From Acidobacteriota bacterium (lineage in GTDB: Bacteria > Acidobacteriota > UBA6911 > RPQK01 > JADFOI01), in NCBI GenBank assembly GCA_963663035.1, contig OY760074.1, positions 3,104,001 to 3,168,000 of the forward strand: a stretch of 64,000 bases of DNA, given 5' to 3'. Position 1 is the first letter of the stretch. Each line of letters opens with the position of its first letter. Both the position numbers and the translations under genes were made by a program. Shown here piece by piece: positions 1-64,000 of this stretch. The notes under the pieces were generated by a model that was not told the origin of the DNA, ran no database searches, and saw nothing but the letters and a program-made list of their open reading frames with translations.

Positions 1-590
1 ACAGCCAGATTCATCGTCTCCTCTGAGTCGACCATGCTGTTGGTGTCGATCCCATCGGTCAGTGCGATGACCGCTTTCTTCCCTTCGACATCCGCCAGAA
101 GATCGTCAAAGGTCACGTACAGAGCATCGTTGAAAACCGTGGAGCCCTTGGCGTAAATAGTTCCCAAGGCCAGTTCGACCTTCTCGATTTCATTGGTCCA
201 GTTCAGAATGAGCCGTGGAGCATCGTTGAAGGCGATGATGGCCACTCTATCCTCGCTGCTCAGGCTGCTTGCAAATCCCAGGGCAGCACGCTGGATCTCC
301 CCCTGGGCCTCACGGGTGCTCCCACTGATATCGATCAGTAAAACAACGTTTACCGGTACTCCTTCACTGTAAAAGTTGAGGATTTCTTGTTTGACTCCAT
401 TCTCATACACCTGAAGATCTCCCTGAGTCAGACCGCTGACGAATCCTCCCGTGGCCGAACGGGCATTGACTGAAAGAAAGACTTGATTGACCGCCACTCC
501 AATTCTAAAGCCCTCATCTTCCTGGGCCTGGCTGGATTCCTGCGGCTGACCAGAGAAGAGACCCAAAAGTAATAATGAAAGTGTCAACAT
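1..590 (-). CDS. VWA (von Willebrand factor A) domain protein, secreted, acidobacterial VWFA-related type; runs off the window edge
   Basis: Not in the ORF track; translated by hand from ATG at 590 (RBS GAGGTG): MLTLSLLLLGLFSG signal peptide, VVLLIDISGS (MIDAS DxSxS), AIIAFND, KKAVIALTDGIDT. Confidence 0.85.
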   Translation of the reverse strand, partial: MLTLSLLLLGLFSGQPQESSQAQEDEGFRIGVAVNQVFLSVNARSATGGFVSGLTQGDLQVYENGVKQEILNFYSEGVPVNVVLLIDISGSTREAQGEIQRAALGFASSLSSEDRVAIIAFNDAPRLILNWTNEIEKVELALGTIYAKGSTVFNDALYVTFDDLLADVEGKKAVIALTDGIDTNSMVDSEETMNLA

Positions 591-648
591 TTCTCACCTC
601 GACAACGCTGTTCAGAAAAGATTATATAGCACTTTCGCGGGGAATTTT

Positions 649-1560
649 GTGGCAAGCGAAATTAGCGTCTCGAATATCAAGCTTCTCTTGACCCCAGGGT
701 CCTTTGGGATTTGCCTTGCCATTGCCTATCTTTCTGTTCACTCGGGAATGGTTCTTCTCGGCTGGCGGCGCGCGAAAAGCCCCGGGCGCATCCTTCTCAC
801 CAATCTGTTGTTGAGTGGCTGCTTTGCAGTTCTGCTGCTAGGAGCGACTTCAGAATGGCCCGGCTCGGGATGGCTGCGTTTCCTGCGGCTGTGGTCTCCT
901 CTGATTTTCTTTTGGTGGGCTTACCTATGGGCAGGGCACACCCTCCACTTATTCTATCCTCCCGAAGTATCCTTTGACTCAGTCATCATTCGCTGGGAAG
1001 AGCGATTCCTGGGTCAGCCTAGTCTGTGGTGGGCAAGAAATGGCTCACCCTGGCTCACCGAGGTTCTGCATTTTTTCTACGCCAGCTATTATCTCTACAC
1101 CCCTGTTCTGGGTATCTGCCTTTATGCCCAAGGGCGATTTAATGAGTTTGAAGCAATGACCTTTGCGGTCATGTTGGGTTATACAGTCTGCTATAGCCTC
1201 TCTGCAATTTTCCCGGTCTGGGGTCCACGTTGGGCCCTGGTGGCAACAGGACTCCTGGAGGTCTCTCAGCAGAAACCGCGTGGATACTGGGTCACCCGCT
1301 CAATCAACTTCATTATGTATGGAGGAACGGCCCACAAAGGGGCTGCCATGCCCAGCGGGCACAGCGCCACTGCGGTGGTCTTTCTCCTCTGGTGTTACTA
1401 TCTGTGGGGACCCTGGGTAGGAATCCCGGCCAGCATTGTCGTCCTCGGTATGTGGGTGGGTTCAGTTTACGGTCGCTATCACTATATTGCCGACATTCTG
1501 TGTGGGGCGGTTCTGGGAGCACTCAGCGTCTGGTTTGCCGACTGGTTTATTCTCATATGA
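649..1560 (+). CDS. PAP2-superfamily membrane phosphatase/phosphotransferase (Aur1/IPC-synthase-like)
   Basis: Multi-TM protein with AMPSGH and YGRYHYIADI catalytic motifs, and FPVWGPR. Confidence 0.8.
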   Translation: MASEISVSNIKLLLTPGSFGICLAIAYLSVHSGMVLLGWRRAKSPGRILLTNLLLSGCFAVLLLGATSEWPGSGWLRFLRLWSPLIFFWWAYLWAGHTLHLFYPPEVSFDSVIIRWEERFLGQPSLWWARNGSPWLTEVLHFFYASYYLYTPVLGICLYAQGRFNEFEAMTFAVMLGYTVCYSLSAIFPVWGPRWALVATGLLEVSQQKPRGYWVTRSINFIMYGGTAHKGAAMPSGHSATAVVFLLWCYYLWGPWVGIPASIVVLGMWVGSVYGRYHYIADILCGAVLGALSVWFADWFILI

Positions 1561-1567
1561 GGTGACG

Positions 1568-3133
1568 ATGGCTTCAAAAAAACGCTACGTGAAGATCATG
1601 CTACGGGGTGAGATCATTGAAGATCACCCCCAGTTTTCACTCTTCGGCCACAAACACCAACTCAGCCTGCCCCTCCTCTTGAAACTCATTCAAGCCGCTC
1701 GACGCCACAAACGTGTCGAAGCCCTGCTGCTGCTGCTGAAAAACGTTTCCATCGGATGGGGAGGAATCCAGGAAATCCATCATGAGCTCGAGCGCTTTCA
1801 CGCGGCGGGAAAAAGCTCACTGGCCTATTTAGAGACAGCTGACAACAAAAGCTACTTTCTGGCCTGTGGAGCCCAGCAAGTATATCTCCCTCCCTCAGCG
1901 AGCTTGGATCTGGTCGGCCTGAGAGCTGAACAGTTCTTTCTCAAAAACCTCCTCGACTATTTGGGTGTCGAACCGCAGATGTTTAGCTTGGGAAAGTACA
2001 AGTCAGCGGCTGAAATCTTCACCCGGGAGAGCATGTCCAAGGCCCATCGCTCCATGCTGGACTCCATCTTGACTGATCTCCAGGGGCAGCTGGCAGAAAA
2101 GGTCGCCGCCCGCAGCGGCATCACCCCCCAACAGGTACAGCAGTGGATCGACCAGGGGCCCTACACAGCCCGTCAGGCAGCTGAGAAAGGGCTGATCGAC
2201 GGCTGCCGCTATGAAGATGAAGTCGAAGAGCTTCTGAAAGGGCCTGAGGCAGCGCTTCGCGAGCTTCCCCAAGCCAAACTGCACGTGAGAGAGGGCTTAT
2301 TCAAAAGATGGCTCACATTCTACCGGCCCCAGATTGCTTACCTGGTGGCCGAAGGTGTCCTGACCACAGGTGCGCCCCAGCGACGGGGAGGCCAGCGGCC
2401 CACTCTGGATCTTGAAAGCTTAATCCAGTTTCTTCGTGACGCTCGCAAGCGCAAACGCGTGAAGGCTGTGGTTGTTCGAGTCAATAGTCCTGGGGGTTCA
2501 GCTATGGCTTCTGATCTTATCCACAGAGAGATTCGACTCACTGACCAGAAAAAGCCGGTGATCGTCTCGTTTGGGGATGTGGCAGCTAGTGGTGGTTATT
2601 ATTTGGCCACAGCGGCCCGGGGAATCCTGGGAATGCCCGCCACCTTGACGGGTTCCATCGGAGTCATTTCTGGAAAATTTAATGTCCAAGGGCTCCTCTC
2701 CAAGCTCGGCGTCAAAGTGGAGGGGTTGGACAAAGGCAAAAGAGCAGGCTATTTATCCCCCACGCGTTCATTTTCTGAAGAGGAAGCCCAAGTGATTCAA
2801 GACCAGATGCGGGAGTTCTATGAAGAAATGTTCCTCAAGAAGGTAGCCGAGAGCCGAAAGAAGTCGTTGGAGGCAGTGCGCAAATTGGCTGAGGGCCGGG
2901 TCTGGACAGGTGCGCAGGCCCTGGAGAACGGGTTGCTGGATGAAATGGGCGGGCTGGTCCAAGCCGTGGAGAGAGCCCAAAGAGAAGCTGGACTGGCGAA
3001 GGGAAAAAAGGTGAGGTTGGTGCGCTACTTCAGGCGACGCAGCTTACGAGATCTGTTTCCGTTCCCTCTACCCGGCGGTCTCCTGGACAATCACGTCCTG
3101 GCTCTGATGGCTGATGATCTGAATATCCATTAA
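1568..3133 (+). CDS. sppA: Signal peptide peptidase SppA (S49, tandem-domain type)
   Basis: GKYKSAAE, RVNSPGGS, AASGGYY, TGSIGV, GRVWTGAQA motifs; start moved to ATG 1568 behind RBS GAGGTG. Confidence 0.9.
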   Translation: MASKKRYVKIMLRGEIIEDHPQFSLFGHKHQLSLPLLLKLIQAARRHKRVEALLLLLKNVSIGWGGIQEIHHELERFHAAGKSSLAYLETADNKSYFLACGAQQVYLPPSASLDLVGLRAEQFFLKNLLDYLGVEPQMFSLGKYKSAAEIFTRESMSKAHRSMLDSILTDLQGQLAEKVAARSGITPQQVQQWIDQGPYTARQAAEKGLIDGCRYEDEVEELLKGPEAALRELPQAKLHVREGLFKRWLTFYRPQIAYLVAEGVLTTGAPQRRGGQRPTLDLESLIQFLRDARKRKRVKAVVVRVNSPGGSAMASDLIHREIRLTDQKKPVIVSFGDVAASGGYYLATAARGILGMPATLTGSIGVISGKFNVQGLLSKLGVKVEGLDKGKRAGYLSPTRSFSEEEAQVIQDQMREFYEEMFLKKVAESRKKSLEAVRKLAEGRVWTGAQALENGLLDEMGGLVQAVERAQREAGLAKGKKVRLVRYFRRRSLRDLFPFPLPGGLLDNHVLALMADDLNIH

Positions 3134-3591
3134 TCAACTGATTCTTCTTTGGTCTTCTCCACTAACCGAATCTCGCCAATAGCCATTTCCTTATCCACCG
3201 ACTTGCACATGTCGTAAAGAGTGAGGGCCGCCACTGACACGGCTGTCAGCGCTTCCATCTCCACGCCTGTGGCCCCTCGGCAACTCACCTGGCTGCGAAC
3301 GAGAAATCCCCCTTCCTGGAGCTCAATCTGGACATCGACAAAATCCAGGTTCAAATTGTGGCACAGAGGTATCAGTTGGCTGGTTTGCTTTGCAGCATGA
3401 ATTCCGGCCAATCTCGCCACTTCGAAAGGATTCCCCTTGGGAAGACCTGCATTGCGAATCACTTCCCCGGTTTGAGGCGAGAAGAAAAGCTGGCATTCAG
3501 CGGTGGCCCGGCGGCGGACCGTTGCTTTGCCTCCCACATCCACCATCTTGGCACGACCTCGTTTATCTACGTGACTCAGTTTGGTCTTCAT
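3130..3591 (-). CDS. moaC: Cyclic pyranopterin monophosphate synthase MoaC
   Basis: MVDVGGK, LIPLCH, TGVEMEALTAVSVAALTLYDMCK. Confidence 0.95.
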   Translation of the reverse strand: MKTKLSHVDKRGRAKMVDVGGKATVRRRATAECQLFFSPQTGEVIRNAGLPKGNPFEVARLAGIHAAKQTSQLIPLCHNLNLDFVDVQIELQEGGFLVRSQVSCRGATGVEMEALTAVSVAALTLYDMCKSVDKEMAIGEIRLVEKTKEESVD

Positions 3592-4804
3592 TTCCTTCAT
3601 GAAAGTCATTATCTAACAAAACCACTTCAACCCGTTGGCCGGCCTCAAGGCACTGCACCTCCGCTTCCATGATGATGAGCGAGTTGGCCGCGGAGAAAGC
3701 AACCAGATCAGCCGAGCCCTTCGTTTCGATGGGCTCCACCCTGAACTTGTCACCCGCCCAGAATGTCCGTGCCTGCTTGAAGAACTTCCTCCCCGGTTTT
3801 TGACTGGTCTGGGTCATCAGCTCTCCCCAAACTCTCTGCAGGCAATGGGTTGGAAAACCCATCCAACGACGAACTGCCGGCCGCACAAAGAGTTCAAATG
3901 TGACAAAGGCAGACACGGGATTACCCGGGAGGCCAAAAATCAGATGATCGCCTTTTCGCCCCACCACAATGGGTTTTCCCGGCTTGATGGCCGCTTTATG
4001 CAAAAAAATGCTGACCCCCTCTTTTGTCAATGCCTGATGAACATAATCGAATTCGCCCATGGAGACACCACCGCTGAGGAGCAGAAGGTCATACTGAAAC
4101 CCTTGGGACACCGCTTCCTGTGTGCGCTCGGGGTCGTCCGGCGTCACCGGAAAAACGGTGACATCCAATCCAAGCTGATGACACTGCGCCCACAATGAAT
4201 AGGCGTTAGAGTTGCGAATCTGACCAAAGGCGGGTTTCTTCTCCACCTCGATAATCTCATCACCAGTGGGAATCACGGCCACAGTGGGCGCTGCGTATAC
4301 TTCCACCTCCCCCTGGCCAAAGGTTGCCAGGACGCCTATCTCTGCAGCTCCCAGCACTCTCCCCCTGGCCAGGACCGTATCTCCCTGGCGCACTTCATTT
4401 CCTTTCGGTGCCAGGTTCGCTCCCTTGACCACCGCCTCAAGCAACTCCACTTTCTCGGCACCCATGGAACGGGTTTTTTCTATCATTTGCACCGCATCGG
4501 CTCCTGGTGGCACTGCCGCTCCAGTCATGATCTGGACTGCTTGCCCCGCCTTGACTTCAGGCTGGCTCTGACTGCCAGCTGCCACCGTCCCGATGACCTC
4601 TAGTTGCACCGGAGCTGCAGCCACGTCCTGGCTGCGCACGGCATACCCGTCTACAAAGGATTTCTTGAAAGGAGGCAGGTCATGGTCGGCCACCAGGGGA
4701 TGGGCCAAAACGCGACCCAAACTCTTCTGCAAAGGTACACGAATCGCTCTCGGCTCTGGAACCCGTGTGAGAAGTTCTTGGAGTGCTTCTTCGTAGGTTA
4801 GCAT
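3563..4804 (-). CDS. moeA: Molybdopterin molybdotransferase MoeA
   Basis: DGYAVR, IMTGAAVP, PTGDE, SGGVSMGEFD, KPGKP, GLPGNPVS. Confidence 0.95.
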   Translation of the reverse strand: MLTYEEALQELLTRVPEPRAIRVPLQKSLGRVLAHPLVADHDLPPFKKSFVDGYAVRSQDVAAAPVQLEVIGTVAAGSQSQPEVKAGQAVQIMTGAAVPPGADAVQMIEKTRSMGAEKVELLEAVVKGANLAPKGNEVRQGDTVLARGRVLGAAEIGVLATFGQGEVEVYAAPTVAVIPTGDEIIEVEKKPAFGQIRNSNAYSLWAQCHQLGLDVTVFPVTPDDPERTQEAVSQGFQYDLLLLSGGVSMGEFDYVHQALTKEGVSIFLHKAAIKPGKPIVVGRKGDHLIFGLPGNPVSAFVTFELFVRPAVRRWMGFPTHCLQRVWGELMTQTSQKPGRKFFKQARTFWAGDKFRVEPIETKGSADLVAFSAANSLIIMEAEVQCLEAGQRVEVVLLDNDFHEGNEDQTESRR

Positions 4805-4830
4805 TTGGCTTCGCGGTGCCCGCGGGCTAA

Positions 4831-5037
4831 GCCCGGATTATGCATAGGTTCCCGTCATGAAGCGCCGGAAGCGCCGACCTGGCCAGGCGCGCGAGGGGTA
4901 CCCGCCACGGGTCGACCCCCGCAAACGTACTCTTGAGTACGTTGAGGAGGCCGAGGGGTACCCGCTTGCGGGTCGCGTAACGCAGTCAGGTCGGATGATT
5001 TCGGCGCTGCAGTAGAGAATTTATGCATAACCCGGGC
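4831..5037. repeat. Structured palindromic repeat, family A copy 1 (MITE/REP-like)
   Basis: 16-bp terminal inverted repeat GCCCGGATTATGCATA / TATGCATAACCCGGGC (1 mismatch), TAA on both flanks, nested internal stems; 45 nt identical to 50753-50797. Confidence 0.8.
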
Positions 5038-6641
5038 TAAATCACAATGGTTTCCTGGTGTTCTCCAAAAACATCCCTCATGGCATCAGCAATTTCTCCC
5101 ACCGTAGCGTAGACCTCCACGGCTTCAATCACGACGGGCATGAGATTGGATCGCCCCTGAGCGGCTCGGCGTATCTTCTCCAAAGCCGCGTCGACCTGAC
5201 CGGAGTCCCGTCGGTCTCGCAGTCTCTTGAGTCTGCCGATCTGCTCCTTTTCGACTTCAGGGTCAATGCGCAGCCTTTCTATGGGGGACTCTTCTTGACT
5301 CTCGAAGCGGTTGACCCCGACCATGATCTCCTCACCCGACTCCAGGCGTGCCTGCTGCTCATAGGCAGCTTCCTGGATCTCTCTTTGAACGTACCCGGAC
5401 TCAATGGCTTGGAGCATCCCGCCCAAGGAGTGAATCTTTTCCAGGTAAGTTTCCGCCTGATCTTCCAGATCCTTTGTCAGCTTTTCAACAAACCAGCTGC
5501 CACCCAAGGGGTCGACCACTTCCGGAACGCCGCTCTCATAGGCCAGAATTTGCTGAGTCCTGAGAGCCAATAGCGCGGCTTCTTCTGTGGGTAGGCCCAA
5601 AGCCTCGTCCATGGAATTGGTATGGAGTGACTGGGCTCCTCCCAGCACTGCCGAAAGGGCTTGGAGGGCCACCCGCACCACGTTGTTTTCGGGGTCTCGC
5701 CCACTGAGAGTGCTTCCTGCCGTCTGAGCGTGAAAGCGCAACATCCAAGACTTTGGGCTGCGCGCGCCCAACCGCTCTCGCATCAGACGCGCCCACAGGC
5801 GACGGGCGGCCCTGAACTTAGCCACCTCCTCAAAAAAGGTTCTGTGTGCGTTGAAGAAAAACGAGAGCCGAGAAGCGAACTCGTCGACTTCCAGACCGGC
5901 CTGGACAGCAGCGTGAACATAGGTTGCTCCATTGGCAAGGGTAAAAGCGATCTCCTGGGCTGCAGTGCAGCCGGCTTCTCGGATATGATAGCCGCTGATT
6001 GAAGCGGTGTTCCAGTGAGGCACATTCGTGCTGCAAAAGGAAAAAATGTCAGTGGTGATTCGCAGCGATGGCTGGGGAGGATAAATGTATGTACCTCGGG
6101 CGATGTATTCCTTAAGGATATCGTTTTGAACTGTGCCCCGAAGCGATTTCCATTCTCCCTTTTGCTTTCGGGCCACGACCAGATACATCGCTAGCAATAT
6201 GCACGCAGTCGCATTAATGGTCATGGAAGTCGATACCTCTGCCAGTGGAATCCCCTTGAACAACCGTTCCAGATCCTCAAGGCTGTCGATGGCAACCCCC
6301 ACCTTCCCGACTTCTCCTGCGGCCAGCAGGTGATCCGAATCGAGCCCAAGCTGGGTGGGGAGATCAAAAGCCACCGACAATCCTGTTGCGCCCTGAGAGC
6401 GCAGGAAATGATAGCGGCGGTTGGAGGCTTCAGGAGTCGCGAATCCGGCATACTGCCGCATCGTCCACAGACGCTTGCGGTACATCTGGGGGTAGATTCC
6501 CCGGGTGAAGGGATACTCCCCCGCTTCTCCCAAATCCTGCTTGTACTCGAGAGCCGCCGTGTCTTCAGGCCGGTAGGCGATCTTCGTGCGGCTCTTCGTC
6601 TGTTTGGATGGGGACCCTCGGCCTTGGGAGCTGATTTCCAC
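5037..6641 (-). CDS. Methylmalonyl-CoA mutase, substrate-binding (N-terminal) subunit
   Basis: [17 protein letters not shown] (Tyr) and [12 protein letters not shown] (Arg) match the methylmalonyl-CoA rather than isobutyryl-CoA specificity residues; [10 protein letters not shown]; no B12-binding domain. Confidence 0.9.
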
Positions 6642-6719
6642 TTTACATCAGGTCGGAGTTTGATATCATGAATTTAAGGATGAATTCGGATATTAGCAGA
6701 GCGAAGGCACCTGATTCAA

Positions 6720-6980
6720 ATGCAGGCTGAGGAACTCAAAGGCCATCGGAAGAAACTGGAAAAGGCCATCAATCAGGCCCTCACCGAATCGCCCCCCATC
6801 AATGCAGCCATCGAGTCGATCCGCGAAGTTGGTTACGATGTCTTCTTAATTGTTGAAGCTACCATCGGTTTCAACCGCAGAGAGGAGTCCTCCTCACCCC
6901 CAAAACAGCCAGCGGTCCGCCTCAAGCTGAGCACCCACGACCAGAAGTTCCTCAAGTCTCTCAAGATCGCCACCGAGTAG
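6720..6980 (+). CDS. Small conserved hypothetical protein (acidobacterial-type)
   Basis: 86-aa ORF filling the gap; pattern GYDVFLIVEATIG...DQKFLKSLKI recalled from acidobacterial hypothetical proteins. Confidence 0.65.
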   Translation: MQAEELKGHRKKLEKAINQALTESPPINAAIESIREVGYDVFLIVEATIGFNRREESSSPPKQPAVRLKLSTHDQKFLKSLKIATE

Positions 6981-7033
6981 ATCCCAGGAACTCAATCCTA
7001 GGCAGGGGAAAAGAAAGACCCGCAGGTAGGGAC

Positions 7034-8080
7034 TCATGGCTCCACCCGGATGTGTGTTTCCTTGAAATGGGAAACACGTCCGACCTGCTGCCCCAAGAAC
7101 CCTTCCGCTCGGAGCTCCTCGGCTAATTGCTTTGCCTCCTCTTCAGGCAGGCTGATGAGCAGCCCCCCCGAAGTCTGAGGGTCCAACATGATCTGCTGAC
7201 GAAGCGAGGAAACGCCGTTCCAGACAACTGACTGGCCGACATAACGACGATTCGACTCAATGCCCCCGGGAAGCATCCCCTGCTTCGCCAGCTTTTCAGT
7301 TCCCCTCATCACGGGGACCTCGTCTGCACTGAAGATCAGTGTCATCCCGCTTCCCTGGGCCATCTCATACGCATGGCCGATAAGACCATAGCCTGTGACA
7401 TCGGTGACAGAGTGAATGGGGAAGTTCTCCATTCGGTCGCGGGCTTTGGCATTCAATTTCAGCATCCACTCAATTGCCTCCTGGGCGATCTCATCAGAAG
7501 TTTTTTCAAACTTGATTCCGGAGGTAATAATCCCCGTTCCCAGCGGTTTGGTCAGCAACAGGGCGTCACCGGGCTGGGCGGCACTGTTGCTGTAGATTTT
7601 CTGTGGATTGACCAAGCCTGACACGCAGTAACCAAATTTGATTTCCGGATCTTTAACAGAATGCCCTCCAATGACCGCAACCTGGGCCTCATTCATCTTC
7701 TCACTGCCTCCACGCAAGATTTCATGCAGAACTTCCGCCTCCAGTTTGTCGCTGGGGAAACACACGATGGAAAGCGCAAAGCGGGGGATTCCCCCCATGG
7801 CATAGACATCGCTCAGCGAGTTGGCGGCCGCAATTTGGCCGTAGAGGAACGGGTCATCGACAACGGGCGTGAAAAAATCCACGGTCTGGACAAGTGCATT
7901 CTGGTCATCCAGACGGTAGACTCCGGCGTCGTCGGCTTTCTCAAAGCCTACCAGCACATTGGAATCTTTAAAAACGTTGATCTCAGCTAGAGCTCTCTGC
8001 AACACCTCCGGTGCCAGTTTGGAGGCTCAGCCGGCACAGTCAACCAGCTCTGTCAAACGCTTCTTTCTGCGGAACAGCAT
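7034..8080 (-). CDS. selD: Selenide, water dikinase SelD, selenocysteine-containing (in-frame UGA at 8027-8029)
   Basis: Extends upstream of the track ORF: MLFRRKKRLTELVDCAG-U-ASKLAPEVL; DDAGVY, TVDFFTP, ANSLSDVYAMGG, GGHS, DVTGYGL, DPQTSGGLL. Confidence 0.93.
7997..8017 (-). promoter_or_regulatory. Putative bacterial SECIS hairpin of selD
   Basis: CUG-GCACC-GGA-GGUGU-UG-CAG stem-loop with a G-starting loop about 18 nt downstream of the UGA. Confidence 0.6.
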
Positions 8081-8127
8081 CCACTCATTATACTTGAACC
8101 ATCCCAACCTGAAACCCCACTCGCTCC

Positions 8128-8145
8128 TTAGCCGGGATTATGCAG
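8128..8145 (+). repeat. Solo terminal fragment of repeat family A
   Basis: TTAGCCGGGATTATGCAG resembles the left end at 4828-4845 (TAAGCCCGGATTATGCAT). Confidence 0.45.
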
Positions 8146-8183
8146 TCTTTTGTCAGCTGTCAGTTGTCGTATAATCATTAACC

Positions 8184-10034
8184 GTGACACAGACCCATTA
8201 CGACGTGATCGTCATTGGCGGGGGGCACGCAGGCTGTGAGGCTGCCGTAGCGGCGGCGCGCATGGGAGCCAAGACAGGCCTGTTCACCCTCAATCTGAAA
8301 ATGATTGCGCAGATGTCTTGCAATCCCTCAATCGGAGGCATTGCCAAAGGGCATCTGGTCCGGGAGATCGACGCCTTGGGCGGTGTCATGGCTCAGGTTG
8401 CCGACCGCACTGCTATCCAGTTTCGCCTCCTCAACCGCAGTCGAGGTCCGGCCGTCCAGGCCCCGCGCGCGCAATGCGATAAGGAACTCTACCGAAAGGA
8501 GATGCAGGGGCTTCTTCGCGAACAGACCGGTCTGACCCTTGAGCAACTCGAAGTAGCGGCCATTGTTCGCGAAAAGAATCGGGTGGTTGCAATCGAGACC
8601 GCTCAGGGGCAGCGCATCAACTGCAGCGCCCTCATTCTCACCACAGGAACCTTTCTAAACGGTCTGTGCCACATGGGCGGCCACAAGTTTGTGGCTGGCC
8701 GGTCGGGAGAAAAATCCTCCCTTCAGCTCGCCGAGTCGATTCTGAGCATTGGCTTTCAGATGGGCCGCTTGAAAACCGGCACCCCTCCCCGCGTGGAACG
8801 TGACAGCGTCGACTTTTCCTCTCTGGAACCTCAGGCCGGGGATAAACTGCCCACCTTTTTCTCGTTCAGCAGTAAGGACGTTGCCCAGCCACAGGTGAAC
8901 TGCTGGATCACCTATACCAACGAGCGGGTTCACAAAGTTATCCGCGACAATCTGCACCGAAGTCCTCTCTATGGCGGAGAAATTGTAGGCATTGGGCCAC
9001 GCTACTGCCCCTCAATCGAGGACAAGATTGTCAAGTTCTCTGATCGAAGCCAACACCAACTTTTCCTGGAGCCGGAAAGCCTCAGCTCCAACACCATATA
9101 CATTAATGGTCTCTCCACGAGCATGCCCTTGGATGTGCAGCGTGCCATGCTCGATCAGATCCAAGGCCTTCAACAGGCCGTGATCGTCCGTCCCGGCTAC
9201 GCCGTAGAGTACGACTTTGTCCAGCCCAGCCAACTGCATGCCACACTGGAAGCCAAACAGGTGGATGGACTTTTCCTGGCAGGCCAGATTAACGGCACGA
9301 CAGGGTACGAGGAAGCGGCCGCTCAAGGCCTCATCGCCGGCATAAACGCCGCCTTAAAGGTTTCCCGCCGGGAGCCGCTCGTGTTGGGCCGCTCGCAGTC
9401 CTATATCGGCATTTTACTCGATGACTTGGTCACCCACGGCGTCGATGAACCCTACCGAATGTTCACATCGCGTGCGGAGTATCGGCTTCTGCTTCGGATC
9501 GATAATGCGGATCGGCGGCTGATGCCGCATGGTTTCCGCCTGGGCCTGGTTCCTAAGGACACCTACCAGCGCTTTCAAGGAAAATGGGCCCGAATTGATC
9601 GTGCATCTAACCTCTTTAGAAACAATCGCTTAAAAAGAGACCAGCCATTCTTTGAGAGGCTCCATCGAAAGTTCGGGTTGGAGGCAGGAGTCCCACTCGA
9701 GCAGATTCTGAAGCGGCCTGAAGTCCAGATCGAGGATCTGAGCGGGGTCTTGGCGGAGAGCGGGTTGGAATTGAGCCGAGAAGAAAGCCACGTCGTTGAA
9801 ACACACATCAAATATGAAGGCTACATCCTCCAACAGATGCGCGACGTCAAGCGCTTACAGTCACTTGAAAGCCGCCCTATTCCTTCCGACTTCAAATACG
9901 AAGGGGTCGCCGGGCTTTCGCGCGAGGTCGTGGAGCGCCTCGCTCAGGTCAAGCCGGATACCCTGGGTCAAGCCTCCAGAGTTCCCGGCATCACTCCTGC
10001 CGCAATATCCATCCTGAGCATCCATCTGCCCTAA
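8184..10034 (+). CDS. mnmG: tRNA uridine-5-carboxymethylaminomethyl(34) synthesis enzyme MnmG (GidA)
   Basis: [70 protein letters not shown]. Confidence 0.97.
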
Positions 10035-10096
10035 AGCGGGTGTCCGGGAAGGCCAAGCTCTTCGTTCTCCGCGCCCTTCGATCCTCGACGTAGCAT

Positions 10097-10258
10097 AGTA
10101 CTCACTTTGATAAATACGATAGCGTTTGTTGGGAGCGCGACGGAGCCCAGGTCGAGGCGCGACGACGAGTCGATGTCAGGGACACCGGCGAGGAGAAGCA
10201 ACAAAGAAATGGGCCCGTCCCGTCCCCACCCTTCGGGCGGATGGGGCTTGTGCGGCCT
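10097..10258 (+). repeat. Truncated, diverged copy of repeat family B
   Basis: Aligns to the reverse complement of 59424-59699: ATAAATACG.TA.CGTTTGT.G.GAGCGCGACGG and CAAAGAAAT...CCGTCCCG.C.CCACCCTTCGGGC.GATGGGG. Confidence 0.75.
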
Positions 10259-10323
10259 TGATCTTGACCTTCCTGAACACCCGCCACCGAAATGAAAAAG
10301 CTTCTGGTCTCTTCCGGGTGCGA

Positions 10324-10339
10324 TGTTTCACGTGAAACG
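10324..10339. promoter_or_regulatory. parS: parS centromere site
   Basis: TGTTTCACGTGAAACG, 15/16 match to the consensus TGTTTCACGTGAAACA, immediately upstream of parA. Confidence 0.92.
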
Positions 10340-10367
10340 TCGGCGGCGCATGCTATCTTACGCCCCG

Positions 10368-11189
10368 ATGGCCTTTTCGCGAACAATCGCAATCGCTAAC
10401 CAGAAGGGTGGTGTCGGAAAGACCACTACGGCTATTAATCTTGGGGCCTCTCTGGCTGCAGCGGATCTGCGTGTCCTGATTGTCGACCTGGATCCGCAGG
10501 GAAATTGCACCTCCGGCCTGGGAATGGACAAAAACAGTCTTCAGACCTCAGCCTACCATGTCCTGACGGAGGGCGCCGACCCGCTCTCGGCAATTTGCAG
10601 TACTGACCTGGACTCTCTTGATCTTCTGCCGGCAAATCGAGAGCTCACCGGGGCAACCCTCGAGCTGCTAGAGGTCAAAAGGCGAGAGTTTCGCCTGGAT
10701 CTGGCCCTGGAACCCCTGCGCGAGCGCTACGATTTCATCCTCATCGATTGTCCGCCCACTCTGGGGATTCTCACCGTGAATGCCCTGGTCGCAGCTGACT
10801 CACTGCTCATCCCGATCCAGTGTGAGTACTTTGCCTTGGAAGGACTTTCCGATCTCATGGACACCCTGGGCCGGGTTCAGCAGAGCCTGAATCCGAAACT
10901 GCGCATCGAAGGTGTGCTGCTCACAATGTACGATGAGCGACTCAACCTCTCCGCTCAAATCCGCCAAAGCGTACGCGGCCATCTGGGAGACCAGGTTTTT
11001 CGGATTATCATTCCTCGCAATGTCCGCCTGGCGGAATCTCCCAGCTTCGGCAAACCGATCTTGCTGTACGCTGTACGCTCCAAGGGAGCGGACAGTTACC
11101 TGCAGCTGGCACGAGAGATCCTCGCAAAGATGGCATCCCTCGAGGGAAAGGTTCCCTATCCAACCCATTCCATCGGAGTCACCTCATGA
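10368..11189 (+). CDS. parA: Chromosome partitioning ATPase ParA/Soj
   Basis: ANQKGGVGKTTT, DLDPQGN, IDCPPTLG, PIQCEYFALEG, IPRNVRLAESPSFG; start moved to ATG 10368 because the track start lies inside parS. Confidence 0.96.
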   Translation: MAFSRTIAIANQKGGVGKTTTAINLGASLAAADLRVLIVDLDPQGNCTSGLGMDKNSLQTSAYHVLTEGADPLSAICSTDLDSLDLLPANRELTGATLELLEVKRREFRLDLALEPLRERYDFILIDCPPTLGILTVNALVAADSLLIPIQCEYFALEGLSDLMDTLGRVQQSLNPKLRIEGVLLTMYDERLNLSAQIRQSVRGHLGDQVFRIIIPRNVRLAESPSFGKPILLYAVRSKGADSYLQLAREILAKMASLEGKVPYPTHSIGVTS

Positions 11190-12025
11190 AACGCCAAGCA
11201 CTTGGAAAAGGTCTCGATGTCCTCCTCCCTCCAACCCCGGTGAGCAGCACGGCGCTGATTGAGCTGGACCTGGACCGGATCCAACCCAATCCCCTTCAAC
11301 CCCGCCTGAGGTTCGAGCCGGGAAAACTCGAAAAGCTGGCGACTTCCATCAAAGAAAACGGAGTCTTACAACCGATCGTGGTTCGCAAGAGTGGTGGGGG
11401 TTACGAGATTGTGGTGGGAGAACGCCGCTGGCGAGCCGCTCAAAAAATCGGCCTGGACCGCATTCCAGCCATCGTGCAACACGTATCGGATGAAAAGATG
11501 CTAGAGCTGGCCCTGGTCGAGAACATCCAGCGTGACGAGCTCAGCCCCATAGAGGAAGGACAAGCCTACCAACTCCTGGCAGAGCAGTTTGCTCTCACCC
11601 ACGACGAAATTGCCAGCCGTGTCGGTCGCAGTCGCACAGCTGTCACCAACAGCTTGCGCTTACTGCGTCTCCCCAGCTCCATCCAAGAGGCGGTGATGAA
11701 TGACGAGCTCTCCATGGGCCACGCTCGAGCCCTCATCCCCCTTCCCACAAAGGAGCAACTCCTCTTGGCCCAGCAAATCGTCACTCGCGGACTTTCGGTG
11801 CGACAAGCGGAGCGCCGAGCGCAGCGATACCTGAGCCCTCCCCAATCCCGTACTCCCATCAAGGACGTCAACATCCGTGCGGCCGAACAGAAACTCGAAG
11901 AGCGCTGGAAAACCCGCGTGGAAATTCGCTGCCGTGGCCAGCGCGGCCAGGTTGTCCTCCACTTTCACTCCCCGGACGACCTGGAACGACTCTACCAGGA
12001 CCTCTGGTCCTGCCAGCCAGGATGA
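11186..12025 (+). CDS. parB: Chromosome partitioning protein ParB/Spo0J
   Basis: ALGKGL N-terminus, QPR, GERRWRA, ALVENIQR, HTH; ATGA overlap with parA. Confidence 0.96.
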   Translation: MKRQALGKGLDVLLPPTPVSSTALIELDLDRIQPNPLQPRLRFEPGKLEKLATSIKENGVLQPIVVRKSGGGYEIVVGERRWRAAQKIGLDRIPAIVQHVSDEKMLELALVENIQRDELSPIEEGQAYQLLAEQFALTHDEIASRVGRSRTAVTNSLRLLRLPSSIQEAVMNDELSMGHARALIPLPTKEQLLLAQQIVTRGLSVRQAERRAQRYLSPPQSRTPIKDVNIRAAEQKLEERWKTRVEIRCRGQRGQVVLHFHSPDDLERLYQDLWSCQPG

Positions 12026-12034
12026 ATGTAGGGA

Positions 12035-13411
12035 TCACTTGCCAATGCAAAAGGTGGAGAAGATCTCCTCGAGGATTTCTTCGGCCGTAGTTTCCCCAGT
12101 GATTTGTCCCAGTGATTCCAGGGCCTTCCGGAAATCATAGAGAGGAAATTCTTCGCTCATTCCCCGGCCATAAGATTCGATGCCCGCCTGCAGGGATTTG
12201 CGGGCGGCCTCAATACAGAGCTTGTGTCGAATGTTCGTGATCATGACCCCTTCCTGTTCGATTCTGTGTTCCCGAGTTACGGCGCTCAAAAGGGAGCTCT
12301 TGAGTTCATGAAGATGGGTTCCCTTCAGCGCAGAGACTCGAACGGCGGCCACACAGGCTGCTTCCACCTCCGGGGGAATCTGCAGGCAGCCAGCCAGGTC
12401 CTCCTTGTTGATCACCAAAACACAGCGGTGCTCCCGGATCAGCTCCCAAACTCGGAAGTCCTCCTCGCCAAAGGGGGTCGTCTGATCCAGCACAAACAGG
12501 ACTACCTCGGCTTGACGCAGGTACTCCAACGACTTCTGGACTCCCAACTTTTCCAGGGCATCTTTGACCTCCCGGATACCGGCCGTGTCCACCAGGCGGA
12601 CCGGGATTCCTTCCAGATCAATGGTCTCCGTCACGGCATCGCGCGTGGTACCGGGGACATCTGTTACAATCACCCTGTCATCTAGCACTAAAGCATTGAA
12701 AAGACTTGACTTGCCTGCATTTGGCTTGCCTGTGATGGAGACCGTAATTCCCTCCTGGACAAGTCTTCCTAAGGAGAAGCTTTCTTCCAGCTGCTCCAGT
12801 TGCCGATCGGCTATTTGCAACCCTTCCAGGAGCTCCCCGCGTCCCTGCAACTCGACCTCATCCTCGACAAACTCCAGCGCTGTCTCCATCTGACACAAAA
12901 TCCGCACAATTTCAGCCTTGATGGGCTTGAGGGCTTGAGAAACCTTTCCCTCCAATTGCTCAGCCGCGACCTTGGCCTGAAACGCCGTTTGGCTTTCTAT
13001 CAAGCCTCGAACCGCTTCGGCTTGAGCCAAGTCCATCTTGCCATTCAGAAACGCTCGCCAGGTGAATTCTCCCGGCTCAGCCAGGAGAGCGCCCAATTCC
13101 ACCAAGCCCTCAACCACCTGCTGAGCTACCACTGGGCTACCGTGACACGAGATCTCGACCAGGTCCTCTCCAGTATAAGAGGCGGGGCCAGGGAAAAAGG
13201 TGAGCAAGACTTGATCCAGTGGGTTTCCGTGGCAATCCAGGAAGCGGCCCAGGAGGGGCCTTCTGGCAATCCAATCTGTCTGGCCGGCGGCGCGAAACCG
13301 CTGGCAGGCAAATTCCCTGGCTTGCAAGCCACTCAGGCGCACAAGCGTTATGGCGCCTTGGCCAGGAGGGGTCGCAATGGCGACAATCGTTTTGTCTCCA
13401 CTGAATGTCAC
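12035..13411 (-). CDS. mnmE: tRNA modification GTPase MnmE (TrmE)
   Basis: IVAIATPPG, SYTGED, GKPNAGKSS, GTTRD, DTAGIR, C-terminal FCIGK. Confidence 0.97.
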   Translation of the reverse strand: MTFSGDKTIVAIATPPGQGAITLVRLSGLQAREFACQRFRAAGQTDWIARRPLLGRFLDCHGNPLDQVLLTFFPGPASYTGEDLVEISCHGSPVVAQQVVEGLVELGALLAEPGEFTWRAFLNGKMDLAQAEAVRGLIESQTAFQAKVAAEQLEGKVSQALKPIKAEIVRILCQMETALEFVEDEVELQGRGELLEGLQIADRQLEQLEESFSLGRLVQEGITVSITGKPNAGKSSLFNALVLDDRVIVTDVPGTTRDAVTETIDLEGIPVRLVDTAGIREVKDALEKLGVQKSLEYLRQAEVVLFVLDQTTPFGEEDFRVWELIREHRCVLVINKEDLAGCLQIPPEVEAACVAAVRVSALKGTHLHELKSSLLSAVTREHRIEQEGVMITNIRHKLCIEAARKSLQAGIESYGRGMSEEFPLYDFRKALESLGQITGETTAEEILEEIFSTFCIGK

Positions 13412-13424
13412 GGCAACAAAACAG

Positions 13425-13892
13425 CTAGCTGGCTGGAAAGATCACAACGCGGCGTTGAATGCCGGTGTCTTCGCTCTCGGTCCTGACACCTGGCTCCTCG
13501 GCTAATGCCAGATGGATGACACGGCGCTCACTGGCAGGCATGGGGTCCAGTGGGAGAAGATCGCCCGAAACCTTGACTCTTTCCGCTATCGTGCCAGCCA
13601 GCTCTTCAAGCTCCGCTTCTCGGGTCGCTCGATATTCATTGCACTCGACCACGAAATTGCACTGTTGCGGTGATCTCTCATAGAAGGCACGGTTGAGCAG
13701 ATGGTTGATCGCATATAACAGGCGCCCATTATTGCTCACCACCATAGAGGCATCGTTGCCAGAGAGCCAAACCGTGACCACCTGCCCGTCTGGCTGGCAG
13801 TCAAACTCCAGATCAAGGCCAGTCCCCTTGAGTAAGCCATCCAGAAACTGGCCCACTTCTTTCGTCAACTTCTCTTTGTCCAAGTCCATCAT
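13425..13892 (-). CDS. Jag/KhpB (EloR)-like KH-R3H RNA-binding protein, short form
   Basis: LDPMPASERRVIHLAL (R3H); true start MMDLDKEK overlaps the yidC stop; canonical position between yidC and mnmE. Confidence 0.85.
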   Translation of the reverse strand: MMDLDKEKLTKEVGQFLDGLLKGTGLDLEFDCQPDGQVVTVWLSGNDASMVVSNNGRLLYAINHLLNRAFYERSPQQCNFVVECNEYRATREAELEELAGTIAERVKVSGDLLPLDPMPASERRVIHLALAEEPGVRTESEDTGIQRRVVIFPAS

Positions 13893-15565
13893 TTTTTCTT
13901 GGTGGATTTCTTGGCGGGGACCTCTTGCGCAAGGTCTTGCCACCTTTGGAACGAAAACTGAAACATCATACCAAAGAGATTGCTGAACAGAAAATAGAGG
14001 ACCAGGCCGCTGGAAAAACTCAGGAAGAAAAAGGTAAAGACGACGGGAAGCATCATCATCATCTTGCGTTGGGTGGGGTCGCCAGCTGCTGGAGTCATCT
14101 TCTGCTGAACAACCATGCTTATTCCCATTAAAATCGGAGTTACATAGTAGGGGTCGTGCTGGGAGAGATCCTGGATCCAACCGATGAAGGGAGCGCCCCG
14201 CAACTCGATAGAAGAGTACAACATTCTATAGAAAGCAAAGAGAAAGGGCATCTGAATCACCAGCGGCAGGCAGCCCCCCAAAGGGTTGACCCCGTGTGTT
14301 TTGTAAAGGGCCATCACTTCTTCATTCATCTTTTGCTTGCGCGGATCGGTGCTCTTCATCCTCTTGTACCTGTCCTGAATGGACTTCATTTGAGGTTGGA
14401 GCTCCGACATTTTCTTCATGGAGGCCATCTGCTTGTAGCGCACCGGGAAAAGCACCAGATTAATGCCGAACGTCAGGAGAATGATCGCGAAGCCGTAGTT
14501 GTGAAGGTACTGGTAGATAAAATTCAAGCTAAACAACAGCGGTCGAACCAGGAAGGCAAACCAACCATAGTCAATCAGCTGGCCAAGTGTGGGGTCTACG
14601 GCTTCCAGGACCGGGTAGGCTTTTGGGCTCAGGAGGGCGCTGTAGAGTGCCCCCTCTTCCATCTCCACCTCGGCCAGCAATAAGGGGCCGTCTATCTCCT
14701 CGCCGTCAGGCGCTCCCGGCGCTTCACTCCGTAGAATTCTCCCTCCCAGGATGCCTCCAGGATTGAGAAGGAGATAGGTGAAAAACTTGCTGTCCAGCGC
14801 CACCCAGCGGGTGCCCGTGTTAAACCGTATCGGTTCCTCTTCTACATCGTCCACGCTGTGGCGCTCTACCGCTCCATCCAGAAAATATGCGGCTTGAGGC
14901 AGCGCGAAGTCCCCCTGGCCGCTGGAGGCGCCTTCGCCGATTCCGGGTCCTAAAAGGACAGAAAAGGGAATAGAGCGCCCTTGTGCGCGGACCTCTGTTT
15001 CCATCTCCACCAGATAGCCCGTCTCAGGGAGGCGGATTTTCCGATTCACTTCGATCACAGAATCCTGGTAATGCAGCGTGATCTCAGCAGGAGCCCGTAC
15101 CCTGGTCCCGCTAACCCCGCCCACTTCATATACGGCCTCTTTCAACCGCTGGTCCAGTCCTGAATCCCCCACCCGGATCCCAAACGTCTGTCTTTGGGAC
15201 TCAGGTAATTGTTGAGGAATCAGTTCCAGGGGATTCCCTTCAGCTGCGCGGTAGTTTTTGAGTAGAGCGCTCAGCAAAACTCCACCGCCATTACTCCAGC
15301 GCAGCAGAAGGTCCTCATTCTCTATCTCGAAGAGCTGGTGGGCCACGCGAGTAGGCTCTACCTCCGCTGCTTCAGGCAGCGGCAACTCCTGGCCGCTATC
15401 TGATGGGCCCGGCTCCTCGATTTCAATGGCTTGCTCTGCTGGGGGTGGTTGGGGTGGTTGGGGTGGTTGGCGATACAAAAACAGAAACAGCACCGCCATA
15501 GATAAAACCATGGCCAGCAGGAGCCGCTTTTCCATATCCATTTCGGGAAGATCTTGGATGGCCAT
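13889..15565 (-). CDS. yidC: Membrane protein insertase YidC
   Basis: EKRLLLA N-terminal TM, IDYGWF, VNPLGGCLP, LRGAPFIGWIQDLSQHDPYY; start may be 15541 or 15535. Confidence 0.95.
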   Translation of the reverse strand: MAIQDLPEMDMEKRLLLAMVLSMAVLFLFLYRQPPQPPQPPPAEQAIEIEEPGPSDSGQELPLPEAAEVEPTRVAHQLFEIENEDLLLRWSNGGGVLLSALLKNYRAAEGNPLELIPQQLPESQRQTFGIRVGDSGLDQRLKEAVYEVGGVSGTRVRAPAEITLHYQDSVIEVNRKIRLPETGYLVEMETEVRAQGRSIPFSVLLGPGIGEGASSGQGDFALPQAAYFLDGAVERHSVDDVEEEPIRFNTGTRWVALDSKFFTYLLLNPGGILGGRILRSEAPGAPDGEEIDGPLLLAEVEMEEGALYSALLSPKAYPVLEAVDPTLGQLIDYGWFAFLVRPLLFSLNFIYQYLHNYGFAIILLTFGINLVLFPVRYKQMASMKKMSELQPQMKSIQDRYKRMKSTDPRKQKMNEEVMALYKTHGVNPLGGCLPLVIQMPFLFAFYRMLYSSIELRGAPFIGWIQDLSQHDPYYVTPILMGISMVVQQKMTPAAGDPTQRKMMMMLPVVFTFFFLSFSSGLVLYFLFSNLFGMMFQFSFQRWQDLAQEVPAKKSTKKK

Positions 15566-15581
15566 GAGGTTGCGCTCGCTC

Positions 15582-15791
15582 TCAGGGAACCGGGTCGAAT
15601 CCCCCCGGATTCCAGGGATGGCAGCGAAGTATTCTCTTTACTCCGAGATAGGTGCCTTGCCAGCTTCCCAACTTGTGGATTGCCTGATACATGTATTCAG
15701 AACAGGAAGGGGTGAATCGACAGGCACGCGGCAGAATGGGTGCAATGCCCCTCTGGTAGATCCTGATTAGCCCCAATGCCAGAATTTTCAC
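15582..15791 (-). CDS. yidD: Membrane protein insertion efficiency factor YidD
   Basis: [27 protein letters not shown]; probable GTG start 15791 after AGGAGG. Confidence 0.92.
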
Positions 15792-15816
15792 TAACCTTGC
15801 TTCTCCTCCTGAGGCT

Positions 15817-16173
15817 CTATCCTTTGCGCCTCCAGCGCCCAATCGCTTTTAGAAAATCTTCTTGGATTTGCTGAGTGTAAACGTTAGCAGCGGCCCGTTT
15901 TGCGTTTACTACCAAATCGCAGTGGGGGGTGATGGCTTGCTTGTTCGCTCTGAAGATTTCGCGCAGGTGGCGCTTGATTCGATTTCGGACTACTGCTCTG
16001 CCAATCTTTCGGGAAACCGTAATCCCCAGCCGGTTATAGGGCAACCTGTTCTCCAATAAATAGAAAACAAAATAGGTTGCCTGAACCTTATCGCCCCGTT
16101 TATAAACACCCAGGAATTCCCTCCTTTTTCGAAGGCGTTCCTCTTTGGGAAATCCACACCCGGATTCACCCAC
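15817..16173 (-). CDS. rnpA: Ribonuclease P protein component
   Basis: [29 protein letters not shown]. Confidence 0.95.
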
Positions 16174-16306
16174 TCACCGTCAACCTCTTTCGCCCTTTCG
16201 CGCGCCTCCTTCTTAACACGACTCGGCCTGCGTGCTGCCGCATTCGCTCACGAAATCCGTGTTTCTTGCGGCGACGTCTGTTCCTCGGTTGAAATGTCCG
16301 TTTCAT
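16166..16306 (-). CDS. rpmH: 50S ribosomal protein L34
   Basis: [22 protein letters not shown]...[12 protein letters not shown]. Confidence 0.97.
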
Positions 16307-16381
16307 GACCTCAATTTTCCTCTTGCAGGGAGCGGTGATGGTACCAACTTTGCCCCCCCGGTTCAACTCCGATCTCGCTCA

Positions 16382-17230
16382 CTACATACCCTTTCGTTGC
16401 TGACTACTGTCGCGCGGATAACACCCAAGAACTTCCAGGAACTCGGTGAGTTCCTGTAAATGGGCCAGTGCCTTTCTGATGTTATCCTCTTTGGTATTAC
16501 CTAAAAAGTCTAGATAAAAGAGGTACTCCCAGGGGCGCCCCCGGATGGGCCGAGACTCAATCTTGGTCAGATCAATGTCGCGCAAGGCAAAAACGCTCAT
16601 GCACTTAAAAAGGGCTCCAGGGGTGTTCCTGAAGCTGAAAGCAACCGAGGTTTTATCTGTTTTTTTCCCTGCTTTAACTTCTGACGAGAGAAGGAAAAAG
16701 CGGGTGAAGTTTTCCTTGTCGTCTTGGATATCAGTCATCACAACTTCGCCGCCATAGTATTCAGCGGCTTGTTTTCCGGCAATGGCCGCACAGTCCCGCA
16801 AGTTCTGTTCCACAATTCGCTTAACACTCCCCGACGTATCATAGGCGCTACGCTTAATAAGGTTGGGAAACTGCTCAAAGAAGGTATCGCATTGATCAAG
16901 TGCTACCGGATGAGAAAGCACCGTGGTGACTTCCTCAAAAGTCGTGCCGGCCATAACAATCAGGTTGTGGTTGATTTGGAGATTAATCTCCTTGGCAATC
17001 CTGAGATGGTGCCGTAGTAGCAAGTCGTAGTTTTTGTGAATAGACCCGGCGAGAGAGTTTTCGATGGGGATTAAACAATACTGTGTTTCCTGGTTTGCGG
17101 TCAGTTGGAAGACATCTTCAAAGCGCTCACAACAGCGAAGTTCTGCGTTCTTTCCGAGAAGCCGCATTGCCGCCTCCTCGCTATAGGACCCCCGCTCCCC
17201 TTGGATTGCTACAACCGTCTTTTCCGTCAT
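16382..17230 (-). CDS. pheA: Prephenate dehydratase with ACT domain
   Basis: QGERGSYS, PIENSLAGS, SHPVAL, NFTRF, LTKIESRP. Confidence 0.93.
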   Translation of the reverse strand: MTEKTVVAIQGERGSYSEEAAMRLLGKNAELRCCERFEDVFQLTANQETQYCLIPIENSLAGSIHKNYDLLLRHHLRIAKEINLQINHNLIVMAGTTFEEVTTVLSHPVALDQCDTFFEQFPNLIKRSAYDTSGSVKRIVEQNLRDCAAIAGKQAAEYYGGEVVMTDIQDDKENFTRFFLLSSEVKAGKKTDKTSVAFSFRNTPGALFKCMSVFALRDIDLTKIESRPIRGRPWEYLFYLDFLGNTKEDNIRKALAHLQELTEFLEVLGCYPRDSSQQRKGM

Positions 17231-17239
17231 CCCCTTACT

Positions 17240-17515
17240 CTACCCCGCCCTCCACAGATCCTTCGACAACCCAAACCATTCTATCCTCTTTCCTTATCAA
17301 ACCCTTACACACTTCTCATTGGACAAGCCTTGTGGATCCCCTAAATCCTTCCTCGCCTTTTTCCTTTTCCCTGAAGGCTGTGCAATACCTACTCTTTATC
17401 CACAGCACCACCAACAAGCACGATGCTTTACTCTACATTGCTTTGCTGGGTTTTCAACAGAATCCACAGCACCTAATACGACTACTAAGATTAAACTAAA
17501 TTTATTTACTAGGAG
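17240..17515. other. oriC: Putative chromosomal replication origin (oriC)
   Basis: Perfect DnaA box TTATCCACA (17396-17404); tandem boxes TTTTCAACA-GAATCCACA (17451-17468), then GCACC, trio array TAATACGACTACTAA (17474-17488) and an AT-rich tract; degenerate box TGTGGATCC (17331-17339); about 1 kb from rpmH. Confidence 0.75.
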
Positions 17516-17528
17516 TTACCAATGGAAC

Positions 17529-17627
17529 TGGCGGAGGCACATGGGAATCGAACCCACCAACCCCAATTCTCATTGCGGCTCGGCTGGTTTTGAAGACCAG
17601 GCCCATCACCAGACAGGAAGTACCTCC
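17529..17627 (-). tRNA. selC: tRNA-Sec (anticodon UCA)
   Basis: 8-bp acceptor GGAGGTAC/GTGCCTCC, anticodon arm CTGGT-CTTCAAA-ACCAG, long variable arm, GGTTCGATTCC T-loop, GCCA end; 99 nt. Confidence 0.95.
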
Positions 17628-17767
17628 CGGGTTGGAGTATACCACTCCCGAGACGCTTTTCTTCTGGCCCGATGATACCCCTCCTCGCTATACTTCCTTG
17701 GAACTGCAGTGAACAACACAAAGGGAGTAAACTCTACGTTCAGACTACCCAAAAGTTTGTAGAAAGC

Positions 17768-20700
17768 ATGAATAGAATAACAGAGGCTTTGGAGCAAAAA
17801 GTAATCTTTATCACCGGGGCTACTGGGTTTTTAGGTCAACCGCTGGTGGAGAAGATCCTGAGAGTTGCACCCGGTGTTAAGCGAATCTATCTTCTCATTC
17901 GGCCCAAGCGGCAACTTGCTGGTCAGGTCATGACGGCCGAGGAGAGGTTAGCGAAGGAATTATTCCAATCCAACATTTTTGAACGCCTGCGCTATAAGTA
18001 CCAGGACCAACTCAAAGGGTTTCTCCAAGAAAAGTTAGTTGCGGTTTCAGGGGATATTTCCGAACCTGGGTTAGGGTTGGACAGCGCCCTCAGGAGTCGA
18101 CTCGAAGAGGAGGTTGATATTGTCATCAACAGCGCTGCAGCGGTCTCATTCGATGCGCCATTGGATGAAGCTCTTAAAGCCAACGTTTTGAGCGCTGGCC
18201 GCATTGCCACCTTTACAAGTTCTTGTAAGGGAGCAATGTTGGTTCACGTCTCTACTGCCTATGTCAGCGGTGTTGCCGAAAACTTCGTCCCTGAGACGAT
18301 TTACCACTCAGCTTCGGGAGCAGAAGCAGCACAACCACACCCACCAGGGAAGTTCAGTGATGTGGATCAGGAAATTAAATATATCCATAAAATGATTGAA
18401 CAGGTTAAATTAGCCTCTCACGAGCCGAAACTCAAAAAAGTGCTTCTGAAAGAACCCCGCAAGCCTCGAAGAGGCGGTAAACGAGTGCCTCGTGCAGAGA
18501 AATGGGAAATCCTGCGCAAGAAATGGGTACAGGGCCGTTTGACCGAAGAGGGCATGAAGTGGGCGCGCCACCGAGGATGGAACGATACATACACCTACAC
18601 CAAGGCCATGGGCGAGCAGATGGTGGTTAAGAGACGGAATGGAATCCCTACCGTCATCATTCGCCCCTCAGTTATTGAGAGCAGCTTCTCAGAGCCCACT
18701 CCTGGCTGGCTGGACGGATTACGAATGGCCGACCCTCTCATTGTGGCAATTGGGAAGGGCCGCCTCCGGTCGCTACCCCTTGACGCGGATGTCATCCTTG
18801 ACCTAGTGCCGGTTGATATGGTCGTGAATGCCCTGCTGGCCACGATTCCGCCGGCCATTGAAGGTGGCGGGATGAAGGTGTATCACGTCGCGACGGGCGC
18901 AAAAAACCCGGTTACACTAGGTGAGCTCCACAGGCTTGTCTACCAGTATTTTCAAAAAAACCCACTATTGGACAAACGGGGCAACCCAATCCGCATCAAA
19001 CCACTAAAGTTTCCCAAACAGAGCGCTTTCCGGCTACAGCACAAGTTGAAAACGATGCCCTTACAGACAGCTGAGCTCACACTAGCAAGGCTGCCTTCTT
19101 TCAACACAACAGACAAAGTGAAGCGGAAGATCTCTACCGCTAAGGCTACCTACGAGAAGCTGTACTACTATGGAGAGATCTACCGGCCCTATCTTAATTT
19201 GGCCTGCAGCTTCGAAGTGCAAAACACGCTGCAGCTGTTCGATGCCTTAAATGAAGAGGAAAAAGAGCTTCTCAACTTCAATATTGAACGCTTAAACTGG
19301 CGCCACTACATTCAAAACGTTCACATTCCGGGTGTAAAAAAACACGTACTTAAGCTGGATGACTCCCCAACCCCGCTGGACGCAACCACTTCCTCCGATG
19401 CACTGACAATCAATGCGCTTGTTGACAACACTACAGAGAGATTTCCAAACAAGACCGCGATTCAAATGAAGCGCCAAGGTCACTGGCAGCGATTTACCTA
19501 TAAAGAGCTTCAATCCATCTCTCAGGAGATCGGGCAAGCTTTTTTAGGGATGGGACTTCGAAAAGGGGACCGCGTTGTCCTCTATTCGGAGAACAAGCCA
19601 GAGTGGGGAATCGCTTATCTGGGAGCAACCTCAGTGGGTTTGGTGGTTGTACCGCTGGATGCCCAGACGTGGCACAAAGAAGTCTGGGCGGCCGCACGGT
19701 TTACCCAGGCACGGGCATTGTTGGCATCCGAGGACTGCCTTGAGAGGCTTGCCCCGGAAGGCTTAGAAGAAAACGAGCGTCAGGATTCCCCGGTTCAATT
19801 ATTGAACCTTGATAATCGATGCACACCTTTTAAAGCGAAGGAATTTCCACGCAGCACTCGATTGTCTTCCCAGAAGAGGGAGGTTACGGAAAAGATCGAA
19901 GTGAAGCCTGGCGATCCGGCTTCGATCATCTTCACAAACAGCACCGCGGTAGACCCAAAAGGAGTGGCGCACAGCCATCGCAACTTCATCAACAACTTCC
20001 TGGGGGTCAATCACCACTTACCAATCGAACCAAGCGACCAGCTACTTTCCGTTCTTCCCCTGTCCCACGCCCTTGAATTCACTTGTGGATTCCTGATGGC
20101 GATCTATGGTGGAGCCACAGTGACCTACGTCGATTCACTCAAGCCGAAGGTCATTCTTGAATCGATGCAAAAGACGGGAACAACTTGCATGCTGGGAGTC
20201 CCTACTCTGTATGCTTTGATTCGAGATGATATAGAGCGGCGCATTCTGAGAACTCCTAAATCAGCTTTTAAATCAAACCTTCTCGCCACCTCGAAACAGG
20301 TGAGCCTGTCGGTGGAGCGGAAATTCGGAAAGAACATTGGCCGCCAACTTTTCGGCCGCGTGCACCAGGAATTTGGGGGGCAGATCAGACTTTTCGTGAG
20401 CGGTGGGTCTGCGTTGGGGGAAAAGCTCTACCAAGACTTCAAGGTGCTTGGAATGCCGATTTACGAGGGTTATGGCTTAACCGAAACGGCCCCCGTTCTC
20501 ACCGTCAACCCTTTAGGGCACAGCAGGAAAGGATCCGCGGGAAAGCCTCTTCCCGGTGTGGAACTCAGAGTCTTTCGTCCGGATAAGGAGGGAATTGGCG
20601 AGATTGTAGCGCGGAGTCCCAGCTTAATGGAGGGTTACTACAACAATCCTGCAGCCACGGAGTTCGTGATGAGAGAGGGCTGGTTTCATACCGGCGACCT

Positions 20701-22114
20701 CGGATGGATGGATGCCGATGGGTATCTGTACGTCACCGGACGAATCAAGGACGTCATTGTCACGGGGGCTGGCAAGAATGTCTACCCTGCTGACCTGGAA
20801 GCAATCTACCGAAGCCTTCCCACCGTCAAAGAGATTTGCGTTTTGGGGATCAAGAGTGGCCTCACAGAGGATATCCATGCCGTTGTGATTCCCGATGGAG
20901 GAGGGCAAGGCCAGCGCGAAGCGGCCGAGGTGAAGAAGGAGGTTCAACAGGAAATTCAGAAGATAGGAAAGGAGTTGCCGAGCTATCACCGACTCCAACA
21001 CATCCATGTGTGGCTTGAGCCCTTACCACGGAGCGAGTCAGGGAAGGTTTGCAGGGAGACAGTTCGGGGTAAACTCCTGGAGGATCTCCAGCATGAGCGC
21101 GATCGACCCAGCCAGGACTCTCCCCCAGAAGTGCACAAGGAAGAGGATCGAGAAGATGAGCTTTTGAGAGAACTCTCTCGGATCTCCGGTGTTCCAACTC
21201 TGGAAATCAAAGCGGATAGCCACCTTTATTCAGATCTGGGGCTAGATTCCTTGATGACAATCCAATTCCTTTTGTTTGTCGAACATCAGCTCGGAGTCAC
21301 CATCTCTGATCAAGCAGCGCCAGCCCTGGAGACTGTGGGGCAGCTTCTAGAGGAAATCCGCTCCCAGGTTTCGGTCAGGAAGCCGCGACATGGAAGCAAG
21401 CCGACAAAGCGGCCCAAGATTCGCTCGGCTCGGCCTTACACCAGGCGCTCGGCAGTTGATCGGAGATTGCTGAGTAGTTGCCAGTGGATTCTTAGAGTGC
21501 TTTACAAGACATATTTTCAATTGGAACTACACAACCAGAAAGACTTCCCCCAGGGTGGCCCTTTCATCATTGCAGCCAATCACGCTAGCCACCTGGATGC
21601 CGGAGCGATGATTTCAGCTGTCATCATTGCGGCAGGCGTCAAGGAGGCACGGAAATTACATGTCTTGGGGGCCAGGGATTATTTTTTCAACACCCCCTTC
21701 AAGAGTTGGCTCTTCAGCACTTTCCTAAATCTAGTGCCTGTTGAACGGGAAGAAACATCTCTGGCCGGTATACGGATGGTGAAATCCATTCTGTCTGCTG
21801 GTGAATCTGTGTTGATCTTCCCCGAGGGAACCCGCTCGCGGACGGGTCAGATCCAGGAATTTAAACCCGGCGTTGGTTTAATCGCACTGGAGTTGGGCGT
21901 GCCGGTTGTACCCGCCTATATCGGAGGGACCTATGAGGCGATGCCTACCGGAAAGGCTTTCCCCCAGCGCAGAAAAGTAAAGGTGTTCTTTGGCCCGACC
22001 ATCCGGGTGGAAGCCAATCTTTCAAAGGGCACACGAACAGTCGCCGATGAGCGCTATCGACAAATTGCCACAGAAGTCCGCACGGCCATCGTAGAGTTGG
22101 CAAATCTGTCATAA
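17768..22114 (+). CDS. Multidomain fatty acyl reductase / adenylation / acyl carrier / acyltransferase fusion (ElbD-like)
   Basis: FAR: ITGATGFLG, HVSTAYV, TYTYTK, IIRPSVIES, DLVPVDMVVN; adenylation: YEGYGLTET, WFHTGDLG, GKNVYP; ACP: DLGLDSL; PlsC-type acyltransferase: NHASHLD, FPEGTRS. Start taken as MNRITE. Confidence 0.9.
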   Translation: MNRITEALEQKVIFITGATGFLGQPLVEKILRVAPGVKRIYLLIRPKRQLAGQVMTAEERLAKELFQSNIFERLRYKYQDQLKGFLQEKLVAVSGDISEPGLGLDSALRSRLEEEVDIVINSAAAVSFDAPLDEALKANVLSAGRIATFTSSCKGAMLVHVSTAYVSGVAENFVPETIYHSASGAEAAQPHPPGKFSDVDQEIKYIHKMIEQVKLASHEPKLKKVLLKEPRKPRRGGKRVPRAEKWEILRKKWVQGRLTEEGMKWARHRGWNDTYTYTKAMGEQMVVKRRNGIPTVIIRPSVIESSFSEPTPGWLDGLRMADPLIVAIGKGRLRSLPLDADVILDLVPVDMVVNALLATIPPAIEGGGMKVYHVATGAKNPVTLGELHRLVYQYFQKNPLLDKRGNPIRIKPLKFPKQSAFRLQHKLKTMPLQTAELTLARLPSFNTTDKVKRKISTAKATYEKLYYYGEIYRPYLNLACSFEVQNTLQLFDALNEEEKELLNFNIERLNWRHYIQNVHIPGVKKHVLKLDDSPTPLDATTSSDALTINALVDNTTERFPNKTAIQMKRQGHWQRFTYKELQSISQEIGQAFLGMGLRKGDRVVLYSENKPEWGIAYLGATSVGLVVVPLDAQTWHKEVWAAARFTQARALLASEDCLERLAPEGLEENERQDSPVQLLNLDNRCTPFKAKEFPRSTRLSSQKREVTEKIEVKPGDPASIIFTNSTAVDPKGVAHSHRNFINNFLGVNHHLPIEPSDQLLSVLPLSHALEFTCGFLMAIYGGATVTYVDSLKPKVILESMQKTGTTCMLGVPTLYALIRDDIERRILRTPKSAFKSNLLATSKQVSLSVERKFGKNIGRQLFGRVHQEFGGQIRLFVSGGSALGEKLYQDFKVLGMPIYEGYGLTETAPVLTVNPLGHSRKGSAGKPLPGVELRVFRPDKEGIGEIVARSPSLMEGYYNNPAATEFVMREGWFHTGDLGWMDADGYLYVTGRIKDVIVTGAGKNVYPADLEAIYRSLPTVKEICVLGIKSGLTEDIHAVVIPDGGGQGQREAAEVKKEVQQEIQKIGKELPSYHRLQHIHVWLEPLPRSESGKVCRETVRGKLLEDLQHERDRPSQDSPPEVHKEEDREDELLRELSRISGVPTLEIKADSHLYSDLGLDSLMTIQFLLFVEHQLGVTISDQAAPALETVGQLLEEIRSQVSVRKPRHGSKPTKRPKIRSARPYTRRSAVDRRLLSSCQWILRVLYKTYFQLELHNQKDFPQGGPFIIAANHASHLDAGAMISAVIIAAGVKEARKLHVLGARDYFFNTPFKSWLFSTFLNLVPVEREETSLAGIRMVKSILSAGESVLIFPEGTRSRTGQIQEFKPGVGLIALELGVPVVPAYIGGTYEAMPTGKAFPQRRKVKVFFGPTIRVEANLSKGTRTVADERYRQIATEVRTAIVELANLS

Positions 22115-22191
22115 TTAAGGTGGTAGTTTGTTTGAGGCTTGTCTCAGCACAGAACATCTCTGCCCTGTGAATAGAAAAGAGGAGAATGCTA

Positions 22192-22920
22192 ATGCCCAAA
22201 AGCTTGTTTATCCTTTCAACCATTCTGTTGAGCGGTCTCTTTGCCTGCGGCGTGCAGGAAACCCAAGAGGGGGCCCAGCAACAGGCAGGAAGCCCGCCTG
22301 CAGATCAACTCGAAAGTGAAGCAACAACTCCCTCGATAGTTCCAGAGACCCAACTTGAAGCCGGCGCCGACCCAGCGGTTGCTCCTGCTGCCCCTCCCCA
22401 GCCCGCAACTGCCATTGTCCCGGAGGGAACGGTTCTGGAAGTCCGCCTGCCAGAGCCGCTGAGCACCAAAACCAATCAGAATGGCGACGCAGTAGTTGCT
22501 TTGCTGGACGAGGATTTGGTAGTGGATGGAAAGATCGTCTTTCCGGAAGGAAGTAAAATCTATGGCACGCTCTTGGCCGTAAAAGGCTCTGGGCGGGTTG
22601 AGGGCCTTGCGGAGATGACCCTCACCCTGACGGAAATACACCTGGGTCAAGATATCTATCCAGTTGGCACCAGCGCCATTACAATTCAAGCCGAAGGCAC
22701 CAAGGGGCGCGACGCCACAGTGATTGGAGGTGCTGCCGGTGTGGGGGCGTTAGTTGGTGGAATTATCGGCGGTAAAAAAGGGGCCGCTGTTGGGGCCGCT
22801 GTTGGGGGTGGGGCTGGAACAGCACAAGTGCTCACGAGCACGGGTGAGGAAGTTGAGCTTGAACCAGAGCACAAGCTCAGCTTTAACTTGAGCAGGGAGC
22901 TTGAAGTGAAGCTTCCCTAG
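22192..22920 (+). CDS. Lipoprotein with beta-rich domain and glycine-zipper C-terminus
   Basis: Lipobox GLFAC after a hydrophobic leader; VPEGTVLEVRL; GAAGVGALVGGIIGGKKGAAVGAAVGGGAG. Confidence 0.75.
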   Translation: MPKSLFILSTILLSGLFACGVQETQEGAQQQAGSPPADQLESEATTPSIVPETQLEAGADPAVAPAAPPQPATAIVPEGTVLEVRLPEPLSTKTNQNGDAVVALLDEDLVVDGKIVFPEGSKIYGTLLAVKGSGRVEGLAEMTLTLTEIHLGQDIYPVGTSAITIQAEGTKGRDATVIGGAAGVGALVGGIIGGKKGAAVGAAVGGGAGTAQVLTSTGEEVELEPEHKLSFNLSRELEVKLP

Positions 22921-22929
22921 TTCCTTGGT

Positions 22930-22958
22930 TTGACCAGGGACCCCGCATTTTCTACAAT
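22930..22958 (+). promoter_or_regulatory. Sigma70 promoter of tRNA-Ser
   Basis: TTGACC-17 nt-TACAAT, 40 nt upstream of the tRNA. Confidence 0.7.
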
Positions 22959-22998
22959 ACAGGCGCCATTCGGATCACTTTCTGATCCGTTGCCGGCC

Positions 22999-23090
<92 letters not shown>

Positions 23091-23197
23091 GAGCTATTAG
23101 CCTTTTAGACTCAAGAACTTGAGGGCTTTCCATCAGCGTTTCCAGTCAGCTTCAAACAGGCGCTCCCACTTTCTGTACTACTGAAGGACAATGAGCC

Positions 23198-24958
23198 GTG
23201 GATGAGGATCGCCAAAACACCCAGACGATGGACGAGCAGCCCTGGGGACATCGCTGGGGCTTTGCTGACACGCGCTTTATTCTCAATGACGATGGATCTG
23301 TCACCTTAACCGGCGCCCGCTACGATCTATGCGGTTATCGGATGTACGACTTTCTGCCCTATGTAGAGGGCGTTCTCGGGGTCCGGCTGGATCTGACCGA
23401 CCGCAAAGAAGAAGTTCGAGACAAGCCCGTTCAGGCCCCCAGCCGAAATGAAGCTTTCTGCCAGTCAGTGGAACAGGCGTTCCCATCCAGCCAGTACACT
23501 ACGGATGATCGGGAGCGCCTGATCCACAGCCACGGGCAGAGCTCCGCCGATGAAGTGTTTCCGGTTGTCTATACCCGGATCCAGCGAGTGGCGGACATGG
23601 TTTTCCACTGCGAGTCCCAAGAGGATGCACACAAGATCATCCAGCTGGCGAAAGAACACGATGTCTGCCTGGTTCCCTTCGGGGGAGGCACTAGTGTCAG
23701 CTGTGCGCTCAAGCTCCCCGAAAGCGAAAAGCGGATGATTGTCTGCGTGGATATGAAGCGGATGAACAAGATCGAGTGGATCGACAAGGATAATCTGCGG
23801 GCTGGCGTCCAGGCGGGCATCACTGGCCTCCAGCTTGAACGGGAACTGGAAAAAGCCGGCTTCACGTCAGGCCATGAGCCTGACAGTCTCGAGCTTTCGA
23901 CCGTGGGAGGGTGGATTGCCACCAATGCCAGCGGAATGAAGAAGAATCGATACGGAAATATTGAGGGCTTGGTGGAAGAGATCACCATGATTACCCCGGA
24001 AGGCATACTGGAGCAGGCCGAGGCGCTGCCGCGGACTTCTATGGGGATCCAGCCCCAGAACCTCTTCTTCGGCAGCGAAGGGAATCTGGGAATTATTACC
24101 AAGGCAGCACTCAAGATCCATCCGACTCCGGAGGTCAAGAAATACGGCTCCCTGATTTTCCCCAATTTCGATCTCGGCACTCAATTCCTTTATCGACTGT
24201 CCCATAGTGGCTTTGTTCCCGCCAGTATTCGTCTGGTAGACAACACCCAACTTCGTTTCGGGCAGGCCCTCAAACCGAGGCCGGCCGGCTTCAAGGCATT
24301 CCTGGAGCGACTCAAGAAGTTTTATGTACTGAGAGTTCGGGGATTTGAGCCGGATGAGATGGTCGCCGCGACCATAGTGATGGAAGGCTCTCGAGTGGAA
24401 GTCGAGTTCCAGGAGCGCAATACTTACGCTCTAGCGAAGGAGTTCCAGGGATTGCCTACCGGCTCTGAAAATGGGCGAAGAGGCTATCTGCTTACCTTCG
24501 CCATCGCCTACATCCGAGATTTTCTGGCCGACTTTCACGTGATGGGGGAGACTTTCGAGACCTCCGTCCCCTGGAGCAAGATTTCTGAGGTCTGCCAAGC
24601 GGTGAGAGCTAAAGCAGTCGCCCAGCACCAGGCCTTCAGTTTGCCCGGGAAGCCTTATCTTTCCTACCGGATCACCCAGGTTTACCACACAGGCGTTTGC
24701 ATTTACTTCATGTATGGAATTTACACCAGGGGAGTCGACCTTCCGGAAAAGATTTTCAGTACCATCGAGCACTCTCTGCGGGAAAGCATCATTGAGAACG
24801 GCGGGTCGATCTCTCATCACCATGGCGTGGGAAAACTCCGCAAGGATTTCATGAAGCAGGCGCTGTCCCTTTCGAGCATTGATTTGCTCAAGAAGATCAA
24901 GAACTGCGCCGATCCACAGAATATTTTTGGTATCCGCAACAACGTTTTCGCAGAATGA
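23198..24958 (+). CDS. Alkyl-dihydroxyacetonephosphate synthase (AGPS/ADAPS)-like FAD enzyme
   Basis: PFGGGTSV, GHEPDSLELSTVGGWIATNASGMKKNRYGNIE, PASIRLVDN, GYLLTFAIAYIRD, GETFETSVPW, RITQVYHTGVCIYF, GGSISHHHGVGKLRK, all matching recalled animal AGPS motifs. Confidence 0.88.
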   Translation: MDEDRQNTQTMDEQPWGHRWGFADTRFILNDDGSVTLTGARYDLCGYRMYDFLPYVEGVLGVRLDLTDRKEEVRDKPVQAPSRNEAFCQSVEQAFPSSQYTTDDRERLIHSHGQSSADEVFPVVYTRIQRVADMVFHCESQEDAHKIIQLAKEHDVCLVPFGGGTSVSCALKLPESEKRMIVCVDMKRMNKIEWIDKDNLRAGVQAGITGLQLERELEKAGFTSGHEPDSLELSTVGGWIATNASGMKKNRYGNIEGLVEEITMITPEGILEQAEALPRTSMGIQPQNLFFGSEGNLGIITKAALKIHPTPEVKKYGSLIFPNFDLGTQFLYRLSHSGFVPASIRLVDNTQLRFGQALKPRPAGFKAFLERLKKFYVLRVRGFEPDEMVAATIVMEGSRVEVEFQERNTYALAKEFQGLPTGSENGRRGYLLTFAIAYIRDFLADFHVMGETFETSVPWSKISEVCQAVRAKAVAQHQAFSLPGKPYLSYRITQVYHTGVCIYFMYGIYTRGVDLPEKIFSTIEHSLRESIIENGGSISHHHGVGKLRKDFMKQALSLSSIDLLKKIKNCADPQNIFGIRNNVFAE

Positions 24959-25013
24959 GTGGAGAGTTGGTAGGATTGCGGGTTACACAACCCATTCGCC
25001 GGAGTGTTCCAAA

Positions 25014-25820
25014 ATCGTTCTGAAGGACAAAACAGCCATTATTACGGGAGCCTCTTCTGGTCTGGGAAGGCAGATGGCGCTGGATCTGGCCCGACAGGAG
25101 ATGAATCTTGTTTTGGCGGCCCGGGACGGGAACGCCTTGGAAGAGCTGGCTCGCCAAATCGGAGACCGGGGAGCATCCGTTCTGGTGCATCCGACCGACG
25201 TGACAGATGAGTCACAATGCCGCACGTTGATTACCAGGACAATAGAACGTTTCAAGAGGCTGGACTATTTAGTTTTGAATGCCGGGCTGGGCATGTGGGT
25301 CCGCTTCGATCAGGTCACTGATCTAAGCATCTTCAGACGGCTCATGGATGTGAACTATATGGGGGTGGTGCACTGTATCCATCCCGCTCTTCCCTACCTC
25401 AAAGAGGTTTGCGGAACCGTTGTCACCATCTCCTCCGCCCAGGCCTTGATCGGCATCTCCAAGCACACGGGCTACTCGGCCACAAAACACGCCCTGAGAG
25501 GATTTCTGGAGGCTTTGGAATTCGAGATGGGAGGCCAGATCCGGTTCCTGACGGTAATGCCCGGCTGGGTCAGCGGAACCAAGCTGAGGACTAATGCCCT
25601 GGGAGCGGCTGGAGCTCCACTAGGCGCCTCCAGGCTTCGCCACACCGATGAAGCAGTCAGTCTGGAAGAATGCAGCACAAGAATTGTTCGAGCAATGCAG
25701 GAGGGTTCCAGTGCTGTTTACATCCCCTGGAAGATCCGTGCCATCCCCTGGCTCAAGCTGTTGGTTCCGGGGTGGCTTAGGGCCAGGATCAAGAGATCAA
25801 TGGCTCAGCAGGAGAAGTGA
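25014..25820 (+). CDS. Classical short-chain dehydrogenase/reductase (possibly DHRS7/7B-like); start uncertain
   Basis: TGASSGLG, LAAR, NAG, YSATK; no in-frame ATG/GTG, so the start is ATC 25014 or CTG 25020 after GGAG, or TTG 24879 overlapping AGPS. Confidence 0.8.
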   Translation: MVLKDKTAIITGASSGLGRQMALDLARQEMNLVLAARDGNALEELARQIGDRGASVLVHPTDVTDESQCRTLITRTIERFKRLDYLVLNAGLGMWVRFDQVTDLSIFRRLMDVNYMGVVHCIHPALPYLKEVCGTVVTISSAQALIGISKHTGYSATKHALRGFLEALEFEMGGQIRFLTVMPGWVSGTKLRTNALGAAGAPLGASRLRHTDEAVSLEECSTRIVRAMQEGSSAVYIPWKIRAIPWLKLLVPGWLRARIKRSMAQQEK

Positions 25821-25840
25821 AGCGTCGCTTTCGACGCTTC
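25819..25840. terminator. Hairpin at the end of the AGPS-SDR unit
   Basis: GAAGCGTCG-CTTT-CGACGCTTC 9-bp stem; no clear U-tract. Confidence 0.4.
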
Positions 25841-25855
25841 AAACTTCAAGAAGAG

Positions 25856-25878
25856 AACCTATGCATAATCCCGGCTAG
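25856..25878 (-). repeat. Solo terminal fragment of repeat family A
   Basis: Reverse complement CTAGCCGGGATTATGCATAGGTT closely matches the left end of the 4831 element (TAAGCCCGGATTATGCATAGGTT). Confidence 0.6.
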
Positions 25879-26004
25879 AGCATCTTGCGATCCATGGCTT
25901 CAGCCGCTGGATGAGTCCTTCATTCGAGCGGATCTCTTCTACCATTACAGGGTAATCCATGACTTACGCTTGCACATGTGCCCCACATGTTCCATGCTAG
26001 GTGC

Positions 26005-26244
26005 ATGGCCAAGATGCTACAAGTTCGAAACATACCCGACCGGCTCCACAGGGAACTGAGGAGACGAGCGAAACAGCGGGGTCAAGCGCTGACGGACTAC
26101 GTTCAACAGATACTCGAGCGTGAAGTCACTCGCCCACCAGCCTCGGAAGTGTTTGACCGAATCAGCCGACGCCCTAGAGTGAAATTGGACGTCAGCGCCT
26201 CCACCTTGATTCGGGAAGAACGAAGAAAGCGAGTTGCATCCTGA
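26005..26244 (+). CDS. FitA/VapB-like ribbon-helix-helix antitoxin
   Basis: MLQVRNIPDRLHRELRRRAKQRGQALTDYV; promoter TTGCAC-17-CATGCT overlapping CACATG repeats (likely operator). Confidence 0.85.
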   Translation: MAKMLQVRNIPDRLHRELRRRAKQRGQALTDYVQQILEREVTRPPASEVFDRISRRPRVKLDVSASTLIREERRKRVAS

Positions 26245-26252
26245 GGCTTGTC

Positions 26253-26645
26253 GTGCTGGATGCCTCGGCATTAGTGGAATACCTCTTACAGACACCCAGA
26301 TCCACTTCAATTGAGGGTCTTGTCACAGCATCCGATTGTGATTTACACGGTCCCACCCTATGTGATGTCGAAGTTTGCTCGGCACTGCGTAGAGCTTTGC
26401 TCGCCAAACGTCTCTCCGAGAAGCGTGCCACTGAGGCGTTGGAAGACTACCTTGACTTGCCCTTGATTCGTCACGGACACCTCAACTTGCTAGAGAGAGT
26501 GCTCCAATTACGAGACAATTTCTCAGCCTACGACGCCACGTACTTGTCTTTGGCCGAGTCATTCGGAGCTATTTTCGTTACTGCGGACGACTCCCTAGCG
26601 CGAGCAGTCCGAAGACACCTCCCTGACTTGCAATTGAGAAAGTAG
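26253..26645 (+). CDS. vapC: VapC-family PIN-domain toxin
   Basis: LDASALVE, DVEV, NFSAYDATYLSLAE, VTADDSL. Confidence 0.9.
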   Translation: MLDASALVEYLLQTPRSTSIEGLVTASDCDLHGPTLCDVEVCSALRRALLAKRLSEKRATEALEDYLDLPLIRHGHLNLLERVLQLRDNFSAYDATYLSLAESFGAIFVTADDSLARAVRRHLPDLQLRK

Positions 26646-26660
26646 GTGCTATTTGCAGCA

Positions 26661-26747
26661 GACATTGCAAGCATTGTGATCTACCCAGACTTGCTGGAGC
26701 AGAATCGATTGCTGCTGCTCAGCGAGCCCTTTTTGTGGGCTGAAGGG
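26661..26747 (+). pseudogene. Remnant of the error-prone DNA polymerase DnaE2 OB-fold region (left fragment)
   Basis: DIASIVIYPDLLEQNRLLLLSEPFLWAEG resembles the recalled DnaE2 segment IANxIxxPDLFExNRL...FLLVEG. Confidence 0.55.
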
Positions 26748-26763
26748 GGCAGACCATTGCGGC

Positions 26764-27636
26764 CTAGTCAAAAGAGATCAGTGTACGGATCCTGTCCGCC
26801 GCTTCTTCTCCAACGGCAGCCGCAACCTCACTCAGGTCGTCAATTCTCGCTCGCTGTCTCAAGTCAAGAAGTCTGTCGGCGCCCTCCTCTGAAATTCCTG
26901 GGAGCATCAGCAATTCCTCCCTGGCAGCCGAGTTGACCTTCAGAGGAATCTCGACTGTGGGGACATCCGGGCCGAAGTGTTCGGCGAGGTAGCGAGCGAT
27001 GATCGGAACCTCCTCTTCCGTGATATACGCGATCTGGGCGTAGATCATCCTTTCGATTGTGGTCTCCCAACCCGCCTGATCTGCGCGGCGCTCACCCACG
27101 ATGTACTTCAGATTGTGGCAGCTCATGCAGGCGACACTTGTGACCTCGCGCCCCTCTCCCTCCGGCAGCAGCGCCACCCAATCGATGCCCTGAGGACGCG
27201 CGTCGTTCCCTGCTCCGGCCGCAGACTTATTCGTCCCGGCCGCGGCTTTATCGCCTGGTGGATGAGCAGGATCGACCAACGTGAGGACATCCCCTGTCTT
27301 GATGAAGACGGTTCTGCCGTCCGGGTCGGCGTAGTGAATCTCAGTAGCGTCATCTATTGTTTGGATTGGATACTCAAAACGCTCCGAGAACTGCGCTCTC
27401 ATATCGGCGGTAATCCTGTAGCCGGCAGCCGCAAAGGCTTCTCCAAACTCATTGCGCGCCCCGCCGCCGGCTGCGCTGACGTGGCACGTATCGCAGCTGT
27501 TTCTGAACTGGGGAGAACTCAAGGGATCGGCGGCGAAACGAGCCAGATATTCCGGTGTGGCCGCAGCGGGTACGATGGTAAACACCATGACGATAAGGCA
27601 GGCTGCAAGTGCCAGCGCGCCGCACAGAATCTTCAT
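26764..27636 (-). CDS. Exported diheme cytochrome c fused to a helix-hairpin-helix (ComEA/PsbU-like) domain
   Basis: Signal peptide; CDTCH and CMSCH; C-terminal LKVNSAAREELLMLPGISEEGADRLL. Confidence 0.8.
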   Translation of the reverse strand: MKILCGALALAACLIVMVFTIVPAAATPEYLARFAADPLSSPQFRNSCDTCHVSAAGGGARNEFGEAFAAAGYRITADMRAQFSERFEYPIQTIDDATEIHYADPDGRTVFIKTGDVLTLVDPAHPPGDKAAAGTNKSAAGAGNDARPQGIDWVALLPEGEGREVTSVACMSCHNLKYIVGERRADQAGWETTIERMIYAQIAYITEEEVPIIARYLAEHFGPDVPTVEIPLKVNSAAREELLMLPGISEEGADRLLDLRQRARIDDLSEVAAAVGEEAADRIRTLISFD

Positions 27637-27818
27637 TGGGTCCTCCTTGCCTCTATGGGACTAGAAGCCATCCGAATCCGTATGGGATGAGGATTCAAAG
27701 GGGTCATCATGTAGGGGTCGACACCTCGATAATGGTGTAGATTCAAGCACTGTTGAGTGCGACAAGTCAAGGAACTCATTGACAGCCTGCGGCGGGAGGA
27801 GCTAGCCCAACAGCCGCT

Positions 27819-28201
27819 ATGACCACCAAACTGCTGGACGGCCCGCTAAAGATGGTTCAAGCTCAGTTACATTTTCTTCCTGATCGTGCTGGCCTTCCCC
27901 CTCTTCTTAGCCAACGTCGGACCGAGGAAGAAGCCGCAGGAAATGCCACCGCGGGGAAGGAGGTTTTCGCAAACTACTGCCAGACCTGCCATGATCCCGA
28001 GTCAGAGGAAACCATTGTAGGACCAGGTTTGAAGGGCCTGTTCGAGAGCCCCCCCATACCCTGGCGGACGGCACCGAGCACGAGGAGCACAGGGTGGAAC
28101 TGATCCGCGATCAGATCATCAACGGCAGCAGCATGATGGCCCCCGTCACTCTCTCTTATGAAGAGCTTGAGAACCTGATCGCCTACCTCAAGACTCTCTG
28201 A
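27819..28201 (+). pseudogene. Frameshifted monoheme cytochrome c
   Basis: GNATAGKEVFANYCQTCH...VGPGLKGLF; after a shift at the C7 run (28049-28055) continues HTLADG...IINGSSMM...LENLIAYLKTL*; signal peptide WFKLSYIFFLIVLAFPLFLA lies in another frame. Confidence 0.75.
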
Positions 28202-28237
28202 TCGTCTCCAGATTCCAGGAAACCCGGCGACCCACGG

Positions 28238-28351
28238 TCATTTCCCTGCGAGCAAAGGTATCTCGGAGGGGTCCGGCGTCGGAGGGATGGACTGCAGGAA
28301 CTCGTAGATCATCTCGAGCTCCTCATCGCTCAGGACCTTCGGCGAGTAGCT
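28238..28351 (-). pseudogene. 3' remnant of a second cytochrome c gene
   Basis: SYSPKVLSDEELEMIYEFLQSIPPTPDPSEIPLLAGK* is a typical cytochrome c C-terminus; the heme-binding part is missing. Confidence 0.6.
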
Positions 28352-28490
28352 CCTGGTCGCAGCAACGGTTCCATCGCTTAAAGTCTCCTCATCTGATACA
28401 GGACGTTTATCGAGGAGTCACGTACGTCAATGGAGTGGCCGCCAACAAGGTGTCGGAGGAGAAAGCTGCCTGATGCTTTTTACACACCTC

Positions 28491-28519
28491 TTGACAGAAC
28501 CTCCCTTACATCTTATTCT
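28491..28519 (+). promoter_or_regulatory. Sigma70 promoter for the Tat flavoprotein
   Basis: TTGACA-17 nt-TATTCT. Confidence 0.7.
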
Positions 28520-28578
28520 CCCTTACATCTCCGTTCGCGACTTGCTGGCCATCGAGATCAACGACATGGAGGGCGACC

Positions 28579-30237
28579 ATGGATAGGGAACGTCGGGATC
28601 TCAGCAGAAGAGATTTCATCAAACAGGGTACGGCGGCGGGTGCCGGTGTGACGGCGTTGACCGTCGTCGCTTCGAGCCGAACATCGACCGCTTCCGCGGC
28701 TCAAGCCGACTGGCAGCACTCGGCGGACGTCGTGGTAGTGGGCGCGGGCGCCTCGGGGCTCCCCGCGGCCATCATGGCCCGCGACCAGGGAGCGTCAGTC
28801 GTCGTGATCGAGGAAAACTACTCCATAGGCGGTCACGGCATGGTCAGCGGCGGCAATCTCGCCCTGGGGGGAGGAACCAGCCGGCAAAAGAAATACGGGA
28901 TCGAGGATTCCGCCGATCAGCTCTACCTGGATCATACCGACCACACTTACGACTACGGCAGGTACGCGGACCGCGAGCTCATTCGCGTTTGGTCCGAGGA
29001 GAACGCGCCGACCCATGAATTTCTGATCGAAAACGGCGTCCGTTTCTATGACGATGAGCCCCAGCGCAGCGGCCGCATGAGCGCTCCCAGATCGGCCAAA
29101 ACCCGGCCCTTTTCCAACGATCTGAACGAAACCATCAACGGGAGGCCCGGCTCGGGTCTCGTCAGACACCTGGAGGCCAGCGCCAGGCGAAAGGGCGTGA
29201 GGTTCCTTCTGCTACACAAAGCGATCCGGCTTCTCAGACAGGGCGGATCCCGGGGAAGGGTCACCGGAATCTCGGCGCGATTCGAGGACGCGGAGGTGAA
29301 CATTCAGGCCAGAAGAGGGGTCATCCTGGCCACCGGCGGGCACACGAGTAACGTGGACCTCCGAAGAATGTTCGACCCAAGACTGACCGAGGAGTATCAG
29401 GTTGCAGGCGAACCCTGGACCAAGCAAACGGGTGACGGCGAGATCATGGCCATGGAAATCGGTGCCGCGTTGTGGGCCACGGCGAACCAGACGGCCAGCA
29501 GTCGCCCGGTTACCAAGCCAGAGCACATTGGGTGTCGGTACGGTTACGGGAACCTGAAGTGGAATCCCAAGAGCCCGATGTTCCAGCAGGCAGGGGCCTC
29601 AGGTCTTTCGGTAAGGGACTATCAGGATGTGGTTTTCATCAACCAGGTGGGCCTGAGATTCTGGGATGAGCTGGACGGCTCCCGTGCCTTCGTCGACGCT
29701 TGCCTGGGAACCAACGGAAGTCTGGGCAGGAGCGGCCAGAAGGCCAACGGGGGGGGGCCCATATGGGCCATCTTCGACTCTGAGGCGGTGAAACGGGAGC
29801 GCTGGAACCCCAGGCCCCCGCACGTGGATCCAAATGGTTTTTTCTTCCGCGCCGACACGATCGGGGAACTGGCCCAGCGTATTTCCAACCCCTATCAATT
29901 GCAGCCGGTTCCTCCCGCCGTCCTCGATGAAACGATCAGGAAATACAATTCCTACGTCGATCTGGGCAGGGACCCGGACTTCGGGAGACCGGTCCTCCTG
30001 CACAAGATCCAGACACCTCCCTTCTATGCCGCCTGGGCGACGCCGATTCTTCACGATTCATGCACAGGCCTTCGAATCGATCCCAGATGCCGGGTGGTGG
30101 ACATTCACAGCGAGGGCATACCCGGCCTCTACTGCGCCGGCGAATCGGCGGGCGGTTTCGCGCTACACGGTCTTCCCAGAGTGGTCGTCTTCGGTCGGAT
30201 TGCCGGCAGGGAAGCCGCGCTGGACCAGGCTTCGTAG
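28579..30237 (+). CDS. Tat-exported FAD-dependent oxidoreductase (FAD_binding_2; fumarate reductase/ketosteroid dehydrogenase superfamily)
   Basis: SRRDFIK Tat motif, DVVVVGAGASG, VILATGG, TGDG, IPGLYCAGE, VFGRIAG. Confidence 0.85.
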   Translation: MDRERRDLSRRDFIKQGTAAGAGVTALTVVASSRTSTASAAQADWQHSADVVVVGAGASGLPAAIMARDQGASVVVIEENYSIGGHGMVSGGNLALGGGTSRQKKYGIEDSADQLYLDHTDHTYDYGRYADRELIRVWSEENAPTHEFLIENGVRFYDDEPQRSGRMSAPRSAKTRPFSNDLNETINGRPGSGLVRHLEASARRKGVRFLLLHKAIRLLRQGGSRGRVTGISARFEDAEVNIQARRGVILATGGHTSNVDLRRMFDPRLTEEYQVAGEPWTKQTGDGEIMAMEIGAALWATANQTASSRPVTKPEHIGCRYGYGNLKWNPKSPMFQQAGASGLSVRDYQDVVFINQVGLRFWDELDGSRAFVDACLGTNGSLGRSGQKANGGGPIWAIFDSEAVKRERWNPRPPHVDPNGFFFRADTIGELAQRISNPYQLQPVPPAVLDETIRKYNSYVDLGRDPDFGRPVLLHKIQTPPFYAAWATPILHDSCTGLRIDPRCRVVDIHSEGIPGLYCAGESAGGFALHGLPRVVVFGRIAGREAALDQAS

Positions 30238-30541
30238 GAACCTGACCGGCTGAAGCACCGGGGTGCGTCCGTCGCGACCGGCTTGCTGCTGATCCGGTCT
30301 AATCGAATGAAATGAGCGAGTGGATCTTTTCCACCGTCTCCGGGCCAACGACGGATTCGAGCTGATTCAGGTCGGTGATCCTCTAGCGCCCTCTCAGATT
30401 GACCTGCCCCCACTGACAAGACCACGTACTAAGTTAGACCGGTAAGATCCCGGCCGTGTAGCGGGATCTCAAGAATCGCCTCCCCCGTATCGTGGGCTCG
30501 TTGCCGAACGTCAACATGTCGCTCATAGGACTAGCGGCACG

Positions 30542-32140
30542 TTACTGACGCTCACTGTTGGAACCCTCCTGGTGGTCGGGAATTGTCGCGCCCAACTTGA
30601 CGAGCAGGGCCATGGTGTCCTCGTATTTATTGTTCGCGGGCGCCAGCCGTTCGGCGACCTGATAGGGCGTCACTCCCCGGCGGTCCGCCGCATCCAGGTC
30701 CGAACCATTCTCCGCCAGGAATCGAACGATTTCTTGCGCGCGAATATTGACGGCAGCGTGCAGTGCTGTTCGACCATCCGAATCCCGCTCAGCGAGATCG
30801 GCTCCCAGCCCCACGAGAAGTTTCACGGCCTCCAAGCTATTCGCGTCCTCCGCCTCCTTGCTACCATGAAGGTCTTCCCGCGGAACGCCATCCGCAAGCC
30901 GCTTTGCTCCCGCTGCCAGCATCAGCGGCGGCGTCCCATCGAGCTCCAACTTCAGATGTGGGTCGGCGCCTGCGTCCAACAGGGCGCGCATGATACGCAC
31001 ATCGGCGGCAGCAGCGGCGAGAGCGAACGGCGTGCCTCCGATGGGGCTGTTATTCGACGTTTGATTCGTAAACTGCGAAAGAGGCGAGAAGTGTCCAGTG
31101 ATTCGGGCGTTCGGATTGGCTCCATGCGAGAGGAGCGCCTCGACCAATTCCGGCATGTTCGGCCGCCGTTCGGGTCGAGGTTTGTGATGCCCTCCTGTAA
31201 GAGTTTTACCAATGGCTACCCAGCCCTCGGGCACGGCATGATGCAGGGCCGTCCAGCCGTATGCATCCGTCGAGTTCGGATCCGCGCCTTTATCCAGCAG
31301 GAACAGCGCAAGCGCTTGATGCCCGTTCGCGGTTGCCATCACCAAGGCGCTGGGATTGGCGTCTGGGACAAAACAAAATGGACCCTCCCCGGGCCATCCT
31401 CGGTTATTGCCGTAATTGTTCACACAGGGACCGCCGGTCAGGTCCCGGCGCGCATCAGGTCCTCTGGCCGTCACTTCATTCACATCCACGCCCGCCCCAA
31501 GCAAGATCCGAGCCGACTCCAGATCCCCCTCCTGAGCGGAAAACATCAACGCGGTGAACCCATCCTTGGAACGTGCGTTGACATCCGCTCCTGCCTCAAT
31601 CAGCGCCTGCACAACCGGAGAGTGCTTCCCTGCCACCGCCCGCATCAGCGCGGTATGCCGCTGCCGCTCCTCTGTCACATCGACATCCGCCCCCGCTGAC
31701 AGCAGCAACTTGACCGCCTGGACATCGCCCGTGCGGGCGCATGTGATGAGTGGTGTCTCTCCGGTCCATTGGACCACGTTCGGATCGGCGCCCGCCTTCA
31801 GGAAAGTCGCCACCATGGCCGCACTCCGATTCTGACAAGCCAGCGTGAGAGGCGTGACGCCATAGTCGTTGGCCAGGTTCGGGTTGGCGCCGGCGCGAAC
31901 CAGCAGGTCAGCCGTCTCCAGATCGGTCCAGTGAGCGGCCCAAGCCAATGCGGTGGTTCCATCACCTTGCGTGGTATCGACATTCGCGCCCTGTTCTATG
32001 AGAGCGCGCACCACTTCAGTACCGGCCAGGTTTTTAACGACCTGTATCAGCCCAAGATCCTCCGCCGACGCAGGGACGCTGGCCAACAGGACTGCAGAGA
32101 CAATCCAGCCTCCTATTCGAACTGTCGTTCTCGCGTTCAT
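30542..32140 (-). CDS. Exported ankyrin-repeat protein
   Basis: Multiple GxTPL/TAL...LLxxGADxN repeats; signal peptide from MNARTT (RBS GGAGG). Confidence 0.9.
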   Translation of the reverse strand: MNARTTVRIGGWIVSAVLLASVPASAEDLGLIQVVKNLAGTEVVRALIEQGANVDTTQGDGTTALAWAAHWTDLETADLLVRAGANPNLANDYGVTPLTLACQNRSAAMVATFLKAGADPNVVQWTGETPLITCARTGDVQAVKLLLSAGADVDVTEERQRHTALMRAVAGKHSPVVQALIEAGADVNARSKDGFTALMFSAQEGDLESARILLGAGVDVNEVTARGPDARRDLTGGPCVNNYGNNRGWPGEGPFCFVPDANPSALVMATANGHQALALFLLDKGADPNSTDAYGWTALHHAVPEGWVAIGKTLTGGHHKPRPERRPNMPELVEALLSHGANPNARITGHFSPLSQFTNQTSNNSPIGGTPFALAAAAADVRIMRALLDAGADPHLKLELDGTPPLMLAAGAKRLADGVPREDLHGSKEAEDANSLEAVKLLVGLGADLAERDSDGRTALHAAVNIRAQEIVRFLAENGSDLDAADRRGVTPYQVAERLAPANNKYEDTMALLVKLGATIPDHQEGSNSERQ

Positions 32141-32201
32141 TGTGAACCTCCACAGACGGCGCATGAACCCGACTCGAGCCGCCCCACGCCCTGACGCGAA
32201 T

Positions 32202-33557
32202 CTATACCGAGAGAAGATTAAGCTGTCCTGTGCTGTCACCGAATTCCTCCATAGGAAGCCCCATCTTCTCCAGCAGGGTCAAATAGAGATTCGTGACCGG
32301 CGTCTCGATCGGATACTTCAGATGCCGGCCACCCTTGATCTGTCCGGCACCGGCGCCAAACACCAGCACCGGAAGGTTCTGAAAGTCATGGCTATTGCCA
32401 TCGGAGATGGCGCTGCCACATGTCACGATCGAGTTATCCAACAGGGAACCGTCACCATCGGGCGTCGACTGCAGCCTGTCTAAATAGTACGCGAACATCT
32501 GGGACTGCAGGGTTTCGATCTTGACCACCTTCTCGATCTTCTCCTGGTCGCCACCGTGATGCGTTATCGCGTGATGAGCGTCGGAGACCCCTATCTCCGG
32601 GAAGGCCCGATTGGTCTTTTCACGGCCCATCATGAAGGTATTTACCCGGGTGATATCGGCCTGGAAAGCCAGAACGAGCAAGTCGGCCGTCAACTTGGCG
32701 TGTTCTTGATACGTGGGAGGCGTTCCGGTGGGCCGCTCTACCGATGGCAAGTCCCACGGTCCCTGCTTTTCGGCCATTTCGATGCGACGCTCGATGTCAC
32801 GAATGGCATGGGTGTATTCGGAGAGCTTCGTCCGATCACTCGGACCCAGCTGCCGCACGAGGGCAGCCATCGCCTCGCTGACCGAATCGAGAATACTCCG
32901 ATTCATTCGAAACCTCGCGCTCTGCTCACGCGAATCCGTGCTCTGCAGATCACCAAACAAACGCTCGAACACCTTGCGCGGATTGTGCTCCATCGGCAGG
33001 GGCGTTGTTGGGCTTTGCCAGGACAGCGTGTTGATATAGGCGCAACTCCACCCCCGCTCACACGCGCCTATGATCCCGGCCGGATCCAGGGTGACTTCGA
33101 GGGATCCTAATTGTGTGTACTTCCTGAACTCATTCGCAACGATCTGATCCAGGGAGATTCCATTCTGGAAATCCGTACCAGCAGTCCAGCGCGGCCGCAC
33201 ACCGGTCAGGTATGCACCGAGGGGCCGCTCGTGCACTCCCACTGGCTGCCCAGGCAACACTCGTGCAGGTTCCTGCGACAAGCCGCTCAGGATGGCGAAT
33301 CGATCACGAAACGGGGCGAGCGGCTCGAGAAGAGGAGGCAACTCGAAGCCCGTGCCGACCGTCGTGGGCGTCCATCGATCCATGATTCTCCCGTTTGGAA
33401 GGTACACAATGGACAACCGCTTAACCGGCTGGGCCGCACTCCCCTGAGCGAATGCTGGAATCATTGCATCCAGCAGGGGCAAAGCCATCGTTATGCCTGC
33501 ACCTCGCAGGAAGGTGCGCCGGGGGACTGACTTACCAAAATTCAACATGTTGCACAT
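32202..33557 (-). CDS. DUF1552 (HXXSHH-like) family protein with Tat motif
   Basis: PRRTFLRG, ALPLLDAM, ISLDQI, NPRKVFERLFG, SILD, HHAITHH, SLLDNS. Confidence 0.85.
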   Translation of the reverse strand: MCNMLNFGKSVPRRTFLRGAGITMALPLLDAMIPAFAQGSAAQPVKRLSIVYLPNGRIMDRWTPTTVGTGFELPPLLEPLAPFRDRFAILSGLSQEPARVLPGQPVGVHERPLGAYLTGVRPRWTAGTDFQNGISLDQIVANEFRKYTQLGSLEVTLDPAGIIGACERGWSCAYINTLSWQSPTTPLPMEHNPRKVFERLFGDLQSTDSREQSARFRMNRSILDSVSEAMAALVRQLGPSDRTKLSEYTHAIRDIERRIEMAEKQGPWDLPSVERPTGTPPTYQEHAKLTADLLVLAFQADITRVNTFMMGREKTNRAFPEIGVSDAHHAITHHGGDQEKIEKVVKIETLQSQMFAYYLDRLQSTPDGDGSLLDNSIVTCGSAISDGNSHDFQNLPVLVFGAGAGQIKGGRHLKYPIETPVTNLYLTLLEKMGLPMEEFGDSTGQLNLLSV

Positions 33558-33581
33558 CTCCTTTACGGTTAACTCCTACGG

Positions 33582-36140
33582 TTAGTCCGCAGCAGTTCCT
33601 ACCCGATCCACCTTTGTCATCTGGAAGGGCACGCTCTTGACGACCGCCAGAATCAGGGACGACCATCGGTAGTCATCTTGTGCGGCTTGTCGGGTGATCT
33701 CTCGAACGGTGGGCGCGTCCTTGTAGGTCAATCCTCGCCCGAGGGCATAGGTCAGCAGTCTTTCCGTGACAGTGGCGGCAAACCGTTCGGGTTCACGCAG
33801 TAACAGACTGCGAAGTCCGGCCGGGCCCTCAAAGGCGGTACCGTCCGGAAGAACCGCCGAGGCATCGATCGTCACACCAGCGTCGACGGTTCGCCACCGT
33901 CCGATCGCGTCGAAGTTTTCAAGCGCAAAACCCAACGGGTCCATCGGTGCATGACAGCCCATACAGGCGGGATTCGCACGATGCATCTCGAGCAATTCGC
34001 GCAACGGCAGTTCTCCGATTTCTCCAGTCTTCTCCAAGGGCGGCACGTTAGGCGGCGGGGGAGGTGGAGGCGCGTTCAGAAACTTGTCCAGCACCCAGTG
34101 GCCGCGCAAGACCACGGATGTTCGATTCGCATACGAAGTCACCGTCAGGAGAGCACTTTGACCCAGCAGGCCGCGACGTGCGTCGAACTCCGGACTGAGT
34201 GGCACGCGCCGAAGATGGTTGCCGTACACGTTCGGAATACCATAATGTCGTGCGAGACGGTCATTCAGGAACGTATAGTTCGCGTCGAGCAATCTCAGGA
34301 TGCTTTGATCCTCGCGCACCATACTTTCGAGGAAGAACTCCGTCTCCTGCCTCATTGCTTCGCGCAGGTTTTCATCAAACTCAGGAAACAACACTACGTC
34401 GGGCTGCGAGGCGCTCAGATTACGCAAATGCAGCCATTGGGCGCCAAAATTGGCCGACAATGCTCTCGCGGCACGGGGATCGGCGAGCAAGCGCCTGACC
34501 TGCTTTTCCAGTTCAGCCGGGTCCCTGAGTCTGCCGCTTTCGGCCACATCCAGCAGTTCATCGTCCGGTATACTGCTCCACAGGAAGAACGACAGCCGAG
34601 AGGCCAGTTCCAGGTCGCTGATACGGTAGATCCCCCCTGGCGGCGCAGTCGCGGGCTCGTGTTCCACCCGAAACAGGAACTCCGGGCCAACGAGCATCCG
34701 TGCAAGCGCTGCCCGAATTCCTGCCTTAAAGCCCGCTTCCTCTCGGCCGACCCTGTAAACGTCGAGCAGCAATCGAATGCCCTCGTCCGTCACTGGGCGC
34801 CGATAGGCACGACGTGCGAGTGTAGACAGAATCCTCCTCGCGCATGGCTCTTCGTCGCGGATGCCAGCGGGCTGGCACACGAAGACTTTCTGACGGCTCG
34901 GCGTATCTCCTACGGCTGTTACGCGGTCGGGGCCCCGGATCTCGACCTGTTCGATAGCAGGATTCCCCCCTCTCCACTGGATCCTGTCTAATATTGTCTC
35001 GTTACGTGGTCTGAATACCGGGTATTCAGGAACGAGATTTTCGTTTTGGAAGGTAATGGCCAGCAGCCCCTGACCGGCCTTTGCGGAAAATCGTGCCGCA
35101 AGGTTGACGTCCACCTCGTGAAGCTGGTAGAGCTCACTCTCCTCATCTCCGAGGACACCTGCGCGTACAAAGGGTGCCCCGGGCGTTGCCATTTTGGGGC
35201 CGCCACCGATCGTGAAGAGTTCGATTCTGCGTCCATCCAGTCGAATGTCCAGATAATGGGGTTCAAGGAGCCCGCGAACATAACCCCGCTCATTTCTTTG
35301 GAGGGTCACCTTGACTGTGTACTCACCATCGGCCGGGAAGTAGTGTGGAATTGCCACGCCACCGCGCGAGCCGAAAGGTAGATCCTCGCTCATGCGGCCC
35401 TCTTGCAGGAGGTATGGATGAACCGTCACCGAAGATGCAGAGGGGGGAATATCCTCTCCTATGGGTCCCACGGCTAATTCACTGATAAGATGGGCGGCCG
35501 ACAGATATTTTTCCATCGCCACCGGCGTTACCGAAAGCGCCGCACCGATATTATCGAACCCGTACTGCAACTCGTCGCCCGGCAGAAGTTCATCGACCGC
35601 GATCTCGACCGCAAGCAGGTCGCGTATCGCGTTGGCGTACTCCGTCCCGTTGAGACGACGGGGAACCGGCCGACCAGGATCAGGTTCGGCCACGGCAGCA
35701 CGATCCAACTCGGTCTCAAGGTAGGCGACGAACGACGCTAGTGCCGCCGCGTCCGGTCGCGGCCTCGCTGGCGGGGGCATCAGCCCCGCCCGCAGCTTTG
35801 CTACGACCTTCTCCCATGTCTCCCGATGGACGCTGATGTCATCGAGCTCCAGCCGATCGAATGACAGGTCCGCCGTGCGCAGCCGTGCATTGTGACAGAG
35901 GATACAGTTCCGCTGGACAAATGTGCTGTAGTCCGACGCGGGCGGTGAAGGAGAATTGGCTGGTGCCGCGCCCGAGAGGTCTTGCAGGCGCGCGCCTCCG
36001 CTCGTCATGAGCTGAACTGCCTTGAGAGGGAATGCCCTGACTTCGTTCTCGCCGCCGGCCCGAGGGCGACCGCCGACGCTCACCGCAAGGACGACAACCG
36101 CGACTCCGATGCCGCTCACTAGCAACTTTCCTCTCAGCAT
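33582..36140 (-). CDS. DUF1592/1588/1587/1585/1595 multi-domain cytochrome c protein
   Basis: CILCH and CMGCH heme motifs; RRLNGTEYANAIRDLL, ELASRLSFFLWSSIPDDEL, YALGR. Confidence 0.85.
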   Translation of the reverse strand: MLRGKLLVSGIGVAVVVLAVSVGGRPRAGGENEVRAFPLKAVQLMTSGGARLQDLSGAAPANSPSPPASDYSTFVQRNCILCHNARLRTADLSFDRLELDDISVHRETWEKVVAKLRAGLMPPPARPRPDAAALASFVAYLETELDRAAVAEPDPGRPVPRRLNGTEYANAIRDLLAVEIAVDELLPGDELQYGFDNIGAALSVTPVAMEKYLSAAHLISELAVGPIGEDIPPSASSVTVHPYLLQEGRMSEDLPFGSRGGVAIPHYFPADGEYTVKVTLQRNERGYVRGLLEPHYLDIRLDGRRIELFTIGGGPKMATPGAPFVRAGVLGDEESELYQLHEVDVNLAARFSAKAGQGLLAITFQNENLVPEYPVFRPRNETILDRIQWRGGNPAIEQVEIRGPDRVTAVGDTPSRQKVFVCQPAGIRDEEPCARRILSTLARRAYRRPVTDEGIRLLLDVYRVGREEAGFKAGIRAALARMLVGPEFLFRVEHEPATAPPGGIYRISDLELASRLSFFLWSSIPDDELLDVAESGRLRDPAELEKQVRRLLADPRAARALSANFGAQWLHLRNLSASQPDVVLFPEFDENLREAMRQETEFFLESMVREDQSILRLLDANYTFLNDRLARHYGIPNVYGNHLRRVPLSPEFDARRGLLGQSALLTVTSYANRTSVVLRGHWVLDKFLNAPPPPPPPNVPPLEKTGEIGELPLRELLEMHRANPACMGCHAPMDPLGFALENFDAIGRWRTVDAGVTIDASAVLPDGTAFEGPAGLRSLLLREPERFAATVTERLLTYALGRGLTYKDAPTVREITRQAAQDDYRWSSLILAVVKSVPFQMTKVDRVGTAAD

Positions 36141-36451
36141 CCTGCCCCTTCCCCAGTAGGTTTCTCAGAGGACTATACACCAACGGTCTTGGCGGTGTAA
36201 ATAACAAAACTGCGCGCTCGACGAAGCTGTGGGACAATTGGCACTGTCAAGTTAATGCGCGAATCGCAGACTAGGCCCTTGAGCGCCATTCGCTATGCGA
36301 CACATGTTATCTCATTCCAGGTGTTGAAGGCTCGGCCTCGGAGCAGTCGATAATGGATGGCCTTCACGTGGTGTCGGCCAACGCAGAACAGGTTGTGGAT
36401 TGCACCGTGCACCGAGAGAAACCTTTGGGCCTGAACCGCTGATTTGAACCT

Positions 36452-36598
36452 CCGCATTTGACGCTCCTGCTCAGCGAGCCTTTTTTGTTGGTGGAGGGGA
36501 TCCTGCAGAACCAGAACAATGTCACTTCGATCCGAGCCCAGAAATTCCAGGCCATCCCGGGACTCGAGATCGACCTCTGGTCCCGTAATTTCTGTTGA
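36452..36598 (+). pseudogene. Remnant of the DnaE2 extreme C-terminus (right fragment)
   Basis: LLLSEPFLLVEGILQNQNNVTSIRAQKF...SRNFC*, similar to the DnaE2 ending EGxLQ...SRDFH. Confidence 0.65.
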
Positions 36599-36618
36599 AC
36601 TCTAGCTGGGATTATTTT

Positions 36619-37564
36619 CTACGGCGCAAGCGTATCGCCCTGCTCGAGATACTCCTGAACCTCATCAAAAGTCAAAGCCTGGACTTTGGTAGGGATGGAC
36701 TTTCCGCGCACAGTCACCACTTCCTCCCGCCCTTTCAAGCTCTTCCCAGACAAGTAGCAGAAAGAGCTTTCACTGATGACCACGTCGCAATTCCACTCTT
36801 TGGTTGTGCCCTCCAACCGGAAAGCCAGGTTCACGGCGTCGCCCAGGGCAGTGTTGTCTGCACCGATTCCAATAGCAGCTTCGCCTGAGTTGATGCCCAC
36901 TCCCACCCGTAGTTCCTTGTTGAGCTGCGGGTACTTTTCCCCCAGATTTCGGGTCAGCTGGTGAATTCCACAGGAGGTTCGCAGGCTTTGGAAAACATGC
37001 TCAGCGGGATCTCCCTCATCGTCCCAGACAGCCATTACGGCGTCGCCGATGAATTTGTCTACTCTTCCATTCCTTTTCTCCACAGCCTTCTCTACCATCT
37101 CAATCCATTGGGACATCACCTCGCGCAGCTCTCTAATGGAGATCGACTCTGCCAGCTCGGTGAAGCCACGGATATCGGCCACCAGAATGGTGATGAGGCT
37201 CACCCTGGAAGCGACATGCAGGACTGTGGAGCCGCCGCTGAGCCCTTCATCCGGCAGGATCTGCTCCAAGATCTCGTCCTGATGAAAAACAAGGGATGAG
37301 CTGCCAATGGCGATCACATCACCGGACTGCAGAAGTTTAGGGGTGGAGACCCGCCGATCGTTGAGGAAGCTGCCATTTCGACTCCCCACATCAATCAAGT
37401 AATACTGATCACGACCGACCATGCGAATCAAGGCATGATTGCGCGACACGGTCGGGTCGTCCAGAGGGACAGTGTTGGCTGCATCCCTTCCGATGGCAAC
37501 TATCGGACCGCAGGGGTACTTGCAGGCATTCTTCCCCCTGAGAAAGCTCGAGGTAAGCTGGCAT
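36619..37564 (-). CDS. FHA-domain class III adenylate/guanylate cyclase with a 1-nt frameshift near the 5' end
   Basis: FHA: IGRDAAN...VSRNHA...GSRNGS; cyclase: ADIRGFT, KFIGDAVMA, GVGINSG, ALGDAVNLAFRLE; ATG 37564 (RBS GAGG) joins the frame if one G of the G5 run (37534-37538) is removed. Confidence 0.8.
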
Positions 37565-37800
37565 TACTGTGACCTCAAATCGAATAATCTTCTATCATGT
37601 GAGATTGTAAGTCTTCGTATCAATCACCGGCAAGAGAATATGGCACGAGATCTTCCCTGGCACTGCCCCACAAGCCTATGGTAGTATAGCCCGCAGCGTG
37701 GTTTTGTTGCCAATTTCTCCCTTCATGTCATTTGTGACGGCGCACCCGTTTCCAGGGAACGCCGCGGATCTTTTTTTCACCCAATTAGGAGGTACTCAAC

Positions 37801-38274
37801 ATGGCTTTCGAACTCAGAATCAACGGGCGGTCTCATACCGTGGACATCGAGCCCGAGACACCCCTTCTTTGGGTGATCAGGGACACCATCGGTTTGACCG
37901 GCACCAAGTACGGCTGCGGCATTGCCCAGTGCGGCGCCTGTACGGTGCACGTGAACGGGCGGGCGATTCGGTCCTGTGTGACCCCGGCCAGTACCGTGAT
38001 CGGCAAGGACATCAAAACCATCGAGGGGCTGTCCCAGGACAGCGACCATCCGGTCCAGGTGGCCTGGACAGAAGAGGACGTTCCCCAGTGCGGCTACTGC
38101 CAGTCAGGACAGATCATGGCAGCCGCAGCCTTCCTCGAAAACCATCCCAACCCGAGCGACGCTGATATCGATCGGGAGATCACCAATCTCTGTCGCTGCG
38201 GCACGTACGTGCGCATCCGCCGGGCTATCCACCGTGCGGCGCAACTGGCCACCGGGAGTTTGTCTCGGGCATAG
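37801..38274 (+). CDS. iorA: Isoquinoline 1-oxidoreductase alpha-like 2x[2Fe-2S] subunit
   Basis: [35 protein letters not shown]. Confidence 0.9.
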
Positions 38275-38289
38275 GGGGGAGTATCCATT

Positions 38290-40530
38290 ATGACACTCAA
38301 GCAAGAAATAAATCGCAGAAGTTTCATCGTGACCAGCGCCGCTGCGGGCGGCGGGATGGTGGTGGGCTTTTACCTGCCAGGGGCCAACCAGGCCTTGGCT
38401 GCGGCCACCGACATAGATGGCTTGAAGATAGCCGGCAAACCGTGGACGCCGCCCACAGATGGAGCAGGCGCAGAGGTCAACGCCTGGCTTCTCATCTCCC
38501 CGGACGACACCGTAACCATCCGCGTCGGACAGTCGGAGATGGGTGAGGGCGTTTTCACCTCCATGCCCATGATCGTAGCCGAGGAGCTCCAGTGCGACTG
38601 GAACAAAGTGAAGGCCGAATACGCATCCGCCAACCGGAGCCTCGTGGAAGGTGGAGTCTACCAGCGGATGAGTACCAACGGCAGTGGTGCTGTTCGCCGG
38701 TCCCGTGAATTCCTGCAGCAGGCGGGTGCCAGCGCCCGTGAGCGGCTCATCCAGGCGGCGGCCAACCAATGGGGAGTGCCTGCTGCGTCGTGCACGGCCA
38801 AGGACAGCGTGGTCACTCACCGACAGACGAACCGAACCCTCAAGTACGGCGAACTGGCCAGCGCCGCTGCCGGCATCCAGTTGGCTGAGGAACCGACCAT
38901 CAAGACGCCCGAGCAGTTCACCCTACTGGGACAACCGCTAGCGCGGCTCGACACGCCCGTGAAGGTGGACGGCAGCGCCACGTTCGGTGCCGACGTCCGG
39001 CTGCCCAACATGCTGTTTGCCACATCCAAGACCTCCCCTATCGTCGGTGCCAAGGTGCAGAGCTACGACTTCAACGCCATCAAGAACCGTCCCGGCGTGC
39101 ATTCGGTGGTGGAATTTCCAGGCGACGACACTGGGAGAGGCCTGAGAAGCGGGGTGGCAGTGGTCGCAGACACCTGGTGGCGAGCCAAGACAGCTCTCGA
39201 GCTCCTGCCCATCGAGTGGGATTACGGCCCCCACACAGATGTGAACTCAAAGGATGTCGCCCAACGGGACCTTCAGGTGCTCAATGAGAAGACAGGCGCC
39301 ATGGTGCTGGAGGAAGGCGACGCCCCCATGGCCATGCAATCTGCCGCAAGGGTGGTGGAGGCGATCTATTCGGCCCCTCACCAGGCCCATGCCACCATGG
39401 AGCCTTTGGGCTGCACGGCCCAGGTCCAGGACAACCGGGTCGACGTCTGGCTGGGAACGCAGTCTCCAGAGGGCGCGCTTCAGGATGCGGCCAGACAAGC
39501 AGGCGTGGCACCGGAAAATGCGCACGTTCACAACTGTTTTCTGGGCGGCGGCTTTGGAGGACGTGGGTCGCGCGGCGAAGTTCGGCAGGCCGTAGAAATC
39601 GCCAAGACACTGGGAGGACGTCCGGTCAATCTGCTCTGGACACGCGAGGAAGACATGAACAACGATTACTTCAACCCCAGCCCGATGGCCAAATTCCAGG
39701 CCGGGCTGGGGTCGGACGGCATGCCTGTGGCGTGGTTCAATCGGATCACCAGCGATTCCATCTTCTACTGGCTCCGCCCCGAGATGGTGGGGAACGGCAT
39801 CGACCGCATCGCCGTTGGGGGCCTGGCCGACATGCCCTACAGCGTCCCCAACAAACGGGTTGAGTTCATCATGCGGAACAAGCACATTCCGGTCTCCTTC
39901 TGGCGTGCTCCGGGAGTCAACCATAACATCTTCATGCTGGAGTCGTTCATGGACGAGGTGGCCTATGCCAGTGGCAAGGACCCGGTTGAGTTCCGGCGCT
40001 CCCTGCTCAGTCAGGCTCCCGACTTGCTGAAGGTGCTTGACACGGTTGCGGAGAAAGCCAATTGGGGCAAGTCTCTGCCCCAGGGCACCGCCCAGGGCTT
40101 TGCCATCAGCGACAGCTTCGGGACCATCGTCGCCGAAGTGGCCGAAGTCTCCGTCTCCAGACGGGGCGAGATCAGGGTTGACAAGATCGTTTGTGCCCTT
40201 GACTGCGGCAACGTCATTAATCCGCTCATCATTGAGAATCAGGTGGAAAGCTGTATCGCATACGGCCTGAGCGCGGCCTTGTACGGCGAGATCACCCTTG
40301 AAGATGGGGCGATCATGCAGAGAAATTTTGACAACTACCCCTTACTGAAGCTGAGTGAGATGCCGGAGGTGGAGACCCATTTTGCCCTCAGCGGCGGCGA
40401 CAAGTGGGGCGGCATCGGCGAGGCCGCCCTGCCGGCGGCCCCAGCAGCCGTGGCCAACGCGATCTTCGCCGCCACCGGCAAGCGCATTCGATCGATCCCC
40501 TTCAAGCATCACGACCTCAGCTGGGGTTAG
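38290..40530 (+). CDS. iorB: Isoquinoline 1-oxidoreductase beta-like molybdopterin subunit, Tat-exported
   Basis: NRRSFIV, SEMGEG, HATMEP, LGGGFG, WTREEDM, FWRAPG, GIGE, ANAIFAATGKRIR. Confidence 0.9.
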   Translation: MTLKQEINRRSFIVTSAAAGGGMVVGFYLPGANQALAAATDIDGLKIAGKPWTPPTDGAGAEVNAWLLISPDDTVTIRVGQSEMGEGVFTSMPMIVAEELQCDWNKVKAEYASANRSLVEGGVYQRMSTNGSGAVRRSREFLQQAGASARERLIQAAANQWGVPAASCTAKDSVVTHRQTNRTLKYGELASAAAGIQLAEEPTIKTPEQFTLLGQPLARLDTPVKVDGSATFGADVRLPNMLFATSKTSPIVGAKVQSYDFNAIKNRPGVHSVVEFPGDDTGRGLRSGVAVVADTWWRAKTALELLPIEWDYGPHTDVNSKDVAQRDLQVLNEKTGAMVLEEGDAPMAMQSAARVVEAIYSAPHQAHATMEPLGCTAQVQDNRVDVWLGTQSPEGALQDAARQAGVAPENAHVHNCFLGGGFGGRGSRGEVRQAVEIAKTLGGRPVNLLWTREEDMNNDYFNPSPMAKFQAGLGSDGMPVAWFNRITSDSIFYWLRPEMVGNGIDRIAVGGLADMPYSVPNKRVEFIMRNKHIPVSFWRAPGVNHNIFMLESFMDEVAYASGKDPVEFRRSLLSQAPDLLKVLDTVAEKANWGKSLPQGTAQGFAISDSFGTIVAEVAEVSVSRRGEIRVDKIVCALDCGNVINPLIIENQVESCIAYGLSAALYGEITLEDGAIMQRNFDNYPLLKLSEMPEVETHFALSGGDKWGGIGEAALPAAPAAVANAIFAATGKRIRSIPFKHHDLSWG

Positions 40531-40931
40531 CACTCATCGTCGAGGATTTCCAGGCGATCGGGAGTATTGGGGACCACACACAGAAATTCGAAGGGTGCCT
40601 CAATCACTTGATAGAAGTGAGAGGTACCTGCCGGGATGTAGAGGACATCGCTGGCCTTCACCTCATAGACCTTTTCACCGATACCCACCCGGGCCCTCCC
40701 ACCCAAAACATACTGTTCGTGCTCAACAGTGTTGGTGTGGCGCGGCATACCGCCGCCTTCGCCCATGATGAAACGCCGCATGGAGAAGTTGGGTGCCCCA
40801 TCCTCCTCCCCGATCAACACTTGTGTCTGGGTTGCGACTCCCGCCTTCACCTCCTGCCTTGCCACCGCATGGGCTGGTTTGACAACTTCGCTGGGGGTGG
40901 ATCTTTCAGTCCTGTTCTGGGCTTCTCCCAT
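40527..40931 (-). CDS. Cupin domain protein
   Basis: MPRHTNTVEHEQYVLGG...YIPAGTSHFY. Confidence 0.85.
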   Translation of the reverse strand: MGEAQNRTERSTPSEVVKPAHAVARQEVKAGVATQTQVLIGEEDGAPNFSMRRFIMGEGGGMPRHTNTVEHEQYVLGGRARVGIGEKVYEVKASDVLYIPAGTSHFYQVIEAPFEFLCVVPNTPDRLEILDDEC

Positions 40932-40932
40932 G

Positions 40933-42147
40933 TCAGTTACCGCCGATGAAGTGGGTGGTGACCAAGGCCCAATAGTCGGAGTAGAGCCTCTGATCGTAGT
41001 CTTCCAGGAATACGGTCATCTCCTGCAAAATAGTGGTTAGCCGATGACCAGGAACGCGGGCAGGATGCAAGCCACCCATGCCCGTAAAAGCACGTATGAA
41101 AAAGCTCTTCTCCCCAATCGGCAGCTTCCGGATGTTTTCAACAAATGCGCCAAAGACTCCGCTGCGAAAGAGATACTGCTCCACGTTGGATGTATAGAAC
41201 ACCGACACGGAGTGTCCATTCTCTCTTAAGAAGTCTCCGATAGCTGCAAACGTCTTGGTCCCGGCGAAGTCTCCCACCAGGGGAATGATCCGATTGCGGA
41301 GGTGAAGCTCTCGAACGAACCGGTAGTCTTCTTCCTTGGCCAGGAAGTTGGCACGCAGACCTCGAAGATCCTTCTCCAGAAGAATTGCCCTCATTGTGGG
41401 AAAGCGCCCCCAACTCCATCTCCCCGCAAACCAGAAGCGAATATTGAGATTCTCCTCCCAGAAGGCCGTATAGACGTATTCCAGGGCCTTTCGGTCGTCC
41501 GAGGACAACGGAAACTTGAAATCTTCCTGGATGGTCTCTTCCACAACAGACAGGTTCTCTCGAAAGGTCTCCTCCACCCCAGGTGTCTGGTCAAAGTACA
41601 GGAGAAGTTCCGGCAGCAGGGTGTCAGTTCCCGGAGCGCTCTCTCCCGACAGAGGCTTGCTAAAGAGCCGCGACAGGAACTGGGCACGATTCTCCGACAA
41701 GTGGAAGAGTGCCTTGTACATGAGCTGTTGGATCATGGCCTGGCGGCGGATGTCGACGATAAAAGCAATTTGCGGCTGGACCTTGGCAATATAGGTGAAG
41801 TTCTGTTCCGGACCCACTCCGATATAGGCTCCCTCTCCCGTAGCTGCAAGTTCCCCTAGCTTGCCCAGGACATGCAGATAGGAAGTCTCGTTTGAGACGA
41901 AGTTGTCTGACAGGAAGTACCCCCCTTCCTCGGAGAACGCCCGGATAATACGAGAGAACTCCTCTGCCGGGATGCTCTGATCTTGAGATTGGGGTATGGG
42001 TTGGTGGGCTTCCAGCCAGTTTGGGGCGATCAGCCCGATCCCCAGGGTCATGACCACCAGGGCTCCCAGCCAGTGGTTGAGGGGAGATGGTCCTTTTCTG
42101 AAAATCGCCGCCAGAAGCGGAATCCTGAGCATGAACCGTTTGAGCAT
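40933..42147 (-). CDS. Exported conserved hypothetical protein
   Basis: Long ORF with TM/signal segment; GGYFLSDNFVSNE, YIGVGPEQNFTYIA, FYTSNVEQYL. Confidence 0.7.
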   Translation of the reverse strand: MLKRFMLRIPLLAAIFRKGPSPLNHWLGALVVMTLGIGLIAPNWLEAHQPIPQSQDQSIPAEEFSRIIRAFSEEGGYFLSDNFVSNETSYLHVLGKLGELAATGEGAYIGVGPEQNFTYIAKVQPQIAFIVDIRRQAMIQQLMYKALFHLSENRAQFLSRLFSKPLSGESAPGTDTLLPELLLYFDQTPGVEETFRENLSVVEETIQEDFKFPLSSDDRKALEYVYTAFWEENLNIRFWFAGRWSWGRFPTMRAILLEKDLRGLRANFLAKEEDYRFVRELHLRNRIIPLVGDFAGTKTFAAIGDFLRENGHSVSVFYTSNVEQYLFRSGVFGAFVENIRKLPIGEKSFFIRAFTGMGGLHPARVPGHRLTTILQEMTVFLEDYDQRLYSDYWALVTTHFIGGN

Positions 42148-42261
42148 TTCCTCCTCCAGTGCCCACCTATCTTACCTCAATCGATCCCAACTTGCCGGAG
42201 AGGCAAAGTTTTGCTACATTTCCCTCCTTTGTCATAACGTTTAGTGGAGAAAATAAGATTA

Positions 42262-43347
42262 ATGGTCGATACACTCAAGATAGCCGTCATTGGTGGTGAC
42301 GGAACCGGACCGGAGGTGACCAGAGAAGCGTGCAAAGTGCTCAACGCTGTAGCGCCTCTGGAGAACTTCAAGTACGAAACCGTCGAGTTTGACTACGGCG
42401 GCGATCGCTACCTGAAAACGGGCGAGGTCATTACCGAAAAACAGATCGATGAGTTTCTACAATTTGATGTGATCTACCTGGGCGCGGTGGGTCACCCCGA
42501 GGTACCGCCGGGCATTTTAGAAAAGGGGATGCTGCTGGAGATCCGTTTCCAGCTGGATCAATACATCAACCTGCGCCCGGTCAAGCTCTATCCGGGCGTC
42601 AGTTGCCCGCTCCAGGACAAAGGTCCTGAGGACATCCGCTTTGAAGTGATTCGTGAAAACACTGAGGACCTTTACTGCGGGGCAGGCGGATTCCTGCGTA
42701 AGAACACGCCCCAGGAAGTGGCTACCCAGGAGATGATCACCACCCGTTTCGGAGCGGAACGGTGCCTGCGATGGGCCTTTGAGCATTGCCGGCGACGCAA
42801 CGACCGCAAACAACTCACGCTGGTACACAAGACCAACGTGCTCACCTTTGCTGGGGATCTCTGGTTCCGTGCCTTTGAGGAGATCGGAGCCGCAGATTAT
42901 CCGGACATCAAACGCGACTACAATCACATCGATGCGGCCTGCATGTGGTTTGTGAAGAATCCTGAATATTATGACACCATCGTCGTGTCCAACATGTTTG
43001 GTGACATCATTACAGACCTGGGTGCCATGATCCAAGGGGGTCTGGGCGTGGCGGCCGGTGGCAATATCAACCCCGATCCGGGCGGTTGCAGCATGTTTGA
43101 GCCTATGGGCGGCTCAGCCCCAAAGTATACCGGCCAAGATGTCATCAACCCTATCGCGGCCATCGCGGCGATGGGCATGCTGCTGAACCTGGTGGGTGAC
43201 CAGAAGAATGCATCGAACGTTGTGGCGGCCGGCAATCGAATCGAGGAAGCCATCGCCAAGACCACTCCCAAGATGGAAAGCATGTCAGCCGGCCGGATGG
43301 GTTACACTACCAGCGAAGTCGGTGACTTGGTCAGCGAAGCGCTGTAA
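42262..43347 (+). CDS. leuB: 3-isopropylmalate dehydrogenase (short type)
   Basis: GDGTGPEV, INLRP, RENTEDLY, HKTNVL, NMFGDIITDL, FEPMGGSAP. Confidence 0.88.
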   Translation: MVDTLKIAVIGGDGTGPEVTREACKVLNAVAPLENFKYETVEFDYGGDRYLKTGEVITEKQIDEFLQFDVIYLGAVGHPEVPPGILEKGMLLEIRFQLDQYINLRPVKLYPGVSCPLQDKGPEDIRFEVIRENTEDLYCGAGGFLRKNTPQEVATQEMITTRFGAERCLRWAFEHCRRRNDRKQLTLVHKTNVLTFAGDLWFRAFEEIGAADYPDIKRDYNHIDAACMWFVKNPEYYDTIVVSNMFGDIITDLGAMIQGGLGVAAGGNINPDPGGCSMFEPMGGSAPKYTGQDVINPIAAIAAMGMLLNLVGDQKNASNVVAAGNRIEEAIAKTTPKMESMSAGRMGYTTSEVGDLVSEAL

Positions 43348-43389
43348 GGAAGGAGAGGAGTTCGGGGACAGTCCCCGAACTCCCCTTCC
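43348..43389. repeat. REP-like palindrome (GGGGACAGTCCCC core)
   Basis: GGAGTTCGGGGAC-A-GTCCCCGAACTCC perfect 13-bp arms plus GGAAGG/CCTTCC. Confidence 0.65.
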
Positions 43390-43403
43390 AGCACATCTAC
43401 AGC

Positions 43404-44351
43404 ATGGACGAACGCCCCACTCTCGAAACCATCCGCCAGGCTCACCAGCACATCCAGGGGTACATTCACCGCACCCCCGTCCTTACTTGCACCACCATCG
43501 ATCAGCGAGTGGGTGCCCGATTGTTTTTCAAGTGCGAGAATTTCCAGAAGAGTGGCTCCTTCAAATTTCGTGGTGCATCCCACGCCGTTTTGTTGCTGGA
43601 TGAGGACCAGGCGGCCCGTGGAGTGCTGACCCATTCCTCCGGGAACTACGCCGCAGCCCTGGCGCTGGCGGCTCACGCTCGAGGTATTCCCGCCTATATC
43701 GTCATGCCCTCCAACGCACCCGCGGTCAAGAAAGAGGCTGTCAAGAATTACGGCGGAGAGATCACCTTCTGTGAGCCAACGATGCCGGCTCGGGAAGCGA
43801 TGGCCGCGGAGATCCAGCAGCGCACCGGCGCCAATCTGATTCACACCTTTAATGATGATCGCAACATCTCCGGATACGGAACTGCTGCATTGGAATTGCT
43901 CGAGGAGGTGCCGGACCTGGACGTCATCATGACGCCCACGGGCGGCGGCGGGCTGTTGAGTGGGACTCTCATCGCCGCCAAAGGCCTCAAGCCCGATGTC
44001 CAGGTGATTGGTGCCGAGCCCGCCGGAGCCGACGATGCCTATCGCTCCTGGAAGGCGGGAAAACTGATTCCGCTGGAGCGGGCCGATACGATTGCCGATG
44101 GACTGCGGACGAGTCTGGGCGAAAGGACTTTCCCCATCATCAAAGACCTGGTGGATAGCATCGCACTCACCAGCGAGGAGGCCATCATGGAAGCGATGTG
44201 GCTGAACCTTGAGCGGATGAAGATCGTGGTGGAGCCGTCTGCAGCGGTGCCTCTGGCCGTATTATTGGAGCAAGCAGTCGATGTGGCTGGCCGCCGGGTG
44301 GGTATCATTCTCTCGGGCGGGAACGTGGATCTGATGAACAAACTGGCATAG
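43404..44351 (+). CDS. PLP-dependent serine/threonine dehydratase (serine racemase-like)
   Basis: FKCENFQKSGSFKFRG, HSSGNYA, PTGGGGLLSG, TIADGL, VEPSAA, SGGNVD. Confidence 0.9.
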   Translation: MDERPTLETIRQAHQHIQGYIHRTPVLTCTTIDQRVGARLFFKCENFQKSGSFKFRGASHAVLLLDEDQAARGVLTHSSGNYAAALALAAHARGIPAYIVMPSNAPAVKKEAVKNYGGEITFCEPTMPAREAMAAEIQQRTGANLIHTFNDDRNISGYGTAALELLEEVPDLDVIMTPTGGGGLLSGTLIAAKGLKPDVQVIGAEPAGADDAYRSWKAGKLIPLERADTIADGLRTSLGERTFPIIKDLVDSIALTSEEAIMEAMWLNLERMKIVVEPSAAVPLAVLLEQAVDVAGRRVGIILSGGNVDLMNKLA

Positions 44352-44394
44352 ACACACTACCTGCTTGAAACTACAATCAAGGGAGGAATAATCA

Positions 44395-45177
44395 ATGAAA
44401 GCTGGAGTCAAAGGCGTCACTCTCAACTATGAACTGGCCGGTTCAGGCCGGTTGATCGCTTTCGGTCACTCACTGGGCATGAGAGGTGAGATTTTCGACC
44501 CCATCCGGCCCATGCTCGAGCCATACGGTAGCCTCCTCACTTGGGACGCCCGTGGACACGGCAGCTCACAGAAGCTCGCGACGAGTTGGACGGTCGAAGA
44601 TCTGGCGAACGATTTACGTGGACTGATAGAGTACCTGGGCGGAGATCAGGCAGTGATCGCGGGCCTCTCCATGGGCGGGAACACAGCGATTGCCTATGCT
44701 TCGGCCTATCCCGACAAGGTGGACCGCCTGATCCTGGCCGACACCACCGCCTGGTATGGCGAGGACGCCATACCTGCCTGGGAGAAGCGGGCCCAAAAAG
44801 TGGAAGTAGAGGGGATGGAGCCTGTCCCCCTCTTCAACCTGCATCGCTGGTTCAGCGACGACTTCCTCCACTCCAACCCCCAGGAGGTGCAAAAAATCGT
44901 CGACATCTTGCTTGCCACCGACGTTGCCTCTTATGGAACAGCCTGTCGCGCCCTGGGCCACTTCGACGCACGAGATGGACTCCAGCGGATTACCTGTCCG
45001 ACCCTGATTCTTGTCGGAGCCGATGATCCGGCCACGCCCCCTGCCATGGCCGAACACCTGCATGAAAACATTCAAAACTCTCAGCTGCATGTTCTGCCAG
45101 GACTCAAGCATATGACGCCAGTTGAAGCACCGGAGCAGGTGGGTGGTCTGATCGCTGAATTCCTGCAGGACCGGTGA
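44395..45177 (+). CDS. Alpha/beta hydrolase, 3-oxoadipate enol-lactonase (PcaD)-like
   Basis: HSLG, WDARGHG, GLSMGG, GADDPATPP, KHMTPVE. Confidence 0.8.
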   Translation: MKAGVKGVTLNYELAGSGRLIAFGHSLGMRGEIFDPIRPMLEPYGSLLTWDARGHGSSQKLATSWTVEDLANDLRGLIEYLGGDQAVIAGLSMGGNTAIAYASAYPDKVDRLILADTTAWYGEDAIPAWEKRAQKVEVEGMEPVPLFNLHRWFSDDFLHSNPQEVQKIVDILLATDVASYGTACRALGHFDARDGLQRITCPTLILVGADDPATPPAMAEHLHENIQNSQLHVLPGLKHMTPVEAPEQVGGLIAEFLQDR

Positions 45178-45181
45178 TGGT

Positions 45182-45658
45182 ATGAGCGAAGACAAAGTCA
45201 TTCGAGAGCAACTGGCCAGCCTCCTCACAGGCCATCACGCCACTGTGGGCTTCGAGCCCGTCCTGGACAGCCTGCCGGAAGAGCTGCGGGCTACAAAGCC
45301 GGAAGGTGCCCCACACACACCCTGGCAAGTTCTCGAGCACATGCGGATCGCCCAGTGGGACATCCTCGAGTTCAGCCGCGACCCTGAACATGTTTCTCCC
45401 AAATATCCGGAGGGGTACTGGCCTGACAGCGAGTCACCCCCTGACGAGAGCGCTTGGAAAAACAGCATGGCTAATTTCTATTCCGACCTTCAGGCCGTTG
45501 CGGATCTGGTCGCTGATCCGTCTACTGATCTGTACACCCCGATTCCCCACGGCACCGGGCAGACGATTCTCAGAGAGGCCCTTCTGGTTGCAGAGCATAA
45601 CGCCTACCATCTGGGGCAACTCGTGCTCTTACGCCAACTCCTGGGCGCCTGGCCTTAA
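45182..45658 (+). CDS. DinB family protein
   Basis: PWQVLEHMRIAQWDILEF, LREALLVAEHNAYHLGQ. Confidence 0.85.
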   Translation: MSEDKVIREQLASLLTGHHATVGFEPVLDSLPEELRATKPEGAPHTPWQVLEHMRIAQWDILEFSRDPEHVSPKYPEGYWPDSESPPDESAWKNSMANFYSDLQAVADLVADPSTDLYTPIPHGTGQTILREALLVAEHNAYHLGQLVLLRQLLGAWP

Positions 45659-45684
45659 GGGGTTATAGAAAAGGAGGAGCAACC

Positions 45685-47445
45685 TTGAAAAACAAAGTTG
45701 TCCCATTTCTGACAGTATCCATGATTCTGGGCTTCATCTCTCCCGCGACCGCTCAAGCCCAGACCAGGCCTAAAATTGCAGTCTTTTTCGGAGCTACGGC
45801 CACAGTCCACAACAGCGTCGCCCTGGTGAGCAGCAACAAGGCGAGAGCCACTCATGGTCTCCCTCTTATGACGAATTCTGATGGGAGTCCAACACGTTTC
45901 GACCATCTGGTTCCTCAGCGATTGGCAGCCCCAGTGGTCGTGCTGATCGAGCAGTTCAGTGGCCATCCTTTAGAGAAGGATGTGGCTGAACTCTACGGTT
46001 CGCCTGACGGTTATGTGGATTCCATGGGGGACTTTCACGCCACCAGGCAAAATCCAGCGGACAAAGCAGTTTATCGGGTCACTCTCAGGCCCGAAGACGG
46101 GCTCTATCTGTTGCCCTATATGGCCCGGCAGGCTGACGGCACAGCGTGGGACAGCTCCTGTGCTTTTCCCAATGCCCCCTTTGAGAAGTGCCGGCAGACC
46201 TTCTACCCCGATGCCTCCCGGCTGTTCGAGGAGATCGACCGTGGCATTGGAGGAAAAAGCGACCAGGGAACCGCCAATCTGTTGAGTTCCAGGGCCAGCT
46301 TTGACTTCTATCGTGCCGTTACTTCTGGAGGCTATACCAAGGGTCTGCCTCACGCCGATCGAACGGATGTCGGTTCAGGAGATATCCCACCTGAAACGCT
46401 GGGAGAAGACTTTTTCCCCTATGCCCCTTATCGCAGGGACCCACGAATGGAGGACCTCGCCAAAGCAACCAATTCGGTTCAAAGAGCCCTGAACACTGGT
46501 GCTTATGCGGGTGCGATCTGGCTGGAGGGCAGTTTCAATGTTGCAGAGACCACCTACTGGCTGAACCTGCTCATTGACACCGAGCTGCCCATTTCCGGCA
46601 ACGCTTCCCAACGTGCCCATGGCAGTGTCGGCAATGATGGCGACCACAACATCATCGATTCTGTCGATTACATCCTCTCCCGGATCTGGGAAAACGGAGA
46701 AGGAAAGGACGACCTTGGCGCAGTCCTGCTGCAGGATCAGCAGATCTTTGCCGCTCGTGAGGTGGAGAAGGAGGACGCCAGGCCGGGAGGTTACCGGGCC
46801 ACTGGCGGACATGGGGGCATCCTGGGTACTATCGGTCCTCCTGTGACCATCTGGTTTCAACCCACCAACTTGCACACCTGGAGATCAGCCATCAACCTGA
46901 GCAGGCTTCCTTCTACTGTCCAGGGAGTGAGCAGAGTAGACGGGCAAATAGGGAGCGTCGAAGTTCAGATCAAGGACGAGGATGGGTTCCTGTTGGGAGA
47001 GGCGATTCCAAAGGTCACCATGGTGAAATACAACCGCTACATGAAAGATAATTCGATGGCACTGGCTGATGAAGAGGTCGAGGTTCCAGCCCGAATGGAG
47101 AAGAATCTCAGGGATAGCCCACTGAGCGGCTTTGTGGCAGAAGGTATCTGGGGAACGGTCCACGAGCCCCTGGAGAAGGCCTTGGAAATCGCTTCTTTAA
47201 GCGGCATGCCGGTGGTGAGGGTGAGCCGCGGCGATGAGTGGTCGATGGTGCGGCCCAATCCTTCCAATTTGACCATCGAAGGCAACAATCTGACGCCTGT
47301 AAAGGCAAGGTTGCTGCTCATGGCTGCCCTGATGAAGTTTGGAAGCCTTCCAGTGGCCGGCGACCCTCTCAATCCCACTCCAGCCGAAACGAAGGCAGTC
47401 CAGGATAAAGTTCAACAGTATCAAGAGGTTTTCAATACCCACTGA
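45685..47445 (+). CDS. Exported atypical asparaginase-fold protein
   Basis: Signal peptide; ETTYWLNL, GNASQR, DGDHNI, GMPVVRVSR, NLTPVKARLLLMAAL; the HGTDT motif is replaced by EGSFN. Confidence 0.6.
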   Translation: MKNKVVPFLTVSMILGFISPATAQAQTRPKIAVFFGATATVHNSVALVSSNKARATHGLPLMTNSDGSPTRFDHLVPQRLAAPVVVLIEQFSGHPLEKDVAELYGSPDGYVDSMGDFHATRQNPADKAVYRVTLRPEDGLYLLPYMARQADGTAWDSSCAFPNAPFEKCRQTFYPDASRLFEEIDRGIGGKSDQGTANLLSSRASFDFYRAVTSGGYTKGLPHADRTDVGSGDIPPETLGEDFFPYAPYRRDPRMEDLAKATNSVQRALNTGAYAGAIWLEGSFNVAETTYWLNLLIDTELPISGNASQRAHGSVGNDGDHNIIDSVDYILSRIWENGEGKDDLGAVLLQDQQIFAAREVEKEDARPGGYRATGGHGGILGTIGPPVTIWFQPTNLHTWRSAINLSRLPSTVQGVSRVDGQIGSVEVQIKDEDGFLLGEAIPKVTMVKYNRYMKDNSMALADEEVEVPARMEKNLRDSPLSGFVAEGIWGTVHEPLEKALEIASLSGMPVVRVSRGDEWSMVRPNPSNLTIEGNNLTPVKARLLLMAALMKFGSLPVAGDPLNPTPAETKAVQDKVQQYQEVFNTH

Positions 47446-47453
47446 TCATCGAG

Positions 47454-48479
47454 ATGACCACTCCGCTTGTCATTGAACTCAACGGGGTGATCGTGGCGGT
47501 CACGGATGACACACCACGGATCTTAACCGTGAAACACCTGGACCACTCTTTGATGGAGTCAAAACCCGATGCACTTCCCTTTGGTCCTCTCGATCCCGCT
47601 GCTGACCGTACGCTCGAGCTGGGCCTGCGAGGCTGGGTACGGGAGCAAACCGGAATCGAGCTGGGGTACGTCGAACAACTGTACACGTTCGGGGACCGCA
47701 ATCGCGACCCGGAGGAACGTCAAGGGGGACCGCGGGTCATTTCCGTCCCCTATCTGGCCCTGGTGAGAGAGGGGCAGCTCTCCGTTCGAGCAGAAGCCAG
47801 CTGGCGTGACTGGTATGACTATCTCCCTTGGGAACACTGGCTCTCAAACCACCCACCCATGATTGATGAGCAAATCGCTCCCGCCCTGGCTCGGTGGGTA
47901 AAGAAAACCAGTGAACCTGCTATGCTCCGCAGCCGCCAGGAAAGAGTCGAGATTGCTTTTGGTCTCAGAGGTGCAACCTGGGACGAAGAGCGGGTATTGG
48001 AACGCTATGAGCTCCTGTATGAGGCTGGCCTCGTTGCTGAACAGGCACGGGACAGGTTGTGGAGGAGAGAGTCCAGGAAAGAATCTCGAGACATCTCTGA
48101 AGATTCCTCTGTGGAACCCAAAACCCGCTTTCTCGGTCAACCGATGGCGCTGGATCACCGGCGAATCCTAGCAACCGCGCTGGGCCGGCTGCGGGGTAAG
48201 ATCAAGTATCGTCCCGTGGTCTTCGAGCTGCTTCCGCCCACCTTTACCCTATTGCAACTTCAGCGAGTGGTGGAAGCTCTGGCAGGAGTCCGTTTACACA
48301 AGCAAAACTTTCGCCGCTTGGTGGAAAAGGGAGGGCTAGTGGAAGGAACCAGCCAGTTTGACCCCAAAACCGGAGGCCGGCCTGCCATGCTTTTTCGCTT
48401 CCGGCGTGAGGTGCTCCGAGAACGCCCGGCTCCCGGCGTGGGCCTTCCCGGTGCAACCAGTGGCTCGCTTCTCAAATAA
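47454..48479 (+). CDS. nadQ: NAD-responsive Nudix-related transcriptional regulator NadQ
   Basis: LGYVEQLYTFGDR, LERYELLYEAGL, DHRRILATALGRLRGKIKYRPVVFEL, HKQNFRRLV, GGRPA; adjacent to nadA. Confidence 0.85.
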   Translation: MTTPLVIELNGVIVAVTDDTPRILTVKHLDHSLMESKPDALPFGPLDPAADRTLELGLRGWVREQTGIELGYVEQLYTFGDRNRDPEERQGGPRVISVPYLALVREGQLSVRAEASWRDWYDYLPWEHWLSNHPPMIDEQIAPALARWVKKTSEPAMLRSRQERVEIAFGLRGATWDEERVLERYELLYEAGLVAEQARDRLWRRESRKESRDISEDSSVEPKTRFLGQPMALDHRRILATALGRLRGKIKYRPVVFELLPPTFTLLQLQRVVEALAGVRLHKQNFRRLVEKGGLVEGTSQFDPKTGGRPAMLFRFRREVLRERPAPGVGLPGATSGSLLK

Positions 48480-48535
48480 AAGGGAGTACTAACCCAAAGA
48501 GGGATGATCTGCTTGATCACGGAGAGACGATTTAG

Positions 48536-48556
48536 TTATACTCACTTTTAGCATAA
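48536..48556. promoter_or_regulatory. NadQ operator upstream of nadA
   Basis: TTATACTCA-CTT-TTAGCATAA, one mismatch to the recalled NadQ box TTATRCTCANNNTGAGYATAA. Confidence 0.75.
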
Positions 48557-48626
48557 GAGTGCGTTTGGGTCGGCCCAAGGCGGACCACTTTATGGATGCA
48601 TTCTGGACCATAAGGAGTGTTTAGCG

Positions 48627-49673
48627 ATGACAGCGACACATGGATCTGCACCATCGGTGGGAATGTCTGAGCTTTCTTACACGCCGGAGGTGGCTCGTGC
48701 GACTGCACCCACTTACGAACGCTTGCGCGCTGTGATTCCCGAGATTGAGTGGCCGGTTCATGCGCCTCTCATTGCGGCTATCAACGAATTAAAACAGCAG
48801 CGTAACGCGATTATCCTGGCCCACAATTATCAAACCCCGGAAATCTTTCACGGTGTTGCCGACCTCACCGGTGACTCCTTGGCCCTGGCGCGCCAGGCGG
48901 TGGAGACCGACGCCGAGGTGATTGTTCTGTGTGGGGTCCATTTCATGGCTGAGACGGCAAAGTTGCTCAATCCTGAAAAGACGGTTCTCATCCCTGACCT
49001 TGAGGCTGGCTGCTCGCTGGCCGCATCGATTCGGGCCGAGGACGTTCGACTCTTGCGCCAACGATACCCGGGCACTCCCGTGGTGACCTACGTAAACACC
49101 TCGGCAGCCGTGAAAGCCGAGTCAGATATCTGCTGTACCTCGGCCAATGCTGTGGAGGTAGTGGAGTCGCTGGGCAGTGAACAGGTCATTTTCCTGCCCG
49201 ATGAATTTCTGGGTCTCCACGTTGCTGGGCTCACAGAAGTCGATGTCATCATCTGGAAGGGTCACTGCGAGGTGCACAAGCGTTTCACCGCCGAGGAGCT
49301 TTCCGCCTACCGCCAACAGTTCCCGGACATTGAAATCCTGGCCCATCCGGAGTGTCCCCCCGAAGTTCTGGTTGAAGCCGACTTCGTCGGCTCCACTTCA
49401 GCCATGATTCGCCATGTTGGGCAAGAACGGCCCAACCGCGTGGTCATGGTGACGGAGTGCTCCATGAGTGACAATGTAGCCGTGGAATTTCCTGAAATTG
49501 AGTTTATCCGCCCCTGTAATCTTTGCCCTCACATGAAAAGAATCACCTTGCCAAGAATCCTCTCAGCTCTGGAGAACCTCGAACATCGGGTTGAGGTATC
49601 CGCTCAGGTTGCTGGACCCGCCCGGCGAGCACTGGAAAAGATGCTGGCTGTAGGACAGCGCGTTTCACGGTAA
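48627..49673 (+). CDS. nadA: Quinolinate synthase NadA
   Basis: LAHNYQ, GDSL, CGVHFMAET, AGCSLA, YVNTSA, CEVH, AHPEC, CPHMK. Confidence 0.96.
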   Translation: MTATHGSAPSVGMSELSYTPEVARATAPTYERLRAVIPEIEWPVHAPLIAAINELKQQRNAIILAHNYQTPEIFHGVADLTGDSLALARQAVETDAEVIVLCGVHFMAETAKLLNPEKTVLIPDLEAGCSLAASIRAEDVRLLRQRYPGTPVVTYVNTSAAVKAESDICCTSANAVEVVESLGSEQVIFLPDEFLGLHVAGLTEVDVIIWKGHCEVHKRFTAEELSAYRQQFPDIEILAHPECPPEVLVEADFVGSTSAMIRHVGQERPNRVVMVTECSMSDNVAVEFPEIEFIRPCNLCPHMKRITLPRILSALENLEHRVEVSAQVAGPARRALEKMLAVGQRVSR

Positions 49674-49680
49674 GACACCT

Positions 49681-50625
49681 ATGAAGTCCAGTTCAGTGGG
49701 CGTACTGATCATGGCTTATGGGAGTGCGCCCTCGCTGGATGATCAAGCCATCTTTCGATACCTGCAGCACATTCTCCAGTATTACCGCAAGAAAGAGCCC
49801 ACTCAGGAAGAATTTCAAAACTTGAAGGAGCGCTATCACTCGGTAGGGGGCTCTCCTCTGTACAGTGTCACTGAAAAAATCGCTGAGGCGCTCCAAGATG
49901 CTCTCAACCTGAGCTTTCCCGAGCGCTTCCGAGTTGACCTGGCCATGAAACATTCTCCTCCCTTTATTGAGGATAGGGTGTCTCAAATGGCGGAGACTGG
50001 CGTCAAACAGGCAATTGCAGTGGCACTGGCTCCATTTCGCTCTCGCTTGAGCACAGAAGGGTATTATCGGCTTGTTCGGGAATCCAACAAGCAATTGGGC
50101 GTGCCCATCCAATGGTCATTCGTTCAGAGCTGGAATATCCATCCCCTCTTCTTGGAGCTCTGGAGGAACCGAATCGAGGAGACTCTCCACCTCCAGGATT
50201 CAACCCCCGCAGTCATTTTCACCAATCACAGTCTTCCGGCTCGAATTGAGGAATGGAAGGATCCTTACACGAGTGAGTTTGAGATGGCGGCTCAAGCGCT
50301 GGCCAAGAAGTGCCGTCTCCCCCAGTGGACAATCGCCTACCAGAGTGGCGGGGGCGGCAATGAGCCCTGGCTGGGACCCAATCTGCAGGACGTCCTGCGC
50401 GATCTGCGAGCTGAGGGAAAGGAACATTGCCTGCTAGCTCCCATAGGATTCTTGATGGATCACCTGGAGATTCTCTACGACCTGGACGTGGATGCCCAGG
50501 CGCAGGCAAAAAAAATCGGCATGACATTGTCCCGCACACCGATGCCCAATGACGATCCACTCCTGGTGAAAATGCTGTCGGAGCTGGTGGCAGACACGTT
50601 CATGAGCGAGCTGGCAAAAGCGTAA
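49681..50625 (+). CDS. hemH: Ferrochelatase (Firmicutes-like coproporphyrin ferrochelatase type)
   Basis: VLIMAYGS, GGSPL, FTNHSLP, YQSGG, PWLGP, PIGFLMDHLEILYDLD. Confidence 0.9.
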   Translation: MKSSSVGVLIMAYGSAPSLDDQAIFRYLQHILQYYRKKEPTQEEFQNLKERYHSVGGSPLYSVTEKIAEALQDALNLSFPERFRVDLAMKHSPPFIEDRVSQMAETGVKQAIAVALAPFRSRLSTEGYYRLVRESNKQLGVPIQWSFVQSWNIHPLFLELWRNRIEETLHLQDSTPAVIFTNHSLPARIEEWKDPYTSEFEMAAQALAKKCRLPQWTIAYQSGGGGNEPWLGPNLQDVLRDLRAEGKEHCLLAPIGFLMDHLEILYDLDVDAQAQAKKIGMTLSRTPMPNDDPLLVKMLSELVADTFMSELAKA

Positions 50626-50630
50626 CTGGC

Positions 50631-50650
50631 CCGTGGGCTGAAGCCCACGG
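50631..50650. repeat. Short REP-like palindrome
   Basis: CCGTGGGCT-GA-AGCCCACGG. Confidence 0.6.
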
Positions 50651-50690
50651 CTCTGCTTTGTTCTTGCTAGCTCCATCAGAGCCGCAGGCC

Positions 50691-50839
50691 AGCCCGCATT
50701 TCTCACACCAGGTCGTCACGAAGCGGCGGAAGGGCCGGCCTGACAAGGCGCGCGAGGGGTACCCGCTTGCGGGTCGCGTAACGCAGTCAGGTCGGATCAT
50801 TGCGCCGATGCAGTAGAACGGGTGTGAGAAGTGCGGGCT
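50691..50839. repeat. Structured palindromic repeat, family A copy 2
   Basis: 19-bp terminal inverted repeat AGCCCGCATTTCTCACACC / GGTGTGAGAAGTGCGGGCT; interior collinear with 4831-5037. Confidence 0.8.
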
Positions 50840-50854
50840 TTAGCCTGCGGGCCC

Positions 50855-53833
50855 TTACTCTCGGGAGGTGGGAGTAACGGTCACCGTGACACGGCGATTT
50901 CCCCGCAGCACAACGAGATCCACCGCATTCCCCACCTTGAGAGCATCGATGGCATAAGTGTAGTCGTAGATGTTCTCGATTGTCCGACCGGCCAGCTCAA
51001 TGATGACGTCACCGCCCTGGACGCCCGCCTGCTCGGCGGGGCCTCCTTTGCTGACCCCGGAAAGCTTGACCCCGGCAATGTCACCTTGAGCGTAGTCAGG
51101 AATAGTCCCCAGGTAAGCGCGCAAACCGGCCCGTTCGGTTGAGCCTTCAGGCCTCTCCATCTCGATATAGTCAGGCCTACTCTCGCTGGTGAGCAAAGAA
51201 TCTGTTATCCGCGCCATCAGGCGCACGATTCTTTCCGCCCCCTCATAGTTGATCTTGTCCGCTGTGTCGCGAGGGGTGTGGTAGTCGCTGTGTGCACCCG
51301 TAAAAGCGCTCAGAAGCGGAACTCCCTTGAGATAAAAGCTGGTTGCATCGGTGGGCAGGTAGCTATCATTTTGGATCACGATCGGCAATCCTATGGGGAC
51401 ATTGTGCCGCTCGGTCTCTCCTGGCCAGACTGAACTCGAGCCCACTCCTTGCAGAACAAGACCCGTTCTCAAACGGCCAATCATATCCATATTCAGATAT
51501 GCCGCGATCTGCGACTCCAGGGTGGGAGACTTTATTTCCTCCGACAAAGTCTCGACAAAGTGGCTGGAACCCAGCAAGCCCAGTTCTTCCCCTGACCAGG
51601 CAGCCAGGAGCAAGTCCCGCCTCATGGGGAAGGCTCCCTCCGCCCTCCGGTTGACCAGGTATTGTGCGATCTCGAGCACTCCTCCCACACCCGAAGCATT
51701 GTCATCGGCACCATAGTGAATCTCGCCTCTCTCCTCTTCTCGAGCCAGCGACCCGGCCCCAAGACCGTGGCCCAGATGATCGAGGTGGGCACCCACTACA
51801 ATCTCTTCGGACCCTTGTCCAGAGCCCCTTAGACGTGCCAGCACGTTGCGAGCTGTCCGCTTCTCTCTCTGAATATCGATTTGCACCTCCACCTCCAGAG
51901 CGGGGATATCAAATCCCATGACCGACTGGCCACTGTCCAGCTGGTCCTGGAGAGCCTTCAGACCTTCCCCGATCGGTTCCAGCAGCTGGACGGCAAAAGC
52001 ATCTGTGACGGAGATGACGCCGATGCTGGCCCCGGCCTGCGAACTATCAAAGGAGAGGCCAACCAGTTGGCCTTTCACTTGTGAGTTGGGACCACTGACC
52101 ACGATAAGACCTCGTGCCCCAAGATCTCGAGCCACCATCGCTTTGAAACGCAGGCTCGAGTAACGGCTCAGATGCTGACGAAACTCTGGAGAAATATCTT
52201 CAGGCAGGTAGCGAAAGACCAGGACCCACTTGTCCGTCACATCCAAATGGACATAGGAATCATACTCGTCTTGCTCATCTGACCCGGGAGCAACAATGCC
52301 GTACCCGGCAAAGGCGATTCCCGCTGGATCGATCCTGCCACTTTTGGAAAAAGCCAGAGGCCGCCAGTCTCGATCGACCACAGGGTCATCCTGAAAGGCA
52401 GTTCCCGTGGTCTCTCTCAACTGATTGTCAGGACCCAGGAAAACTCCGGCTGTAAACTCAAAGTCTTGAAAATAGGTTCCATTATCACCCGCAGGCTCCA
52501 GCCCCAAAAACTGGAAGGCGGTGGCCACATACTCTGATGCTCGCCTTGCGCCCTGGCTTCCAGTGAGACGTCCTTCCATCCTTTCCGAGGCCAGATAGTT
52601 CACATGGAGACGTAAATCTCCGGCGCTGATCTCAGGGCTGGTAGCATCCAGGTTGGGCAAGGTCTCGAAGTCTGGTGACCCATCGCTCATCCCGCCTTCT
52701 TCCTCGGCAGTGACACTTAAACCCAGCAGCAGCCGAGCCTCAGTGTCATCCCACCGGGTAGCAAAGAGCTGTGACTGCTGATTCACGGTGAGATTGCTTG
52801 TCCACAGGAGCTGTCTTCCCTCCGGGTGGAAGACGGGGAGACCATCGAAGCCCTCCCTGAAGGTGACACGAACCGGCTCACTCTTCCCCTCAACATCCAC
52901 CAGGTAGAGCTCAAAGTTTTCAAATCCCTGGAGGTTGGATGCAAAAATCAGATAGTCACCCGAGGGATGAAAATAGGGCGCCCACGACATGGCACCCAAA
53001 TGGGTAATTTCTCTTTGCTGGGAGCCGTCCAAATTCATGGTATAGATTTCAGCAGTAGCGCCATCTTCGGAGAATCGCCTCCAAACGATCTGCTGACCAT
53101 TCGGACTGAAGAATGGTCCCCCATCATAGCCTTTGGCATGGGTCAGACGCCGGACCTGGGTGCCGTCGGCATTCATGATGTAGACATCAGCCAGATAAGA
53201 TTTGTCCCTCTCAAAGATGCTCTGATCCTGAGGGGACAGTTCTTCGGTGTAGGCATGGCGGTTTGACGAGAAAACGATGAGTCCTCCGTCAGGCGAGTAG
53301 GAGCCCTCGGCGTCGTAACCGCGAGCCTGGGTGAGATTCTTCAGATTTCTTCCCTCGAGATCGCTTTCAAAAATGTCAAAGAACTCATCATAGTCCCAGG
53401 AATAGCGGCCAGACTCGCCGGCAGCGCGCAGCCTTAATTCCTCTTCCTGCTTAAGGCGTGCATTGGGATCTTCATGGGTCGATGCAAAGAGAGCTTTTGA
53501 CCCTTGGGGATGGATCCAGGCACAGGTGGTCTTGCCAAAACCAGGGCTGACGCGGCGAGTATCGCCCGTTTCCATGTTCATCAGATAAATCTGAAAGAAG
53601 GGGTTTCCCGGCTCGCGCTCACTCTGGAAAATGAGCATGGACCCGTCTGGGTTGAAGTATCCCTCCCCGGCACGACGACCTTCAAAGCTCAATTGCCGAA
53701 TACTGGAGAGAAGTCGACTTTCAGCCTGTTCTCCTGCTCCGCTTTCGGCGGCCTGAAAAGCCAACGATGGTAAAAGCGTCCCCACCAGCAGCGCTGATAA
53801 CCAACGGGAGATGTTCATCCGCTCAACCATCAT
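50855..53833 (-). CDS. Exported M28 aminopeptidase with TolB-like PD40 propeller, PA and PDZ domains
   Basis: PD40 repeats (YFNPDG, FFSPNG), VGAHLDHLG, GADDNASG, WSGEELGLLGS, NMDMIGR, DYHTPRDT, YLGTIPDY + PDZ. Confidence 0.9.
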   Translation of the reverse strand: MMVERMNISRWLSALLVGTLLPSLAFQAAESGAGEQAESRLLSSIRQLSFEGRRAGEGYFNPDGSMLIFQSEREPGNPFFQIYLMNMETGDTRRVSPGFGKTTCAWIHPQGSKALFASTHEDPNARLKQEEELRLRAAGESGRYSWDYDEFFDIFESDLEGRNLKNLTQARGYDAEGSYSPDGGLIVFSSNRHAYTEELSPQDQSIFERDKSYLADVYIMNADGTQVRRLTHAKGYDGGPFFSPNGQQIVWRRFSEDGATAEIYTMNLDGSQQREITHLGAMSWAPYFHPSGDYLIFASNLQGFENFELYLVDVEGKSEPVRVTFREGFDGLPVFHPEGRQLLWTSNLTVNQQSQLFATRWDDTEARLLLGLSVTAEEEGGMSDGSPDFETLPNLDATSPEISAGDLRLHVNYLASERMEGRLTGSQGARRASEYVATAFQFLGLEPAGDNGTYFQDFEFTAGVFLGPDNQLRETTGTAFQDDPVVDRDWRPLAFSKSGRIDPAGIAFAGYGIVAPGSDEQDEYDSYVHLDVTDKWVLVFRYLPEDISPEFRQHLSRYSSLRFKAMVARDLGARGLIVVSGPNSQVKGQLVGLSFDSSQAGASIGVISVTDAFAVQLLEPIGEGLKALQDQLDSGQSVMGFDIPALEVEVQIDIQREKRTARNVLARLRGSGQGSEEIVVGAHLDHLGHGLGAGSLAREEERGEIHYGADDNASGVGGVLEIAQYLVNRRAEGAFPMRRDLLLAAWSGEELGLLGSSHFVETLSEEIKSPTLESQIAAYLNMDMIGRLRTGLVLQGVGSSSVWPGETERHNVPIGLPIVIQNDSYLPTDATSFYLKGVPLLSAFTGAHSDYHTPRDTADKINYEGAERIVRLMARITDSLLTSESRPDYIEMERPEGSTERAGLRAYLGTIPDYAQGDIAGVKLSGVSKGGPAEQAGVQGGDVIIELAGRTIENIYDYTYAIDALKVGNAVDLVVLRGNRRVTVTVTPTSRE

Positions 53834-53942
53834 TCCTTATCTCGCTCCAGTTCAAGGGCAGCTAACCAGAAACTGTCTGCTTTGTTGTCCCGGCGACACT
53901 ATGATATCGTCCGCCAGCGAAGGGGACAGGAGGAGTAGCATT

Positions 53943-54650
53943 ATGACAAAGAAGACGGGAGCTGCAAAAGTGTCCGGCCGGCAATTGAACCACTACACTG
54001 TTTTCGCCTTCACGGATCTCTTTTGGCAGCAGACCTCCAAACAGCAGCAGGCCTTTCTCAAGCAGCTCGACTCCCAGATCTCCCAGCTGGCTGAACGGGT
54101 TTTCCTCTATCACATTTTCCCCACTCGCTCGGAAGGCGACTTGATGCTCTGGAGTGCTCTCAGCGCTGATGATCCCCAGCAGGCCGCCAGCTTTTTCACG
54201 CGCTTTGCTTCCACGACCTCCTCCTGGAGACAGTATCTCAAACCGCTCAACACCCTGTGGGGATTCACGCGGCCTTCCCATTACGCCACCGGAAAGTCCT
54301 CTCAAGAGATAGATCCGTTTCAGGCCGAGCGCAAACCCTATCTGGTCATCTACCCCTTCCTCAAGACCGCAGAATGGTACTTGATGGACAGAGAGACTCG
54401 ACAGGAAATGATGAATGAGCACATCAGAGTAGGCCGCCAATATCCCGAGATCTCCCAGCTTCTTCTCTATTCAACCGGCCTTCAGGATCAGGAATTCGTG
54501 GTGGTTTACGAAACCGAGGACCTGGCTCACTTCTCTGAGCTGGTCTCTGTGCTGCGCAGCACTGAAGGACGAAAATACACTTTACGAGACACACCGATCT
54601 ATACGGCAATCTACCGAGCACAAGACGAAATCCTCTCCACTTGGGGATGA
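53943..54650 (+). CDS. Chlorite dismutase family protein, probable coproheme decarboxylase (ChdC/HemQ)
   Basis: YPFLKTAEWYL, RQEMMNEH, YSTGLQDQEFVV; directly upstream of hemL. Confidence 0.75.
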   Translation: MTKKTGAAKVSGRQLNHYTVFAFTDLFWQQTSKQQQAFLKQLDSQISQLAERVFLYHIFPTRSEGDLMLWSALSADDPQQAASFFTRFASTTSSWRQYLKPLNTLWGFTRPSHYATGKSSQEIDPFQAERKPYLVIYPFLKTAEWYLMDRETRQEMMNEHIRVGRQYPEISQLLLYSTGLQDQEFVVVYETEDLAHFSELVSVLRSTEGRKYTLRDTPIYTAIYRAQDEILSTWG

Positions 54651-55960
54651 CTGGGCCCGCTGAGGTCATCATGCGGTTGAACCAATCCAAAGATCTCATG
54701 AAGAGAGCAAAGAAGCTGATGCCTGCGGGCGTCAACAGTCCGGTCCGAGCCTTTCAAGCGGTGGGGGGAGATCCCGTCTTCATCGCCCAGGCAGAGGGTC
54801 CGATCCTGACTGACGTGGACGGAAACTCCTATGTGGACTACGTCTGCTCCTGGGGCCCCCTCATACTCGGGCATTGTCATCCCGACGTGCTCCGGGCTGT
54901 AGGAGAAGCCGCCCGCAAGGGCCTCACCTACGGGGCTCCACACCAAGGAGAGCTCAACCTGGCAGACATCATCACCAAAGCAATGCCCTGGATAGAGATG
55001 CTCCGATTCGTCAACTCGGGCACCGAAGCAGCCATGAGTGCCATTCGCCTGGCTCGAGCTGCCACCGGCCGTACGAAAATCGTCAAGTTCGAGGGCAACT
55101 ATCATGGCCACGTGGATTCTCTGCTGGCTAAGGCGGGCTCAGGCGTTGCCACTTTTGGGCTGCCCGACAGTTCGGGTGTTCCCGCGGAAATGACCCGGGA
55201 CAGTATGGTGGCACCGTTTAACCACCTCGAAGCCGTGGAGGAATTGTTCAAGGAAGAGGGCGAAAAGATAGCTACCGTCATCGTTGAACCGGTGGCCGGG
55301 AACATGGGAGTTGTTCCTCCCGCTGAGGGTTTCCTGGCGGGACTGCGTGAGCTGACTCGACACTATGGTGCTCTCCTGATCCTCGACGAGGTCATGACTG
55401 GTTTCCGGGTATCTCGCGGCGGTGCTGCCCAATTGTACGATGTCAAACCGGACCTGGTCTGTCTTGGAAAAATCATCGGGGGCGGGCTTCCGGTGGGAGC
55501 CTATGGGGGCCGTCGAGAGCTGATGGAAATGGTCGCACCGCTGGGACCTGTGTACCAGGCCGGAACTCTTTCAGGCAATCCAGTTGCCATGGCAGCCGGA
55601 TTGGCCACCCTGGGACAGTTGACGGCTGAGCTCTATTCTCTCCTGGAGATGAAAGGCAAGGCGCTGGAAGCAGGAGTCCTCGAGGCGGTGCGAAAGTGTG
55701 GGGTCGCAGGCCAGGTCAACCGGGTCGGCTCCATGCTGAGCCTCTTTCTCTGTGACCAGCCGGTGAGCGACTCGCAAACCGCTTTTTCAACCGATCGTGC
55801 ACTCTACGGACGCCTGTTTCACGCTCTGCTTTCTCGGGGAATCTACTTGCCACCTTCAGCGCTGGAATCATGGTTCATCAGCGCAGCTCACAGCGAATCC
55901 CATATCGAGAGCACACTTCAGGCCTTTACTCCGGCTCTGGAGGAAGCCCTGTCCAAGTGA
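54647..55960 (+). CDS. hemL: Glutamate-1-semialdehyde 2,1-aminomutase
   Basis: GVNSPVRAF, SWGPLILGH, NSGTEA, YHGH, DEVMTGFR, GKIIGGGLPVGAYGG, YQAGTLSGNP; alternative start 54671. Confidence 0.96.
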   Translation: MTGPAEVIMRLNQSKDLMKRAKKLMPAGVNSPVRAFQAVGGDPVFIAQAEGPILTDVDGNSYVDYVCSWGPLILGHCHPDVLRAVGEAARKGLTYGAPHQGELNLADIITKAMPWIEMLRFVNSGTEAAMSAIRLARAATGRTKIVKFEGNYHGHVDSLLAKAGSGVATFGLPDSSGVPAEMTRDSMVAPFNHLEAVEELFKEEGEKIATVIVEPVAGNMGVVPPAEGFLAGLRELTRHYGALLILDEVMTGFRVSRGGAAQLYDVKPDLVCLGKIIGGGLPVGAYGGRRELMEMVAPLGPVYQAGTLSGNPVAMAAGLATLGQLTAELYSLLEMKGKALEAGVLEAVRKCGVAGQVNRVGSMLSLFLCDQPVSDSQTAFSTDRALYGRLFHALLSRGIYLPPSALESWFISAAHSESHIESTLQAFTPALEEALSK

Positions 55961-55976
55961 AAGAAGAAGGAGACCT

Positions 55977-56456
55977 GTGTCGAAGCCTGTGACACCAGAG
56001 GAGTTTCGAGAGGTGATGGGTCGCTTTGCCACCGGCGTAACGATTGTCACGATCGAGGACGAGGACGGCAAACCCTATGGCCTGACCGTAACCTCTTTCA
56101 CTTCCGTCTCAATGAATCCGCCGCTGGTTCTGGTCTGTCTGGACTATCGGTTGAGTGGACTGGCAAACTTCAAGGAGAGTGACAGATTTGGAGTCAACAT
56201 TCTGGCCGAGGGTCAGGCCGATCTCTCGGATTACTTCGCCCAGGCAGGAACAGATCGTTCTCAAGTTCACTACGTGAAGGGTGAAACCGGGGTGCCCCTA
56301 TTGGAAGGGGTCCTAGCTAGAATGGAATGCCGGATCTTCAGCCTGTATCCCGGCGGGGATCACACCATCGTCCTGGGTGAAGTCAAAGGCACTGAAGTCC
56401 TCCAGCCTGACAAGGGCCCTTTGCTCTACCACGGTGGCCGCTATAGAAGGTTGTAG
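55977..56456 (+). CDS. Flavin reductase family protein
   Basis: FREVMGRFATGVTIVT, SFTSVSMNPPL, GGDHTIVLG; GTG start after AGGAG. Confidence 0.9.
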   Translation: MSKPVTPEEFREVMGRFATGVTIVTIEDEDGKPYGLTVTSFTSVSMNPPLVLVCLDYRLSGLANFKESDRFGVNILAEGQADLSDYFAQAGTDRSQVHYVKGETGVPLLEGVLARMECRIFSLYPGGDHTIVLGEVKGTEVLQPDKGPLLYHGGRYRRL

Positions 56457-56535
56457 GAAATATGGGGACAGACTACCCGTTCACCTCATTTCAAAATGAG
56501 GTGAACGGGTAGTCTGTCCCCATATTTCCTACAAC
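56450..56535. repeat. Perfect 42-bp-arm palindrome between convergent genes
   Basis: GTTGTAGGAAATATGGGGACAGACTACCCGTTCACCTCATTT-CA-exact reverse complement. Confidence 0.9.
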
Positions 56536-57485
56536 TACTCCTGCGGCCCCTGTTCTGCAAATCGATGCCCGGTTTCGTGAACAAAGACATCTTCCAGGGT
56601 CGGTTTCCCCACGCTGACTGCTTCAATTTGCTGTGGATAGCTTTCCATGATCTTTGCCGCCAGTTCATACCCTCGAGGGCGTTCCAGGCGTAAGGTCCCA
56701 TCGACCACCCTGGGATCACAGGCGAACTTCTCCCCGATCAAACCACGGAGAGACTCCGGATCCGGGCTCTGAATGACAATCACATCCCCACCGATCTTTT
56801 CTTTCAATGCCACTGGGGTCCCATCGGCCACCACCTGGCCTCCGCTCAGGATCACCAGGTGATCACAGCGCTCGGCTTCCTCCATTAAGTGAGTGGTAAA
56901 GAGAATAGTGATTCCACCTTCAGCGCGTAGAGTCTTCAAGTGTTGCCAAAAGTCGAGCCGAGCCCCCGGATCCAAGCCTGCGGTAGGTTCATCCAGCATC
57001 AAAATCTGCGGACTATGCAGGAGGCCTTTTGCCAGCTCCAAGCGACGGCGCAGACCACCGGAGAGCGTTCTGACCAGATCGCGGTTCCGGCTCTCCAAGC
57101 CGAAGCGACCGATCAATGTCTCCACACGCCTTTTCAGCTCTCCTCCCCGAAGTCCATAAAGACGCCCCTGGTGGATCAGATTTTCCTCGCTCGTCAGTTC
57201 CAGATCCAGGCTATTGGATTGAAAAACAACTCCGATCAAACGGCGGACCTCATGAGGATAGTCCTTCACATCCACACCCGCCACCTTCGCCTCTCCCTGG
57301 TCAGGAACCAGAAGCGTACAAAGGATACGGAACAGGGTAGTCTTCCCTCCACCATTGGGGCCCAAGAGCCCGAAGATTTGGTTTCTCTGGACCGAGAAGC
57401 TGACGTTTTTCAGTGCCTCCTGCTGCCCATAGCGGAAGCTCACATTGGATGTCTCCACAATAGACAGCAGCTCGGAGTCAGCCAT
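56535..57485 (-). CDS. ABC-2/DrrA-type ABC transporter ATP-binding protein
   Basis: GPNGGGKTT, LSGG, LDEPTAGLD, TTHLMEEA, PTLEDVF. Confidence 0.92.
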   Translation of the reverse strand: MADSELLSIVETSNVSFRYGQQEALKNVSFSVQRNQIFGLLGPNGGGKTTLFRILCTLLVPDQGEAKVAGVDVKDYPHEVRRLIGVVFQSNSLDLELTSEENLIHQGRLYGLRGGELKRRVETLIGRFGLESRNRDLVRTLSGGLRRRLELAKGLLHSPQILMLDEPTAGLDPGARLDFWQHLKTLRAEGGITILFTTHLMEEAERCDHLVILSGGQVVADGTPVALKEKIGGDVIVIQSPDPESLRGLIGEKFACDPRVVDGTLRLERPRGYELAAKIMESYPQQIEAVSVGKPTLEDVFVHETGHRFAEQGPQE

Positions 57486-58371
57486 TCTTGTCGATGACCA
57501 TGAGAATCAGAAGGAGGGGAAGGTATGCCACCGAGGCAAGCAAAACTCGGCGTGCCGAGATGGTTGTGCGAAGGAGAGCGGCTTCAAATCCGAGCCACAC
57601 AAATGCTGAGCCCAAGAAAACGGCACCCATAAGATAGACCATTCCCGTCAAACCAGACGAGGCCGGCCACACACTCAAGGCCAACAAAGCAATCGAGTAC
57701 GCCAAAATACGCCGACCAGTTCTTTTGCCGTCCGGATCAGTTGAAGATAACATAGCGAATCCAGCCCGCTTGTAATCGTCCCGATAAATCCAGGAGATGG
57801 CTAAGAAGTGGGGAAATTGCCAGGCAAAGAGTATCGCAAAGAGAAGGAAGGCATGGAAATCGAGAGAACCGGTTGCAGCCGCCCAACCGATCAAAGGTGG
57901 AATGGCGCCTGGAATTGCACCGATGGTCGTGCAAACAGGGGTCTTCTTTTTCAAAGGAGTATACACAAACAGGTAAAGAACCGAGGTAACACATCCCAGA
58001 AAGGCAGCCAGAAGATTGGTCAGAAACGCCAAATAGAGGCTCCCGGTGACGATCAGAATGCCGCCAGCAATGAAGGCATCAGCCTCGCCGACTCGCCCTG
58101 AGGGCAAAGGACGTTTACAGGTTCGCTTCATTCTGCCGTCCTCTTCCCGTTCAAGAAACTGATTGAGGACAGATGCACCCCCACCCAAGAGAGCCGTGCC
58201 AATTAAGGTGTGGAGCAAGAGTAAGAGATCCAACCTGGCCGAAGAGGCCAGATAGAAGCCCGCGGCCGAGGTCAAGGTCACCGCCAGAGTGACACGTGGT
58301 TTGGTCAGCTCAAAAAATGCGGCAAGCTTGAGCATAAGCGGGCTCCCTGATTCAGTTAATTCCATTCTCAT
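57478..58371 (-). CDS. cyoE: Protoheme IX farnesyltransferase (heme o synthase)
   Basis: ELTKPR, DGRMKRTCKRPLPSGR, YTPLK, WQFPHF, DYKRAG. Confidence 0.93.
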   Translation of the reverse strand: MRMELTESGSPLMLKLAAFFELTKPRVTLAVTLTSAAGFYLASSARLDLLLLLHTLIGTALLGGGASVLNQFLEREEDGRMKRTCKRPLPSGRVGEADAFIAGGILIVTGSLYLAFLTNLLAAFLGCVTSVLYLFVYTPLKKKTPVCTTIGAIPGAIPPLIGWAAATGSLDFHAFLLFAILFAWQFPHFLAISWIYRDDYKRAGFAMLSSTDPDGKRTGRRILAYSIALLALSVWPASSGLTGMVYLMGAVFLGSAFVWLGFEAALLRTTISARRVLLASVAYLPLLLILMVIDKNG

Positions 58372-58381
58372 GAGACCTGCC

Positions 58382-59362
58382 TTACAAGACTTGCCCAGCC
58401 AGGGCGGGCTCCAGACGTGACTCTCGGTCTCTTGATGCCGCTGTGCCCACAGCCTTGCCCGTCATCTTGAGAGTCACAACAAGACTGGTGGCAAGGAGAA
58501 GTACGCCAATTGTCAGGTGAGAGGTGGTGAGCCAGACTCTTGCCACGGTCGGCTGCACCTGGTTGGCCGGATCAATCCGAGTCAGATAGGCTCCCAATCC
58601 CAGTAACAGCTGGGCAAGAAGGAGGCTCAGTTCCAGGTACACCAGCCGAATGATACTGGCATCACGTATTCGCTTGATGAAGGCTCGCGACACAAAAATG
58701 ATCAAACCCGTCACAGCCAGGGCTCCCCCCAAATGCACAACCAGAGCCGAAGTCACCAGAACTGCTCCTTTTGTACCATTGACGGTACCTGAATGACGCA
58801 GAGCAGCGCCCAGTACATGCTGGAGGTAGAGAGCAAGAGTTGTGAGGACAGCTAAACGCAGTTCCCGCTCAGTCCCCTTTAAAGCCTCACGCCATCCTTC
58901 CCCGAGGAACCGGGAAAGATGAGTCCACTTGGGCGAGGTCACCACAGAGAGCGTGACGACCAGACAGAAAAACAAGGGGGCGATCGAAGCATGCAGGACT
59001 GAGATGGGAGTGGGAAGAAAGAAAAGAACCGTTATTCCTCCCAGAACTCCCTGAGCGATCACTGCCGCCAACGCAATCAGGCCCAGCCCACGTACCCATG
59101 GGAACGATCGGGCTTTCCACAACCAGATGTTTAGCACGATGGTTAAGAGGCCGACTGAAGTAGCCACCATCCGATGCCCGTGCTCGTAGAAGACACCACC
59201 GACCATTGGGGGCATCAGTTGACCCTGGGAAAGCGGCCAATCGGGCACGGAGAGACCGGCATCATTGCTGGTCACCAGTGCTCCCGCAATCACCAACAGG
59301 AAGGTCGCACAGGCAGTCGTCAGTGCGAAGTAGTGAAGACCCTTATGATATTGGCTGTCCAG
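58382..59362 (-). CDS. ctaA: COX15/CtaA heme A synthase family protein; probable CTG start
   Basis: GALVTSNDAGLSVPDWP, EHGHR, QGVLGG, conserved His residues; frame continues upstream to CTG 59362, which follows AGGAGGA. Confidence 0.85.
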   Translation of the reverse strand: MDSQYHKGLHYFALTTACATFLLVIAGALVTSNDAGLSVPDWPLSQGQLMPPMVGGVFYEHGHRMVATSVGLLTIVLNIWLWKARSFPWVRGLGLIALAAVIAQGVLGGITVLFFLPTPISVLHASIAPLFFCLVVTLSVVTSPKWTHLSRFLGEGWREALKGTERELRLAVLTTLALYLQHVLGAALRHSGTVNGTKGAVLVTSALVVHLGGALAVTGLIIFVSRAFIKRIRDASIIRLVYLELSLLLAQLLLGLGAYLTRIDPANQVQPTVARVWLTTSHLTIGVLLLATSLVVTLKMTGKAVGTAASRDRESRLEPALAGQVL

Positions 59363-59423
59363 TGTTGCTCCTCCTGCCGACTGTTTGAGTCCTGCTCTGA
59401 GGGAGCGCTTATTGTACCAGCTA

Positions 59424-59699
59424 AGTGCCGCGTTTCATAAAGACGGTAACCTTTGCTGATGGGGCTTGCGAGGGGAGGTCAAGGAGCGAGGAGGAGGCGA
59501 TGTCATTGGCATCGGTGACGACGAGCGACGCAGAGATCGCCCGCAACCCCCATCAGCCCGAAGGGTGGCGGCGGGACGGTATCGATTTCTTTGTCGCTCC
59601 TCCTCCACGATGCACACAGACATCGCGTCGTCGTCGCTTCGCGAACTCAACGCCGTCGCGCTCGCCACAAACGTTACCGTATTTATGAAGCTCGGCACT
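59424..59699. repeat. Structured palindromic repeat, family B full copy (276 bp)
   Basis: Imperfect ~26-bp terminal inverted repeats AGTGCCGCGTTTCATAAGACGGTAAC / GTTACCGTATTTATGAAGCTCGGCACT; two head-to-head structured halves. Confidence 0.8.
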
Positions 59700-59809
59700 G
59701 AACTAACTTTGTCTATGGGGGAAGCTAGGAAACTATGGGCTAGGCGCGAGAAGGGCGCTCCGGACTACTTCAGAGAGGCTGGACAGCATTCAAACGCCCT
59801 TCTCACTAG

Positions 59810-59848
59810 TACTTTCCAGGACTGATGGAGGGACATCCTGGAAAGTAG
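59810..59848. terminator. Hairpin downstream of the enoyl-CoA hydratase gene
   Basis: TACTTTCCAGGA...TCCTGGAAAGTA 12-bp arms; a second inverted repeat GAGAAGGGCG/CGCCCTTCTC lies just left. Confidence 0.45.
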
Positions 59849-59879
59849 CTGGGTCAATATACCAAGTCCTTCCGACATT

Positions 59880-60659
59880 TTATTTTCCCTTCCATTTTGG
59901 CTGTCTCTTCTCCAGAAAGGCGGACACTCCCTCTTTGAAATCTTCGCTAGTCCGTATCAAGGTGTTCAGCTGAAGGGCGACTCTCAGTCCGTCTTTGAGA
60001 CTCAAGCCCTGCAAATCACTCATGAGCTCCTTGGTTAACTTCACAGAGGTGGGGCTATTGCGGGAGATCTCTTCAGCCAACTCACGGGCTCTCTGGAGCA
60101 GGGACTCCTTTGCCACAAGATCATTGACCAGACCAATCTCCTGAGCCTCTTCAGCCGAGAACGGGCGGCCCGTCAACAACAACTCTCTGGCCTTTTTCTC
60201 TCCACAAATCCGCACCAGAAAAACAGCCACCAGAGCAGGCACAAACCCGACCTTGGATTCCGGATACCCGAAAACTGCATCCTCCGCAGCCAAGACGATA
60301 TCGCAGACGCTTGCCAAGCCACAGCCCCCACCTATGGCCGGCCCATTCACTGCAGCGATCACCGGTTTGGGGAACTCATACACTCTGTGAAAAAAGTTCA
60401 TCAGCCCCTCCGAGTAGCGACGGGCCTGTTCGGCTGATTGGGCCGTCAGATCTCGGAGAACGCTGAGATCGGCCCCTCCACAAAAAGCTGTCCCTTCTCC
60501 AGTAACAATGACCGCAGCCACATCATCGCGCTGTTGCACTTGATCCAGAGCGGTGTGAAAACTGGCAACCAGGTCCGGCGAAAGTGCATTTCGCACTTGT
60601 GGGCGATTCAGCGTGATCAATACCGAAGGGGGCTCGAAATCAAGTCTAACCGTTTCCAT
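59880..60659 (-). CDS. Enoyl-CoA hydratase/isomerase, methylglutaconyl-CoA hydratase-like
   Basis: LNRPQVRNAL, FCGGADL, NGPAIGGGCGL, EGVSAFLEKRQP; downstream of a carboxyltransferase. Confidence 0.85.
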   Translation of the reverse strand: METVRLDFEPPSVLITLNRPQVRNALSPDLVASFHTALDQVQQRDDVAAVIVTGEGTAFCGGADLSVLRDLTAQSAEQARRYSEGLMNFFHRVYEFPKPVIAAVNGPAIGGGCGLASVCDIVLAAEDAVFGYPESKVGFVPALVAVFLVRICGEKKARELLLTGRPFSAEEAQEIGLVNDLVAKESLLQRARELAEEISRNSPTSVKLTKELMSDLQGLSLKDGLRVALQLNTLIRTSEDFKEGVSAFLEKRQPKWKGK

Positions 60660-60681
60660 CTTTTCTCTCTGATCCAGAACT

Positions 60682-62307
60682 TTACACTTGGAGCACACCC
60701 GTCTTAAATTCCGGGATCTGCGGGTTGAGGGCCGCAATTTCCAAACTCAACTGTAAAGCCTCCCGAGTTTGGTGGGGTTGGATGATTCCGTCCACCCACA
60801 GTCGAGCGGCTGCATAGCGCGGATCGAGTTGATGGCCATAAGTTTCCTGGATACTTTCGAGCAGGTGTTGGCGGGCCTCCTGAGTAATCTTCTTTCCGCT
60901 CTTTTCCAGTTGGCGGACCTTCAAATCGAGCAGAGTCTTGGCCGCCTGTTCCCCCCCCATAACCGCATTGCGGCAGGTCGGCCAGGCGAAAATGAGACGA
61001 GGGTCATAAGCCTTACCGCACATGGCGTAATTGCCGGCCCCATAACTGCCCCCAATAATCACGGTAATCTTGGGAACGACACTGTTCGCTACCACATTGA
61101 CCAGCTTCGCTCCCGACTTAATGATCCCGGAGACCTCAGCAGCTCTGCCCACCATGAAGCCGTTCACATCTTGAAAAAAGAGAAGTGGAATTCGACCTTG
61201 GTTGCAATCCATCACAAAACGCGCCGCTTTGTCGGCGCTTTCCCGGTAGATCACACCTCCGATCTCTATGGGCTCACCGGGAATCTTGATGTGTTGCCTG
61301 CGATTGGCCACCACCCCTACAGACCATCCAGCCAAGCGGGCATAACCACAAATCAGGGTTTTTCCGTAGTCAGCCTTATACTCCGTGAACTCTCCCTGGT
61401 CGAAGATGCACTGAAATATCTTAAGCAAATCGAACTCTTCACTGGAGTCAAGCGGCATGAGATTGTAAATTTCTTTGGGCGGATGGCCAGGGGGTTTGGC
61501 CTCTACTCGCTGAAAAGGAGCCATGCCAGGTTCTGCCAGTGCCCCCACCAGCAGGCGAATACGCTCAAGACACTTTTCGTCTGTTTCCTCTCGAAAGTCG
61601 ATGGTTCCACTCATCGCTGAATGAAGCTGGGCCCCTCCCAGATGATCGCTTTCCACGTCCTGGCCAATGGCAGCCTTCACCAGGGATGGACCGGCAATGT
61701 AGAGACCACTTCCTTCGGTCATTAAGACTTTGTCGCACATGACGGGCAGATACGCTCCTCCAGCCACACAAGGCCCCATGACAGCTGCAATTTGTGGAAT
61801 TCCTTTGGCCGAGATGCGGGCGTTGTGGCAAAAGATGCGGCCAAAATCGTTCTCATCTGGAAAGACTTCATCTTGCAGCGGTAAGAAGACACCTGCGGAA
61901 TCAACCAGATAGATCAAGGGAAGATGGTTGTCCATGGAGATCCGCTGAGCCCGCAGCACCTTTTTAACGGTGCTGGGAAAGAAGGCACCTGCTTTGACCG
62001 TGGCGTCGTTGGCAACGATCATGAAATGTCGGCCTTGAACTTGCCCAATGCCGGTAATGACGCCAGCGGCTGGAGCACCGCCCCACTCTTGATACATCTC
62101 AAAAGCCGCAAACAACCCCAGCTCAAAGAACTCACTGTCAGGATCGATGAGATGTGCGATGCGCTCACGCGCAGTCAGGCGCCCCTTCTGGTGCTGCCTT
62201 TCGACGGCCTTCTCACCACCACCCAGTTGGACTTCCCGCTCAGCAGTCCCAACCAGGTCCAGGACCTCATCCCAGGATTGACACGTATCGAAATCCTTAC
62301 TCGCCAC
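60682..62307 (-). CDS. Acyl-CoA carboxylase carboxyltransferase (methylcrotonyl-CoA carboxylase beta-like)
   Basis: GRLTARERI, ANDATVKAG, GPCVAGGAYLP, DVNGFMVG, GSYGAGNYAMCG, AARLWVDGII. Confidence 0.9.
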   Translation of the reverse strand: MASKDFDTCQSWDEVLDLVGTAEREVQLGGGEKAVERQHQKGRLTARERIAHLIDPDSEFFELGLFAAFEMYQEWGGAPAAGVITGIGQVQGRHFMIVANDATVKAGAFFPSTVKKVLRAQRISMDNHLPLIYLVDSAGVFLPLQDEVFPDENDFGRIFCHNARISAKGIPQIAAVMGPCVAGGAYLPVMCDKVLMTEGSGLYIAGPSLVKAAIGQDVESDHLGGAQLHSAMSGTIDFREETDEKCLERIRLLVGALAEPGMAPFQRVEAKPPGHPPKEIYNLMPLDSSEEFDLLKIFQCIFDQGEFTEYKADYGKTLICGYARLAGWSVGVVANRRQHIKIPGEPIEIGGVIYRESADKAARFVMDCNQGRIPLLFFQDVNGFMVGRAAEVSGIIKSGAKLVNVVANSVVPKITVIIGGSYGAGNYAMCGKAYDPRLIFAWPTCRNAVMGGEQAAKTLLDLKVRQLEKSGKKITQEARQHLLESIQETYGHQLDPRYAAARLWVDGIIQPHQTREALQLSLEIAALNPQIPEFKTGVLQV

Positions 62308-62383
62308 GATTTACCCCTGCTTCACACGCCGCTGAATATTCATTTGCTCCAATGCATATGTTAGCATTGAGTCCGCTCAGGAG

Positions 62384-64000
62384 ATGGCCAGTTGTCAGCT
62401 GTCCGATGGGGAACTGATCCAGACCAAAACCATGACTTTCGATTTTTCCCAGCGTTTTCGGGAGAACTTGGAAAAGCTCTCCGAACAAGTCGCGCTTCAG
62501 CACATTACCCAGGAAGTAAAAGAATCCTTTACTTACCGCAGGATTGGTCAAGAGATTGCCAAAATCGGCCTGTTTCTAAAGAGTCAAGGCATTGGACCAG
62601 GAACCACCGTGGGGATTCTCATGGAAAATCAGCCCCGTTGGGGTATTGCCTTTCTCGCAGTGCAAAGTATCGGGGCTCGAATCGCTCCTTTTGACATCCT
62701 GCACGACGGCAAGACGCTGGCTGGGTTGATCCAACATGCCGAGTGCAAATTCCTCATCTCATCTGAGAAGTTATTCTCTGAAGTCAAAGAGATCCAGGAA
62801 CTTTTACCTGAACCTCTACCCACCTTGATCACCGGTCTACACGTCAAAGATGACTTCCACTGGGAGACGATAGTGGCCAAAAGCGAGGAGGCAACTCTTT
62901 CGCCCTGGGTGGAATGCGATCCGGACGAAGCGTTTGTACTCCTTTATACGAGCGGCACGACTGGGAATCCCAAGGGCGTTGTCCTCACGCGGCGCAATAT
63001 TTATCGAAATGTTCAGGAACTCCTGAACATCATCCGAGTGACCTCGCACGATCACATCCTCTCGGTGCTGCCCTTATATCATGTCTTGGCTCTGCTGGTG
63101 AACTTTATCATCCCGCTCACCGTGGGGGCCCAGGTGACCTATTTGGACTCCCTGGACGCTCAGCGCATTCTCAAGAGCTTTCAAGATGAAGGAATTACAA
63201 TTTTCGTCTGTGTTCCACAGTTCTACAATCTCCTCTATCACCGAATCCTTCAAGAGGTAAAAGGACAATCCCTGCTCAAAAGATTCCTCTTCCACCGGCT
63301 TCTCACTTTCTCTCACTTTTGTAATGAGCATATCGGCTGGAACCCGGGGAAGTTCTTCTTTTCGGCCATTCACAGACGTTTCGGCTCCCGCTTCCGACTC
63401 TTTGGTGTGGGGGGAGCGCACTTTGACCGAGAAGTTTCCGAGTACCTGCGAGACCTCGGATTTATCCTCGTACAGGCCTACGGCATGACGGAAACAGCAG
63501 CTCTCGCGACCATCACTCCTCCCGGATCCAAGGCTCAGGCTTCAGTGGGGCCACCTCTTTCCCACGTGAAGATTAAGATTGAGCAACCCAATCAAGAGGG
63601 GGTAGGGGAGGTTCTCATTAGCGGCGAAAACATTATGCAAGGCTACTGGAAGAACCCTCAGGCCACGACAGAGGTCCTGAAGAATGGATGGCTCCACAGC
63701 GGCGATCTAGGTTACTTGAACTCCCAGGGGCAGCTCCTCATCACCGGGCGCAAGAAAGATGTCATTGTGCTCAGTTCAGGGAAGAACATTTACCCGGAAG
63801 AGGTGGAGTATTTCTATGAGACCAATTGCCTTTCCATCAAAGAATTATGCGTTCTGGGGATACCTGACAGCACTGCCAGTCTGGAACAGGAAAAGCTCCA
63901 TGCTGTGATTGTGCCGGACTTCGACTACATGAAGAGCCGGCAAACAGTCAATACCTATGAAATGATCCGCTACATGCTGGATACTGTCTCACAGCGGCTT
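62384..64000 (+). CDS. Long-chain acyl-CoA/ACP ligase (AMP-binding), truncated by the window edge
   Basis: Not in the ORF track; open frame to the end with LLYTSGTTGNPKGV, QAYGMTET, WLHSGDLG, GRKKDVIVLSSGKNIYPEEVE; alternative start 62432. Confidence 0.88.
   Translation, partial: MASCQLSDGELIQTKTMTFDFSQRFRENLEKLSEQVALQHITQEVKESFTYRRIGQEIAKIGLFLKSQGIGPGTTVGILMENQPRWGIAFLAVQSIGARIAPFDILHDGKTLAGLIQHAECKFLISSEKLFSEVKEIQELLPEPLPTLITGLHVKDDFHWETIVAKSEEATLSPWVECDPDEAFVLLYTSGTTGNPKGVVLTRRNIYRNVQELLNIIRVTSHDHILSVLPLYHVLALLVNFIIPLTVGAQVTYLDSLDAQRILKSFQDEGITIFVCVPQFYNLLYHRILQEVKGQSLLKRFLFHRLLTFSHFCNEHIGWNPGKFFFSAIHRRFGSRFRLFGVGGAHFDREVSEYLRDLGFILVQAYGMTETAALATITPPGSKAQASVGPPLSHVKIKIEQPNQEGVGEVLISGENIMQGYWKNPQATTEVLKNGWLHSGDLGYLNSQGQLLITGRKKDVIVLSSGKNIYPEEVEYFYETNCLSIKELCVLGIPDSTASLEQEKLHAVIVPDFDYMKSRQTVNTYEMIRYMLDTVSQRL

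Follow-up and report, generated by a model that had tools for sequence, protein, structure and literature searches.

An acidobacterial chromosome carries, close together and on one strand, genes for an ElbD-like megaenzyme, an alkylglycerone-phosphate synthase (AGPS) and a short-chain dehydrogenase/reductase (SDR), which raises the question of whether these proteins form one route to ether lipids or two. It is unsettled how bacteria make alkyl ether lipids outside the anaerobic PlsA/Ger route and how, without AGPS, ElbD can form the ether bond, a question that touches the sources of the ether-lipid biomarkers attributed to Acidobacteriota. The peroxisomal ether-lipid pathway consists of GNPAT, FAR1, AGPS and DHRS7B (PexRAP). 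ElbD, from the elbABCDE cluster of Myxococcus xanthus, has the domain order FAR-ACS-ACP-AT (Lorenzen et al. 2014, as summarised in the accessible part of PMC9131029). According to the same text, M. xanthus needs ElbD for its ether lipids, the level of which falls very little when AGPS is disrupted; because the ether lipids largely survive this disruption, ElbD enzymes can evidently work without AGPS. The accessible literature treats ElbD and AGPS as independent alternatives (PMC9131029, PMC13159169), and their co-occurrence in metagenome-assembled genomes (MAGs) of Acidobacteriota has already been published (accessible parts of bioRxiv 10.64898/2026.06.23.733905 and PMC11868695). We analysed the locus within a window of 64,000 nucleotides, and compared it with the rest of the genome and with related genomes.

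An ElbD-like fusion protein is a core gene of the order

The original prediction described a 1448-aa fusion of fatty acyl reductase (FAR), adenylation, ACP and PlsC-type acyltransferase (AT) domains, and searches with Pfam HMMs confirmed these domains in that order (Table 1). The order is identical to that of M. xanthus ElbD, as judged from the published ElbD architecture (accessible part of PMC9131029). In the translation, the motifs of the FAR Rossmann fold (GATGFLG) and YxxxK element (YTYTK), the carrier serine and the AT HX4D motif all appear intact. The adenylation P-loop is atypical (TNSTAVDPKG). In this reading we take GATGFLG to represent the Rossmann pattern GxxGxxG, YTYTK to be YxxxK and NHASHLD to be HX4D. 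The NHASHLD motif cannot distinguish DHAP from glycerol-3-phosphate or lyso-lipid acceptors. The start at 17768 is favoured over an upstream ATG at 17672, since alignments with relatives begin at the first residue of the former.

Table 1. Features of the locus, in coordinates of the 64,000-nt window
Feature	Position	Strand	Length	Evidence and remarks
tRNA-SeC	17529..17627	-		just upstream of the fusion
ElbD-like four-domain fusion	17768..22114	+	1448 aa	Pfam: FAR, acyl-AMP ligase, ACP, PlsC-type acyltransferase
FAR domain of fusion	17810..19354	+		NAD_binding_4 (17810-18832), 230 bits; Sterile (19142-19354), 50 bits
Adenylation (acyl-AMP ligase) domain with C-terminal subdomain	19427..21046	+		AMP-binding, 242 bits; AMP-binding_C, 30 bits
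Carrier (phosphopantetheine attachment) domain	21158..21352	+		PP-binding, 38.6 bits; LGLDSL serine motif
PlsC-type acyltransferase domain	21521..21922	+		Acyltransferase, 88.5 bits; NHASHLD and FPEGTRS motifs
Lipoprotein-like ORF (lipo244)	22186..22920	+	244 aa	Gly-rich C-terminus; no Pfam or NCBIfam match
tRNA-Ser(GCT)	22999..23090	+		ARAGORN, Rfam
AGPS	23198..24958	+	586 aa	Pfam: FAD_binding_4, FAD-oxidase_C; alternative ATG start at 23228
Classical SDR	24879..25820	+	313 aa	adh_short, 152.8 bits; NCBIfam PRK06181, 266.8 bits (cut-off 215 bits)

The fusion is the sole strong match to PF07993 (FAR) in the genome, at 234 bits versus 54 for the next best, and the genome has one gene for an AcpS-type phosphopantetheinyl transferase. 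An ElbD-type enzyme is kept in 35 of 41 relatives, with full-length orthologues (53-90% identity) in 33 of them, and also occurs in all 23 genomes of the order within a phylum-wide sample, each of which has exactly one FAR match, the fusion itself. Within this acidobacterial order, the fusion thus belongs to the core genes. Its chromosomal context is conserved as well, and runs from pheA through tRNA-SeC, the fusion and lipo244 to tRNA-Ser. The tRNA-Ser(GCT) gene, kept in 10 of the 11 relatives' loci scanned, bounds the ElbD cluster.

AGPS and SDR form a two-gene module

As the original prediction stated, an AGPS-like flavoenzyme lies about 1.1 kb downstream on the same strand, its start being 1084 nt past the fusion's stop codon. 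Its match to guinea-pig AGPS (PDB 4bby) has a phmmer E-value of 7.2e-160 (536 bits; residues 16-581 against 93-656), and the two are more than 45% identical. The HHH loop aligns with that of 4bby, and the stretches 'shhhgvgklrk', 'tqvyhtgvciyf' and 'asirlvdn' match there and are invariant in 11 relatives; we take the active-site HHH loop, the tyrosine and the arginine in these stretches to be the catalytic residues. As judged from these comparisons, the gene encodes a true AGPS (EC 2.5.1.26). Orthologues with 60-91% identity are found in 25 of 41 relatives.

The SDR, which had likewise been predicted to be closely linked to AGPS, has only one canonical in-frame start, the TTG at 24879, from which it would overlap the 3' end of AGPS by 80 nt. 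However, similarity to relatives starts near residue 45, and the true start is uncertain. The protein has the classical SDR motifs TGxxxGxG (TGASSGLG) and YxxxK (YSATK). Its best matches in PDB are generic SDRs (E about 1e-22) and give no specific assignment. We infer that it is a putative acyl/alkyl-DHAP reductase (EC 1.1.1.101) of the DHRS7B/PexRAP or Ayr1 type. It is probably tied functionally to AGPS, for which the evidence is conserved adjacency: all 14 loci of relatives have the SDR gene directly 3' of AGPS. Among 76 AGPS loci from several phyla that had enough downstream DNA, 40 show the same adjacency (Fidelibacterota 13/13, Latescibacterota 11/12, Acidobacteriota 10/12, Chloroflexota 0/19). 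AGPS-SDR is therefore a conserved two-gene module. The AGPS tree is broadly congruent with that of the fusion, with weak support at depth.

Fusion and AGPS co-occur but are rarely adjacent

Since lipo244 and tRNA-Ser lie between the fusion and AGPS, the three genes are not one uninterrupted operon. The gene order is not an assembly artefact, since the congener G002 shows it too, on a contig that was assembled independently (89-92% identity). AGPS-SDR is found 1.1-3.3 kb from the fusion in G000, G002, G038, G327, L050 and L064, with differing orientations, and adjoins tRNA-Ser in several relatives. The search for synteny in relatives thus bears out only part of the original prediction: co-occurrence holds, but adjacency of fusion and AGPS is confined to two lineages and is not conserved. 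Separation of the genes in relatives, which would speak against the prediction, was found in part, since seven closed genomes (G016, G023, G024, G030, G036, G207 and G261) carry fusion and AGPS on one replicon but with 0.6-3.1 Mb between them. (Gene maps of the loci were drawn from tblastn matches; ORF picking was unreliable in some GC-rich loci, for example for AGPS in L106.)

In a sample of 301 genomes from the phylum, all 18 with AGPS also encode a FAR-domain protein, versus 40 of the 283 without AGPS. Operons of other phyla unite FAR, AT, AGPS and the same type of SDR. A Marinimicrobia contig, for instance, has a tight operon of four overlapping genes in the order FAR (563 aa), AT (258 aa), AGPS (591 aa) and SDR (279 aa). 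Its FAR and AT are homologues of the fusion's two end domains (38% and 28% identity, respectively). An apparent FAR-AGPS fusion in G277 (a 1210-aa ORF) was rejected: the FAR match falls in a different open frame (612 versus 1238 aa), so that the two are adjacent genes.

Like the peroxisomal pathway, the locus encodes FAR, acyltransferase and classical-SDR functions and a clear AGPS orthologue (E 7e-160), but the fatty acid, which is supplied as acyl-CoA there, is predicted to be activated on a carrier domain here. Bacterial AGPS gene sets with FAR, acyltransferase and an NAD(P)-dependent oxidoreductase, which mirror the peroxisomal route, encode the same functions. Our locus differs from them: FAR and AT sit at the two ends of a single four-domain, ElbD-type protein that also brings adenylation and carrier domains, the oxidoreductase belongs to the classical SDRs rather than to the extended epimerase type, and genes for a lipoprotein-like protein and a tRNA intervene between fusion and AGPS.

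AGPS and a Zn-ADH operon replace each other

In relatives, the usual setting of the fusion is an operon encoding a lipid kinase, a HAD-family protein, a Zn-dependent dehydrogenase (Zn-ADH) and a LarA-like protein. The fusion there is grouped with the HAD-family (ElbB-like) gene, as in the M. xanthus elb cluster. Here, by contrast, the ElbB-like HAD and the other usual partners are absent, and AGPS-SDR stands in their place. The original prediction had recognised no elb partner genes at the locus, and this is true of the whole genome: a genome-wide search found no such operon, and no LarA-like gene, ElbB-like HAD or Zn-ADH orthologue. Published elb-like clusters of Acidobacteriota with lipid kinase, HAD and Zn-ADH (accessible part of bioRxiv 10.64898/2026.06.23.733905) have an orthologous fusion in the same context from pheA to tRNA-Ser, but differ from our locus, which has AGPS-SDR and none of the genes for lipid kinase, HAD, Zn-ADH and LarA-like protein, the two states being mutually exclusive in the order.

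This exclusivity was seen among 57 genomes of the order that are at least 90% complete: 39 have AGPS, 17 have Zn-ADH, one has neither and none has both. Clustering of the fusion with elbB (HAD) and other elb genes was found in 17 of the 57, this genome not being among them. AGPS matches are absent from the 17 Zn-ADH-type genomes, 15 of which were shown to have the fusion (5 of 10 in family f14). A congener whose fusion is 74% identical has LarA-like, HAD and Zn-ADH genes and no AGPS. On the fusion tree, the AGPS/Zn-ADH state changed at least six times. In seven independent pairs, Zn-ADH went opposite to AGPS in five to six and in the same direction in none; the phylogenetically corrected test of exclusion is borderline (p 0.03-0.06; for genomes at least 90% complete, 5/5 pairs, p 0.0625). 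The MAG G002 holds both modules, on separate contigs that resemble two strains, and single components do coexist with AGPS, namely HAD in G019 and a divergent LarA-like gene in five genomes of family f9. Exclusivity fails in another acidobacterial family, f45: clusters there consist of HAD, LarA-like and ElbD genes without Zn-ADH, and two such genomes also carry AGPS, so that the exclusion is specific to this order and to Zn-ADH.

Taken together, these patterns point to AGPS-SDR and the Zn-ADH helper operon substituting for each other within the order, with the fusion constant. When the fusion sequences were aligned, AGPS-type genomes could not be told from Zn-ADH-type genomes by any column, and the search for such columns returned only variable positions; the fusion thus shows no sign of adaptation to AGPS. 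In AGPS-type as in Zn-ADH-type genomes, the lipo244 gene follows the ElbD cluster, and it is probably a conserved synteny marker rather than a pathway enzyme. What is new is that a single order pairs an ElbD-type enzyme either with AGPS-SDR or with a HAD/Zn-ADH/LarA-like operon. The locus offers a concrete three-gene set and the congener a matched alternative set, from which a lineage-by-lineage prediction of lipids follows.

A proposed pathway to alkyl glycerolipids

We consider it somewhat more probable than a coin toss that 1-O-alkyl glycerolipids are made by an AGPS-type route encoded at this locus. The fusion would feed AGPS-SDR to give 1-alkyl-glycerol-3-phosphate, and would do the work for which other bacterial AGPS operons have separate genes for FAR and a DHAP-acyltransferase. 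A free fatty acid would first be attached by the adenylation domain to the carrier domain of the same protein. The FAR domain would then reduce part of this carrier-bound pool to fatty alcohol, and the AT domain would move another part to DHAP, giving 1-acyl-DHAP. AGPS would exchange the acyl group for the alcohol, yielding 1-alkyl-DHAP and a fatty acid that the adenylation domain could reload. Finally, the SDR would reduce 1-alkyl-DHAP to 1-alkyl-sn-glycerol-3-phosphate, which could enter ordinary phospholipid synthesis. A Ger/PlsA-type domain (PF09989) was not found. The search for PF10520 (CarF/PEDS1) gave no match, and its control was likewise silent in all 14 genomes; because of this missing match, and with that silent control in mind, alkyl rather than vinyl-ether lipids would be expected.

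The compact hybrid pathway of the original prediction thus gains from the AGPS-SDR module, the FAR-AT-AGPS-SDR operons elsewhere, the sole FAR and the complementarity of AGPS and Zn-ADH. It loses by the rarity of fusion-AGPS adjacency, the intervening lipoprotein and tRNA genes and, according to the accessible part of PMC9131029, the largely AGPS-independent function of M. xanthus ElbD.

Within the order, the fusion would be the fixed component. Its complement would be AGPS-SDR in genomes such as this one and, in others, the operon for HAD phosphatase, polyol-type Zn-dehydrogenase and LarA-like protein, which this genome would have lost. More speculatively, and we think it unlikely, ElbD-type enzymes in general could supply activated acyl groups and alcohol, and leave the ether bond to interchangeable finishing modules, either AGPS and SDR or HAD, polyol-type Zn-dehydrogenase and LarA-like protein. 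In the latter, an acyl-glycerol phosphate might have its 2-hydroxyl oxidised for a short time by the nickel-pincer LarA-like enzyme, so that acyl and alkyl groups could be exchanged as by AGPS and no separate reductase would be needed. Were this true, the AGPS-independent ElbD route of myxobacteria and Acidobacteriota would gain named candidate enzymes, and this genome would be a natural 'swap'.

Alternative explanations

The roles could be divided differently, with the fusion giving AGPS only the alcohol and its AT acylating the sn-2 position of 1-alkyl-glycerol-3-phosphate after AGPS-SDR have acted. Acyl-DHAP would then come from another acyltransferase, such as a FAR-less ACS-ACP-AT paralogue. 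The NHxxxxD motif in the fusion AT, which we take to be PlsC/AGPAT-like, is in keeping with this, and the genome does have four further PlsC-type acyltransferases, two of which are ACS-ACP-AT paralogues of about 900 aa (one from window position 62384 onwards). Moreover, the ElbD acyltransferase is termed AGPAT-like in the accessible part of PMC9131029. However, the FAR-less ACS-ACP-AT paralogues occur in every relative, whether AGPS is present or absent, and the fusion AT is nearer to AGPS-adjacent acyltransferases of other phyla (40-45% identity and 147-187 bits to cyanobacterial ones) than to the genome's own PlsC (22%, 45 bits). We regard this division of roles as improbable.

A still more doubtful reading makes the fusion and AGPS-SDR mere neighbours, the fusion being independent of AGPS as in M. 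xanthus, whether it yields ether lipids or another product, and AGPS-SDR drawing alcohol and acyl-DHAP from elsewhere. It is favoured by what genetics has shown in M. xanthus and by the published view of 'two independent pathways' (accessible parts of PMC9131029 and PMC13159169), as well as by the lack of linkage in most relatives and the intervening tRNA and unrelated gene. On the other hand, this genome has no other FAR-type reductase and lacks the fusion's customary operon partners. Two independent systems would also leave unexplained why AGPS and Zn-ADH overlap in 0 of 57 genomes and why AGPS-SDR recurs at the end of the fusion cluster.

Very improbably, no ether lipid is synthesised, the fusion making fatty alcohols, wax esters or remodelled phospholipids and AGPS-SDR salvaging or degrading external ether lipids: FAR enzymes act in wax-ester synthesis too, and near-identical DNA occurs in sequencing runs labelled with coded organisms, so that a host-associated life is possible, but the FAR-AT-AGPS-SDR operons of other phyla look biosynthetic, and the animal enzyme to which this AGPS is so similar is itself biosynthetic.

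Genes at the window locus

The three-gene observation behind the original prediction, which proposed a compact bacterial ether-lipid pathway of an ElbD-like megaenzyme, an alkylglycerone-phosphate synthase (AGPS) and an SDR, was borne out. The ElbD-like fusion is a single gene of 1448 codons, the AGPS matches guinea-pig AGPS across nearly its full length (E = 7.2e-160) with the HHH loop conserved, and a classical SDR follows. By Pfam, the fusion consists of NAD_binding_4 and Sterile domains (fatty acyl reductase, FAR), an AMP-binding domain with its C-terminal subdomain, a PP-binding domain and a PlsC-type Acyltransferase domain, in this order. Its translation has motifs that we take to be Rossmann and YxxxK in the reductase, the serine of the carrier domain, and HX4D and FPEGTR in the acyltransferase. 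The fusion, a lipoprotein-like gene (lipo244), tRNA-Ser(GCT), AGPS and SDR succeed one another on the same strand, and tRNA-SeC and pheA lie upstream on the opposite strand. The only canonical in-frame start of the SDR is 80 nt inside the 3′ end of AGPS, and similarity to its relatives starts around residue 45. The genome is a single contig (3.59 Mb, 96.6% complete), and the named genomes closest to it are Acidobacteriota MAGs.

Several smaller features were seen at the locus. Lipo244, which matches no Pfam or NCBIfam family, has a signal peptide, a Cys after LFA and a Gly-zipper-like C-terminus. The tRNA-SeC gene keeps its position between pheA and the fusion in relatives, and its conservation implies selenoprotein use. 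What looks like a VapBC-type toxin-antitoxin pair, a small ORF plus a protein with a PIN domain (35 bits), lies directly 3′ of the SDR. Further downstream, ankyrin repeats (Ank_2, 203 bits) account for almost all of a 565-aa protein, an uncommon feature in a free-living bacterium.

Features of the window and its genome (window positions unless a contig is named)
Feature	Position	Strand	Description
tRNA-SeC	17529-17627	-	between pheA and fusion
Fusion	17768-22114	+	single gene, 1448 codons
lipo244	22186-22920	+	244 aa, lipoprotein-like
tRNA-Ser(GCT)	22999-23090	+	ARAGORN, Rfam
AGPS	23198-24958	+	586-aa flavoenzyme
Classical SDR	24879-25820	+	Pfam/NCBIfam families
ORF pair	25817-26645		small ORF and PIN-domain protein
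Ankyrin-repeat protein	30542-32239	-	565 aa
FAR-less paralogue	62384-64000		runs past window end
FAR-less paralogue	G000:C1:3080564-3083134		elsewhere in the window's genome

AGPS and the SDR form one unit

Each of the 14 loci fetched from relatives has the SDR directly 3′ of AGPS. In a cross-phylum survey of the best 80 of 566 confirmed AGPS loci in a species-representative collection, 76 loci have at least 900 nt downstream, and an orthologous SDR directly follows AGPS in 40 of these 76. Among these 76, the pairing is found in Fidelibacterota/Marinimicrobia (13/13), Latescibacterota (11/12), Acidobacteriota (10/12) and Gemmatimonadota (2/3), and is absent from Chloroflexota (0/19), Cyanobacteriota (0/5) and Myxococcota (0/3). 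AGPS and the SDR are thus one unit; in the limited collection of papers searched, we found none linking this SDR to bacterial AGPS. One Marinimicrobia contig (L028:5100-10223) carries four overlapping, Pfam-confirmed genes for a FAR (563 aa), an acyltransferase (258 aa), an AGPS (591 aa) and an SDR (279 aa), which is a bacterial copy of the complete peroxisome-like ether-lipid enzyme set. The fusion's two end domains have homologues in the FAR (38% identity) and acyltransferase (28% identity) of this operon.

The fusion is a core gene

Full-length fusion orthologues (53-90% identity) occur in 33 of 41 relatives, and in two more the fusion is broken up at the ends of contigs; relatives lacking it number six and are 65-96% complete. 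A sample of 301 Acidobacteriota genomes, each at least 90% complete, includes 23 members of the window's order; in every one of these the fusion is the one and only FAR match. AGPS is present in 18 of the 301, of which 15 belong to this order, and a FAR-domain protein accompanies it in 18/18 genomes, versus 40/283 genomes without AGPS. The window's genome has no strong FAR-type match other than the fusion (234 bits, next best 54 bits), and no Ger/PlsA-type domain was found in it.

The AGPS-SDR pair is 1.1-3.3 kb from the fusion in the window's genome and its congener G002, where the genes are co-directional, and also, in convergent orientation, in another family (G038, G327, L050 and L064). 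On the closed or large replicons of seven genomes (G016, G023, G024, G030, G036, G207 and G261), fusion and AGPS are 0.6-3.1 Mb apart. The fusion is a core gene whose tie to AGPS is more by co-occurrence than by position. The ether-lipid interpretation is partly supported: comparative genomics backs the logic of the putative pathway, but the compact cluster is lineage-specific.

Two FAR-less paralogues (ACS-ACP-AT, about 900 aa) are 31-32% identical to fusion residues ~555-1411, and are present in most relatives regardless of AGPS state.

Two partner sets exclude each other within the window's order

The order conserved in relatives is pheA, tRNA-SeC, a YegS/DAGK-type lipid kinase, the fusion, an ElbB-like HAD-IB hydrolase, a polyol-type Zn-dehydrogenase (Zn-ADH), a LarA-like protein of the nickel-pincer family, lipo244 and tRNA-Ser(GCT). 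The congener G005, whose fusion is 74% identical, has every usual partner gene and lacks AGPS. In the window's genome, a genome-wide search found no Lar_N domain, tblastn found no ElbB-like HAD (PF12710 matches reach just 31 bits), and paralogues of Zn-ADH and the lipid kinase are only 24-28% and 27% identical. It keeps lipo244 and tRNA-Ser, after which AGPS-SDR follows; the pair abuts the same tRNA-Ser in inverted orientation in G327, and lies between the fusion and tRNA-Ser in G038, L050 and L064.

We counted these states in the 57 order genomes with a completeness of 90% or more: 39 have AGPS, 17 have Zn-ADH, none has both and one, in 310 contigs (G333), has neither. These counts, like those of the 41 relatives and the 23 phylum-sample genomes, include an unpublished Zn-ADH-type genome (G017), without which they are 39/16/0/1 of 56. 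The HAD is present in all but one of the 17 Zn-ADH genomes and in a single AGPS genome (G019). The LarA-like gene is found in 16 of the 17 and in the five AGPS genomes of family f9, in which a divergent version adjoins the fusion. Among the 41 relatives, which include incomplete MAGs, AGPS was found in 25, Zn-ADH in 13, neither in four (65-81% complete) and both in one, G002 (88% complete, 6% contamination). Two G002 contigs (C55 and C64; L002 and L112) carry one AGPS-type and one Zn-ADH-type lipo244-tRNA-Ser block. The Zn-ADH-LarA-lipo244-tRNA-Ser block is on a separate contig of 5 kb and shares 87-92% identity with G005, whereas the G002 fusion shares 90% identity with that of the window and 74% with that of G005. 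The same syntenic block is thus present in G002 in two versions, and since the Zn-ADH-type one so closely resembles another species of the genus, G002 is probably a mixed bin. The two partner sets exclude each other within this order, a pattern for which we found no report in the limited collection of papers searched.

In AGPS-type and Zn-ADH-type genomes alike, the ElbD cluster is bounded at its 3′ end by the conserved lipo244-tRNA-Ser(GCT) block, and three different arrangements place AGPS-SDR next to this tRNA. The G005 cluster has an IS481-type transposase between Zn-ADH and the LarA-like gene (L104:4935-5882), a sign of recent rearrangement at the locus. LarA-like proteins are recurrent ElbD neighbours in many Acidobacteriota, in and outside the order. 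One example (L103:13653-15203) has Lar_N and scores 486 bits, below the 740-bit cut-off, against the NCBIfam NPN-dependent hydroxyacid isomerase family. No paper in the limited collection searched ties such proteins to ElbD or ether lipids.

The exclusion on the fusion tree

The fusion tree comprised 37 proteins (IQ-TREE quick search, LG+G4), leaving off G017, genomes in which the fusion is split, partial or absent (G001, G037, G004, G007, G010, G011, G012 and G014), G039, whose fusion is full-length, and the remaining order genomes whose fusion was not retrieved. The AGPS/Zn-ADH state requires at least six changes on this tree, some within two genera. In seven phylogenetically independent pairs differing in AGPS, Zn-ADH differs in the opposite direction in five to six and never in the same direction (sign test, p = 0.03-0.06); when the test is restricted to genomes of 90% completeness or more, 5/5 pairs are opposite (p = 0.0625, the minimum possible). 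Given these numbers, the exclusion is striking, but few independent events lie behind it. Acidobacterial ElbD-type clusters outside the order have HAD, LarA-like and ElbD genes without Zn-ADH, and two such genomes (G153 and G305) also have a more distant AGPS without the SDR, so the exclusion does not generalise to such lineages. The AGPS and fusion trees broadly agree, no fusion alignment column splits AGPS-type from Zn-ADH-type genomes, and both modules look old within the order.

Proposed route and published systems

With the domain content, a true AGPS, the conserved AGPS-SDR pair, the lack of another FAR in this genome and the complementary distribution as established ground, we infer every catalytic step as follows. 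The fusion would load free fatty acid onto its own carrier domain, reduce part of the acyl pool to alcohol and transfer part to DHAP. AGPS would then carry out acyl-alkyl exchange, the SDR would reduce alkyl-DHAP, and the adenylation domain would reload the fatty acid set free by AGPS. The acyltransferase domain is 40-45% identical to AGPS-adjacent cyanobacterial acyltransferases (147-187 bits) and 27-34% to those of Marinimicrobia. Its scores against the two ACS-ACP-AT paralogues (30-34%) are similar, and that against the genome's own PlsC is lower (22%, 45 bits), a pattern that fits a putative DHAP-acyltransferase role. Since a PEDS1/CarF domain search, whose control was also silent, gave no match, we expect alkyl rather than vinyl-ether products.

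PMC9131029 and PMC13012113 describe in M. xanthus elbABCDE and, separately, MXAN_1676 (AGPS), MXAN_1675 (FAR-AT) and MXAN_1674 (NAD-dependent epimerase family), with ElbD as the main route and AGPS as minor; PMC13159169 speaks of two independent pathways. Two further reports (bioRxiv 10.64898/2026.06.23.733905; PMC11868695) describe MAGs of Acidobacteriota, Poribacteria and Latescibacterota that hold homologues of both elbD and agps, and mention 'standalone' elbD; PMC10087280 notes elb operons in subdivision 4. Co-occurrence of elbD and agps is thus already in print; new here, against the papers searched, are the combination of an ElbD-type enzyme with an AGPS-SDR module and the exclusion of partner sets. 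Animal ACAD10, according to PMC13596139, combines an alkylglycerol kinase with a HAD-type ether-lipid phosphatase, which loosely recalls the kinase and HAD genes beside ElbD.
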